From: Heteronotia binoei
Lineage: Eukaryota
NCBI RefSeq assembly: GCF_032191835.1
Contig: NC_083243.1
Location: 190,712,001-190,776,000 of the forward strand
Direction of reading: 5' to 3'
Length of the DNA stretch: 64,000 nucleotides
Shown piece by piece: positions 1 through 64,000 of the stretch. The position numbers and the translations under genes are program-made. Within the stretch, counting starts at the first letter, position 1. The number at the start of each line of letters is the position of its first letter. The notes beneath the pieces are model-generated. The model did not search any database, was not told the origin of the DNA, and saw only the letters and a list, made by a program, of their open reading frames with translations.

Positions 1-658
1 TATATAAATCTATATTGTGCTGTGGCCATTATTTCCAAAGGGCCAGCTAATGCAAAAGAACGTCGCTGTATATAAAGCAGCACTTCTAACCTGAAGCCGT
101 ATGTGCTATGCTTTGTGTTTAACTTTTCTGAGAGAAAGATACTTTGAGCAGGCACTTCAGCTGTCACACTTGACTTTTTGTACCTTATCAGGTTTCTTGG
201 ATGAGGTCAAATTAATCCAAGGAGCTGATGTGGTACGTAAGACAGTTCACGTTCTGTCGCCGAAGTTTGCACGCTGAACTGCAAAGAGGGCATTCTGCAT
301 TTTCAGAATAACCCGTTGGTGCTCTGCTTCAAGATTATTTCCAGTCTTGCAACGCTACAGAAGTTGTACACAATTCAATTTAAGATTGTGTGGTTTGACT
401 CACCCCAAGAAAGACCCCTAATTTCTCCTCCGGTTAGAGTTTTATTGCACTCTGGTTACCGCACACTAACCCACCTGCTTTCCTAGGCAGAAGTGAGTAG
501 CACCTTTATATTTGAAAGTTCGTCAAAAGCCATTTCAGAAGTCTTATAAAAACAAAGAAATGTTTGCTAACATATACATGTGTGGAAAGTGGGATGCCGT
601 TTGCAGTGCTGTGGCAAGATCATTAGTTTGCATTCCTAATGACTGTTTTCTTTTGCAG

Positions 659-859
659 TGCTATCTGTTTGTATATTGCACTGGCTGGCGAAATATCAAA
701 TCCTTCCTCACTTTTGGCTTGATCTGCTTATGCAACATGTATCTCTATGAACTGCGCAACCTTTGGCAGATCTTTTTCCACGTGACTGTGGGTGCTTTTT
801 CAACTTTGCAAATCTGGCTGAGGCAACCGCAAGGGAAGTCCCCCGATTACAACGTGTGA
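659..859 (+). CDS. SEC22A: SEC22A last coding exon (C-terminal transmembrane region)
   Basis: Acceptor ttttcttttgcag ends at 658. The exon reads [66 protein letters not shown] (TGA 857-859), which I recognise as the SEC22A C-terminus. SEC22A is also the known tail-to-tail neighbour of ADCY5. Confidence 0.95.
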
Positions 860-1214
860 CGGTTGTCTCGTGAAAGCGGCAGCCTCGATGCAAGCAGCGT
901 TCCTCTCAGGAATGAAAAAAGCTTTTTCTGTAAGAGAGGCGCTCCCCATGCTTGAAGGCATCAATGACCGGACAGTGAAATTCTTCCTCAAAAGAAGAGC
1001 TGCAAAAGGATTTGGGAACTGATTGAGGGACAAATGAAGTCCTCCACTGTCGAGGAGAATATACCCCCAAGGGGGGGAAAAAAACCCAAGTAATTTGGAG
1101 GGCATCATAAAAACTCCACATTCAGAACTATGAAAAAGGCAAGGGGTGTGTATCTCAAGTTATTTCTCCAATCCCAAACCAGTTTTGCCTTTGTGAGGCA
1201 GTAGAATAGGCTGT

Positions 1215-1220
1215 AATAAA
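1215..1220 (+). promoter_or_regulatory. Candidate SEC22A polyadenylation signal (AATAAA; a second one at 1568-1573)
   Basis: Canonical hexamers about 355 and 710 nt downstream of the SEC22A stop. Which one is used is unknown. Confidence 0.4.
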
Positions 1221-2089
1221 AGGATGACATTGCATATTAACAAACGGTTCAGTATGAATGAATTCCTAAATGCCAGATTATTGGCTTGCCCATCAATTTA
1301 ATGGCATGTGTCTGCATTTTCCTTGATTAAAACCTCACCCGGAAACCATCTACTCATGGGGATTAGTGCCCGGACCCCAAAGGCAGCTCTTCTAGTGCTG
1401 AGTTAATTATGAATTGCTTTACTTATTTTTTTTTTTCCCCTGTGCAATTTGTTTTGAAAAAGATTTGGAAACTGACCTATTCTCTTCTCCTCCCTCCCAA
1501 ATAACATCACATTGTCTTCAGACATTTGATCTAATGCTTGAAAGATGAAAAGACGTTGGCTGGCAAGAATAAAAGAGACAGAGTATGCTGAATCCCCCCT
1601 TTTCTCTCTCTCTTTGATGTGAGATAATAGCAGAAGCCGAGCCTCATGCAGGCAGATAACTAGCCTGATTGGGAAAGAGCCTAGTCTCAAACAATTCTAG
1701 TTTGAATGAGATTAAGAACCCAGTTTGGAAAGACAGAAAACTGATAGCTTTTGATCACTGGATACCCAGCAAATCTGCTGTAGGAAGAGACAAGCAACCT
1801 AAGGAATTAGATTAGAGGTGCAGTTTCTTCACCTACCGCAATTGGGCAGGAACCTGTCACATGTGCTGCTTTAGGAAACGCAAGTGTTTCCTTTATAGAA
1901 TAGGCCACAACTACTTATTTGCTTTGTGAAGCACAAATTGGTCATTTTGCAATCTCTGTTCTTCACGAGAGCTTGTTTGTGCAAAAAGGGGAGTGAGGTT
2001 TTCAATAGATGTATCATATTCTCCACAAATGCTTGGAAATGCTGCGTGTGAATGTTTACCTTTTCCTGGATTGTGCCTGGCATCTTTGG

Positions 2090-2362
2090 AAGAAGATATT
2101 GGATTTATATCCCGCCCTCCACTCCGAAGAGTCTCAGAGCGGCTCACAATCTCCTTTATCTCCTTCCCCCACAGCAGACACCCTGTGAGGTGGGTGGGGC
2201 TGGAGAGGGCTCTCACAGCAGCTGCCCTTTCAAGGACAGCCTCTGCCAGAGCTATGGCTGACCCAAGGCCATTCCAGCAGGTGCAAGTGGAGGAGTGGGG
2301 AATCAAACCCGGTTCTCCCAGATAAGAGTCCGCACACTTAACCACGACACCAAACTGGCTCT
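2090..2362 (-). mobile_element. tRNA-derived squamate/gecko SINE (family A), full length
   Basis: The reverse strand starts gagccagtttggtgtcgtggttaag with Pol III A-box-like and GGTTTGATTCC B-box-like motifs and ends in a (TCT)n tail. Highly similar copies lie at 3020, 33172, 36724 and 61177. Confidence 0.9.
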
Positions 2363-3019
2363 GGAAAGCCAGTCTTGCCTACAAAAGTAGTTGGAAGAGT
2401 CTCTAAACATTCAGAACCATTTGGAGATGTTTACTAACATCCCAAATCATAAGGTTAGGAAGCCTCTCAGCCATTTCTAGAAGGCCTAATCGTACACTGG
2501 GGCAGAAGACAACTTGTGTAACCAAGTGGCATAGATTGCAGGGGCACAGTAAAAATATCCCAGCAGGGGAATTTTATATACATTCTTGGCTTGAAGAACT
2601 GCACAATTCCTGATTATAAGGTCTTATTTTTGGCTTCCAAAGGGGTAATCTCAAAAAAGAGTTGTGTTAGAACACAGGTTTTCAAGCCACCTGCTTCGAG
2701 AAATGCTTTCTTTTTTGACTGGACCACTGAGAATATCCTGAAAAGCAAAGGCTTGTTGCTTAACAGATGTTTTTATTTCTTTGCTGTCGCTTTTATTATT
2801 AATGTAACTAAGCTCCTGTGTCCAATCCGGTTAATACTGGGTGTACCATGAGCTCAGAGCGTACTACAGGGGGTGGACTTCAGTTACTCATAGGCCATTG
2901 GATAACCACTTTGTAGAGACCGTCCTTGTAGGATTCACACCCACATGAACTCTCAAGAGATCCTGAGTATGTTCATGTTGTGCATTAACTCAGCCAGCCA
3001 TCGAGATTCTGATTTCCAT

Positions 3020-3303
3020 AATAATAATAAGAAGAATTGCAGATTTATATCCCGCCCTTCTCCCTGAATCAGACTCAGAGCGGCTTACAATCTCCTATGT
3101 CTTCTCCCCTCACAACAGACACCCTGTGAGGTGGGTGGGGCTGGAGAGGGCTCTCCCAGCAGCTGCCCTTTCAAGGACAACCTCTGCCAGAGCTATGGCT
3201 GACTCAAGGCCATGTTAGCAGGTGCAAGTGGAGGAGTGGGGAATCAAACCCGGTTCTCCCAGATAAGAGTCCGCACACTTAACCACTACACCAAACTGGC
3301 TCT
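3020..3303 (-). mobile_element. tRNA-derived SINE (family A)
   Basis: Highly similar to 2090-2362, with a (TCT)/(TAT) tail. Confidence 0.9.
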
Positions 3304-3661
3304 ACACTCAAGTAGTGTAAGTAAACTACACTCAAGTCAACCCATGTCTTGAGCTCTTTTGAAGTAGAGGAGGATCTTTTTAAATTCTCCTTTACTTATA
3401 ATATATCCAAGTACCACTCGGTGTCAATGCTAGTATTTGAATGGGGAAAGCTGGTTTTTGTGTGTACTGTTTTTGGGTACTCTGGTGCTTGATGCGCTAC
3501 AGTTGTCTTACAGTGAGGGTGGAAGTTACAAGGTTTTGCGCTGAGCAAGCAGCCACTACCCGGTGTGTATGCCTGCAGAAAGAACATGCCCTCCTTGAAA
3601 TATATGATGGTGGGAAGTGCTGCAAGTGTAGCCAACTTACGGTGACCCTGTAGAGTTTTTG

Positions 3662-3803
3662 AGGCAAGAGGCATTCACAGGTGGTTTGCCTTTGCCTTCC
3701 TCTGCATAGCAACTCAGGGCTTCCTTGGTTGGTTGGTACTAGAACCTGCCTAGCTTCTGAGATCTGCTGAGATCAGGCTAGCTGGGCCATCCAGGCCAAG
3801 GCA
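3662..3803 (-). mobile_element. 5S rRNA-derived SINE (degraded) with Bov-B/RTE-type tail
   Basis: Reverse strand cctgatctcagcagatctcagaagctaggcagg resembles 5S rRNA (cccgatctcgtctgatctcggaagctaagcagg) and is followed by ggcaaaccac. Confidence 0.65.
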
Positions 3804-4487
3804 CCTGAATTATTCTCTTTGCTATGCGGCTGAGGGGGTGGAGGTGGGGTGGTGAGACTGGTATTCAGGAAGCCCAGTTCCAAAACCATATTTGTTGGTC
3901 TTGGTTGTTTGGCAGATGCAATACTAAGCTTTCTAGAAAAAAAAAATTAAAACCCCCAGCGTTTTGTGAAAGCCAAGCACTAGTTGAGAATCTGGGTTTT
4001 ATCACACTAAGAAGACAGAAGAATTTATATGAGATAATCTATGATGGCAAGAGCCACGATTTTCCTGGTGTATCCCAAGGGCTTTTCCCTTTACCAGTAT
4101 CATTTCATGAGCGGAAAAAGCTTTTTTCCCCTAGGTGCACAAAAAATATAACTTGTCAACAAGTATAAAATATTAACCAATATATTTCCATAATACAGCA
4201 TGAACCTGAGTAGTATCTGCATACAGTCTCAATGAGCTACATCTACTGAGCATTCATGTGCACGATGACATAGATAAATTGGACAATGTGAAGAGAACCG
4301 GCTGTTAAGAGTTTTGGATAATGATGGGGAATGTTTAAAATAAACTAGTTACGCAGCAGTGAGTCAGTATGGTAATCATTAGTCTTCCAAAAGTTGAGGA
4401 GAGGCAAATGAAGCATACTTCCTAGGTATCATAGCCCCCACCAAAGAAGTCAGTCCCACTGGGAGAAAGTTAAACAGCATAGAGTCC

Positions 4488-4540
4488 TTAGGGTTTGTAG
4501 AATCTTTCGGGCTCAAGTGCCGTGTTCTACTGGAGAAAGT
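4488..4540. mobile_element. Short fragment of the Penelope-like element end seen at 49190-49534
   Basis: ttagggtttgtagaatctttcgggctcaagtgccgtgttctactggagaaagt matches 49194-49246 with 2 mismatches. Confidence 0.85.
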
Positions 4541-5242
4541 AGAGAGTCCACCTGGAAACTCTTTGGGCAAAGAGCAGAGTATGAATGTAATAAGCAGTAA
4601 TGTAAAGTAAATTCCACTAAGACATATACATTTAACTAGTGTTCTCCGGGTCAGAGCCCATGGTTGGAACAATACTCTTCATAGTGTTTTCAGCCTCTAA
4701 CCCCCCCGCCCCCCTGCCCCAACGGTGACTACCTTGCACAAGTAAATCCCTAAATTTATTTTGGCTCAGGTTTCTAGTGCTGAGTGTTTTTAGAAAGTGG
4801 ATGGAGCCAGTGGGGGCTTCTGCGCAGCAAGGCTTCTGATTGGCCATTAGAGAACAGATTGACTATGCAGGTTTTTAAAAACATTGCTTTGGCAGCAGCT
4901 GCTAGTAAGCACAAGGATCTTCGCTGCGTTACTGAAGGTAAACTGTGGCAGATGTTTCGTGGGAGCCATTTTGCAGCTGTACCTACCACCCTATGTCAGA
5001 ATTCCAAAGGTGCCCACAGGCTCAAAAAGTTGCCCCCCCCCCCGGAGTAGATGCTTGGGCAAGATGGACTTACGATTTTATTCAGTAGAAAGCGATTTTA
5101 TTATGTGCAAAGGACTGGCATCTGCAGAACCAGGGCTCGGGTTAGATCAGCCCCGTGAATTTCATCAATAACTCCTACATTCTCCTCTTGAATTTCATAC
5201 ACATGACTGTATTAGTATATGCTTACAGCTGTAGCTGTATTT

Positions 5243-5682
5243 GGACATATGGACATATGAAGACATCTGAAGCTGCCTTCTACTGAATCAGACCCTCGGT
5301 CCATCAAAGTCAGTATTGTCTACTCAGACTGGCAGCGGCTCTCCAGGGTCTCAAGCTGAGGTTTTTCACACCTATTTGCCTGGACCCTTTTTTGTGGACT
5401 TGCGGTGGCGGCCACAAGTATAGCCACCTTCAAGAAGGGTTTAGATAAAAATATGGAGCACAGGTCCATCAGTGGGTATTAGCCACAGTGTATGTGTGTA
5501 TATAAAATTTTTTGCCACTGTGTGACACAGAGTGTTGGACTTGATGGGCCGTTGGCCTGATCCAACATGGCTTCTCTTATGTTCTCTTCTCTTATGCTCT
5601 TTTTTGGAGATGCCAGGGATTGAACATGGGACCTTCTGCTTCCCAAGCAGATGCTCTACCACTGAGCCACCGTCCCTCTCCA
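5243..5682 (-). mobile_element. tRNA-derived SINE (family B, CR1-type 3' tail) split by a CR1 insertion
   Basis: The reverse strand head is ggtggctcagtggtagagcatctgcttgggaagcagaaggtcccatgttcaatccc (A and B boxes). The tail has 8-nt tandem repeats (atatgtcc). The two halves (5243-5393 and 5600-5682) rejoin at ggacccttttttggagatg. Confidence 0.85.
5394..5599 (+). mobile_element. 5'-truncated CR1 LINE 3' end
   Basis: Matches the 3' end of the long CR1 at 19764 (gccacaagtatagcc...ggcttctcttatgttc). Flanked by cttttttg at 5387-5394 and 5599-5606. Confidence 0.9.
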
Positions 5683-6458
5683 TTTGTATTTGCTCTAGTA
5701 GTGCAGGCACCCAAGTCACAGATGAAACTTGGTGGCATCATCTGTTTATCTTTGAACAAAACAACAGAATGAGCAGGAGTTATAACTGTCGACTTAAAAA
5801 GATTTCAAGTGCCGGATTACAACCTAATTTAGTCAAGAGGTTTGTTGGCTGTTGAGACAATGTATAGCTTCTATAGTTGACAAGAAGCAACATGCATGAA
5901 TTCATGGCATCAGTTTATTTTTGCTCCCAAGAATGTACAGGCGGAGTGCCATAATGTCAAATGGAAGAGAGCTGGTGTCACAGTCTAGGCAAGACGATCC
6001 ATTTATGCATGAAAGGGGCCCTGTGCAGAGGCAGTTAACAGGTTCGGGTGTCCGTTTGGGCGCACTGCATTGGGCCACAAGGAAGTCTGGATGTTGTTGC
6101 ACATGATTCGTTGCACATGAGAGCTGTAGTTCTCCCTAAAATATAACCGTATTGAACTGGGTAATAGCTGGGATGTGGCCTCATATGCAAATGAGACCGC
6201 TGGGCTTTTTCTACAAAAAAAGGCCCTGCGTGTAATTAATCTTGACATGAAACCAAATTTGTATTAAATGTTTAGACTGCTGTGACCCCGAGGTTGGTGG
6301 TGTACTACAGGAACTAAAAGTACAAGGCCTGGAGCCTTAGTTGTGTGAGTGAAATGTCACACTGTACAATGTTGCTCACAGTGTGGAAATTAAGGTGAAA
6401 GCTCTAATTTAGAAGTTCCATGCCCTCTGGACCATGTGGATTCGTAATTGCCTTAACT

Positions 6459-7036
6459 CAGGGGTGCTGAACTCATTTTGTTATGAGGGCCAAATCTGAC
6501 ATAAATGAGTCTTTGTCGGGCCAGGCCATGTGTTTACTTATTTAAGATTGGGCAGCAGCGATATAAACTTTATAAAGGACACAGACAAACACAAAGATTT
6601 TTTTAAAAAACTTAAAACATTAGCACTCTTAAAGGTGCCTGCTTTGTATCTCCCCTGTGCAATCCAGGGAACTAGGCAAAGGAAGCTCAGGCTCTTTCCT
6701 TCCTTTCGCAGGGGACCAAGAGGGGGAGAAGCCTCAGCCAATAGAAGGAAAAGAGGCTTGCCTCAGTAGCTCTGCTGTACAACTGAGAGAGCCTGACGAA
6801 GCAAGCTATTCCTCCCCTCTTTCTCCCCAAGGGAGGAGCCTCAGCCAATAGAGAAAACAGAGGCTTTGCTCTGTAGCTCCTGTGTGATGGAGGAAGCCTG
6901 GCAAAGCAAGCTGTTATGCAAAAGGACGCAAGAGAGAGAGAGAGAAGGAAGTAGATGACAGCCAGTTGCTCAGGAGCCTGATAGGAGCCCTCCGGGGGCC
7001 TGATTCAGCCCCCGGGCTGCATGTTTGACACCCCTG
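6459..7036. mobile_element. hAT (Charlie-type) non-autonomous DNA transposon / MITE
   Basis: TIRs caggggtgctgaac and gtttgacacccctg. Perfect 8-bp TSD ccttaact at 6451-6458 and 7037-7044. Confidence 0.93.
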
Positions 7037-7049
7037 CCTTAACTCATCT

Positions 7050-10000
7050 TTAAACCAAAAGTGTTTCAATTTTAAAATTGTTTTACTGTATACAATTTTA
7101 TATTCTGGTCTTTTAAAAACCAACATATAATGAATAAAACTGACACATTCACAAGTGAAACAGTGTTTAATATGATTGTTAAATTACTTAAACAGATTGC
7201 AATTTCCATGGGAAATCATAACTGTATCAATTTTTTTTTTGCAAGAACCAGAATAAAGAGTTCACACCCCTTGAAATGATCGTGACAGTCAACTATCACA
7301 GTCAGAGATACAGGCGACTGAAAATTTCATTGACAACACAATCGCGCAAGGTGGTCTGCTCATATGTTAAGAATGCACACTACGAAGCAGAAAATAAACC
7401 TTTTTTTAAAAAAATTATGATCCTATGCTGTGACAGTAAATAAAATTAGGATGTTGTAAATGAATGTGGTGGACGTTGAAGAAGCTGCAGTACTGTGGAA
7501 GTAAAGACTTTTGCAAATTAGACACTTTTTTTAAAAAAAAAAGGTCAAAAGTATAGTACAAAGGGCAGGCATGGCAGTTTTCCAGAAGTCACACAACTGT
7601 ACTTTTCCAAGATATGCCTTAGTGGGGGAGGGGGCAAACCAGAAGTGAGTGTCTTGGAAGCTCCATTTTTGATCACTTTGAGGCTGCAATTGTGTTGATC
7701 AATTTGACAAAATCTGCGAGACCCTAAATTCAAACTTATTTCTTGGTTATGGAGAAACAGAAAGCCTGCATTCGGCATCAGAAGCCTTGGGCATTTTTGG
7801 GGCTATGACGATTCTGTCCTGAGAAAGTGAGGTGGGAGCACTCCTAAAATTTGAATTGTTTTAGAGAAAGCCAAATTTGCTATCAAAAGTTTTGTCTTAT
7901 TAGAATATAAAAATATAGTTTTCTAAAAAAATGCTTTAATTGTTTTTAATAAAATAGGAAGGGGACTTTGTGTTTAAAAGTTAAAAATGTTTTAATCCAT
8001 TCAGAGGTTTATTAAATTCCCTTTTTAAAAAACATCAAGAATTGTTTAGCAAGTTAGGTGCAACATCATCAAATGCTTTTTTTTTTCCTTATGAAAAATA
8101 TTGACTAAATCGTCAAACTGAAATCCATGCTAAGTGAATTTAGAATATTACTCCCATAATCTCAATCCAGGAGTTCCAGCAATTCAGGTAGAATATCCCA
8201 TGATACTTGTAAATAATGAACAGTCTTTCAAAAAGAGCTGATTTAGCTTATTGTTGTTCCTTGTTTGCTATAAATGGTGAAAACGTGGAAGTGGCTTTTG
8301 TCGTAATACTCCTGACAAATGACAGTTTAGGGATTCTGAGCACAGATTCATCTCTTGCACACAATTATTGCCATGTCACGAATTAAAACTTCTGCAGCAA
8401 TGACAGCTTTTGATTTTTCTTTTCTGTTTCTTTAATCAAAGACATCCCCCCATGATTTCTACTAAAAGTTTCAACCCTGACCCCCTTTTGTTTTGTTTTT
8501 TGTTTTTTTGCCAGACTACAGTTTTTCTGAAAATTGCCAAGTCTGTAGTTCAGTGAATAATGAAAAAAAAGATTCTTACACCATTTTATAGCTTATGTAC
8601 ACTTCCCCAAATGCCCTTATGTGTATATCCTCCTTCCCAAGCCTAAAGGACTTTGAGCACAGAAGGCTACAGCTGAACTCATGAAGCCACTGGAGCTGAC
8701 TGAGCATAAGCAGAGTCTCAGAGCCCTGATCGGTCTAGGGGAAGGAAAGGGGGAAAGAGAGTGCTTGGGCAGCTCGAGCATCCCTTTTATCTCCCCCTAA
8801 CTTTTCAACATAGAAAAGGATTTCCATATTGAGCACTAGGAGGAAGGGGGTGCAAGGCTGTGTCCCTTCACCCAAAGGGTGATTAACATGTGGAATTCAC
8901 TGCCACAGGAGGTGGTGGCGGCCACAAGCATAGCCACCTTCAAGAGGGGTTTAGATAAAACTATGGAGCAGAGGTCCATCAGTGGCTATTAGCCACAGTG
9001 TGTGTGTATATATAATTTTTTTTTGCCACTGTGTGACACAGAATGTTGGACTGGATGGGCCGTTGGCCTGATCCAACATGGCTTCTCTTATGTTCTTATG
9101 TCCCTGTTTCTGCCCTGCTGAACAGCTGTTAGAAATTGCTTAGGGAAGTTGTGGAGTGGATTGTGCCTCCCCCCCAGTTTTTCAAAATACAGAATTTTGG
9201 TATATCTATTAGGTCTCAGTCTTTTCTAATTTGCAAAATATAAAAAAAAAGCCCATACACTAGGTTCAGAGGGATCTCCCTCCGGGCATTTTGTGCCAAC
9301 AGTCTTTCACGTGCAATCACGTTTAAGCCAAACGGGCTGGGCAATCCTGTTTTTTAATTTAATAAATATGTTTGAAGAGTCATCTTTTCCTTGTTTTAAG
9401 CATTTGCTCCTGTATCACTCCTGATTTTTTTTTTAAAAAAAAAAATAAGCCTCCTCAGTGTGTAAGTGTAAGAATACATGGGCGAGGCATCTTTTCCATT
9501 TAAAAGCATCATGGGTGATGTCATTTAAAAGGGCCCTCTGTATAGGGTAGGAGCGGGCAGTAATTTTTAATTTTAAAAGCCCACTCAAAATAGCTAGTAA
9601 AACAACAGTGGCGCATGTCAAAGAGCTGACAGCACAAACAAGAAATGCTGTTAATTCCCGCCCCCCCCTCCATTACAATGAATCATACTTTCCTTCAACC
9701 AAATACAAATATGGTGTTACTTTAAATAAATACTAAAATATCTTATGTCCTGCGTAGCAGTGTCATTGAAGATCTCAAATCCTCGTCTTCATCTCTGAAT
9801 TCCATAAGGATAAATCTTTGGTCAGTTCACTTGCACTAAATCCACAGCAGTGCTAAGTAACTTTTGAATTGTGTGTGATGCCAGCCCGAACGGTGGTGTT
9901 GGTTTTCTTCTTGCACACAATCCTGCTTGAAAGGCATCGCATGAAATGCTCAACTGTGCCTTGTTAGGTTCACCGCTAAACAGTGGATTTTTTTTTACCA

Positions 10001-10058
10001 GTTTTCTCTTGCATGTGAATCAATTGAGCCATCCTTGAGCCAATCTATGCTGCTGTTG
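7050..10058 (-). other. ADCY5: Probable ADCY5 3' UTR (distal end uncertain)
   Basis: Immediately follows the TAG stop and is an AT-rich, mostly repeat-poor stretch. There is an AATAAA on - at 8008-8013 and variant hexamers further downstream, near 7080-7105. Confidence 0.45.
8866..9101 (+). mobile_element. 5'-truncated CR1 LINE 3' end
   Basis: Contains the end of CR1 ORF2 (gtgattaacatgtggaattcactgccacaggaggtggtgg) and a 3' UTR ending ttcttatgttcttatg. Confidence 0.92.
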
Positions 10059-10187
10059 CTAACTTGCTGAAGGGCCTTTGTTTAGGAAATAGGTGGTCAT
10101 TTCTCCTTTACCTTTAACCTTAACGACTCCTCTGCATTCTAGCTGATAGCTGTTGACTGATAAAACCTGATACATGTCTGTGGTGAC
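10059..10187 (-). CDS. ADCY5: ADCY5 terminal coding exon (exon 21 by homology)
   Basis: cag acceptor at 10188-10190, then [42 protein letters not shown]. 129 nt, TAG at 10059-10061. Not in the ORF track. Confidence 0.96.
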
Positions 10188-10934
10188 CTGTGGAATTCGA
10201 AAAGGGAAGGGGCAGGAAAAAAAAAAGCAAAATCAATGTTCTGGTAATCCCACAGTGATGCTAGTATTCCTAACCCCCACGGACACTATGCAAAAGCTAC
10301 TCCATTCCAGCTAGATAGTGATAACATACAGGGAAGCAGGGTTCTACATACACATAGCATATTGGGAATAAGATGTGCAGAAACGCTTGTGTATATGTGA
10401 TTCTCTCTGGCAGCAGCACCTCAGGCCCGTATGCACAGTTTCTAACTCTGGATCAGCATTGTTAGCTGTAACAATATTCATCACTTCCTGCAGATATGAA
10501 GACACTAACTATTCCACCATACCTCTGAAACAGATACTGTAAATAGTGACATCAGCCACCTTCTGGATGACCAAATCTGCACATAGAAGATGTGGATGGC
10601 TAAATGTGCAAAGGGGACTACCCCATCTTCTGGTTATTGGATAGGCTGAGATGCTTCCTCATGGGTTCTGTGCCTGTGCTAAGCCTTAATTCAGAACCAC
10701 TGCATGTCCCCAAGGGGAAAGAGATTCTGCCTTCCCACTCAGTTCTCTTTTGAATGCCACAACAAGAGTGGGAACATGACACCCCCGAGCCCCTCACACT
10801 CTGGGGACGCCCATTTTTGTCATGGCTTGTTCCCTTCTCCTGTACACGTACACCTCAGTGTAGGCCTATGGTTGATAGAAGGAGCCTGGGTTAAACTGAT
10901 ATCAAAAGGCTGAAAGGAATGCAGGGCAGTTCTT

Positions 10935-11625
10935 TTGTTAATCGAGTAAATACCCACCCTAAGATAGATTTGGTTAGTGCCATTTCCCTCCGAGGACCTC
11001 AGAGCCTTTCCCCAGATAATTTGATCCTAATTAAAGACTCCGCTTCAAAAACAATAAACAGTGGGCCAATTCTAGCAATTCCCTTCAGATCGCACCGACT
11101 GGACAGGAAGATTCCTGGGCTCCCCAAGTCACGACAAACACCTGATCATATCTAACTTCCAAATCTCCCAAAGGGAACACTTTTGACACCATACAAAAGG
11201 AGAAAACTCCCCGCTATCACATAGACAAAGGGTTTCTTTACAGGCTGGCTAATCTTTGAAAGATTGGACTTTTTATTCCCACATTCCAGGCCAACGCCCC
11301 GATTCCTCCTGAGTCTCAGCGACAGGACATAAAGAGTTACTCCTCAGCTCTGCTTTTTATGGCCAGTCTGAGACTCGTCATGTTATCCCAACCTCTCAGT
11401 TGGCCCTTTGCTTCTCTGTTTTGCAGACCTGTCTCTGCATCTCCTTCCCTTGTCTGGTCAGTTTCATTTCTGGACACTGCTTGGTCACCACTGAAGTCAC
11501 CTTCTCTTGTCTCCGTAAACTGGCTTGTGTGTCTCATTCCCTCCCCCCTTTTAAAAGTTTTATCCCCGAGTAGTAGGTATTTTTTCTAGAGAAAGGGGGG
11601 AGGGTTGGAGGGGGGGGGGTGTCAT
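10935..11625 (-). mobile_element. Possible solo LTR (ERV-like); boundaries not resolved
   Basis: Compositionally distinct segment with minus-strand TATA-like ATAAAA (about 11355) followed by AATAAA (about 11272). No TSD could be confirmed. Confidence 0.35.
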
Positions 11626-11699
11626 TTATGGCATTGCTTTTCCCTTTTCGTAAGTTTTATTGCTGGTTTTTTTTTCTACATTGCATAGATTAATTTGGT

Positions 11700-12171
11700 A
11701 TTTGTTTCTGTTTATAGAATAAGAACTCTGCTGAAGAGTCTTTTCCCCCTCATTGTTTTGAGTGTTGATCTGAATCTGGACCCCATTGTTCAATGTGAGC
11801 AATGGGACACCGTTGAATGCTGTAGTCCTGATGTGTAGACCGATTTGAGTAATAAGTCTCCTCTGAGAACTCGCAGTGAGCTAGCACGACTAGCTTTTTT
11901 CTTATTTTTCAGTTTTACTCAATATTTCCCTCCTTTCATTTGAGTTTGTTTGTAGTACTCAAAGATTTATTTGGAGGATTTTTTGTTGGTGGTCCAGTCT
12001 ACAATGTAAGGGCGAAGGACCACGTTCCAGAAAAGCCGATCGTGTGGGAACAGGATGCCTTTCCTAGATGAGCATGAGAAGTGCCTTTTTTGTTCAGAAG
12101 ATGGGCACAATGCTGAACACATACCCATTTCCAGACGTTTACAAAACAGGCTGTCATAACCATTTGCTGTG
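11700..12171 (+). mobile_element. DIRS1-like (tyrosine-recombinase) retrotransposon 5' fragment with decayed ORF1 zinc finger
   Basis: From the ATG at 12004: M*GRRTTFQKSRSCGNRMPFLDEHEKCLFCSEDGHNAEH, resembling the CxxC-x3-M-x3-DxHxxCLxCLGxxH motif of vertebrate DIRS gag. Confidence 0.65.
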
Positions 12172-12730
12172 TCTTTGAATTATGCTCTGGAGATAGGGTC
12201 CTAGTTGCGTAGAATGTTATGGCGGAGGCTCTTTGGGATTAACAGCAGCTCCTTCTACATGTCAATAGGGAGAAGTTTCACATTCCACAACGAAATAGTC
12301 TTGAACGATACTTCTATCCCTTCCTGAGCATGCCTCTCACTAAAGGTAGCCTGCACATTGGTACAACTGGCCTTTTTAAAATGTACCACAGTTCAGAGTC
12401 TCTTACGTTTGCTTCAATAGCAGTCAGGTTTTGCACAAATCCACTTCCAAGTTGGTTCGACAACAACTTCAAGCCAACAAAATGCACTCAAACTATATTC
12501 CTGCTCCTATCATCACCAGTTTGCAGTATGGTTTTCCCTTTGCCATTTACAAGAAGGGATGACTTTTCCTCCCCAAGGTGACTTTCTATGCCTGGACTGT
12601 AGCTGTCAGTGGGGGGAACACACTCTCTCTACCAAAAGGAGCTACTTTTCTACTCATATCTTGCAATCTAAATATTTATAAAAGAAAGACTGAGAGAGGC
12701 GAGAGAAGGAAAGGGATAAGGAAGACTCAC

Positions 12731-12855
12731 CTGAATCCTATCAGGTACTCCTGTACTGTCCATTCGACTGGCTACATTCACGGTGTTCCCCCAAATATCA
12801 TACTGGGGCTTGCGTGCTCCTATGACCCCAGCTACCACTGGGCCAATATTAAGCC
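12731..12855 (-). CDS. ADCY5: ADCY5 exon 20 (C2 catalytic domain)
   Basis: ttag acceptor and gtgag donor. (G)[41 protein letters not shown]. 125 nt, phase 1-0. Confidence 0.97.
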
Positions 12856-13639
12856 CTAACATTAGAAGAAAATAATAAGAACTTAGACATGAATGCATAA
12901 ACCGCTTCTGCAACCATTTAACTTTGTGGAATGGAGTTCTTTTTTAAAACAAGGTTAATTGATCACTGGATGCATGTCAGCTTTTGGGCAACCTGATGCC
13001 CAACTGAGTTGTCATCCAGCTTCAAAGCTTCCACTGAAGGAGATTCTACTGTATAAAAGCTCCAAGCATTTTCCCCCATTAATCAAATAATGTTAAAGCC
13101 GTCAGGTTCATCATGTGGACTGAGACATTTTCTCTATGCTGAAGCAAACCGGAGGGGGAGAGAAGATACTAAAAAGTGGTGTAGACATCTCTTTAACTGC
13201 AGGACATCTCAAGGTGATGTGACGGTTAGACTGCTGGACTAAAATTGGGAAGACCCTAGTTCAAATCCCCACTCTGAGTGCTACTGACTCAAGGTGAGCT
13301 TCAGGGTGTTTGTGAGAGTGAAGTGGAAAGGGGACTATAGGTGATGTGTTAAGTTCCTTGGATGATGGGCAAAATAAAATGCTACAAATGTATATATCTG
13401 TTCCTCAAGTTTGGCCACTCTGCAGATTGGGGCCACAATGACACGAAACAGATTTGCCTGCAAACTTGGGGGTTTGCAGAAAGATCTGAAATCTAAAAAA
13501 TATTGTTTTTAACCCCCCCCCCCCAAATAATAATAAAGCATATATTTTCTTCTTCAGAGCTGGTGGCAGCTGTGTCTGGGAGCTGTTCTGACTCTGGAGC
13601 AGCTTCCAGACACCACAGTTACTACAGCTGGTAAGGTAA

Positions 13640-13895
13640 GTGAGGAGGGGAGAGAAAGAGAGATTAGGGGAAATATTGACAATGGGAGGGAGAAGGAAAG
13701 AGAGGGGACTATCAGAAAAGGGGAGGGGAGAAATAGAGGGGGGTTAGGTTAACAGAGAATTGGGAGGGGAGAAAGGGGGGAATGTCAGAGAAGGGGAGGG
13801 GGAGGATGGGAGGAAGATTGATAGAGAAGAGAAGGGAGGAGAAAGCGAGGTGGGGAAGATTGACTGAAGAAGAGTGGGTGAGAAAGTAAAGAATA
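13640..13895. repeat. Polypurine (GA-rich) low-complexity tract
   Basis: About 250 nt dominated by G/A on +, with GGGAG/GAGAG motifs. Confidence 0.8.
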
Positions 13896-14985
13896 TTTTT
13901 AGAAGGGAATGCTCCCTCCTCAGAAATGTCTTGCAGGTCTCCATTTGTAAGTAAATATTATGATCTGTTATGGATAGACAGCTAAGTAAATTATTTAAAG
14001 CAGCCACTATACATAAGCTGTGATGTGTGCACTATATCCAAAACTCAGAAGCATTACTAGCTGAATGCAACAGGCATTCAATGGCAACTTACACTAAGAC
14101 TTTGAAATTTGTGACACTTCAGTTTGAATATCAGTCCCCCATACTGCGTAACTGCTTTTTAGAACTCCGGCTGAACTTTTATTTATTAACCAGACCTTTA
14201 TTAACCTTTATGTCCAGAAATAACATCATACATGTAATTGTGCAATTGTCCTCTAAAAAAAATGCAATCAAATCTTCCTCAACAAAAGGATTTGAAATGT
14301 TCTTCTGCTCAGTTTCCATTCTTTATTCTGGGTATTCTGTTTGAATAATGAGGGACCGAGATCTGTCGAGAGGCATCTGCTCCCAAAGCCCGAATGTGTG
14401 GCTTTTCTAGCCAAACAAATGGCTGGCCGTGTCAACTTTGATAGGGCTGATGAGGTGTTTGAAGGATGAGATGGGCACTGTCAAAACTGACTAGACAGCC
14501 CTACATGCTGGATTTAGAGATCCATCAGGGGCTGGGAACCACCCGTAAAAACACTAGGATACAAGTGTGAATCACATTTGCCGGATTAACGTAGAACTAT
14601 TCTTGTTCATTCTTTCCCACCAAAAGTGTACACCTCATCACTACCCACAGTTAAGGCTTTTTTAGACTTGAGTAAGATAGCTTGACAAGCTTCAAACATC
14701 ACAGAAGACTGATAAGCCGTGCTAACGGCTGTTGTCAACTATTGTGGTGAAAAGAAAATGGAGCTTTGTCTCTTGATTGACCTTTGCTCTTTCCACTGCC
14801 AGTGTACCTAAACTGGCACTCCCAGCTGGGAAGTTTATATAATTGGATGAAGTCTACACAGACGCTGACAGTGCCAACTAAATGCAGCTCACAAAAACAA
14901 AATCAATGACTGCTTTGCATTTCAGGGAGACAGCACCGCTGATTTCGTGACAGCTAACTAAACATTTGCATTTTTAACCGTATCA

Positions 14986-15327
<342 letters not shown>

Positions 15328-16224
15328 TTAAGGCTCAGACATACTAGTTCGTAGGCTGCGTAACTCTTCCTGGTAGCGCCTCTAATAAAGAAGGTTTATA
15401 TGAATGTGTGTGTTGATCCTGTAGAGACAGAATGGGGAGGAACCTGAGATCGAGGTTCTATTTGGCTTTCTACAAATTCATACCTCTTCAGAGTGCCGAG
15501 GAAAGCAAAGTTATTTATTCTGAGTTTTAGCAAAACTGCAACAGAACAAGACTTTCCATCACATTAGGACTGAAACTAGCAGGAGTACAGCACATACCTT
15601 TGGTATACAGTAAGATAAGATAAGTTTATTTTATTTTTAGTATCAGCTCTAATCAGCATTATGGTCATATGAAAGGTCTGGACTAGAGAGTAAGTTCCTT
15701 CCCTTGCAACCCCTTTCCAGGGCATCCATTGGCCTTTTTGAACAATAAAAGCCACAGAGACCTTAACATGCAGGGTGTAACGACTAACAATGGAGGACAT
15801 GACATTTTTCTAGCATGAGCCCAGCAAGTGGAAACATGCTTCAAGTGCTGTGGTCAGTTCATGCTTATGACCCTGTAGTGACATTGATCCATAGAAGCAA
15901 GCTAGTATTTGCTTCAAATTGACTACCCGTGGATCAGTAAGTGTAAACATATAGATCAGGATCCAAAGAACTGTGAACTTGCTCCTTGAGACCTTCAAAA
16001 TGGCTTTTTGGATCCCTTTGGTTGAATGGCCTCTTTAATGCATTATAAGGGTGTGAACTGTTTTGAATGAGTTTATAATTAAGCAGAATTATTAAGAAAA
16101 TAAGGGGGGAATTATAATTGATAAAATTAATCCAGCACAAAAGCGGGTGGCGTTCGAATCACACCAAAAGTTCATCTCCAAGATGAGAAACAGACCAACA
16201 TAAATTCGTACCGGTTTCCCTTTA

Positions 16225-16494
<270 letters not shown>

Positions 16495-19400
16495 CTATTT
16501 TTATGAGAGAGAGATGTGACTGCAAATCTGGTTTCTTCACAAAGGAAAGAGTCTGGAAACAAATACTAGGCTTAAGAAAGAACACTTCAATATACACAAT
16601 ATACACTATGACAATTTTGTTCTATTGAATAACTGTAACATGATTTTATTGTTTGTGTTGTGCTCCGCCCTGAGCCCCTATGGGGAAATGGGCGGAATAT
16701 AAATAAACTGTTAAAACACACACACACACTTTAAGCATGCTGTGTTGTGATGAGACAAAAGAGAACAGTGGCTTGGATCCTATACCTTTGTTCTGCACAT
16801 GCTTCTCTCCAGATGTTGCAGAGGCAGTCCTTCACTGTGGTACTTGGCACTTGGTGGCTCCCTGACAAATACTGGAATTGCCCAAACAGAAGTGTGTAGA
16901 ACTAAAGGAAGTGAGCTCTGCAGTAGAGGTTTGTGTGTAGAACAAAGATACAGGGTCCAGGTCCCTCTTTTTTTTTTTGCAAGCGTGTTCAGCAGCCCCT
17001 CAAAAGCAGGGGTTTTCCATCATTCTTTCTGAAAATGCCTGCTGAGGTTTTTAGAACTGTCCTCTGCTGCAGTTGTCCTTGAGACTGAGCCAAATCTTTT
17101 TTGTGATTTTGTTTACTGACATTCAGAGACATCATCCAATCAAGTTAGCACTGTGATATCACACCATTACCTACTGTATCCCCCACTGGATGGGATCCGC
17201 CTTATGACTAATCAGAAGAGCTTCGGTTCCGGGCGCTGGCTGCAGACGGCTGCATTCACGACTCTGATCAATGCTAAGTAGTTTTAAATACTTCCAAGAT
17301 ATTTTAAGCTGCTTTTTTAGCCCTTCTGTGTTTTACTTGATGATTGCAAGGACTTGGCATTGTTATTTTTAAGTACCGACAAGGAGTCGATTGTTTGCAG
17401 TCCGATCATGGGTACCATCTGGCCAGGAACAGTCAACTAATTTACAATTGGCCTTGAAGACTGGGAGTCTATTTTTGTTGTCGCTAACTTTCTATGTGGA
17501 GCTTTTTCACGTACAGAAAATTTGGGAACCTCTCCAAGTTGTAAAAGGTTACTCTACTTCTGCTGCTCTTTCCTCTCAGAAAAGGAGTTTTGGAGCAAAG
17601 AATATTTTTGCATGTATCATTCTAAGGTCTATTTAATCTTAATACTACTTGCCTTTGTCATGGCTTTGAAATCTGAACAACAATGGCTCCCGGCAAGCGT
17701 CCGAGGGATGCAGAGGAATAATCATCTATCCCTGCTAAGAAGCACTCTAAGATTGGGGATTTTTTAGTCTCCAATACCAAACAAAAAGCTTCTTCAACTG
17801 CTTTTGTTATTGAAACTACAAATCGCTTTTCTCCTTTGGAGTGTGAGATTGAGGAGGAGGCAATTAGCACTTTCGCCCAGAAGGACAAGGAGGACGAGGC
17901 TGACCCGAGGCATTTAAAAACACAGCAGACTCTTTCTGATAATGACGATATTATTAATTCCTCATTTGGACAAGCACTCCTTGAACTTACTGCCAGAACA
18001 GTTAAAACCCTCTTTGAAAACATAAAAAGTATTGTATAGGGTTTCAAACCTGGCATCTGATATAAAACTGCTAATTAATGCAACCAGAGAAATTCATCAA
18101 TCTCAACTGTCCTCAAAAATTCCAATGGCTAAAGAAAATTTAGAATCAAAGCCTAAAGCCTCCTCAGTATTCAACTCTGAGCTAGATGCAGTTGGTAAAT
18201 ACAGTAAAAAGCCACAAAAATTGATTTTTCAACCAAATAAAGTCTGTTTTACAATCTGCAGCTACAGAGGTAGGATTCCGAGCTGGAGGAACAGTCACCT
18301 AGTTAAATCTCATCTCTGTGAAGTTCTCTAGATTAATTATCAGATAATAGATTTGTTTAACATGGAATTTTTAAACCGTTCATTTCAGCCACAGTGAATT
18401 TTATTGACTTTCAAACCCCCTGATATTCCTATTCTAATTCAGAAGCAGAAAAAGTTTCTCTGGACAAAGGGGATATTCCCAGCTCGCTGTTTTGTAAATG
18501 CAACAATGGCTGAAACACCCCTGACTATAAAATAAAGAAGTTTTCCAAGTCTCAAGGAAAGCCAACAATTCCAGAAGTTCCACAGCTGGCTACACCCAAC
18601 AGAAAGTCCCTGATGGGTCTCAACAGAAGGACTTCAGAGATTCCAGTGGACAAGGATGAACAATTGGAACAAAATGTTCTATCTCTCAACTGTGAGCCAT
18701 TGGAAAACTATTGATATTGATCTTCTACACTCTTTTGGAAAGCTACCAACTATGGAGCAACACACAGTTATTGGGAGACTGGAACTTACTAAAAACTGTT
18801 TCCAATCACTTATAGAGACAGCAACTTGCCCACTTACCTCTAAGGATAATCCAATCCAAAATGAACATGAAAGTTTCACTATGGGAAATTCTCTTACTGA
18901 GACAAATTTAACTCAGCCTCCCAGTGAGCAGGCACAGGAACATTCAGAGCAACCAGGTTTTTTAAGTGCCAAACCCTCACCCCGACCTTCTTTTTCTGAC
19001 TCATTCAACATGGACACAATGACAGCCCAGCCTGAGACGCAGTCCTTGCAATGCAACGGCTGCATCTTCAATGATTCGCAGAAGTCACTGGATCAGATAA
19101 CAAGGATAGAGTGACCAACAAAGGAAACAGGAACTGGGAATTTACGGTGTTTCCTGGAACATAGCAGGCTGGAGAAACAAACCGTCTGATTTAGATTTTA
19201 TTAATTTCCTAAAATCTTTTGATTGTATCTTTTTACAGGGAACATGGTCTACAGAAATGCTAAGCTTTGCAGATTTTAGAGTTTTTAATCTTCCTGCGTA
19301 CAGAATTCACTCAAAAGGCCGATGTAAAGCAAGTCTAGCAATTTTGGTGAAATCCCATTTACAAATCAAGGAATCTGCTTTTAGTCCCTGTCCACCTGTA

Positions 19401-19763
19401 GCCCATGCATTGTTGTTGTCATTTACTGCACTTCATCTAATCACGGTTAATGTGTACATTCCATCCTCTAATGATGAACTAGAGTTAACTGCTTATTGGA
19501 AGAAACTTTCTGCATACATTTTGTCTATATCCAGGCAGTACTCTTTAGCCCAGATTATGATTGTGGGTGATCTGAACGCCAGAATTGGCTCTCCTCCTTG
19601 GGCTATGAGGACATAGAGACCTTACCTCTACAGCTTGGGCCGATGTACCATTCCGAGGATACACAACAAAGCTGGTTTAAGCCTACTAAAATTTTGTATC
19701 AAACGTGATGTCCAAATAGTTAATGGAATCCCCCAATTTCCGGCTGCCAGTGAATTTATATTT

Positions 19764-22555
19764 AAGAACATAAGAGAAGCCATGTTGGATTATATATATA
19801 CTGTGGCTAATAGCCACTGATGAACCTCTGCTTCATATTTTTATCCAATCCCCTTTTGAAGTTGGCTATGCTTGTAGCTGCCACCACCTCCTGTGGCAGT
19901 GAATTCCACATGTTAATCACCCTTTGGTTGAAGAAGTACTTCCTTTTATCCGTTTTAACCTGACTGCTCAGCAATTTCATTGAATGCCCACGAGTTCTTG
20001 TATTGTGAGAAAGGGAGAAAAGTACTTCTTTCTCTACTTTCTCCATCCCATGCATAATCTTGCAAACCTCTATCATGTCGCCCCGCAGTTGACGTTTCTC
20101 CAAGCTAAAGAGCCCCAAGTGTTTTAACCTTTCTTCATAGGGAAAGTGTTCCAAACCTTTAATCATTCTAGTTGCCCTTTTCTGCAAGTTTTCCAATGCT
20201 ATGATATCCTTTTTGAGATGCAGTGACCAGAATTGTACACAGTATTTCAAATGAGACCGCACCATCGATTTATACAGGGGCATTATGATACTGGCTGATT
20301 TGTTTTCAGTTCCCTTCCTAATAATTCCCAGCATGGCGTTGGCCCTTTTTTATTGCAATCGCACGCTGTCTTGACATTTTCAGTGAGTTATCTACCACGA
20401 CCCCAAGATCTCTTTCTTGGCCAGTCTCTGCCAGTTCACAACTCATCAACTTGTATTTGTAGCTGGGATTTTTGGCCCCAATGTGCATTACTTTGCACTT
20501 GGCCACATTGAACCTCATCTGCCATGTTGACGCCCACTCACCCAGCTTCAACAGATCCCTTTGGAGTGCCTCACAATCCTCTCTGCTTCTCACCACCCTG
20601 AACAATTTAGTGTCATCTGCAAACTTGGCCACTTCATTGCTTAATCCCAAATCCAAATCATTAATGAACAAGTTAGAGCATGGGACCCAGTACTGAGCCC
20701 TGCGGCACCCCACTGCTTACCGTCCTCCACTGTGAAGACTGCCCATTTATACTCACTCTCTGCTTCCTATTAATTAGCCAATTTTTGATCCACAAGAGGA
20801 CATGTCCTTTTACTCCATGACTCTCCAGCTTACTAAGGAGCCTTTGATGAGGAACTTTATCAAAAGCTTTCTGGAAGTCAAGGTAAACAACATATATCGA
20901 GTCCCCTTTGTCCATATGTTTGTTCAGCCCCTCAAAGAACGGTGACAGGTTAGTGAGGCAAGATCTTCCCTTATAGAACCTATGCTGAGTATTTCTCAAT
21001 GACCGTTTTCGCACACAGCTCACCTCGCAGTCACAATCCTGTTCCCTCCGCAGTGTCTGGTCGGATTTCCCACCATCTGCGCCGAAGTTACAGGAAGTGC
21101 TGCAGCTTTTGCATAGCAAAAAGTAAACCGCTAAAACCCAGTTTACGTTTGCTACGGAAAAGCCGCGGCACTTCCTGTAACTCCGGCGCAGATGGTGGGA
21201 AATCCAACAGACACTGCGGAGGGAATAGGATTGTGACTGCGAGGTAAGCTGTGTGCGAAAAAGGTTAATAACTTGTGTTCATCAATGTGCCTACTCATTC
21301 TGTCCTTGATAATGCTTTCAACCAACTTTCCCGGTATTGAAGTCAGACTGACTGGCCTGTAATTTCCCGGATCTCCTCTGGAACCCTTTTTAAAGATGGG
21401 GGTGACATTTGCTACCTTCCAGTCCTCAGGAACGGAGGCAGATTTCAATGAAACATTACATATTTTTGTCAAGAGATCCACAAGTTCAACTTTGAGTTCT
21501 TTCAGAACTCTTAGATGTATGCCATCCGGACCTGGTGACTTATTAGTTTTTAATTCGTCAATCAGTTGTAGGACCTCCTCTCTTGTTACCTCAATCTGAC
21601 TCAGGTCTTTCAACACCCCTTCCAAAATCAGCAGTTCTGGAGCGGGCAAACACTTCTCATCTTACACAGTGAAGTCTAAGGCAAAAAATGCATTCAGCTT
21701 CTCAGCCATTTCCCTAGCCTCCTTCAGTAATCCTTTTACCCCTTGGTCATCCAAGGGCCCCACTGCCTCCCTGGCTGGTTTCCTGCTTCTAATGTATCTG
21801 AAGAAATTTTTATTGTTGGTCTTTATGTTTTTTGCAATATGCTCCTCGTAGTCCCTTTTTGCCTGCCTGATCACAGTCTTGCATTTGATTTGCCACAGCC
21901 TGTGTTCCTTGTTATTAATCTCACTTGGATTGGTTTTCCACCGCTTAAAGGAGTCCTTCTTACCTTTTACAGCTTCCATTACTTTGTTTGTTAACCATGA
22001 AGGTCTTTTCTTATACCTGTTTATGCCTTTGCTAACTTGTGGTATATATTTTATCTGAGCTTCCAGGATTATAGTTTTAAATAGCCTCCAAGCTTCCCCA
22101 AGGGTTTTGACTGTATTTACCTTTCCTTTCAGTTTCCTTTTGACATGCCTCATCTCAGAGAATTTACCCCTTTTAAAGTTAAATGTGGTTGTGCTGGTCT
22201 TTTGGGGCAACTCCCTATTTATCCAAATGGTGAAATCAATAACGTTATGGTCACTGCTCCCAAGCGGTGTGATCACTTTTACATCTCTCACCAAGTCTTG
22301 GGTATTACTTAGGACCAAATCCAGGATCGCCCCACCCCTGGTAGGTTCTGTGACCATCTGCTCCATAGGACAGTCATTGAGAGCATTTAGAAACTCAATC
22401 TCTTTCTCTTGACCTGAACAAATATTGACCCAATCAATCTGTGGGTAATTAAAATCACCTATTACAACACAGTTTTTACGTTTGGCCACTATCTTTAATC
22501 CTTCCATCATATTATAATCGTCCTCTATCTTTTGATTTGGTGGGTGATAACAAAC
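19764..22555 (-). mobile_element. 5'-truncated CR1 LINE (ORF2: partial APE, RT, 3' UTR)
   Basis: Motifs VCYHPPNQ, GDFNYP, KSPGPDGIH, NYRPVSLTS, YLDFQKAFDKVPH, GVPQGSVLGP, FADDTKL and TRGHSMKL...WNSLP, followed by the CR1 3' tail. Several frameshifts. Flanked by ttt at 19761-19763 and 22556-22558. Confidence 0.96.
21001..21266. mobile_element. Palindromic MITE, 266 bp, 3-bp TSD (AAT)
   Basis: Long imperfect inverted arms (gaccgttttcgcacacagctcacctcgcag and ctgcgaggtaagctgtgtgcgaaaaaggtt). aat at 20998-21000 and 21267-21269. Removing the element and one TSD copy rejoins the CR1 sequence. Confidence 0.93.
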
Positions 22556-25500
22556 TTTGTATCCTTGTGGTAGCAGTGTGATAGATTATTGTCTATGCTC
22601 ACCAAATCTATTCCCATTTATTAACATTTCCATAGAACCACATACTGAAAGCGACCATCTTCCCTTAGTTTTTTACTTAAAGATGAACCCAATGGGAGTT
22701 AACTCTATACCATCTCAAAAGGAAAACATTTCTTGCCAGGTCATGAAAAGGATAAAGTGGTCTTTATCTCAAGGAAGAGATTTCATTGCTGTTTTTAAGT
22801 CTGGGAGGTTTAAAAAATTAGGAATGGCAATTACAAATTCAAATACGGTTGCTGAAGCCCTATTTGAACTTGCCTTGCTGATTAATCTTTGCAGCTCTAA
22901 AGCTGAGGTGGTGAAATTTGGTAGTCCTAATATGTTCAAATGGACTGCTATTCTTGGAAAAAGAAATTAAGAGCCTTATTTAAGGAAGCCCCATATGGTA
23001 GAGATCCACAGAAGCTATATGACTATTTAGAATATAAGAAATTCTTCTTAGAGGTTATTGCAAATAAGAAGAAAAAGTATTTTCAACATAATTGCGACCA
23101 ACTCCTTTACGCCATAAAATCTAATGATAGTAAATCCTTTTGGAGATTAGTTTCAGACAGCATGAAGCCTAGAGCATTTGTCAACCCTAACATTTCTCCA
23201 CAAACATGGGTTGACCATTAGTCTAAGATTTTTGAAGATCAAGTCATCCCCTCTACTGTTATAGATGCGTCTGTATTTTCTGATCTTCCTGTTCGGCCTC
23301 CTGTTGAACCTGACAAAATTATTGAGTTAATTGATGGTTTAAAAGTTGGCAAAGCACCAGGTCCTGACGGTCTCCCTGCTGAGATTTTTTTAAAAATTGC
23401 AGTCTGGTGGTCTGAACCTTTGGCCAACTTATTTACATTAACTGACCATTACGGAACTGTCCCAGATTCCTGGCTTAACTCCATAATTGTTCTCATCTAT
23501 AAAAACAGTAATTTAAATCTTCCCGAGAATTTTGGCCCCATTAGTGTATTATCCATTATGGGCAAACTATATGCAAAACATTTAGAATGTTGGCGGACAG
23601 ATTGGATACATTCGGAAAACATTACTGGCCTAGAGCAAATAGGTCTCCCCCCCCCCAAAAAAAAAATCTACTATTGATCGTTGTGTCACATTGGCTTTTC
23701 TGGCCGACAAATACATGAATACTAGAAAGGGGAAGCTCTATGTAGCTTTTATAGATGTGAAGAGTGCATTCGACTCTGTGGACAGAAACAAACTATGGAA
23801 TAAACTAAAGGATCTTAATATAGACCCCCGTCTGTTAAATCTATTAAATAATTTACATACAAATACAACTTGCCAGGTAAAATTCTCATCTATAGGACAC
23901 CTAACTGAAAAAAATACCCTTTTGTAAAGGAGTTAAACAAGGGTGTGTGTTAGCCCCACATCTTTTTAATCTTCTCTTAAATGATATGGCACAATATCTT
24001 AGTTCCATAAATGGGCACCCACCTAAGTTAAATGATCTCTCAGTCCCAATATTATTGTATGCTGATGATACAACTATACTTTCCTGCACAAGAGTCGGCC
24101 TGCAGCGATACCTGAAAGCTTTTAACAACTACTAACTCACTTGCTATAAACTATTCCAAATCTAAGGTTGTGTGTGGTCTTTTCTAAAAGTTGGTGACCA
24201 CAAAAATGGTATATAGGCAAGCAGGAAATTGAGCCATCCAAATGCTTTAAATATTTGGGCATAACCTTTAATTACAATCTCAAATGAGCAGTTCACTGTG
24301 ACAGAATAATAAATTTAGCTAGTTGTTCTTCATCTCAGATTAAACAGTTTTATTATAAAAAAGGTAACCAATGTTTGCCTGTTGCAATCAGAGCTTTTAA
24401 TGCTAAAACACTATCACAAATTTTGTATGGTATCCCTCTGTGGATTAATGCTGTGAACCAAAAAATAGAAAATATCCAGGCTGCATTTCTGCGACAACTT
24501 TTAGGAATCTCCAGCTGTGGTCCTTATTTTGTAATCTGTTCAGAAACAGGCCAATTTCTGATTGAAACAAAAGCTTGGACTCTAACGTTTATATATTAGT
24601 TACGGATATTCTATAGGGCTGAACCAGCTAGCTTGTTCAACTATCTAAAAAGGGACCCTTATAATGCTGCTTGGCAAGATGGAATCATGTTCAAACACAT
24701 GGGAATTGTAATTGACGATCTATTTTTATCTATTGAATTTTATAATTTTAGATTTATCAAACAGAGAATCTTAGATCTACAATCTCATAAACTGTGTCCG
24801 GTCCAATTTTATACCTGCTCTCCTGCCTCACTTGGACTTGATCAGACGCCCAGGAAAATGGCCAAATATTTATCTGAACTAGATAATCTGCAACATCAGA
24901 GAGCTTCTATGCTGGCTAGGATGAATGCATTTCCCTCCAGTGTTCTCTATGGGAGATTTCTTCAAGTCCCCTTTAGCAAGAGACACTGTCTATGCGGGTC
25001 AAGCTCGCCGGATTCCATCCAGCATATTTTATTGAACTGCCAACCGTATACTAATCTCCGGAAGGTTCTGTTAGATAGTCTTTCCTTACCATCCTACATT
25101 CAAGAAAATAGGATTGATTTCGGTTTCCTATTAAATGACAACATAATCGATATCACAAAAACTGTTGCCAAATTCTTGGCTGAAATGGTTAAAATTTATT
25201 CTAAGCAGATTTTATTGTGATCATAATCTTAGTTTAGCCTTTTATGCTTTGAACAGACATATCTGATTGTTGTTTGATTGATAAGTCTCTGTATATCTCT
25301 TTTCGTTATGCCAATAAAGGTGCGATTGGATTGGACTAACAAGGAAAATGAAACCACAGTAGCAGTCAAGAGGGAACATAGTATAGCCACAGGAATAACA
25401 AAGATGGAAAACAACAGAAAATAGTCACAAAAAAATTTAAAGGATAAATATCTACTTTCAGTTTAAAAAAAAAACTTGAATATTTCATGCATTCCTCATA

Positions 25501-25636
25501 CTGCACTCTGATGAAACATTGTTATTTATTGGAATAAAATTCTATGGAGTATTGCAGTTAATATTTTCAAATCTCTAATAATAAATATTAGTAGACAGTA
25601 GAAAAACTCTTCTGAAATCTTTACTGCTTGGACCTT

Positions 25637-25905
25637 GAATCACAGAATTATAGAGTTGGAAGGGATTTCCAGGGTCATCTAGTCTAACCCTCTACACAAT
25701 ACAAAACGCAGGAAACTTATAAATACCTCCCTACCCCCCCCCCCCAGTGACCCCTGCAGGCTCCATGTCCAGAAGATAGCAAAAAACCTCCAGGTTCTCT
25801 GGCCGAATTGGCCTGGAGAAAAATTGCTGCCTGACCCAAAAATGGTGAACAGCATTTCCCTGGGTGTGTAAGAAAGGGCCATGAGAACAAAGCACTGATA
25901 CAACA
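25637..25905 (-). mobile_element. CR1-type 3' end fragment (second subfamily)
   Basis: Reverse complement of the CR1-type terminus gggttagactagatgaccctggaaatcccttccaactctataattctgtgattc. A sister copy is at 56048-57388. Confidence 0.8.
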
Positions 25906-26096
25906 TTTGATAATCTCCCTAAGTACCCTAACTTGTTAGTTAGTTCTGGTTCAACCTTCTGGGGCAACAGACCTAATTAATCTTCTACAAAGTTGGTGCT
26001 GATGGGTCACTTAATTTATATTTGAAATTTATACACCTCTTTGTCTCACAAATGTACTCAAAGTGGTTTGGCAAGTAAGATAATCAGCCTGTAAAT

Positions 26097-26725
26097 CAGG
26101 GTGGGTAACCTCTGTCCCGAGGGCCATATACGGCCCTCGAGGTCACTTGGTGTGGCCCTCGGGGATTGCTGGACCGAACTGAGCCATGTGGCAGCCTCTC
26201 TGGGGTCTGGCTGGCCAGCGAGGACTGTGGGGCCCAGCTGCACTGTGCAGCAACCTCCCCAAGGCCAGGCAGGGATCACAGGGCCCAGATGTACTCTGAG
26301 GCAGCCTCCCTGGGGCCTGGACAGTCGGCCAGAATTGCTGCAGGGCCTGGAAAAGTTACTGCCACAGTTCAGTTTGCACTTGATTATCCCAGAGGGTGTG
26401 GCCTAATATGCTAATGAGTGTGTGACCTAATATGCTAATATTAGGAGAAGTGGCCTAATATGCTGAGTTTCTGCTGGGCTTTTTCTACAAAAAAGCCCCG
26501 GACCTAGGCATTTGCCTAGGGCAACAGGCCGTGTGTGGATGTGCCAGATTAGGCTCTCCCCACATGACTTCAAATAGAAAAACAATTATTTGCATTAATT
26601 TTGCTGGCCTGAATCATTCTCCCTCGGCGGAACACTGTTTTTAAAGTTGATAATTTTTTATGGCCTGTGAATGATGTTATAAATATCCATATGGCCCTTG
26701 GCAGAAAAAAGGTTCCCCAGCCCTG
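26097..26725. mobile_element. hAT MITE (composite, about 630 bp)
   Basis: TIRs cagggtgggtaacct and aggttccccagccctg. Perfect 8-bp TSD ctgtaaat at 26089-26096 and 26726-26733. A sister copy is at 42688. Confidence 0.93.
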
Positions 26726-26949
26726 CTGTAAATGAAGTAAATAAATAAACTGCAATCTTAGATAACACACCTACTAAGAGATCCAGGCTTCCTTTAGAAA
26801 GCACAAGTAAAGATTCATGAATATTGTGGAAGGATTCTTTTGTGTCAGAACTCTTGAGCTCTAATTGATGAGCCCAGTATTACCATGAAGTAACAACTTG
26901 AACAGCAGCTTTGATAACAGCACTCTGACATGCAGAAATAACCACACAC

Positions 26950-27082
26950 CTGAAGTTTCCAGAGGAAATCAAGCCTCGCTGTTGATTCCACCTGCTGAGC
27001 ATGGAGGTAGACTGCCAAGACAAACACTGTGATGACGACGGGAGTCAGAATTTTCAGGGCCACCCTGGGCACACCTGTCGGA
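26950..27082 (-). CDS. ADCY5: ADCY5 exon 17 (last TM helix of M2, start of C2)
   Basis: tttctctgttcccgtgtag acceptor and gtgtgt donor. (C)[44 protein letters not shown]. 133 nt, phase 2-0. Confidence 0.95.
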
Positions 27083-27970
27083 CTACACGGGAACAGAGAA
27101 AGCACATCAACTGTGAATATTCACTCAGCTACAGCCATGCATTCTATACAATGCGAGCAGCTTGCAAGTGTTTGTCTTGCAACAACTATAACAAAGGGAT
27201 AAGATCGGGTGGACAGTAAAATTCACCTCCCCGTTACTTCTATTTGACAAATCAATTAAATTTCTCTTTGGTGCTTTTGCATTTGATCCAGCCGGGCCAT
27301 TAAAATGCAAGCGATCCCTTTGTGTGTATCTTTTCAATTTTACAGTGACTATAGGAAGGGTCATGTAAAGCAAGGAATACCTGTCAAGCATGATGAAATT
27401 CCATTGATAACTGATTGTTGTAGGGTCCTTCATAACACTGGTCTGTGAAGTATCATGGAGGACCCAGCTTTGCTAGCTTTGTTTTTATTTTCCCTCCCCC
27501 TTCCTGCTTTATTGCTTACAAAGTAGAAGTAGTGAGAAATAAAACTAACTTGAGAAGAAGTAATCAGCACCTCCCCATACATTCCTGGAAGGGAGTGCGA
27601 CACATCTGGGGAAAGCAAGGACAGAGTCCTGATAACATTATGGGAATGTAGACATTTATGATAGTTTATGTGTGAGAGCTATCCCTCTCCCCCACCCTTT
27701 GGAATCCTTTTGAAGTAAGCCTTAAAAGTATTGTATCAATGTATTGGCAGTATCACTCTCAAGAATCTGTTACACTGAAAGTATCGGTTTATCAATAAAC
27801 GTAGTTTTGTATCAGCTTCAACTCGTCATTGAAACCGCATGCTTGACAGTACCAAGACAGAAGACTAAACACAGTTAATGCATTCAGTCTCCATGAGCAC
27901 AAGACCAAGAATAAGACACTCTTTCCCCTCAGGCCTGGCATTGTTCAGTGTTATTAATGGTGGAAAGTGG

Positions 27971-28183
27971 TGTCAAGTCACAGTTGACATGCGGTGATCC
28001 TAAAGGGTTTTCAAAGCAAGAGACATTCAGAGATGGTTTGCCATTGCCCGCCTCCAAATCACAGCACTGGTATTTCTTGGGGATCTCCCATCCAAATACT
28101 AGCCAGGGCCGACCCTGCTAAGCTTCCAAGTTCTGATGAGATTGAGCTAGCCTGGACTATCCATGTCAGAGCACATTTTTCAG
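27971..28183 (-). mobile_element. 5S rRNA-derived SINE with Bov-B/Sauria-type tail
   Basis: Reverse strand ctcaatctcatcagaacttggaagcttagcagggtcggccctggctagtatttggatgggagatcc aligns to 5S rRNA, followed by ggcaatggcaaacc...gaaaaccc...gtgacttg. Confidence 0.85.
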
Positions 28184-28329
28184 TTCCTATTACAATTAAG
28201 GCACTATTGGTACTGACACCGACTGCTGTTAACACTTGTGGTTGGAAGCTGGTTTCAAATCGTGGTTTTATTGCAGTTCTCCTTAACATTAACCATGATT
28301 AACAACTGTTCACAATAGATATCTAATTC

Positions 28330-28509
28330 CAGGAAGGGGGGCGTTGTAGCAGGAACTCCTTTGCATATTAGGCTATCCCCCCCCCTGATGTAGCCAAAAG
28401 CTTACAGTAGGGCCCGGCAAGAAGAGCCCTGTAAATTCTTGGAGGATTGGCTACATCAGGAGAGTGTAGCCTAATATGCAAAGAAGTTCCTGCTACAAAA
28501 AATGCCCTG
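28330..28509. mobile_element. Palindromic hAT MITE, about 180 bp
   Basis: Inverted arms tgtagcaggaactcctttgcatattaggcta and tagcctaatatgcaaagaagttcctgctaca. TSD tctaattc / cctaattc (7/8). Confidence 0.9.
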
Positions 28510-28575
28510 CCTAATTCCCAACATGCAGATTTTTAAAAATCCATATGATGGGGAACTGGGCTGATGTTTTTGCAC

Positions 28576-29072
28576 TAGGGATGGGCCTGAACCGGGAAAA
28601 TGGTGGTTCATTGGAGGTTAATGGTTTTCATAAACCCCAAACCTACAGTGAATTCCACTGAACGAACTGGTTAGTGGTTCATAAGGTTCAGGAGTTCAGC
28701 CCCATCCCCACTGAGCTTTGAAGGCATTTAAAGGCTGGCCTGACTGAGCTCCAAGAATGAGCTCCAAAGGCCTTTATAGTCGAACTTGACTGAACTCTCA
28801 AGAGTGAATTCTGAAGGCTTTTATAGCCCTTATATGGCCACCTGGAAGTGAGCTCTGAAGGCCTATAAAGGAGCTCACTTCCGGTCAGCCATCAAAGGCA
28901 TTTAAATGTTTTTGGAGCCCACATGAACCCTGCCCGAACCTCACAAATGTCCTTGGAGACCTCTGGAATGTTCATGGGAGCCATGTTCTCCCAAACCCCT
29001 GCTTCAGAAACCACAAACCGGTTCAATTTGTGCTCAAACCAGGGTTTATTTGTGGGCTCATGCCCATCCCTA
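28576..29072. mobile_element. hAT MITE with TAGGGATGGGC TIRs
   Basis: TIRs tagggatgggcctga and tcatgcccatcccta. TSD ttttgcac / ttttgcaa (7/8). Confidence 0.9.
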
Positions 29073-29909
29073 TTTTGCAAACCTAAGGGAATCTCCAAAT
29101 TTGTAGAAAAAATCTAAAAGGTGACAGGAAGGATTTAAGGGGGGAGGGGTTTAAACTACCACTAAAATTGTTTTTGAATGTGAAGCTACTGCAATAGGAA
29201 ACAATTACACATTTGTGCAACATTTTGGATTGCTGAGGCAACCAAAAAGGTACTTGGCTTTTGTGGTGGGTCACATGGTCTATCCTAGCCTCCACTACGG
29301 AACTTTACAGAAGAGAGAAGGGCGGTAGTGCCCTTAGTAATGGGTCTGGAAGCTAGCGAAGTACTTGCTGAGGTCATGGCTGTAGCATCAAAGTTGTGCG
29401 CAACTCCGCTGAGGCAGCCCCCCTCTACCACCATAGGAAGCTCTACTGCTGGCCAGCTCTAAGTACCCCCATCAGCTGGCTGGCCTGGGTAAGTGAGTGG
29501 GCAGAAAGCAGGGAGAGGCCATGGGAACTCTGAGGGCGGGGGGGAAGGAGAAACAGGATGGAAAGTGTCAGCTGAGGAAACAGAAGACAAGTATGTGGGA
29601 GGAAGGGAAAGGAGAAACAAGCCAGTAAAGAGAAGCAGGAACCAAAGCAAACTGGGAAGAGGGAGAAAAGAAGAGGCAAACAGCAAACCAAAGAGTGAGT
29701 CCCCCACTTTTCGGTGGTATGGGGTCCCTCATCTGCAATCTTTAACAAGCGAATGGAGATTTCCATTTCACAAAGAAGAAATGAGGAAGCGGATACCCAC
29801 CCCAGGTGCCTAAACTGGTTAAAGAACTGGCCTAAGAAAATCAATTATTGAATGTAACTGGCATTTTAACAGGCAACTTCAAGCTCCCTTCTCTCCACCA
29901 GGAACTCAC

Positions 29910-29942
29910 CACATTCCATTCCATGTCCCATTTGAAAATGAA
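29910..29942 (-). CDS. ADCY5: ADCY5 exon 16, 33-nt microexon
   Basis: tgtgtttttgttattacag|TTCATTTTCAAATGGGACATGGAATGGAATGTG|gtgagt. Phase 2-2 exactly bridges exon 15 (ends AT) and exon 17 (starts T). Encodes (I)SFSNGTWNGM(C) and keeps the NGT sequon and Cys of the mammalian counterpart as I recall it. Confidence 0.88.
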
Positions 29943-30119
29943 CTGTAATAACAAAAACACAGATTTTAGATAATTTATACAGACTTTTAAAATATACCTT
30001 TTCAAATAATTTGCCATTTTCTCCCTCCCCCTTAAATGGTTAATATTGTTCTATAATTCTTCCTAGCCTTAGAGTGCAAGTTATGAGCCAGAAATATCCC
30101 TAGTTCAGATCACAGTCAC

Positions 30120-30592
30120 TAAGAACATAAAAGAAGCCATGTTGGATCAGGCCAATGGCTCATCAAGTCCAACACTCTGTGTCACATAGTGGTCAAAAAA
30201 ATTATACACACACACACACATATATACACTGTGGCTAATAGCCACTGATGGACCTCTGCTCCATATTTCTATCTAACCCCTTCTTGAAGCTGGCTATGCT
30301 TGTAGACGCCACCACCTCCTGTGGCAGTGAATTCCACATGTTCATCACCCTTTGGGTGAAGAAGTACTTCCTTTTATCCATTTTAACCCGACTGCTCAGC
30401 AATTTCATTGAATGCCCACAAGTTCTTGTATTGTGAGAAAGGGAGAAAAGGACTTCTTTCTCTGCTTTCTCCATCCCATGCATAATCTTGTAAACCTCTA
30501 TCATGTCACCCCGCAGTTGACGTTTCTCCAAGCTAAAGAGCCCCAAGCGTTTCAACCTTTCTTCATAGGGAAAGTGTTCCAACCCTTTAATC
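30120..30592 (-). mobile_element. 5'-truncated CR1 LINE
   Basis: IKGLEHFPYEERLKRLGLFSLEKRQLRGDMIEVYKIMHG...SISGY* plus the CR1 3' UTR; same family as 19764-22555. Confidence 0.95.
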
Positions 30593-30825
30593 TGACTTCC
30601 TTTCAATGGGGACTTTTTTGAGATGTGATTTAGATTACAGTTTAAACACACATCTTTCAATGAAAGTTCCATGGAATCCATAATGCATAAATACATTTAT
30701 GTTTGGTGTAATATGTAATAGCTCAGTAATACTATCAGTACAGTTTTTCAGCTTGAACGCTCTGTGGCACTACTGCCTTTGCCAAAGCATTTCCTCTGTT
30801 TACATTAGTACTCTATTGTTTTTTA

Positions 30826-30910
30826 GCCTCAGGCCTCCTGTCTCTAATATGGAGATAATAATACTAATCTACCTTATTGTTGTAAGCATTATTGGAATTT
30901 GCATGTGAAG
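30826..30910 (+). mobile_element. Ancient MIR/CORE-SINE remnant
   Basis: cctcaggcctcctgtctctaatatggagataataatactaatctacctta resembles the CORE motif cctcagtttcctcatctgtaaaatggggataataata. Confidence 0.55.
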
Positions 30911-31225
30911 CAATTCAACACTCAAAATCTATTATATTAATGCTTTTTTATTATTAATATCTGCAACGTATTTCCCTTCTTTATCAGTCAGTTCACTTTC
31001 CATTCCTGCATCAAATGCCAATCAATCTTATTTCCCCTACTGGTATAGAACTACTTATTTTAAGGCAAAACCATGGTCATGATTTATTGTACCATGATAC
31101 CGATTTAAAAAAAAATGGTATCTACAAGTCAACGCCTTTCATAGCGCCATGTGCTCTGGATCTCACATATGAAGGCCACTCCTTTAGTTTTAAATAAGTT
31201 AACCAGAAGTTAGGGCACAGACACT

Positions 31226-31490
31226 TACCGTTTTCGCACACAGCTTACCTCGCAGTCACAATCCTGTTCCCTCCGCAGCGTCTGTCGGATTCCCCACCAT
31301 CTGCGCTGGAGTTACAGGAAGTGACGCGGCTTTTGTGTAGCAAACGTAGACTGGGTTTTAGCGGTTTATGTTGGCTACGCAAAAGCTGCGGCACTTCCTG
31401 TAACTTCGGCGCAGATGGTGGGGAATCCGACCAGACGCTGCGGAGGGAACAGGATTGTGACTGCGAGGTAAGTTGTGTGCGAAAACGGTC
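31226..31490. mobile_element. Palindromic MITE, 265 bp, 3-bp TSD (ACT); same family as 21001-21266
   Basis: Ends (t)accgttttcgcaca and tgtgcgaaaacggtc. act at 31223-31225 and 31491-31493. Confidence 0.93.
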
Positions 31491-33171
31491 ACTAATGAAC
31501 GTGTGCACTGAAGCCCTCCTGCATTGAAGCAAGACAAGAATAGAAGCAATGGAAGGCTTATGACTTCATAGCTAGTGCCTCAAAAAATCTGACTTCCTTT
31601 TAATTGGGACTTTTTTGAGATGTGATTTAGATTACAGTTTAAACACACATCTTTCAATGAAAGTTCCATGGAATCCATAATGCATAAATACATTTATGTT
31701 TGGTGTTATATGTAATAGCTCAGTAATACTATCAGTACAGTTTTTCAGCTTGAACACTATGTGGCACTACTGCCTTTGCCAAAGCATTTCCTCTGGCATT
31801 CTAGTGTAAAAACAGGATGGTCAATTCTATCTTTCAGTTTTGTTTTATCTGAAGAAAGGCAGTGGGGAAAATTCTGGAAACAGCCGAACTGGACTACTTG
31901 TCCCAGTTGATAACTGGGAAATCTAAAGAAGAAGCAAGAAAACATTGGGTAAAATTATGTTTGGCTAGACGCTCAAGATTTTTAAGATTCTTTGGTGTGA
32001 ACGTATATCTCTTATTTCCTGTATTTTGCATTACAATATCATTTATATTGAAAATAGAAGTTTAAATAGACATTTTAAAAGAAGACTTACAATCACTAAA
32101 ACGTACTATTTAGATGCTGATGATTTAATCTAAAGAGATAACAATATGTGATAATATCTGTATCCTAAGAAAGCATATTGCATGCAGATTAGATTATAAT
32201 AACATTGATACTTGTAACTCTATTTTTCTGTTTCCATACTATCCGCTCCCTTTATCTTTCTGGAAAACCAATAAAAACTTTTAAACTAAAGAAAGGCAAT
32301 ACTGTTTTATTCTCTGCTGTGAGCCGCCCTGAGCCATTTTTATGGGAAGGGCAGGATACAAATAATAGAATAAATAAATAAATAAAATGATCTGGGTTTA
32401 GCCTAAAGTACCTAAAGAAAGCTGAATGCTTAGGTTGACTACCACAAACTTACCCTGTCTGGATATAAAGATCTCATCCAGTTATAATACAGGCATGACT
32501 TTTTCATGTTTAACAGTACAGTCTTAAACACAATTACACCCTTCTAAACCCATTGGCTTCAGTGGCCTTAGAAAGATGAAATTCTGTTTAGGATTGTACT
32601 GTCAAAATTACATTAGGCTGCACCATCCTGAGCTTTACCTTTCACAGACCAGCATGCTGGGTGAACTTGTATACAGAAGTGAAAAATTAACATCTTTATA
32701 ACTTTCTAGCTAGTGTGCATAACTATGCAGAGAGTAATTGTCTGGATAGAAGCCTAATTCAATTCAATTGATATAAGATAGTGTTATTTGCATCTGGTTG
32801 AGAAAATGGATATACTTAGATTGCGGCTGATTGCATATCTGCAAAAGTGTTCCCACAAACAAATAAATGATTCAGCATGTTGTGAATCCTACCTGGAGCT
32901 CTCAGGGTAAACAAAAACAATTTCATGAGTGGCAAGAGCAGCCCAGACCCATACCTACGGGGGGGGGGGGTGGGGAGGCCAGGCCCCACAAATCATCCCC
33001 CGTTTTACCTTTCTGCCCCCTCCACTGTTGCTTGCTGCCATTGCTATCCTGCCACCTTCCCCGCTCTCCTGCAGCTTTCTTGCTCATAAACACACTGGTG
33101 TGCACACACTCTTGGAGTACCACCATGATGGCTCAACAGGGCAGCAGGCTGCTCAGGTTTTTTTTAAGTTT

Positions 33172-33450
33172 GAGAGCCAGTTTGGTGTAGTGGTTAAGTG
33201 CGCAGACTCTTATCTGGGAGACCCGGGTTTGATTCCCCACTCCTCCACTTGCACTGCTGGAATGGCCTTGGGTCAGCCATAGCTCTGGCAGAGGTTGTCC
33301 TTGAAAAGGCAGCTGCTGGGAGAGCCCTCCCAGCCCCACCCACCTCACAGGGTGTCTGTTGTGGGGGAGGAAGGGAAAGGAGATTGTAAACCGCTCTGAG
33401 TCTCTGATTCAGAAAGAAGGGCGGGGTATAAATCTAAAGTCTTCTTCTTC
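33172..33450 (+). mobile_element. tRNA-derived SINE (family A)
   Basis: gagagccagtttggtgtagtggttaag...gggtttgattcccc...ggcggggtataaat followed by (ctt)n. Confidence 0.92.
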
Positions 33451-35139
33451 ATTTTGTGCCCCACAGCCCGGACACCTAAAATTTTATTCCCTGGGCCCCT
33501 CTGTCTAAAATTTTCTGTCTATGGGCCTGGTGCAGCCCCTGAATTTCTTTCCAGGAAAAACCTGCTTATTTACTCCACCTTGTTACTGATATCTTGATTG
33601 AGAGTTGATGCAAATGGCTGGTTTTTAAGAGCTCTATTTCAACTTGCTCTCAATTTATCAAAATCCTTAAAATATATTTTATTTTCAATTTATTTCTTTA
33701 AATGGCTGCCTCTAATTTGCCATCAGTTTTCTCTCACACAATGTGAAGAATACACTCTTGAGCAGATTACCAGCAAAACGATAAAAATTGATAAGGGTGT
33801 GGCTGGAGTTCAAGAGGAAAGCAATTTCACTTTCTCAATTACGTCAGCAACATCGCTGAAGCGCTTCTTGTTTGAATGGAATGCTAGAAATCATTACAGA
33901 TACACCACCAGTAAACAGCGCAAACAGCTTCAATTGATTTAGAAGGATGTAACTCTGTTAAGGATTGTAGCAAAAATGTTGCTGATAATTATGAAAACAA
34001 GCTGAACTTCTGCTTTGAATTGATTTTAATGGAATACATGTGAACTCTCCTAGCTTTTGTTCTCACAAGCTCCAATCAAAGGGTCTAGATAACTTATACA
34101 ATCAAACTGTGACGTTTTTTGTCTCAATTCTTAGGTTACCAGCTGTAGAAATTGCTGTGGCACAGCTGTTTGCCTGCTACCCCAGATCACATTTAAAGGA
34201 AATGATCCAGTAATAGATCACCTGCTTTTGCCTGTAGAAGGTCCCAGATTTGATTCCTGACATCTCCAGCTAAAGGATCACAGGTAATAGGTGTTGGAAA
34301 AGGCTTTTTCCCTGTCTGAGATCCTAGGGAGCAGCTGTACATTGCAATACTGAGCTAGATGGACTGACAACGTTCAAATACAAAGGCAACTTTTTTGGTG
34401 TGTGTAAACAAATATTTCCCCAGTTTCTAAGACTCCAAGGTAGCCTTATCCTTGTATGTGATTTTCTCTCTCTCTCTTAAAGCCTCTGGGTTTTTGCTGG
34501 GTCAGATTCCTCAACTGTATGATCAGAGTCACCTTGGACAGCATACCTCTCCTGCCAACTGGTGTGGTGTTGGTGTTGGAGAAAAGACAGAGAGAGCTGA
34601 GCAGTGGAGATGCAGTGGCTTCCTTGTGGGACCCCAGATGTCTCACAATGGCTAGGACGCTTTGGAAAGCCTGTGTGGCTTTCCATGTTGTATTTGCTAG
34701 AGAGGACTCCTATGTTGTCTTGTAATGCTGTACAGCTGCAAATCTGGCATATAGTTTGCCTGAAAACGAGTAGATCTCATCAGATCTTAAATATGTTTTG
34801 GATATAAAATGCAAGATTCATATTTGTCATCAACCACTACTGGAGACAAGGGAACAGAACCTGGGTAACGGCAGGTAGAACTCTGTGCATATTCTTCCTC
34901 CATCTGGGAAGTAACCACTCTGCTCTTACAAGTGTTAATAATGCCACTGGTGACAATTAAATCCTGATGTTGATGAAAATGCTAATTGCTAGTGAGAGCA
35001 CATTACTGCCAGTGGGGTTTCCTCATTTCTACAGTTCTGCCATTGCCTGAGCATGCATTTTCATAAAACCAGCCATGTGACTAACGACTTCTCCCAGATG
35101 ACTGCAGAACATCAGACTGGCTCTGCATGTGGGATGCAG

Positions 35140-35780
35140 GCCCAGCGCTAGGGGTTCTGGTGCCCCAGGTCGAGCCCTGTGACCCTGCCCCCTTCTGTGT
35201 TCTTCCGGCGTGCACTTTGTGTGCGCAGCCCAACGATGCAACCTCTGAGCGAATGCTCAGCCCGGCCCTCTCCTGCTCCAAAGGGAGAAAGAAGGACGCA
35301 GCCTCTTCCCAGTTCCATTTGAAGTGGGAGAGGACTGGGCTGAGCGCCCGCGCAAAGCACGCAAGGCCTGATAACATTGTGACGTCATTGGGCCACACGC
35401 ACTTTGCTGGAGCGCTCAGCCTGGCCCTCTCCCGCTTCAAAGGGAGCCAGGAAGAGGCCACGTCCTTCTTTCTTGTGAACAAAGGGAGCCAGCAAGACAC
35501 GGCCTCTTGCTGGCTCCCTTTGAAGCGGGAGAGGGTCAGGCGAGGGGCGGGCCAAGCTGCGCATTCTTGAAGAAAGAATATGCGGCCCTGCCCCTCGCCC
35601 AGCCCTCTCCCACTTCAAAGGGAGCTGGCAAGAGGACATGTCCTTCTTTCTTGCATCTTTCCGGCTCCCTCTGAAGCAGGAGAGGGTCGGCCAAGGGACA
35701 TTTGGGTTGGCGGGGAGGGGAAGGGTGCCCCCATGGTGAAATGGCACCCCAGGTGGCCACCTCCTTCGCTGACTCCCACA
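35140..35780. mobile_element. GC-rich non-autonomous DNA-transposon-like repeat with internal ccctctcccgcttcaaaggga repeats
   Basis: CpG-rich island in an AT-rich intron, with several imperfect direct and inverted sub-repeats. Termini not resolved. Confidence 0.45.
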
Positions 35781-36723
35781 TGCTGGTTCTGGTGGGATGC
35801 CTACTCTTTCCTAGTCTTGGAAGGTTACCATGCTTTAAAGTGCTATGAAACCTGCATGCAGACAGCTTAGTTCTGCTTGGTGCCTACAAACTTTTGTGTG
35901 AGAGTCTTGGCCAGGATATGAGCACTGCTGAGCTGACTAGCTAGCTTCTTTCTTGAGCACAACCATTTCCACCCCTGGTTCCCTCTCAAAGCTTTAGATG
36001 TAGAGGGGATGTGAATCCACATGCATATTTAGGTGAGGTCTTCAAATCAAGATCTCACTCAGAAACAACCAAGAAAGGATCTTAATAATATACAGAGAAG
36101 ACTTGCTTGTGAACAACACTCAAGCACGAGGGCCTTCTTTTCCATACCACTGGTCACAGTTTTCACAAGCAGCAGATGAGGCAGCAAAACCTTGTTTCTC
36201 AGCTACCACATTTTACATCATGATCTTAATCTTGGCCTCGCCCCAAGGTTCTCAAAGGTTTCTGCCCTTCTTCATTTTAGCTTCACAATAACGTTTGGAA
36301 GTAGGCTAGGCTGAAGGGGAGAAAGGAAATGTTCCAAGGTCACCCACCATCCTTAGTAAAGTTGCCTACCTCCAGGTAGGGCCTGGAAGTTTCCTGGCAT
36401 TACAACTGATCCGTAGACTACAGAGATCATCTAACCTGGAGCAAATGGATGTGTTTGAGGGTGGAGTCTATGACATTGTACCCTACTGAGGTCTGAGCCC
36501 TCCCCAGGCTCCACACCTCCAAATTTCCCAGCCAGGAGTTGGCAGGCCCGGTGCTCTGTGACCAAAGGGGGATTTTGAACTCAGTCATAGTCTGACAATC
36601 TAACTACAGTTGCACACTGCAATCCTTTAGACAACAACGGGGGAGTTCATGTGACTGCATGTTTTTCCATGCAAAAGAAAATGATATGCCAGGGAAAACT
36701 TCTCAACACTGAGATTCCTATAA

Positions 36724-37148
36724 GATGAAGATAGAAGATATTGGATTTATATCCCGGCCTCCACTCCGAAGAGTCTCAGAGCGGCTCACAATCTCCTTTC
36801 CCTTCCTCCCCCACAACAGACACCCTGTGAGGTGGGTGGGGCTGGAGAGGGCTCTCACAGCAGCTACCGTTTCAAGGCTGGAGTCTCAGAGCGGCTCACA
36901 ATCTCCTTTACCTTCCTCCCCCGCAACAGACACCCTGTGAGGTGGGTGGGGCTGGAGAGGGCTCTCACAGCAGCTGCCCTTTCAAGGACAACCTCTGCCA
37001 GAGCTATGGCTGACCCAAGGCCATGCTAGCAGGTGCAAGTGGAGGAGTGGAGAATCAAACCCGGTTCTCCCAGATAAGAGTCTGCACACTTAACCACTAC
37101 ACCAAACTGGTTCTCCAACACCAAACTGGCTCTCCAACACCAAACTGG
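36724..37148 (-). mobile_element. tRNA-derived SINE (family A) with internal tandem duplication and reiterated 5' end
   Basis: About 110 nt is duplicated (36771-36877 and 36881-36987). acaccaaactgg recurs three times at 18-nt spacing (37098-37148). Confidence 0.9.
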
Positions 37149-37438
37149 AAGCATTTTGCTGTTTGGACCATCAATGAATCACGTGAACCCGCACTTCCCA
37201 TCAGAACTGATGAAGTCCAGAAAGACGTTTGGATCCAGTGGTATTTCAGGCTGCTGCAGAAAACTATACTCCATGGATCGAAGTCCTTGCGCCCACAGGA
37301 ACATCAGTCTGGATCCAACCTACAGATTTAATGTATAGTCTGCTGTTTGAAGCAGCTGGACTCCAGTCTTGGCCCCCCAGTCACCTGATGGATGAAATGG
37401 ACTGATAAGAGTTAAGGATACCTCCTCATATCCACTTA

Positions 37439-37615
<177 letters not shown>

Positions 37616-38021
37616 CTACATTGAGGAGATGGCGGGTGATGGGAGAGGACCAGGAGAAAGGAAAGAAAATAGGGGAAAAAATCAATAAGGGATAGCAAAT
37701 GCCAACTGAGCAGAGATGAAAAACATATTACAAAGCAAGAAGCCCAGTTACAAATGAGTACTCATCAGCTTCACTGGCCCTTAGAGTGAGGACGACGCAA
37801 GGACAAGCCTGCACAAATTCTGAGTCTACATGCCAAATGCCACACATGCACTTAATCTCACTGGGAGCTTATAAATCTGATTTTGCTGCCTGGCAGGGCC
37901 TGCAAAACGAGGAGCGGCATTATGCAGCTTAAGCAGACCACAGTCCATCGGTGGAGAGCTATATTCAGCTTGGTGAGTCACAGGGATTACTGCCTTCCTT
38001 TTGGTTCCATGAGCTCCATGA

Positions 38022-38248
38022 AAGGTTGCCAGCCTCTGGCGGGGAGGCTGGAGATCTTCCAGAATTACAACTGATCTCCAGGCTACAGAGGATTAGCTCC
38101 TCTAGAGAAAATGGCTGCGTTGGAAGGTGGACTGTATGACGTTATACCCCATTTAAGTCACACTCCTCCCCCAAAACTGCACTCTTCAAGCACCCCCCCC
38201 CCAAAAAAAAATATTCAGGAATTTCCTAAACTAGAATTGGCAACCCTA
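38022..38248. mobile_element. MITE of the TAGGGTTGCC-TIR family (degraded; relatives at 36358-36550, 45645-46154, 63281-63437)
   Basis: Ends aggttgcc and ggcaacccta, with a shared internal ttacaactgatc motif in some copies. Confidence 0.7.
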
Positions 38249-38875
38249 ATTTAATTTCCGCCAGGGACTGAGTACACAAGACTAACCAATAACTGCATCT
38301 GCTGCCATTGAATCTAACAATAACAGCAGCCCCGCCCTGCCTCAGTCCAGGAGGTCATCTGGGAGAGCAACCAATGCCTTCTCTGTCCCATGACTAGGGC
38401 AGAAACTGGACTGCAAAGGATCAAGGATAGGTGCATCATCCAAGAAAACCTGGAGCTGTTTAGCCACCGCCCTCTCAACTACTTACCCAGAAACGGAAGA
38501 TTTGAGACAGGGGTAGTTGGCCGGGACCATGGAGTCCAAAGTTGATTTTTTAAAGAGGGGATGAACCACTGCCTCTTTTAATTCCACTGGAAAAGTTCCA
38601 GGTGAAAGGGACAAGTTGATAATATCTCCCAGGGGGACCCAAATATCATCTCCACAGGCCTTGACCAGCCAGGATGGACACAGGTCAAGGAGGCAAGTGG
38701 CTGGCCTCACAGCTACCAGGACCTTGTCAACATCTTTCTGAGAGAGCTGGCTGAAATGGTCCAATATGGGACCTGAAGATGGACAAGGGACTTCCAGTTC
38801 CATTACTGTATCAATAGTGGCTGGAAGGTCCTGGAGAGCAATAAGATTTTATCAGCAGAATATGTTGCAAAAACC

Positions 38876-39330
38876 CAGGGGTCGTTTTGTAGAAAAATAG
38901 GCAGTGGAGCTCATTAGCATAACTCATTAGCATATGCCCCCCCCCCACCAGCCAAAAGCAATCCGACACAAGAAAGGAGAGCCCTGAGTGAGCATGGCCT
39001 GCTTGGGTTGGTTAGAGATTCAGCCAGCCCAAGCAGGCCTTGCTCCCCTGGGGCTCTCCTTGGCCACACATACTCCACAGTCAAAAGGCCAGCAAGCCAC
39101 CCGCCACCCAAAATCGCGTAAGAAGTGGGGAAAAGGTGGCATGGGCTTCTCCAAGGATTAATGAAGGCTGCTGGGGGTGTGGCAAAGCTCCTGGTGGCTG
39201 GCTGGCTGCCTGCTCTCCTAATCCAGGGATTGTTATGCAGTTGCACCTACTATTCAATGGACAAGGTAGGTGAGAAGGAGGAGGAGAGCCATCAGAAAGC
39301 TGCACATCAGGAGCTGCACTCAGGAGCTCC
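38876..39330. mobile_element. Non-autonomous DNA-transposon-like repeat inside the L2
   Basis: Starts cagggGtcgttttgtagaaaaatag, related to the gggctttttctacaaaa motif in other MITEs. The right end abuts a short LINE-tail insertion. Confidence 0.6.
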
Positions 39331-39369
39331 TGAGCCTGCTTCGGCGGGGAGGGCAGGGTATAAATTAAA

Positions 39370-39371
<2 letters not shown>

Positions 39372-39424
<53 letters not shown>
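39372..39424. repeat. (ATT)n microsatellite, tail of a short L2-type 3' fragment
   Basis: About 17 ATT units following ggagggcagggtataaatt. Confidence 0.95.
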
Positions 39425-39426
<2 letters not shown>

Positions 39427-42166
39427 AGGCCTGCAGAAGCCTCACAGCTAATATCTAATTCTTTACTCTTTGGTTTGCCTTGTGGCAATGAGCTTAACGA
39501 CCAAATGGTTCTAAACTATTGGACCAGGTACAACTTTGCAGATGTAATGGAGGCCGCATAGAACTCTTTCTTTGAGGACTTCACTGCCATCTCATAGACC
39601 TTGATAAATGATCTGTAAGATGTCCTTGCCACTATGTCACAAGCACACCACCACACTCTCTCAAGCTGTCTCAGTTCATCCTCCACGGCTCTGAGGTATA
39701 CCATGGGGCAGCTTTGGTCTGAGGGCAGAGAGGGTGCTGGTGGGTGATATCATTGATGGCTTTAGAGATCCAGGAGTACCAGTCCTTCACCAGCACATCT
39801 AATGATTCACCAGAGGGTATTGGATCCTGCAGAGCCGCCTGAAGCTGATCAGGGTCCATTTGCCCCTGCGGGCGAGCATAAATGCGCTTGCCACCTAAAC
39901 AGGGATGATTTGGCATGCCCAACTGGATCTTCAGAGCCAAGTGGTCTGACCACGGAACTGCTTCAGCAGCCACCAGATCCACATTAATCCCCACCCCAAA
40001 AATCAGATCCAGCACGTGGCCTGCTTGATGCGTAGGGGCTGATATAAATTGGAAGAGTCCCAGTACCTCTGTGGCCAACACTAGGTCCGTGGCCTGAGAA
40101 GATGCGGCATCATCTACGTGGACACTGAAGTCTCCCAAGACTAAAAGCTTGGGGTACTCCAATGCCTACCCAGATACCGTGTCTAACAGGTCAGGCAGGG
40201 TATCTGTTGGTGTGTTAGGTGGTTGGTACACCAGCCAGATAGCCAAATTCTCCTTAGCCTTTCATACCAGCCCAACACATTCAATGCAGGCAATCTTTGT
40301 TGTGGGAAGTGTCCTGAAAGAAAAATATTCTTTCACCCCCCACAACCTGCTGGTCCAGGACTGGTGCGGGACTGAGAACCCAGGTGGGGAAAATTGATTA
40401 AAGGTGACAGTTTTGCCCTCCTGCACCCAGGTCTCAGTCACACAGGCTAAGTCTATATTTCACTCTGTGAGATATTCTCACAGAACTGAGGTCTTATTAT
40501 TTATAGATCTGGCATTAAACAACACCAGTGCTAAGAGATAGGTAATCGTTCCAAGCCCCACAACCAACCTTTCTTTGGATGGGATGTAGGAGGGAAGAGA
40601 TCTGAGCAGTACCATATATCTGATCTCTTTCTTTTTTTTCTTTGTAATTTCAGGTTTTTAAGAGTAAGAAAAGTACAAAATAGTGAAAAGAAAACATACG
40701 GTATAGTATCATAGATAAAAAGTTACAAGAACATTCAAAGATGATGCATCAAGATTACCAGGTAAGCTGAGCCTTATAAACTAATATAGGAATAGTTTAA
40801 TTGGTTCAGTCGGCAGCATTGTTACAACAGTAAGATATGAAAAAGATCACTATACAATTATAATATAGATATGAAGCTTTTAACATTTTGCATAGATTTG
40901 TCAAAAACACTGTTGGTTTGTGTATACTCAAGGAAAGGCTACCATACAGCATGAAAGGAAGAAATATGCAAAGGATTGTTAGAACACTGCAGACGGTCAG
41001 ATATTCTTTCCATTATGAAAAAATCCCATACAATTTTGTGCCACTTTGATATTGAGGGAGCACGATTTTTCTTCCAAAAACAGAGCTAAGGCTGTTCTTG
41101 CTGCTGACAATAATATAAATATAAGATCCTTCCTAATTGAAGGGATTGATCTGTCTGGACCCAAACCTAGTAAAATCATTTCAGGTTGCATAGGCATTAC
41201 ATAACCTGTTATTTTGTGTATGTGGAATCTTTTCCCAAAAGATTTTAATTTTGTGGCATTCCCACCAGCAGTGAAGGTACATTCCACGTAAACCACAGAG
41301 CTTCCAGCGAAGTGAGGAAGTAGTGTAGTGGATACGATGGAGTTGAGACAGTGTCACGTACCAACTTGTCATGATCCTGGAGTACAGAAGTTTAATACTG
41401 ATTGCTTTAGATTAAATAAATAAAAAAAAAATGGGTTGCCAAATTTGTTCCCAATAAGTGTGTGTCAAGACAGTATTGCAGTCATCTTGCCATTTGTTTT
41501 GGTACAACAGAGTGGAATCGTTGTTGAAAGACAATAAAATAGAGTAAATTTTGGAAACTAGACCTTATGATATTGCGTCCCATGCTTCAGTAGGAGTTCG
41601 AAGGGAGTAAGCTCTCTGTCAAGAGTTAAGTTAAGGGCTCATGGTCTCTAGAAGATGCTTGAGTTGTAAATATTCAAGCCACAGAAGGGTTATTTCTGAA
41701 TTTTTTTTCTATCTGTATTTTTTCTAGTACGGTACCTCTGTGGAAGACATCACTCAGCTTTGGTTTACAAAGAGATCTCCACTTCTTGTATGATGTAGAG
41801 TCCCTACATAGACTGAACCAGGTCTGGATCAAGAAGGATGTGATGTGTGAGGCACTAGGGGCCAAGATCTTTTTTATTTTGTCCCAAATTTTAAGTGTAA
41901 TGAATAGAAATTCATTATGTTTAATTTGCTGCGGTCTATCATGCTGAGAATTTCATAGCAGATCATATGGATAAAATGAGCCCAAATAAGACGTTTCAAT
42001 AAATACTCAGTCTAATGTTTCAGACAAATATAGTAATGCGAATAAACTGGCCAGTTGGGCTGATTTGTACGTGTGTAAGGTCAGGAATATTCAGACCACA
42101 TTTTGAGGGCTATGACATTATTCTAAGAAACTTTGGGTCATTTATTCTCCCATATGAAATTGTTTA

Positions 42167-42429
42167 GGAGCCCTATGGCACAGAATGGTAAGCTGTAGTA
42201 CCGCAGTCCAATCTCTGCTCACGACCTGAGTTCGATCCTGGCGGAAGCTGGGTTCAGGTAGCTGGCTCAAGGTCGACTCAGTTTGCCATCCTTCTGAGGT
42301 TGGTAAAAATCCAGCTTGCTGGGGTTAAACTGTAGATGACTGGGGAAGGCAATGGCAAACCACCCTGTAAAATGTTTGCTGTGAAAACGCCATGATGGGA
42401 CATCACCCCAGAGTCAGAAACGACTGGTG
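42167..42429 (+). mobile_element. Sauria SINE
   Basis: tRNA-like head (gagttcgatcc B box), ggttcaggtagctggctcaaggtcgactcag body, and Bov-B-like tail ggggaaggcaatggcaaaccac...gagtcagaaacgactgg. Confidence 0.88.
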
Positions 42430-42687
42430 ATTAGTATTTTCTGCCAGCTGCGGAGATCTTTGTCAGCGATTGGTATGGGAAGCAGATGAAATAAAAAGAT
42501 AAACTGTTGTAGAACTATAACTTTGATAGCGTTGATCTTTTCAAACCATGTCAGGTTTGATTTTTTTAGATTTTTTTTAAAAGTAATTTTTTGAGCTAGT
42601 CTGCTGTGGTTCGTGATTTTAAGAGTGCAGAGGTTCAAGGGAATATCTACAGCTAGATAAGTCCAAGATTTTTCTATCCATTTAAAT

Positions 42688-43398
42688 CAGAGGTGGGGAA
42701 CCTCCATCTCTTGGTGTGGCCCTCGGGGATTGCTGGGCCGAACTGTGCCATGTGGCAGCCTCCTTGGGGCCTGGCTGGCCAGCAAGGATTGTGCAGCCCA
42801 GCCCGTGCTGTGCAGCAGCCTCCCCAGGGCCAGGCAGGGATCACAGGGCCCAAATGTACTGTGCGGCAGCCTCCCTGGGGCCTGGCTGGCCAGCCAGAAT
42901 TGCTGCAGGGCCTGAAAAAGTTACTGTCATAGTTCAGGTAAGTTTTCCCCTAATTTCTTTATTTCCCTTTCTTTCCATTTCTGCCTCCCATTTCTTTGTT
43001 CCCCTTTTGTTCCCATTTTTTTATTGATTGATTATCCCAGATAGTGTGGCCTAATATGCTAATGAGTGTGTGACCTAATATGTTAATATTAGGGGATGTG
43101 GTCTAATATGCTACTGAGTTCCCGCTGGGCTTTTTCTACAAAAAAGCTCTGGACCTATGCATTTGCCTAGGGCGGCAGTTCAGGCAGGCTGGGTGTGTGT
43201 GTGTGTGTGTGTGCGCCAGATTAGGCTCTCCCCACATGACTTCAAATAGAAAAAACAATTATTTGCATTAATTTTGCTGGCCTGAATCATTCTCCCTCGG
43301 CGGAACACCGTTTTTTAAGTTGATAATTTTGTATGGCCCGCGAATGATGTTAGAAATATCCATATGGCCCTTGGCAGAAAAAAGGTTCCCCAACCCTG
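42688..43398. mobile_element. hAT MITE (composite), sister of 26097-26725
   Basis: TIRs cagaggtggggaacct and aggttccccaaccctg. TSD atttaaat / attgaaat (7/8). Confidence 0.92.
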
Positions 43399-43991
43399 AT
43401 TGAAATTGAAGGTTTGCTTTTATGTAATTAGTTGAATAGACAGTCTAATAGGATATATCTCAGATTTAAAAGCATTAATTCATAAACCTGATATGGAGCC
43501 AAAATTTTTCAAGACAGATTGAAGATTTTTGAGTGAAGCAAGAGGGTTAGCGAGGTATAGAGCCATATTGTCAGTAAAAAGATTAATTTTGAAGGTGCAG
43601 CCATGAATATTGGCTCCTTCAATGTCTTATCCTTGTCTAATGATTTCTGCAAATGGTTCTATTGAGAAGGCAAAGAGCAGGGGTAACAAAGAACACCCCT
43701 GTTGTGTACCTCTTGTCAGTCTGAATGGCAAAGATTTTAAGTCATTTACATGCATCTGAGCCATTGGATCTGCATAGTTTAATGATATATAAAAAAGGGG
43801 ACCAAAATGATAAAAGATGATGTAGGTATTTAATTTCTAACTCATCAAAAGCCTTTCGGTGTCTAAAACCCGCATTAGGGCTTCTATGTTAGAAGTCTGA
43901 GAATACTGAATGACATGTAGGGTCTACCTGACATTGTCTATTATATTGTGAGATGGCATAAAGCCAGTCTGGCCAGTCTGGATGTATCTGG

Positions 43992-44128
43992 AAGAGCTCT
44001 CTCAGCCCCGCCTACCCCACCGAGTGTCTGTTGTGGGGAGGGGAAGGGAAAGGAGATTTGTAAGCCACTCTGAGATTCCTTTGGCTAGCAAAGGGAGGGG
44101 TATAAACCCAATATCATCATCTTCTTCT
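43992..44128 (+). mobile_element. 3' half of a family-A-related SINE
   Basis: ctctcagccccgcctacc...gggaaaggagatttgtaagccactctgag...ggggtataaacccaatatc. Confidence 0.75.
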
Positions 44129-45204
44129 ATTGAGTAATGAATGTGCTTAGAAGGTTGGCTAAAGTGGCAATGAACATTTTAATTAACGAGATTGGTTTAT
44201 AAGATTCAGGGAGGGTTGTGTCTTTGTTTTTCTTGGGAAGCCCAATCACATCGGCTTCATGGAGGGACAGTGCGTTGAAAGAATGCATGGTTGCAAGTGG
44301 CGGCTAAGGGATCAGCTAAAAGATGGTGATTTTTTTTTTGTAGAATTCAGTGGGGAATCCATCCCCGCCAGGTGACTTGCAATTTTTTAAAAGATTTTTT
44401 GACAGTTTTAATAATTTCCTGTTTTGTAATTGGTTGCTCCATAAGATCTCTATGCTCAGGTTTTAATTTCTTGAGAATAGTAACAGAATTTATAAATGCT
44501 TTGATTGGTGTGTCCTGAGGCTCCTCTGATGTATACATTTTATTAAAATTTGTGAAAGATTCAAGAATTTCCTTGGAGTCTGAGGTAAGGTCGCCTTTGT
44601 GAGTTTTCAAGAGATTGACAGATTTGGAGGACATTTTTTGTCTGATTTCCACAATAACATATGTAAACTTTTTGGGGGCCTTATACGAATATTGTTATTT
44701 TAAGTATAAATGATTTTTTAAAAAAGAAACCTCTAAGGTCTTTATTTTTTTCCTTTCAGCAACTAATTGTTTATATATTTTGGCACTACAGGATTTTTTG
44801 TGTTTGAGTTCAAGTATTTATATATGTTTGATAATAATTCTAACCTTAATTTATCCCTTTCTTTTTTATAGAATGTGGCCAGAGATATGAATTTCCCCCG
44901 GATGACGGCTTTAATGGCATACCAGATCACATGCTGTGGAACTTCCTTGGACTGAGTTCAAAGTAGTCATGGATTTCTGCTTCAATTTCTGTAAAAGCAG
45001 ATTGATTAAATAAAAGAGATTTGTTAAAAATCCAATTGAATTCTTTTTGGCTATTCACATTATGTTGTAATACACATCTAATGCAAGCAAGGTTGGACCG
45101 TATGGGTTCCTCTAGTGGTTAAAAGTACACAACTGACCAGACTTTTAGTTGATAACATGTGGTCAATACGAGTATGGCTTTTGTGGTGAGGGGAGTAATA
45201 TGTG

Positions 45205-45385
45205 CTGGGCTTTTTTTGTAGCAGGAACTCCTTTGCATATTAGGCTACACCCCCCTGATGTAGCCAATCCTCCTGGAGTTTACGGTAGGCTCTGTACTAA
45301 GAGCCCAGTAAACTCTTGGAGGATTGGCAACATCAGGGAGGTGCAGCCTAATATGCAAAGAGTTTCTGTTACAAAAAAAGCCCTA
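45205..45385. mobile_element. Palindromic hAT MITE, sister of 28330-28509
   Basis: Ends gggctttttttgtagcaggaactcc and acaaaaaaagccc. TSD aatatgtg / tatatgtg (7/8). Confidence 0.9.
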
Positions 45386-47367
45386 TATATGTGAAATCTC
45401 TTTCCATAGTGTTTTGTAAGTGCCGAATGTCACATAACCCAAAATCGTCACATAATTTATGAAGTTCTGTCTTTATTGTGTTTTAGTTTTTGAGGGGCAT
45501 TTTACAGGTGGAGATCGATCTATGTTTTCGTCTGCTATATAAAGTCCCCTCCGATTGTGATTTCCCCCTGTCCAAAGGACGTTACATTTGTAAATTCTTT
45601 GCATAAAAATTAATTCGGTTTCGATTTGGTGCATAAATTGAGGCTAGGGTTAGCCAGGAATCATTTCGCTTGCCTTTCAGGAAAATAAAACATCCTATTG
45701 GATTGGCTCTAATTTGTATATTCTGGAGTCTGGCATTAGATGGCAACAAAATTCCTCCCCCCCTCCCCCGCTCCTGGAGTTTTAGATGTTCCAGATACTA
45801 AAAACTGGTAATGGAATCTTTTAGATTTCAGTGCCTACTGTACATTACCCTTGAGATGAATTTCCTGTAAAAACAGTATATCAGGGCATAATTTGAGTAT
45901 AGCAGATGTTACCTTCTTTCTTTTTATAGGTTGATTTAAGCCATGGCAGTTGAAAGAAATAATATTCAAGGTATTAGCCATATAGAGTTATGAAAGGAAA
46001 AATGCATAGGCACAAGTAAGTTGTACCATAGAGTTTTCCCTCCCAAATTGTTAGAGTGTCCGGGAAAACCATAGAGTTTTCCAAAAAGCTCCTAGAGCGG
46101 CCAGTGTGCAAAAACCGTCCCCTGCTGGAGACTGCGGGGGACTTGGCAACCCTAATTAGGAGGCAAATATGTGGAAGTCAGTTCCCTAAAGGGAGGAACT
46201 TATGTGAGAGTACCAGACTTATAGACATCTGAATCAAAACAGAGTAATGCATTAGAAACACCCCAAAAGTATAAATGATTGTCAGTGTAAAACCAGTTAG
46301 TATATGACTGCAAGTAAGAATGAATGATAAAAAGCTAGAGCATAGAAAAAAAGGTGTATAACAGCAAAAATTATTCAGAAAAATGAAACAATAAACATAG
46401 CAAGTTAACATTCATTAAAAGGTGAAGGAGTGGAGACCAGTTAATTAGAAGAGTAAGCAAGCGGGAAGAGTCTGGCTTTAGAATAATTTGATTAGTAATT
46501 AGGCAGTTCCTTAACGGCAACATGGAATTAATTTTCAATGCGCAACTCTGTAATGTAAATCCAATTCTGGCAGTCGGTGGATAATTTGCAGGAGAGAGAA
46601 CTATATAGCTGTATGTGTAGATACCATAACAACACAAACAAAGAAATGGAAGCAAAAAATATAGAACTGTTAACCATTTAATTGGAATAAAAATCAAGTG
46701 AACAATAAACAGGAAAATTCTATCAGTGGGATTAGACACTCAGATGCTGGGATGGGTTGCCCAGCCAGGGAGTGTATTTAATAAGAGAAACAACAGTTGA
46801 AATAGGGGAATGAGAACCCGTTCACCTGACTGGTATCCCTGACCACAGCATGGCCTCCCTGCTAGATGTTATTGGTTCCCAACTGACCCAGCTAGCATTT
46901 CTTGTATAGGTAATATAACTGCATAAATTGGATATGGCTGCATCTAGAAGATGCCTGAATACCCTACATATATAGTCTAAACTCCGGAAGAATTGGTTAC
47001 CCCTGAACTTTTACAGAATCTATTTGAATGGTTTGAAGAAAAAACGGAAATAAAATTTGCGAAAATGAAACTAGAGGTCATAGATGAGGTTCAGGAATTT
47101 GAGAACGCGATTGCTACATCAGGACACACTTTTCATTTATACACATTAGAACCAATGGGACTGAATCAAAGCCTGGACTTGAGTTGCTTTTTGTAAAACA
47201 CAGTGTTAATTGCTGTACACATTTCCAAGGATTACATCAGGGAACATGATTTGTGATTAGACTTCAGACATGGTTACGTGTCATATGCCTTTAAGGGGCC
47301 TGTAGGAATCCTCTCATGGATTGCTGCCTTGATGTGGTGAGAGGGCCTGAGTGGTTCAGTGAGGCTG

Positions 47368-48000
47368 TGAGGGAACCATGAATGCCAACATGTACTGTGA
47401 TATACTGAAGCAGAGCATGATCCCCTCCCTTCGGAGACTGGGCCGCAGGGCAGTATTCCAACATGATAATGACCCCAAACACACCTCCAAAACGACCACT
47501 GCCTTGCTAAAGAAGCTGAGGGTAAAGGTGATGGATTGGCCAAGCATGTCTCCAGACCTAAACCCTATTGAACATCTGTAGGACATCCTGAAATGGAAGG
47601 TGGAGGTGCGCAAGGTCTCTAACATCCACCAGCTATGTGATGTCATCATGGAGGAGTGGAAGAGGACTCCAGTGGCAACCTGTGAAGCTCTGGTGAACTC
47701 TATGCCCAAGAGGGTTAAGGCAGTGCTGGAAAATAATGGTGACCACACAAAATATTGACACTTTGGGCCCCATTTGGACATTATCACTTAGGGGCGTACT
47801 CACTTTTGTTGCCAGCAGTTTAGACATTAATGGCTGTGTGCTGCGTAATTCTGAGGGGACAGCACACTACTGTTATACAAGCTGTAGACTCACTACTTTA
47901 CATTGTAGCCAAGTGTCATTTCTTCAGTGTTGTCACATGAAAAGATATTCTTAAATATTTACAAAATGTGAGGGGGTGTACTCACTTCTGTGACATACTG
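47368..48000 (+). mobile_element. Tc1 DNA transposon, 3' portion (DD34E transposase C-terminus plus right IR/DR terminus)
   Basis: [11 protein letters not shown]...[14 protein letters not shown]...MPKRVKAVLENNGDHTKY* (stop 47756-47758). Direct repeats ggggcgtactcactttt (47791) and ggggtgtactcacttct (47973). Ends ...catactg followed by TA. Confidence 0.95.
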
Positions 48001-49253
48001 TATATTGTAATATTTAGTTGCAGGTCACAAGGATATAACTTTATTTTTCAATCACCTACTGAGGGAGACTCCAATATTGGCTTTAATATCAATCTCCGGT
48101 CAGCTGTTTTCGACATTGCACAACTGCAAGCTTTCTCTGGTAGCACTGGACTGGCGAAAAAAGACTTTTTGCTTCATGCTTTAGCTACCTTGGAGACAGT
48201 TGCTAACCAATTGTATATTGACTTCGGAACATTTGTTGAGACATGATGATTATGTTATGTATGTGATATATTGATTGGCTGATATAGCTTGATTATGAAC
48301 TATTTATGAGCAATATATAATTTAGATTTTGATTACTATAAGAGTTTTGGGATTGTGTACTTGCAGCGGTTTTTCTAAAAGGATGGGAACCAGGCAAATA
48401 GCATAGCATTCCCCCTCCTCCAGATCTCCAGGGAAACTCCCAGGGAACTTTTCCCATGACATATAAAGACAATTAGACTAGGAAGTCCAGAAGGCTCACT
48501 GGGATTGTACTATAAGTATTTTGAAGATGAACTTTTACAACCATTAGAGATTACAATGAATATTTTACAAGTAGGAAGGATGCTGGAATTTTGGAAAGAG
48601 GCTAATATAACACTAATATCAAAAGAGAGGCAAGATCTTAATTTGACAAAAAATTATAGACCGATATTGCTGAATAACGATTACATGCTATTTACAATTT
48701 TTTTTAGCAGAAAGTTTGCTAACAATTCTGAAAGTATTTATCCATGGAGATCAATGTGGTTTCTTACCTAAAATACAGTTAAAGCATAATGTTAGAATGG
48801 TCTTGGATGTTTTGGGTTATCTTGAGAATTTGAGTATCTAGAATAATTTGAACTGGGCTTTTTTGATAAACATTTTAGAACGGACTTTGGAGATAATTTT
48901 ATAAAATAAGTGAAGTCAATTTATACTATACAGATGACTTGAATAATAGTAAATGCCCATTGTCACCTCTTTTGTTTATTTTAGCCCTTGGAATTTGAAT
49001 AGAGATATTAGACACAATGAGAGGATTGAAGATGTGAAGGTTTAAAAAGAGACTTATACATTAAGAGCTTTTGTAGATGATTCAGTACTAGCTTTAGAAA
49101 ACCCCTTAAAGGGGACAGAAGTATTAAGGCATAAACTGAAAGAATTTGGTGCACTAGCAGAATTTAAAATAAATAAACAGAAAAAAAAGATCATTAGGGT
49201 TTGTAGAGTCTTTCGGGATCAAGTGCCGTGTTCTACTGGAGAAAGTTTTCCTT

Positions 49254-49294
49254 CCAGACGTTTCGTTCTCAGCTGCGGAGAACATCCTCAGTGG
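49254..49294 (-). ncRNA. Mirror copy of the hammerhead ribozyme motif, sense to the ADCY5 pre-mRNA
   Basis: Exact reverse complement of 49399-49439. Confidence 0.85.
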
Positions 49295-49398
49295 CGTTGC
49301 AGCCGGAGCAGGCGCTCTGACCTTCTTGGCTGCTGTGCATTGATCCCACTCAATGCACAGCAGCCAAGAAGGTCTGAGCGCCTGCTCCGGCTGCAACG

Positions 49399-49439
49399 CC
49401 ACTGAGGATGTTCTCCGCAGCTGAGAACGAAACGTCTGG
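49399..49439 (+). ncRNA. Minimal type I hammerhead ribozyme motif
   Basis: CCA-CUGAGGA-u-GUUCUC(cgcagcu)GAGAAC-GAAA-C-GUC-UGG. It has the CUGANGA and GAAA cores, a 6-bp stem II, a CCA/UGG stem I, a palindromic ACGU stem III and a GUC cleavage triplet (49434-49436). Confidence 0.85.
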
Positions 49440-50713
49440 AAGGAAAACTTTCTCCAGTAGAACACGGCACTTGATCCCGAAAGACTCTACAAACCCTAAT
49501 GATGTTACCAGCCGTGAAAACCTGAAATCTTTGAGAAAACAAAGATGTTAATCAAAAATATTAAATTACAAGAACAAACAATTTATGAATAAAACTGATT
49601 TTTAAGCTTGAAAAGAAAATTAGATATTTGGGCACTACATTGACAAATACGAACTGTATGTTGTTTCAAAATAATTAGGTTAAGACCTGGAATGAAGTTA
49701 AAAAGATTTGGGATAAATTGCAATTGTTGTTGTGAAGGATTTCTGTGATCAAAATGAAAGTTTTACCTAAAATGTTGTTCCTTTTTCAGATAATTGTTGT
49801 TTTTGAGAAATGGAAGATTACTAGAATTGAAGGGTCAGTATTTGAGATTTGGGTGGCATGGCTGTTTGTGGTATGAAAAAACTAAGATCAGTGTGGCTTT
49901 TAAAAATAATTAAATTAGACATGCAATTTTGAGGATATGGAACAAGTATAAATCTAAAAAAAGGTAAAGGTAAGCACCAAGTTATTACCAACCCTTGGGG
50001 TGATGTCACATCATAATGTTTTCTTGGCACACTTCATATGGGCTGGTTTGCCATTGCCTTAAGACTTTTTTATAGACAAGAAATGTAATTTAAATTTAAT
50101 TGGTTATTATGATTTAATAGATTTTGCTCAAGGAAAATGTAAAATGAAGCCAAGAGAAGACTTGATAAGAGCATATGATTTGTTTTTCTATGCACAATTA
50201 TTGGAAAGATTTAAAATGGATACATGATGGTATGGCATTGAAGAAACGTGGACTGTATTTGAAACTGAACTATGTACAAACGCAACAAGACCAGGCTGCC
50301 CATTGTCACCTATTTTGTTTATTGCTAAAATGTATAAACTTTTATGGAAATATGAAATAGAGGAAGAACAAGTGAAAAATTGTATGTTACAATGGGCTAT
50401 GAATTTTGGAACAATGGGAAAGATTTCAATTAAAGGGTTTGAAATTTATATCATTACCTTAAGGAGAATGTTTATAAAAAAGATGTTTTGTTGGTATATT
50501 TCTCCAGATAAATTGGCTAAAACGTATAAAAATATTTCAAAAAGTCCTCTCCCTAGAAGACTGCTGCTGTGAATCTGTGTAAGCAATAGAGGACTAGGTG
50601 GGCCAATTGTTTAATTCATTAATGGCAGCTTCAAGAGAAAAGAAGTTACAATCTTTGTTTCATTAAACAGAGAACTCACATGCACACATGTAAACACAAC
50701 TTCACAGGAATAC

Positions 50714-50875
50714 CTCTGGAAAGTTGCAGCTAGGCTTGGAGCTATCACAGAACCCTTGCGTTCCCAAGCTGTAATTGGTGGCAGAATAGCTGATATGGCA
50801 CATATTCACCTGATGAGGGGTGATGTTGTACTTTGCAGCCACACAGTTGAGAAGGTCCACAGTGCTGCATGTGAA
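50714..50875 (-). CDS. ADCY5: ADCY5 exon 14 (extracellular loop)
   Basis: gtcag acceptor and gtatt donor. FTCSTVDLLNCVAAKYNITPHQVNMCHISYSATNYSLGTQGFCDSSKPSCNFPE. 162 nt, phase 0-0. Confidence 0.95.
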
Positions 50876-51981
50876 CTGACAAAAACGTAAGAGACTATCA
50901 TGAAACAAAGGCAACGAGAAGGGGAAAGTAAGCTTTAACAAGAGTCCTCATCGAGCACTTCAGAGAGGAGGTGTACTAAGAAGTACTTCTTCACACCAGG
51001 AAACTTCCCCAGCCAGAACACTCTTAGGCCTAATTATACAAAACACAAATTCATATAAATAGAGGTCATAACAGAGACTGATCAGTAAGCATGCGCTTTG
51101 ATTTGCTTCACAAAACACCAACTGTTTCTTCTCCCCACCAAAGTGCCATCTAGATTAGTTTATTTCATTCATGCACCATCAAATTGGCAGGAAGTGTCAG
51201 ATTCAGGACAGCTTTCCTAATATGTCTAAGTGCACCAATCAGGATAGGCTTAGTCTTCTAGCTTGCAGAATTCTGTTGATCAAACAACAAATGGAGGTAT
51301 TTGATACTTAAGACATTTCGTAGATACAAAATTGGACAATCTTCTTGGCAATCTTAAATCATTCATGTAGGCTGGCTAGACAGAAAGTAAAAAGACCGTG
51401 ACTTGAAACTAACCTAGCATGAGCTGAGCTGTCTTAAAAAAAAAAAAAAAGAATTTATTGTAAAGACAAAGTACTTCAGAATGATAAATGAAAACAAAGA
51501 ATACCAATGTTATTCCCTGTGCCCTACAAAATAATCCCTATAGCATCTACAATTAAATTCTTATTCAATAAATAATATTTTCATAGTAAATTTGAAAAAA
51601 AAAACCCTAAATGGTTCAATATTTTCCTGAAATCTTGTATTCCAATAATCTATCAATAAAATCAATTTAATCAAACTTGTCAGCGGATTAATTTGACTGA
51701 ACTTTAAAATGTGTCAATTAAGACACACAAACAGTTGACCAAACTCTCTTAACCTCTCTATCAGAGAAGGAGGATCTGATTTTTGCTTCGAGAAAGGGAT
51801 ACACCTTTCAGCAGTAGATTAAAAAAAAATTCACCACATTCTCAATCAGAGGTTTCCACATCTTTCAAGATTTTCCAAGCAGGATCCTCTTTGAGATTAA
51901 CAATCTGCTTTCTTTTATATTATATTCCACAGTGTCGTATATATCATAGTTCAACTAAGCCAAAAGGACAGTATGACATAC

Positions 51982-52098
51982 CATGTTGACAAAGGCTGAC
52001 AGGAAAACTATGATAATGGTGATGACCCCAATTATGGTGTTATTGGTCCTATACTGAACAATATTCCTTGAGAGAGTCTGGAGTGGAGCTGGGAAAAG
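51982..52098 (-). CDS. ADCY5: ADCY5 exon 13
   Basis: cttttatcaacag acceptor and gtatgt donor. [39 protein letters not shown]. 117 nt, phase 0-0. Confidence 0.95.
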
Positions 52099-52565
52099 CT
52101 GTTGATAAAAGAGAAGAGAGATATTTGAAAGCATGTTCATGTACAACTGCCTCACAAACTGAAGAGCAAAATGTGTTAGCAAGCTCAAATGCTGATCTCC
52201 CATTGAAAAACCAAGAACATCTGGTGATCAGGGATGTGTATTATCTGTGCTTATAAATGAAGGCCTCCCATTTACTCAGCCAGGATGGGGAATTATCAAC
52301 CCACACCCCCAATATCTTGCCCCTGAGAAACTGAGGAGCAGAAAAAAAAATGGCCTCCACATAGTGGCACTCTAGGAATGTTCCTAGTCTCTATGGTAAT
52401 GATCATACTGAGTAGGACAGGCACTCTAGAATATCACCTAGAAGTTACATCTTCCCCAAACTGCTCTCCCCAGTTTCAGGTCCTCAAAATCTCTGAAGCA
52501 TTTGCCTAGGCAATATTGGGAATCCTAAATACCTACATTTGAACTATAGAGAACTGAATTATGTT

Positions 52566-53125
52566 TAGGGATTGTGGTATCCCTGATTCACGAACCATGA
52601 ACTGTCGCAGTTTGTAATGCAGTAGAATAGAATTAGAGGTACCAAACTCACAAGGGATCTCTGGATGACTCTCCTCTACCTCCCCTCCAAGTTTGGTAAG
52701 GATTGGATTTATGGGATCAAAGTTATGCACCCCCCCCCCCCGAAAGAAGGTGCCCCCAGAAAAGTGTTTTCTGAGAAAATTGCAGTTGCCGATTCAGGAG
52801 GTTCAAGACGGTATAGAATGGACCCTGTGCAAACTAGAGGCATCAAACTCACAGCGGATCTGTGAGATTGGATCTGGAAAATCCAGGTTACGGCTCCTCA
52901 AAGAAGATGCCACCAGGAAAAATGTCAGACACAATTTACACACACAGGGCTGGTGCTGGGGCAAGGCTCCTCCCCCTGCCCCACCAGTGGGGAAGGGCCC
53001 CCAGCACCTCCCATTTACTCCCATTTATTTGTGGAATATTTGTGCCGGTTGCTTTTCCATGAACCGTGATCCAGTCATAATTAATGATGAACTTTAGTTC
53101 ATGAGCCAGTTCATACCCATAATTG
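52566..53125. mobile_element. Degraded hAT non-autonomous element (TAGGGAT-type ends)
   Basis: Left end tagggattgtgg and right end gttcatacccat. The internal ccctccaagtttggtaaggattggatttatggg motif recurs inverted at 60620-60890. Confidence 0.5.
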
Positions 53126-53193
53126 TGTTCCTGGAGTAAATGCATATATAAACTTGGCTATGCTTATTACTTTCTGATGATCTGTTCTGCCTC

Positions 53194-53275
53194 AAGGAAG
53201 GAAGGAAGGAAGGAAGGAAGGAAGGAAGGAAGGAAGGAAGGAAGGAAGGAAGGAAGGAAGGAAGGAAGGAAGGAA
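53194..53275. repeat. (GGAA)n microsatellite
   Basis: About 20 perfect AAGG units. Confidence 0.98.
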
Positions 53276-55428
53276 ATAGATGGGGAGGGGAGGTAGAAAG
53301 CAACTTTAAATACATTCTCAAAGCCACCGGCTGGCTTGACTTGGAGAAGTGACAGAGAGAGACAAATGCCTTCTCCAAGCGGGCTGATGGGGCAACGGGG
53401 GCTTTGAGAGCCACACAATATGTGTGAAAGAACCACATGTAGCTCCTTAGAAGCAGTTTGACCACCCCTTTATAGTACATCCAACCAGTTTTTAAAATCA
53501 TGGTTTGAAGTTGGTTTATTAACTACAGTTGTAGCGATAAATTCTGACATCATGGCTCAATCTCTAAGCTTGGTTCTGCCTTTGCTTCAATACAAGCTGT
53601 GAAGCTGGACCAATCACTATAGCAGGGAGACGAGGGTTTCATGCTAGCCTGAGGCTGCGAGCGAAATTCTGATTTCACACAATAACCATAAATAAAATAA
53701 ACCTTGTCTCAGAGAATATTTGAAAGACCAGTTAATTTGGATCCCTGGAAACATTTGTCTCTGACATTCAAGTCCTGGTCTAGTGTGCTCAGGGAACTCT
53801 CTTTTCTCCAGTTGTTTCCCCTTCACCTTCCTCCACCAGCCTTTTCAAAAGTTAATTCCCACTATTTTATAAATGTTACACATCCAAAGAAAGATGAAAG
53901 TGGTACTTCTCAAGCATACAAAACTATATAGCTTCCCTACTGAGTGTGCATCTCGTCTCCTCAGTTTAGCCCCTTGAGAGGAAGCTGAGACACACATAGA
54001 AAAGCACAGCTTCAAACCAGTCTTCCAACAGATCTTTTTTTAAAGGGCAATGAGAAATGGCCTGTATGCGGCTATTTAGAGATGACTAATCACTTGCCTC
54101 CCCCCCCCCCGTCCCTTTTTGCTCCTTGCAGTTTGAAGGATCACATTTTGCTAGTACATCACTTCCTACACAAGCATAATTATGAAACTGTTTGATGACA
54201 GAAGCACTGATTAGCTGCTGCCTGTTATAAAAAGGAAAAAGAAACAACCTGCGGTAATGCTGAATGTCTTCATGCCTGATGGGAAAGGGGTATACTGGGC
54301 AGGGGAAAAGGTAGGATAGGATTCTATGATACCGAAAAATAAGATTTAAAAAAATACTGGCCCTGCTTTTGCAAGTGGGTTAAAAAAAGCATGCCAGCAT
54401 AACACCCCTTGGTGCTAAACAGAAATCATACCAAATATCACCCTGTTTTTCACTAGCAAGTAGAGAGTTTACCAGTGCAGTCCTAAACAGAGTTATTCCC
54501 TTTGAAGCCTGTTTACCTCAATGGACTGAAGAATGTACGTAATTCTGCTTAAAGCTGCACTGTAAATTCTTCGCAATGATGGTAGCTGAATTTTCTTATT
54601 TTCTCTGGCTGTTTTCAGGTTTTGAATCACTGTAAGGAGTCCCGCCTCTGAAGTACATCAGGAACTCAATTCTTGCATTTTTTGATTCTTGGAAATGTGT
54701 CAGATCTATATCTTTTATTGTTTGAAACCCTAATACTTATTTTTGTTTTTTTTAAATCTGTGGGTAATTATTTTTCAGAATCATATAACTGAAATGTAAC
54801 ACCCAAAATTGTTGCCATGTAAAAGCATTAAAACAATTTTGTGATAAGAATTTCCCTTACACTTTTCAGGAATGTGGACAGAGAGTGAAGCACTAGGATA
54901 TAAAATTTGAGGTTGAGGAAAACGGTGACAATTTATCATAGGAGAGTTTTGTAAGCACAGGTGGGTGGACACTTGATGGGTTTGGAAGGCAGGCATTTCA
55001 TATACTCAAGAATACTCTCCAGGCAAACTTCTCACACAACTTGCATATTCTTCAAACAACCAACTCCACATCACTGGTGGCATTCACCACTCTGGCACAA
55101 CATCTGATGATTTACTTTCTAGTACAGTATGATTTACTAATCACACACAGACAATTTATTTTATAAAATTGACAGATAGGTAAGGAGGACCTACACACTC
55201 ATTCCTTTGGTTGATGATAAAAGGACACGATTCAGCAGTGCTGTAGAACTGTGGCCTGCATTTCATTTCTTTTCATTTCTTCGATTTATACTCCACCCTA
55301 CCCCAAAAATGGGCTCAGGGCGTTTTACATCATAAAAACCAACAGGTTAAAACAATAAATAGGATCAACGATAAATGGCAGTAATAAAGAACCCATGTCC
55401 TATTTCAGCGGAAAAACATACATAGAAG

Positions 55429-55961
55429 TAGGGTTGCCAATCCCCAGGTGGGGGCAGGGGATCCCCCCGGTTTGGAGGCCCTCCCCCCCCGCTTCAGGGT
55501 CGTCAGAAAGCGGGGGGAGGGGAAGGAAATGTCTGCTGGGAACTCTGTTATTCCCTAGGGAGATTTATTCCCGTAGAAAATCATGGAGAATTGCTCCATG
55601 GGTATCCGGGGCTCTGGGGGGGCTGTTTTTTGGGGTAGAGACACCAAATTTTCAGTATAGCATCTAGGGCCTCTCCCCAAAATACCCCCCAAGTTTCAAA
55701 AAGATTGAACTGGGGGGTGCAATTCTATGAGCCCCAAAAGAAGGTGCCCCTATCCTTCATTATTTTCTATGGAAGGGAGGAATTGAAAAGGTGTGCCATC
55801 CCTTTAAATGTGATGGCCGGAACTCCCTTTGGAGTTCAATTATGCTTGTCACAGCCTTGATCTTGGCTCTACCTCTAATGTCTCCTGGCCCCACCCCCAA
55901 AGTCTCCTGGCTCCACCCCCAAAGTCCCCAGATATTTCTTGAATTGGACTTGGCAACCCTA
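55429..55961. mobile_element. hAT MITE with TAGGGTTGCCAA TIRs
   Basis: TIRs tagggttgccaa and ttggcaacccta. TSD catagaag / catacaag (7/8). Confidence 0.92.
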
Positions 55962-56047
55962 CATACAAGTAGCCTCAAAAACCCCAGTATCCAGAAATAT
56001 CAGAAGACAGCAAGGCACTGGGAGGGGGCTATAGACAGTGGAAGCTG

Positions 56048-57388
56048 AAATAGAATCACAGCATTGGATTCAGGGTCATCTAGTCCAACCATCTGAACAA
56101 TGCAGAAAATTAAAAAATACCCCCCTTCCCACATTACATCTCCAGTGACACCCGCTGCATGCCCAGAAGATGGCAAAACCCTCCAAGATCCCTTGGCAAA
56201 CTGGCCTGGAGAAACACTGGTGACTGACCCCAAAGTAACAATCAGCATTTCCCTGGGCATGTGTCATGATCCTGGGCCTAGCAAGGCCTGCAGGTCCCAG
56301 GGAAGCCTGCTTAGGAGTTACTGGGAAAAGCCTACATCTCCCAGGATCCCCTCTGTCCCTCTGATTGGGTAGCAAGGGGTTTGGAGGGAAACAGGCCCAG
56401 AGAGGGGTGGGGCCTGGGAAGAGAATATAAAGGTCAAGCCCAGGAAGTGGGTGTTCTTTCCCTGGAAGGCTTAGCTGGAAGCAGGCTGTAGCCTGGAGAG
56501 CTGGAAACAGGGGAGAGACCCTTACCCAAGGGGGTAAGTGCTGGTAAGAGTAGGGACGATAAGACAGTGTCAGCTTGTGTTCTATTGAAGCTAACTCTGC
56601 TGTTTGAAATGTTTATTTACTGCCAACTAACCCTATGAATCTTTGCCCACTAACACTAGTGCCATTGTAGAATGTGAAAGGGGGGAAGGAGGAGGTGATT
56701 GAGGTGCCAAAGGCCAGTAAGGTCTTTGAAGTGCAAAAATGCTCGGCCGCTTTCAGGTGCCTGCTGGAGCCGAGCAAGGACATCACCGGGAGGAAGATAC
56801 TATTTACATATGTGAAAGATAAGGGTGTGTGAACTGGGCACTTCCAAGAGACGAATTGCAACTTTATTATGAGAAGTGATTTAAACCCCCAATGCTTTGA
56901 TGTATGTCCATAAATGCCAATACCTTTCCTTATTCGTTATCAGTTTCAAAGAACCTGTGTAGAGAGTAGCATGGCTGTAATCAATAAATGAAACTTAGTT
57001 TTTAAACAAAGACAAGTCTGATCATTTTGAAACTCCAATGAACCCTTCGCTGACAGACAGATGCGTTAGGGCATTTGTTTATTTTCCCGTCACCCTTTTA
57101 CTGGTTAATGCACCTTGTTAATTTATATTGCACTGGCATAAACCTTTTTGTTGTGGTTCACTCTGCCTGGTCCTCACACCCATTATTTGGCCTAGCTAAG
57201 GGAGGCCTGAAGGGCTTGGGAGGGGACTCTGGGCCTTCTCAAGGGGAACCCTTAACCCAGAGTGGTGGCAGCAATCTGGTAAGACCCCCTCTGAGTCGTG
57301 ACAGCATGTAAGAAAGGGCCACAAGAACCAAGCATTGATGCAGCCCTTCCTGCCCTCCTTTTAATGATCTGCCTAACCCATAGAATCA
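56048..57388 (-). mobile_element. CR1-type 3' fragment split by an LTR (parts 56048-56261 and 57304-57388)
   Basis: Colinear with 25637-25905. The sequence ...ccctgggcatg|taagaaagggcc rejoins after removal of 56262-57308. Confidence 0.85.
56262..57303 (+). mobile_element. Gypsy/Ty3-type solo LTR (1042 bp), probably with a nested insertion
   Basis: Termini TGTCATGA and TCGTGACA. 5-bp TSD gcatg at 56257-56261 and 57304-57308. TATA-like tataaa near 56425. Confidence 0.88.
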
Positions 57389-57757
57389 AGAAGCCAAATA
57401 CGAAGAGAAACACGGAAGCAAGACTGTGTAAATAAACAAAGCAGTGAAAAATAACTAATGCAAATAAGAAATAATTATAATTCCAGTTTCACATGTAAAG
57501 TTCAGAATATATCACAAAAAGCCTTATAAGACCCGCAATAATTCTCCGAGTATTTCTTCACAGTGTGCACAAGCGCTTAGTGCATTGAAATTGACAAGAA
57601 CAAAGTGCTGGTAAAACACTTGAATTAAAGTCCCAAATATTCCAGATGTAAAGTAGACGTCTTGATGAAGCCCTTTTTCCCACTCTGACACTGTGCTGGA
57701 TACTCTGAAAGAAATTACTATTGAAACTGCAGGTGGATGGTCTAACATCCCTCCTCG

Positions 57758-58320
57758 ATGAAGGTGCGGCTCCACTGATACGTGAAGATTACTGTTGACT
57801 ATCAATGTTGAGGGCTTCATCAATGCCAGGGCCGTCTATCTTCCACCGCCCACCTAAGTTCACTCTAACTGGAATCCACTCAAAGTGGAGACAGCAAGAA
57901 ACAAACCTTGTTGAACAGCCTTTAATTTAAAAAAAAAAAAATTACATGAAGGTGCAGCTCCACTGATATGTGAAGATTACTGTTGACTATCAATGTTGAG
58001 GGCTTCATCAACGCCAGGGCCATCTATCTTCCACCGCCCACCTAAGTTCATTCTAACTGGAATCCACTCAAAGTGGAGATAGCAAGAAACAAACCTTGTT
58101 GGGCAGCCTTTAATTTAAAAAAAAAAAATTTAAAATGAAGGTGCGGCTCCACTGATATGTGAAGATTACTGTTGACTATCAATGTTGAGGGCTTCATCAA
58201 CGCCAGGGCCATCTATCTTCCACCGCCCACCTAAGTTCACTCTAACTGGAATCCACTCAAAGTGGAGATACCAAGAAACAAACCTTGTTGGGCAGCCTTT
58301 AATTTAAAAAAAATTTTTTT
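57758..58320. repeat. Tandem triplication of a unit of about 188 bp
   Basis: Units start atgaaggtgc at 57758, 57946 and 58135, and each ends tttaatttaaaa(A)n. There are a few substitutions between units. Confidence 0.97.
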
Positions 58321-58632
58321 ACACAGGTTGTTACAATACCAAAGGCCATTCAACACTCAAATTGTACAGCAGGACAGAAAAAACAAAACTAACCAAATCA
58401 CCAGGGGAGGTATAATAGCGATTCTTAATTACCACACTTTGCTATGTTCAAGCACACTTTCTTCCTTACTGTCATGGTTCACCGAAGTACATCCTCAGAC
58501 TGCCTCTGAAAATGGTAGGATCATGGGTCACCAACCTAGTAGTTATTTTTCATCAGAATGAATACCTTGAAGCTACTTGACAGGGCTTGGGGCAGGAGAT
58601 GGAGTGGGATCTTTTAATAAGCAAATAGAGGT

Positions 58633-58804
58633 GGCTCAGATCTTGGAAGCTAAGCAGGTTTGGCTGTGATTAAATCTTGGATGGGAGACCACCAAGTGAG
58701 TCTAGGTTTCTATTCAGAGGCAGGCTACGGCAAACAATCTCTGTTCATCTCTTGCCTTGAAAACCCAGTATGGTCATATGAAATCAGCTGTGACCTGAAG
58801 GCAC
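58633..58804 (+). mobile_element. 5S rRNA-derived SINE (5'-truncated or degraded)
   Basis: gatcttggaagctaagcagg...ttggatgggagacc (5S internal promoter region) plus ggcaaac...cttgccttgaaaaccc tail. Confidence 0.8.
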
Positions 58805-58859
58805 ATTTAGAGGTGGAATGCCATTTAGACGTGGAAGCTAAGATACTACAGTTCATGTC

Positions 58860-60900
58860 TAGGGATGGGCATGAACCAGCTCATTTTAGCTGTTTTCTGG
58901 TTTGTGAAGTTCATGACAGCATTTAGGGATGGGCATGAATGAACCAGCTCATTTTTGCCAGTTTGCGGTTCGCAAAGGCAGCACTTTCATGAACTTTTAG
59001 CACTGTTCATAGTGGTTCATGGACAGACACGCACTGGTGCTGATCAATTAAACTGTTTACAAAATTCTAGGGCAACAAGAGGAGAGGGAGTAGAAGGCCC
59101 CTTCAAAAAAGGCTCCCCACTCTGGGTGCCATGGTTTGGACCCCAAAGCAGGCCATCCTCTAAAGAGGTCATGCTCCCAGGGACGCCCACAGTGCCACCC
59201 TTGTGGTGAGGGCCGCCCAGGATGCTGCCACTCTCAAGCTGCAGTCTCTGCTTGAGACCTGCCAGCACTTGGCTTCCCACTTCTCATGCAGCACCAGGTC
59301 TGCACGTCCGCTGTGTGAGAGGCAGGGTGAGGAGGTTGAGCATGAACACCAGTGCATCCTGGATTTACTCACCTGCTGGAACTCCACCGATCCCATGATA
59401 GCAGGTTTGATGGAGCAAAAGAGCTCTGTAGAGGATGTAATCTCCTCCATGACCATGCTGGTCTGGGAAGAGGAGCTCAACATCAGCTCCAGTGACTGGT
59501 TGACCCTCTCCCAAATGGTTCATGTCCTGCAGCCCTTCCAGGATACCACCAATGTGCTCTGTGGCCACATGGCCAGCCTGGGGCAAGTCATCCCCCAATT
59601 CACGCACTGGACTGGGTGGTGGCCTCCACACTGCTGCCTGGCCCCAAAGGGATGGCTATACTTCTATGCATCTAGGCCTTGGCAGAGAGGTTGAAGGTGG
59701 GCATTCCCACTAAGATACATCCTTGTGGGAGTACAAGCTGGCTTGTGTCAAGTATTAATGGCAGCATTGTTCTCTGTAATGCAGAGCTCATGGAATGGAA
59801 GAGGGAGCTCAGTAAAGAAGTGTAGAGGCTTCAGGCCAGCAGACATGGACAGAAGTAAGAGTAGGTGGAAGAAGCTGAGGAAGGGGAGAAGGAGGAGCCA
59901 TTGGCTAACACCTCTGCCTCCAAGAGCCCATTCAGGCAGAAGCTCCACTATTGTATGCTGGTAGTCAAGTAGGAGGTTAGTAGCAGCAGTGAGGAGTCCA
60001 GGAGTGCCATGGCAAAAGATTCGGCAGAAATGTTGGTGAGGTAGTACCTTGCCGAGTCCTCGGAGCCTGCCAACACTAAACCCTTGCAAGGCCATCAACT
60101 GAGCTGGAATCTCTTGAATGGCTGTGAATCTCCTCTCTTGTTTTCCCACCAGTGTGCAGAGCAAGTGGGTGCTCTCCCACCTGGGGGACCTTCTCAGCCT
60201 CCACTGCTCCCACCTGGACCTGGCTAGGGTAGTCAAGTTCTCCTTCCTGCTGGGCCACTCTGCTCTGGACCTGGTGGAGTAAGATCCAAGTCTACTAACA
60301 TCCTCCTGTGTGCCCCCCATTCCTACTCCTCTCACTGATTTGGCCTGTGGCCTGTGGGTTGTGCCCTTGGTGCTAGGGTCTCCGGTGCTCTCAGGGCTTC
60401 GAGCTACCACATTTGCATATGTCTCAGGGCTTTGAGCCACCAAGTTTACAAACGTCATCGCACTCTGGTTTGGGTGTCAGGGGGTCTCAAGGCACATGCC
60501 ACCCATCTTCAATTTCTACTGCTGGAATTCTGTTCTGCTGGGCTTCTACTGCCCTCACTTTTTTTTTTGCTGTTCCCTCCCTCCATTGGAAACAATGGGG
60601 GATGGGAGCACCTTCTTTGAGGGGCCATAATTCGGACCCCATAAACCCAATCTTTGCCAACATTGGAGGGCAGGTACAGTTGAGTCAATGTGATGTCTCT
60701 GTCATGCCAGGAGGACCATTCCGTACACTCCTAAATCTCCTGAACCTCTCATTTCCTCAGCACTTTCCTGAGGGCATATTTTTTTGGGGGCAGGGGAGTT
60801 GTAACTTGGACACCATAAACCCAATCCTCACCCAACTTGAAGGCCAGGTCAGCCAGAGATTTCCTGTGAATTTGGTGTCTCTAGCATGCTAGGTGGTGGG
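58860..60900 (+). pseudogene. hAT (Ac/ZBED-like) transposase fossil with TIR remnants
   Basis: tagggatgggcatgaa TIR at 58860 and again at 58924. + strand fragments include LDLLTCWNSTDPMIAGLMEQKSSV...DWLTLSQMVHVLQPFQDTTNVLC...SLGQVIP (cf. DVxTRWNST...LxPFxxAT) and LVR*YLAE near 60040. Confidence 0.78.
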
Positions 60901-61176
60901 ATTCATCTCAGAAATTCAAAAGTTGTCTGAGAAGAACATCAGAAATTGTCATCCTGCGATAACATACTGAAAATCGTTCAAACCCTGTGTGACAGAGCTA
61001 AATTAGGAAAACAAATGAAAGGAGAAATGTTTCGAATGTATGCATATTAGTGTTAGCCAAGGTAATAATTTTCTATTTATGATATTTTTTGCCTTAGAAA
61101 GAAAATTAAAAATCTTTTTCAAGCAAATTTGGATGTTTCTAATACAATTTGGATGTTTCATATAGGATTTGCCCTG

Positions 61177-61465
61177 GAGAGCCAGTTTGGTGTAGTGGTT
61201 AAGTGTGCGGACTCTTATCTGGGAGAACCGGGTTTGATTCCCCACTCCTCCACTTGCACCTGCTAGCATGGCCTTGGGTCAGCCATAGCTCTGGCAGAGG
61301 TTGTCCTTGAAAGGGCAGCTGCTGTGAGAGCCCTCTCCAGCCCCACCCACCTCACAGGGTGTCTCTTGTGGGGGAGGAAGGGAAAGGAGATTGTGAGCCG
61401 CTCTGAGACTCTTCGGAGTGGAGGGCGGGATAGAAATCCAATATCTTCTTCTTCTTCTTCTTCTT
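61177..61465 (+). mobile_element. tRNA-derived SINE (family A), full length
   Basis: gagagccagtttggtgtagtggttaagtgtgcggac...gagggcgggatagaaatccaata followed by (tct)n. Confidence 0.93.
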
Positions 61466-63124
61466 TACTAGAAACGGATGTTTCTTATACAATTTGCCAT
61501 TTTACTTTCATAATTTTGTGATGAGATTTTTGGAAAAAAAACCCTTGCTTTTTCTGTAGCATCACTTTGTAAGGCAGAATAGTGACAACCACTTTTAAAG
61601 AAGATAGGAGAGCTTTAGTTAATTACAGAAGTCAGGGGATAGGTGTATTTAATAAGAGGCTCAGGTTCCCATTACCTTTAGAACACTCATATTTTAACTA
61701 GGAGAGTCAGAAGCGACAACATCATTGTCTGACAGCACTCTCCCATGCCCTTCCCTGCTTCCAACTCCTACCAGTTGCTAGCCACTGGCAACCCTAGTGG
61801 CAGGAGAAGTACTGGCAGATACAACAGTGCCCATGAAGAAATATACAAATTTCAGCTAGCTGAATGGTCTTTCCAGAAGTCAGGCGGAACTATTACCATC
61901 ACAGTAATGACAGTGGACTTAATAATAAAGTGGTTGTCTTATCATTCTAGTTATCCAGCCTCCCTGTCTCTCCAGAGAGTACCCTAGAGACAGAAAACTA
62001 AGGTATGGAAATTCCTTCAAATAGAAGGAATTCCTTCAAACAGAAGGAATTCAAAAAGAATCCAGACCCCCTTTTAAACAGTCATTTTAACAGCACCCAG
62101 TAATCCTACTACCTTGGTAATCAGAACGCATGCTGTGAATACATGTTTCTTCTTAGGAGGCACAAACAGAAAGTGAGGGAATCCTTGAAAGAGTCACTGA
62201 TTAATCACTTAATAAAGCAAACCTTTGAAAATGATCACCTATATCAAGCAACATAAATACTGACAGGGCAGGGATTCCGTCTTTCTGATTTGGCAATGAA
62301 TACACTGCACAGCTATATGCAATGTATAGCCAATAATGCAAAATGAGGTTTATCAAGGAGAGAAAGAAAAAAAAACCCAGTACCTGTGAAAACCCACCAG
62401 GACTTTGGGGACAGGAAAGTTGTACTTAAGGCAGCTGTCATGAAGATGTGAATGAATCAGCACACAGAGTTCAGTGACAGGAAAAACAGCTGAAACGGCG
62501 CTGTTCTTCTCAGACATTAACATCTGGAATGCCTATTGTAGGGATCAGCGTCCAATCCAGTTCTCAGGGGCTTCCCATCTGCCTCAAAGCATTGCTCATG
62601 ATCCCAAGGACACCCTGTCCTTATGTAATCTCCCATGCAATCCAAAGTCTCCTCCCAAGCTTGAACAGCGACAGCAGGTTCCTTCAGATGCTGCCAATCA
62701 TGTCTGTCAGGTAAGCGGAAGAGAGGCACCCTCTCTAGCATGAACAGCAGCAGCCCTGCGGTCCTCATCCAAATCCTACCACTCTGTCCAGAGCTGCTAT
62801 TTAAAGGAGGTTAAGCAGACAATAGGTAGATCATAGGTCTCTAACAAGTTGTCTAGTTTGGCCTCGACTCAGCTGACAGAGCTACTAGTGCAGCTCTTTT
62901 TCAATTAATAATATGGTTCCCAAAAACACTAGCAGTTGACCAAGAATCTACTGTGTAATTGAACAAATCACCCTCCTGGTGGAGAGATAAGAAAGACAAA
63001 CGCAGACAGAGAATCCAGGGTGAAGAGTCTATCAGACAACTGATGAAATACAGCTACTCTTGAAGACTGGCAAGGTAATTTAAACTAACATTAAAGCAAA
63101 ACTATTTAAATTCCTGGTACTTAC

Positions 63125-63212
63125 CTTTATGCAGGAGTAAATGACTGAAACAAACACCACTGTGGTCAGGATCACAAAACTGGTCAGGTAAAACCCCAAC
63201 ATAAATATGGAG
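63125..63212 (-). CDS. ADCY5: ADCY5 exon 12
   Basis: tttctttgtttgtttcag acceptor and gtaagt donor. (x)SIFMLGFYLTSFVILTTVVFVSVIYSCIK. 88 nt, phase 2-0. Not in the ORF track. The gene continues beyond the window. Confidence 0.94.
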
Positions 63213-64000
63213 CTGAAACAAACAAAGAAACACAGTCATGCGCCGTATACATAACTAACTGTACACTGTTTGCACTGGCTTAGGATTGCCAACTCTGGCT
63301 TCGGAAATTCCTGGAGGTTTGGGGAAGGAGCCTGGAGACTGCTGGCCATTTGCTTCATGGGAACTGATTCCTGTGGTTTGGAAAGCAGCTGTAATGCCAG
63401 GCAATCTCCAGACCCCTCCTGGAGGCTGGCAACCCTAGGTACCGAAGACAAAAGCTGATCACAAAAGCAGATCACAGTTCCCCTTTAAATTATCAGCGCA
63501 GCCAGTGATTGAACATAGAAATGATCTCTGGGATAGGAAATGTCAGCCAGCTGAAATGAGAGCCCTAGGAGATGAGAAGCATTTTACGATTTTACGATTG
63601 GAGCGTGATTATAGCGGGTCAATTCTCAAATCAGCAATAAGGAAAAAACCAATAACCCTGGACAGCAGCTCAATGAATTTGAGACGGAAGCAACGGCAGC
63701 CAAGCCCGATGCAATTAATCTGTACAAATATTCAAAAATCCAGAAAGGATTGACATTTGTTTTGATGACTGTGTTAATTGTATTATTAAAGCAACCACCA
63801 GCCCAATAATAACAGATAGGAGGATATCATTAAAAGGTGGACTTTCAAATCAGCACTTAGCGTACATCTGCACCATGAATTTATGCCACTTTCGTATCCG
63901 CTTAATTGCCCTGGCTTTCCCCAAAGAGCTGTAGGTCCTGCAACGTGTCTAGGACAGATGACTCAGCACCCTCAGCATTTTTAGATACCCTTCCCCCATG

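What the first reader, a model, noticed from the sequence alone, without database searches (positions are those of the whole stretch)
49190..49534. Near-perfect 314-bp palindrome carrying a hammerhead ribozyme on both strands inside an ADCY5 intron
Seen in the sequence: 154-bp inverted arms with one mismatch around a 6-nt loop (tcccac), a 31-nt tail, and an 11/12 TSD, inserted into an old L1. Each arm has a complete minimal hammerhead: CUGAGGA core, 6-bp stem II, GAAA, palindromic ACGU, GUC triplet and CCA/UGG stem I. Established knowledge: Penelope-like elements carry minimal type I hammerheads in their pLTRs, often form inverted pLTR pairs, and such minimal ribozymes are thought to need dimerisation. 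Inference: because the element is palindromic, the ADCY5 pre-mRNA (intron between exons 14 and 15) contains a self-cleaving motif. It is probably locked in a hairpin of about 150 bp, which could also be an ADAR/Dicer substrate or form a DNA cruciform. This may be a young, non-coding, ribozyme-bearing mobile unit (retrozyme-like).
Basis: partly seen in the sequence, partly recalled or inferred. Interest (0 to 1): 0.85.

Follow-up and report, generated by a model that had tools for sequence, protein, structure and literature searches.

The report
Inverted Penelope fragment with hammerhead motifs
This is an ordinary dead insertion of a lizard Penelope-like retrotransposon: two truncated copies of the element's end joined head to head inside an ADCY5 intron, each carrying the minimal hammerhead motif these elements are known to have, and nothing suggests it acts on the host gene.

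Summary
Two 154-bp arms (49190-49343, 49350-49503) differ at one position and enclose a 6-nt loop. A 31-nt extension follows on one side only, and an 11-bp A-rich target duplication (10/11) flanks the insert. Each arm has a complete minimal type I hammerhead motif.

The host gene is ADCY5 on the minus strand, and the insert is intronic. It interrupts a decayed reverse-transcriptase sequence, and the frame continues once the insert is removed.

This anatomy is the published signature of Penelope-like elements (PLEs): head-to-head 5'-truncated copies, a 30-40-bp tail on one end, and a hammerhead overlapping the ORF start. It aligns with Poseidon_Ac of Anolis carolinensis: same ATG position, same cut site, same tail boundary, and compensatory changes in stems I and II.

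RNA reads come from many other family copies. They run on past the arms' inner ends and diverge at 49534, so this copy is truncated and is not a mobile unit.

In a transcript through the locus the hammerhead is locked in the hairpin (about +82 kcal/mol to free it). No read evidence shows cleavage or editing.

Earlier unchecked notes of this scan report similar inverted hammerhead-bearing Penelope inserts elsewhere in this genome. Verdict: a known kind, of low interest.

The parts
49179..49189 (.). Left copy of the target-site duplication (AGAAAAAAAAG)
   Evidence: Matches 49534-49544 at 10 of 11 positions and lies in the same codon phase of the interrupted RT-like frame. A-rich, so weak on its own.
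49190..49343 (-). Left arm: a 5'-truncated PLE terminal segment, sense on the minus strand, ending at the tail-less terminus (...CCCTAATGAT)
   Evidence: 154 bp, reverse complement of 49350-49503 with one mismatch at 49318. At that position it keeps the base that most family reads carry.
49257..49291 (-). Minimal type I hammerhead motif on the minus strand, the copy that lies in the ADCY5 pre-mRNA; predicted cut after C49257
   Evidence: Exact motif match and descriptor hit with a 1-nt bulge, 6-bp stem II, 4-nt palindromic helix III and 3-bp stem I. ADCY5 is on the minus strand.
49344..49349 (.). Central 6-nt loop TCCCAC at the head-to-head junction
   Evidence: Family RNA reads match from 49345 or 49347 rightwards, so 3-5 of the 6 nt are element sequence continuing the right arm (table 7).
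49350..49503 (+). Right arm: a 5'-truncated PLE terminal segment, sense on the plus strand (52 nt upstream of the hammerhead core, the hammerhead, and the first 32 codons of the element's ORF)
   Evidence: Aligns with the Poseidon_Ac unit junction: local score 42 against a shuffle mean of 15.8 and a maximum of 29 in 2000 shuffles.
49399..49439 (+). Minimal hammerhead on the plus strand: stem I CCA/UGG, core CUGAGGA, bulged U, stem II GUUCUC/GAGAAC with a 7-nt loop, GAAA, ACGU palindrome, cut after C49436
   Evidence: Against the Poseidon_Ac hammerhead all 9 pairs are kept, 4 of them by changes on both sides.
49408..49533 (+). Start of the element's ORF: the ATG begins at core position A9 and 42 codons stay open to the end of the tail
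   Evidence: the ORF listing entry 49408-49551. ATG position and cut site (26 nt after the ATG) are the same as described for PAc. No significant amino-acid similarity to PAc.
49504..49534 (+). 31-nt 'tail' extension, present on this side only
   Evidence: Absent from the left arm. 113 and 366 RNA reads from other copies diverge into unrelated sequence right after 49534, which marks it as the family's 3' end. It corresponds to the PAc tail at about nt 85-119 of the ORF.
49534..49544 (.). Right copy of the target-site duplication (AGAAAACAAAG); the first A is shared with the end of the tail
49046..49189 (+). Interrupted host sequence: a decayed reverse-transcriptase frame of an older non-LTR element, continuing after 49545
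   Evidence: RVT_1, E = 0.053, profile positions 149-189. The frame continues across the insert as ...KINKQKKK / KTKMLIKN....
50708..50878 (-). ADCY5 exon immediately upstream (in the gene's direction) of the insert
   Evidence: Matches adenylate cyclase type 5, PDB 8sl3_A residues 853-910, E = 1.2e-16.
37442..37615 (-). Next ADCY5 exon downstream of the insert (approximate limits)
   Evidence: Translation [25 protein letters not shown]...LLVTANA found by motif search. Further exons lie at about 27.0, 16.3, 15.1, 12.8 and 10.1 kb.

Best explanation
The feature is one dead-on-arrival insertion of a Penelope-like retrotransposon (PLE) of the Poseidon/Penelope type, from a family related to but distinct from Poseidon_Ac.

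It consists only of the element's 3'-terminal (pseudo-LTR) region, present twice, head to head. One copy ends at the inner reverse-transcription start site and has no tail. The other ends at the outer start site and has the 31-nt tail.

It landed in an A-rich site of an older retroelement inside an ADCY5 intron and made an 11-bp target duplication.

The hammerhead motif is there because in these elements the minimal hammerhead overlaps the start of the ORF within the terminal repeat. It is cargo of the fragment, not a function of the locus.

Inferred formation: the cDNA was primed at the target and stopped about 58 nt upstream of the ATG. Its end then folded back and was copied (self-priming), and the intermediate was resolved at a tail boundary. 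I rate this route about 0.55 against about 0.3 for two separate priming events.

Inferred consequence for the host: in the ADCY5 pre-mRNA the two arms zip into a 154-bp hairpin that sequesters the single sense hammerhead, so the insert is most likely neutral.
For: Anatomy:
- 154-bp arms with one mismatch, a 6-nt loop, a one-sided 31-nt tail and a 10/11 TSD.

Agreement with published descriptions of PLE insertions:
- High 5' truncation, an adjacent inverted 5'-truncated copy, and a 30-40-bp tail often at one end only (PMC8557442).
- A 31-bp tail on one of the inverted pLTRs, a 9-10-bp TSD, a pLTR that includes the first codons of the ORF, and palindromes at the inverted junction read as self-priming (PMC3846280).
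- Minimal hammerheads in PLE repeats, with long helix II, a bulged nucleotide before 10.1, a G10.1-C11.1 pair, palindromic 15.2-16.2 and short helix I; pairs on opposite strands 100-700 bp apart (PMC4209133).

Homology to Poseidon_Ac (sequence from PMC11167929 File S1):
- Same CUGAGGA-U core, with the ATG at A9.
- Cut site 26 nt after the ATG.
- The arm ends at ...CCCTnnTGAT, which is the tail boundary.
- Alignment score 42 against a shuffle maximum of 29. The part downstream of the hammerhead alone scores 30, against a shuffle maximum of 29, reached by 0 of 2000 shuffles.
- All 9 stem pairs are kept, 4 by double changes; slid controls pair at 33-44%.

Family evidence from RNA reads:
- Reads cover only the element, not the flanks.
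- They carry near-fixed differences that are mirrored in both arms (49208/49485 and 49218/49475).
- They continue 5' past 49343 and 49347.
- They diverge after 49534.

Host context:
- ADCY5 exons lie on both sides of the insert.
- The genome is described as a lizard in earlier, unchecked notes of this scan, and squamates are known PLE hosts.
Against: - No PLE-type RT or GIY-YIG ORF was found in the window (motif scan). The autonomous partner of this exact family was not seen.
- The first 42 codons show no significant amino-acid similarity to PAc. The link to an autonomous PLE therefore rests on about 59% nucleotide identity over 142 columns plus shared architecture.
- Rfam hammerhead models do not score the motif.
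- No DNA run holding this locus was available, so the fold-back is not confirmed by independent reads.
- The formation route is inferred from one junction.
Confidence: 0.88

Rival explanations
1. The insert acts on ADCY5. Either its hammerhead cuts the pre-mRNA in the intron, or its 154-bp hairpin is edited by ADAR or diced into small RNAs, changing ADCY5 output or feeding silencing of the PLE family.
For: A sense hammerhead motif with an intact core lies on the gene's strand at 49291-49257. The hairpin is extremely stable. The family is transcribed in the sampled animals.
Against: - Freeing the hammerhead fold costs about +82 kcal/mol, and the stem II pairing probability in context is ~0.
- There is only one sense copy per transcript, while min-HHRs need a dimer.
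- PAc's hammerhead is inactive without its protein, and no reads end at its cut site in vivo.
- In one search no read starts pile up at 49437 and there are no joints.
- A>G changes (11-12 places) are matched by G>A (7-12) and C>T (7-9), which is what paralogue variation looks like.
- The flanks have zero coverage, so this locus was not observed as RNA at all.
Confidence: 0.05
2. It is a complete, young, non-autonomous mobile unit (retrozyme-like, or a SINE-like derivative of a PLE) rather than a truncated fragment.
For: Short length, near-identical arms and a transcribed family with many copies. A recent preprint derives animal non-LTR retrozymes from PLE pLTRs.
Against: - Family reads continue 5' of both inner arm ends with a consistent sequence (agreement 0.69-0.84, table 7), so the unit is longer than the arm.
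- Retrozymes are direct tandem repeats with a hammerhead in each unit. Here the two motifs are on opposite strands and there are no direct repeats.
- No circular-junction reads were seen (table 5).
Confidence: 0.04
3. The fold-back is an assembly artefact. Only one arm exists in the real genome, and the assembler or a chimeric long read mirrored it.
For: PLE tandem and inverted structures are known to trouble assemblies. No run holds the words that span the centre; only 1 of 5 sampled words was found, probably a family word.
Against: - The mirror stops exactly at the element's ends, with different unique flanks on each side.
- The two flanks form a TSD and one continuous RT-like frame.
- The arms differ at one base and by the tail, which a mirrored read would not produce.
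- Such head-to-head pairs are the usual PLE structure.
- The absence of holders is uninformative, because no genomic run of this animal covers even the flanks.
Confidence: 0.03
4. Same element, different route. The two arms come from two separate target-primed reverse transcriptions, one from each nicked strand of the target, which met in the middle. There was no self-priming.
For: [quoted passage not shown] This explains directly why one arm ends at the tail-less site and the other at the tailed site.
Against: - Two independent cDNAs would have to stop within about 3-5 nt of each other. The loop is 6 nt, of which 3-5 are element sequence.
- Both arms share the same private variants against the expressed family (49208/49485, 49218/49475). 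That fits one template molecule or one arm copied from the other.
- Palindromic junctions in PLEs have been read as self-priming.
Confidence: 0.3

Closest known systems
Poseidon_Ac (PAc), Penelope-like element of Anolis carolinensis (Arkhipova 2006; Frangieh et al. 2024, PMC11167929)
   Same: - The hammerhead core CUGAGGA is followed by a bulged U, a 6-bp stem II with a 7-nt loop, and GAAACGUC.
- The ATG of the ORF begins at core position A9, and the cut site is 26 nt after the ATG.
- A conserved block (CCCGAAAGAC...ACAA..CCCT..TGAT) leads to the tail boundary.
- The tail is about 31-34 nt long.
- Insertion is into AT-rich DNA.
   Different: - It is a different family. Nucleotide identity is about 59% over the junction region.
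- Stem I and stem II sequences differ through compensatory changes.
- The sequence upstream of the core is unrelated, and the first 42 codons show no detectable amino-acid similarity.
- The arm ends 96 nt and the tail about 126 nt into the ORF, against about 85-90 and 119 in PAc.
- This copy has no RT/EN body.
Inverted-pLTR insertions of Penelope elements, e.g. Pen2a_Av of Adineta vaga (PMC3846280) and the general PLE scheme in Craig et al. 2021 (PMC8557442)
   Same: Head-to-head inverted terminal repeats, a 31-bp tail on one of them only, a 9-10-bp TSD, terminal repeats that include the first codons of the ORF, and a palindrome at the inverted junction.
   Different: Those examples usually keep an ORF between a direct and an inverted pLTR. 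Here truncation is so deep that only the two terminal pieces remain, giving an almost perfect 314-bp palindrome.
Minimal hammerheads (min-HHR) of metazoan PLEs (Cervera and De la Pena 2014, PMC4209133)
   Same: [quoted passage not shown] That paper also reports occurrence on opposite strands a few hundred bp apart.
   Different: Nothing essential. Helix I here is only 3 bp, against the typical 4-5 bp. Activity was not tested here, and published min-HHRs cleave poorly and only as dimers or with protein.
Animal non-LTR retrozymes (PMC7229834; bioRxiv 10.64898/2026.07.22.740005)
   Same: Type I hammerhead, evolutionary link to PLE terminal repeats, and occurrence in non-avian, non-mammalian vertebrates.
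   Different: Retrozymes are direct tandem repeats that yield circular RNAs after two cuts. This locus has one sense motif per strand, no direct repeat and no circular junction reads.

Membership tests
Penelope-like element (EN+ PLE) insertion | Hammerhead motif inside the terminal (pseudo-LTR) repeat | tested here: met
   The exact motif is present in both arms. Stems are kept against the Poseidon_Ac hammerhead, with 4 double changes.
Penelope-like element (EN+ PLE) insertion | 30-40-bp 'tail' extension present at one end only | tested here: met
   The 31 nt at 49504-49534 are absent from the left arm. Family reads diverge after 49534. The position matches the PAc tail.
Penelope-like element (EN+ PLE) insertion | 5' truncation with an adjacent inverted copy (head-to-head) and a palindromic junction | tested here: met
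   Arms are 154 bp with a 6-nt loop. Family reads run on 5' of both inner ends.
Penelope-like element (EN+ PLE) insertion | Short target-site duplication in AT-rich DNA | tested here: met
   11 bp, 10/11 identical, in phase with the interrupted RT-like frame. The sequence is low-complexity, so support is moderate.
Penelope-like element (EN+ PLE) insertion | Sequence link to an element encoding a PLE reverse transcriptase and GIY-YIG endonuclease | tested here: inconclusive
   Nucleotide homology to the Poseidon_Ac unit junction is significant. There is no amino-acid similarity over the 42 codons, and no PLE RT/GIY-YIG motifs were found in the window. The genome itself could not be searched.
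Hammerhead ribozyme, canonical (Rfam Hammerhead_1 / Hammerhead_3 and relatives) | Score at or above the family's covariance-model threshold, with three helices in one molecule | tested here: not met
   No hammerhead family is listed even at E <= 10, either on 1.7 kb or on the 76-nt arm core. Helix III has no loop; only ACGU is present.
Minimal hammerhead (min-HHR) of metazoan PLEs | Conserved core C3-A9, G12-A14, A15.1-U16.1 and H17; helix II of 4 bp or more; palindromic 15.2-16.2 | tested here: met
   Descriptor scan: 2 hits, both in the arms, against 0.1 per shuffled window.
Minimal hammerhead (min-HHR) of metazoan PLEs | Self-cleavage (as a dimer or with element protein) | not testable with these tools
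   Read data show no pile-up of starts at 49437. The literature reports weak or protein-dependent activity.
Non-LTR retrozyme | Two or more hammerheads in direct orientation bounding a repeat unit; circular RNA | tested here: not met
   One sense motif per strand, no direct repeats and no circular joints.
microRNA precursor | Score above an Rfam family's gathering threshold | tested here: not met
   All mir-family hits are generic long-hairpin matches far below gathering scores, for example MIR820 at 81.7 against 196.
Foldback / MITE DNA transposon | Symmetric terminal inverted repeats at both ends, with a family that ends at the TIR tips | tested here: not met
   The ends are asymmetric because of the one-sided tail. 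The arms are retroelement sequence whose family continues beyond the inner ends.

The most novel reading that the evidence does not exclude
The 154-bp perfect hairpin, transcribed as part of the ADCY5 pre-mRNA, might be diced into small RNAs that silence the still-expressed Penelope family in trans. That would make it an accidental host-side trap. Alternatively, the junction could serve as a clean natural record that PLE inverted pairs arise by fold-back self-priming followed by resolution at the tail boundary.
Probability: 0.05. Interest if true: 0.45.

Novelty: already known. Interest (0 to 1): 0.15.

Why it matters
It matters little as a discovery. Minimal hammerheads in Penelope-like elements, their head-to-head truncated insertions and the one-sided tail have been described since 2005-2014, and a lizard element of this type was dissected biochemically in 2024.

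The locus is still a tidy textbook example. Its ends coincide with the two reverse-transcription start sites mapped in vitro for PAc. Its nearly symmetric junction, with 3-5 of the 6 loop bases being element sequence, bears on the open question of how PLEs make inverted copies. A genome-wide census of such junctions would be the useful follow-up.

For annotation, such palindromes should be masked as PLE fragments. They should not be called microRNA precursors or functional ribozymes.

Tried and rejected
- Rfam search at E <= 10 on 1.7 kb and on the 76-nt core: no hammerhead hit, only sub-threshold microRNA-like matches to the long hairpin. Rfam at gathering threshold on the whole window: only a tRNA.
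- BLASTP of the 42 codons against the PAc N-terminus: no alignment.
- Pfam on the 47-aa ORF of the arm and on the 88-aa flank ORF: nothing.
- Fuzzy search for PLE RT and GIY-YIG motifs in six frames of the window: no credible hit.
- Dimer folding of two arm cores with ViennaRNA gave a domain-swapped stem II duplex, not the hammerhead dimer. Thermodynamic folding cannot model the core, so I set this aside.
- Search for runs holding the centre of the palindrome: no holder of the junction words, so the fold-back is neither confirmed nor refuted.
- No genomic run of the animal covers the flanks, so presence/absence polymorphism could not be tested.
- The search of earlier findings by place (near) and by sequence: blank.
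- The roughly threefold step in RNA depth at about 49436 was considered as a trace of cleavage and rejected. After adding the mirrored left-arm reads the step is about 1.7-fold, reads with the tail can only be laid on the right arm, and no read starts pile up at 49437.
- A-to-I editing: A>G places are not in excess over G>A and C>T, and the reads come from paralogues.
Full report

Yes. The repeat finder reports one inverted pair, 49187-49343 against 49350-49506, 99% complementary and 6 nt apart. Checked base by base, the solid arms are 49190-49343 and 49350-49503. Each is 154 bp, and the single mismatch is 49318 against 49375. The loop is TCCCAC at 49344-49349.

The stretch folds as RNA into one uninterrupted hairpin of -328 kcal/mol (z = -42.6). 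As DNA it folds at -215 kcal/mol.

To the right of the right arm lie 31 nt (49504-49534) that have no counterpart on the left.

The flanks carry AGAAAAAAAAG (49179-49189) and AGAAAACAAAG (49534-49544), which match at 10 of 11 positions. This is A-rich and weak alone. However, both copies sit in the same codon phase of a decayed reverse-transcriptase frame that reads on across the insert...FVDD...EFKINKQKKK on the left and KTKMLIKN... on the right. The left piece gives a weak RVT_1 match (E = 0.053). So the insert was placed precisely into an older retroelement. 'L1' specifically was not shown.

**2. The hammerhead motif**

The 35-nt string from CTGAGGA to GAAACGTC occurs exactly twice, at 49402-49436 (+) and 49291-49257 (-). 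None is expected in shuffles.

A descriptor written after the published min-HHR finds only these two sites in the 64-kb window, against 0.1 per shuffled window. The descriptor asks for the core, an optional bulge, helix II of at least 4 bp, GAAA, a palindromic helix III and an H at position 17. Each site has a 1-nt bulge, a 6-bp helix II, the 4-nt palindrome ACGU and a 3-bp helix I.

Rfam's hammerhead models do not score it at all. That is expected for a motif with no helix III loop. The Rfam hits that do appear are microRNA families matching any long hairpin, and all are far below their thresholds.

**3. Host context**

Translations on the minus strand match adenylate cyclase type 5 (PDB 8sl3_A):
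- Residues 797-854 at about 52.0 kb (E = 4.6e-11).
- Residues 853-910 at 50708-50878 (E = 1.2e-16).
- Residues 1123-1180 at 15.0-15.2 kb (E = 1.1e-32).

Further exons lie at about 63.1, 37.5, 27.0, 16.3, 12.8 and 10.1 kb. The insert therefore lies in an ADCY5 intron, about 1.2 kb downstream of the exon at 50.7-50.9 kb, and the pre-mRNA is the minus strand. I could not verify the exon numbers 14/15.

Earlier, unchecked notes of this scan call this genome a lizard. They also list several similar inverted, hammerhead-bearing Penelope inserts on other pieces of it.

**4. What it is**

The anatomy is the published signature of Penelope-like elements (PLEs):
- Craig et al. 2021 describe insertions with a high degree of 5' truncation, often an inverted 5'-truncated copy next to it, and a 30-40-bp tail often present at only one end (PMC8557442).
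- Arkhipova et al. 2013 describe a 31-bp tail on one of two inverted pLTRs, 9-10-bp TSDs, pLTRs that include the first codons of the ORF, and palindromes at the inverted junction, which they read as self-priming (PMC3846280).
- Cervera and De la Pena 2014 describe the minimal hammerhead of metazoan PLEs with the traits seen here, and note pairs on opposite strands 100-700 bp apart (PMC4209133).

The nearest characterised relative is Poseidon_Ac (PAc) of Anolis carolinensis. I took its consensus from File S1 of PMC11167929. Joined end to start, PAc reads CUGAGGA-U, a 6-bp stem, a 7-nt loop, the stem's return strand, then GAAACGUC. The ORF's ATG begins at core position A9, and the cut site is 26 nt after the ATG. 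The arm here has the same layout, with the ATG at 49408 and the cut after 49436.

The two sequences align through a conserved block up to ...CCCTnnTGAT, which is exactly where the left arm ends and the tail begins. PAc's tail is given as about nt 85-119 of its ORF. Here the tail spans about nt 97-127.

Alignment statistics:
- The local score is 42, against a shuffle mean of 15.8 and a maximum of 29 in 2000 shuffles.
- The part downstream of the hammerhead alone scores 30, against a shuffle maximum of 29, reached by 0 of 2000 shuffles.

Across the two hammerheads all 9 stem pairs are kept. Four are kept through changes on both sides, while slid controls pair at only 33-44%. With only two sequences this is modest evidence, but it is what a conserved RNA fold predicts.

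The first 42 codons are open but show no detectable amino-acid similarity to PAc. The conservation is therefore at the RNA/DNA level.

**5. Evidence from reads**

Raw RNA reads of two runs labelled with the same species as the best holders, plus RNA contigs of a third run, cover only 49187-49538. The flanks have zero depth. The reads come from other copies of the family:
- Most carry A at 49208 mirrored by T at 49485, and C at 49218 mirrored by G at 49475.
- At 49375 about 90% carry A, the base the left arm implies. So the single arm mismatch is a change in the right arm.

Reads run on past both inner arm ends with one consistent sequence (agreement 0.69-0.84). They match the reference from 49345 or 49347 rightwards. 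It follows that the family is longer than the arm, that both arms are truncated at almost the same point, and that 3-5 of the 6 loop bases are element sequence.

After 49534, 113 and 366 reads diverge into many different sequences (agreement 0.45-0.59). This marks 49534 as the family's usual 3' end, shared by many insertions.

A second species' contigs hold the tail region too. Words of the arms occur in runs of several species labels.

**6. How it most likely arose (inference)**

PAc protein nicks AT-rich DNA and starts reverse transcription at two adjacent internal sites whose spacing equals the tail. Here the right-hand copy starts at the outer site and the left-hand copy at the inner one.

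Three observations point to fold-back copying:
- The two copies stop within a few bases of each other.
- The loop is mostly element sequence.
- Both arms share private variants.

I therefore favour one cDNA whose end folded back and was copied, with the intermediate resolved at a tail boundary. Arkhipova 2013 and Craig 2021 proposed this route. I rate it about 0.55. Two independent primings from the two nicked strands, which PAc can perform in vitro, remain possible at about 0.3.

**7. What it does now (inference)**

Either strand's transcript contains one antisense arm followed by one sense arm. The hammerhead-bearing arm is therefore made after its complement is already available.

In the minus-strand context, forcing the hammerhead's stems and freeing its core costs +82 kcal/mol relative to the hairpin. 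The pairing probability of stem II is ~0.

A min-HHR also needs a second copy to build helix III. PAc's motif cleaves only with its protein, is not needed for insertion, and leaves no cut ends in Anolis RNA-seq.

In one search I saw no pile-up of read starts at 49437, no joints and no excess of A>G over G>A or C>T. A roughly threefold depth step near 49436 shrinks to about 1.7-fold once the mirrored arm is counted, and it fits a gradient of 5' truncation. The locus itself was not seen as RNA, so effects on ADCY5, editing or dicing are untested and in my view unlikely.

**8. Rivals**

- A retrozyme-like complete unit is contradicted by the reads that continue 5' and by the lack of direct repeats.
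- An assembly artefact is unlikely, because the mirror stops at the element's ends, the arms differ by one base and by the tail, and the flanks form a TSD within one reading frame. No independent DNA reads could be found, however.
- A foldback DNA transposon and a microRNA gene fail their defining tests.

**9. Verdict**

The 'mobile ribozyme unit' and any effect on ADCY5 are not supported.

This is an ordinary, fairly young, dead PLE fragment of a kind already described. Its youth is suggested by one difference in 154 paired bases and by near-identical transcribed relatives. According to unchecked notes, the scan has already seen the same kind elsewhere in this genome.

Interest is low. Its small value is as a clean example whose ends match the reverse-transcription start sites mapped in vitro.

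Noticed in passing
window 47378-47581 (+): Fragment of a Tc1/mariner-type transposase (Pfam DDE_3, E = 1.1e-07) about 1.6 kb from the insert, in the same intron.
   Followed up: partly
window ~19800-22510 (-): Non-LTR retrotransposon remnant with an Exo_endo_phos_2 endonuclease (E = 1.3e-10) and a weak RVT_1 hit, in the intron between the exons at 16.3 and 27.0 kb.
   Followed up: partly
window 5605-5677 (-): tRNA-Pro(GGG)-like sequence, found by Rfam (47.3 bits) and by ARAGORN, downstream of the last ADCY5 exon. It may be a tRNA gene or a tRNA-derived SINE head.
   Followed up: no
window 49992-50029: A short stretch about 500 bp from the insert is covered by RNA reads with sharp, highly consistent loose ends on both sides (agreement 0.99-1.0) and a near-fixed difference at 50015. 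It is probably part of another transcribed repeat or of a transcript from elsewhere.
   Followed up: no
window 49505 (reads of run X21): Fourteen RNA reads join the tail to a different upstream sequence (ACATTAGGGTTTATAACCCAGAATAA, agreement 0.94) that begins like the reverse complement of the arm's end. This may be another family copy with a tail-side inverted junction (table 7).
   Followed up: no
window 26583-26600 and 43256-43273 (+); 20121-20138 and 30549-30566 (-): Two pairs of near-identical translated stretches show further dispersed repeat families within the ADCY5 introns.
   Followed up: no
window 10064-63190 (-): Nine ADCY5 exons, covering transmembrane domain 2 through the C2 catalytic domain, can be placed at about 63.1, 52.0, 50.8, 37.5, 27.0, 16.3, 15.1, 12.8 and 10.1 kb. 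Counting back from the terminal exon, the insert sits six exons from the end.
   Followed up: partly
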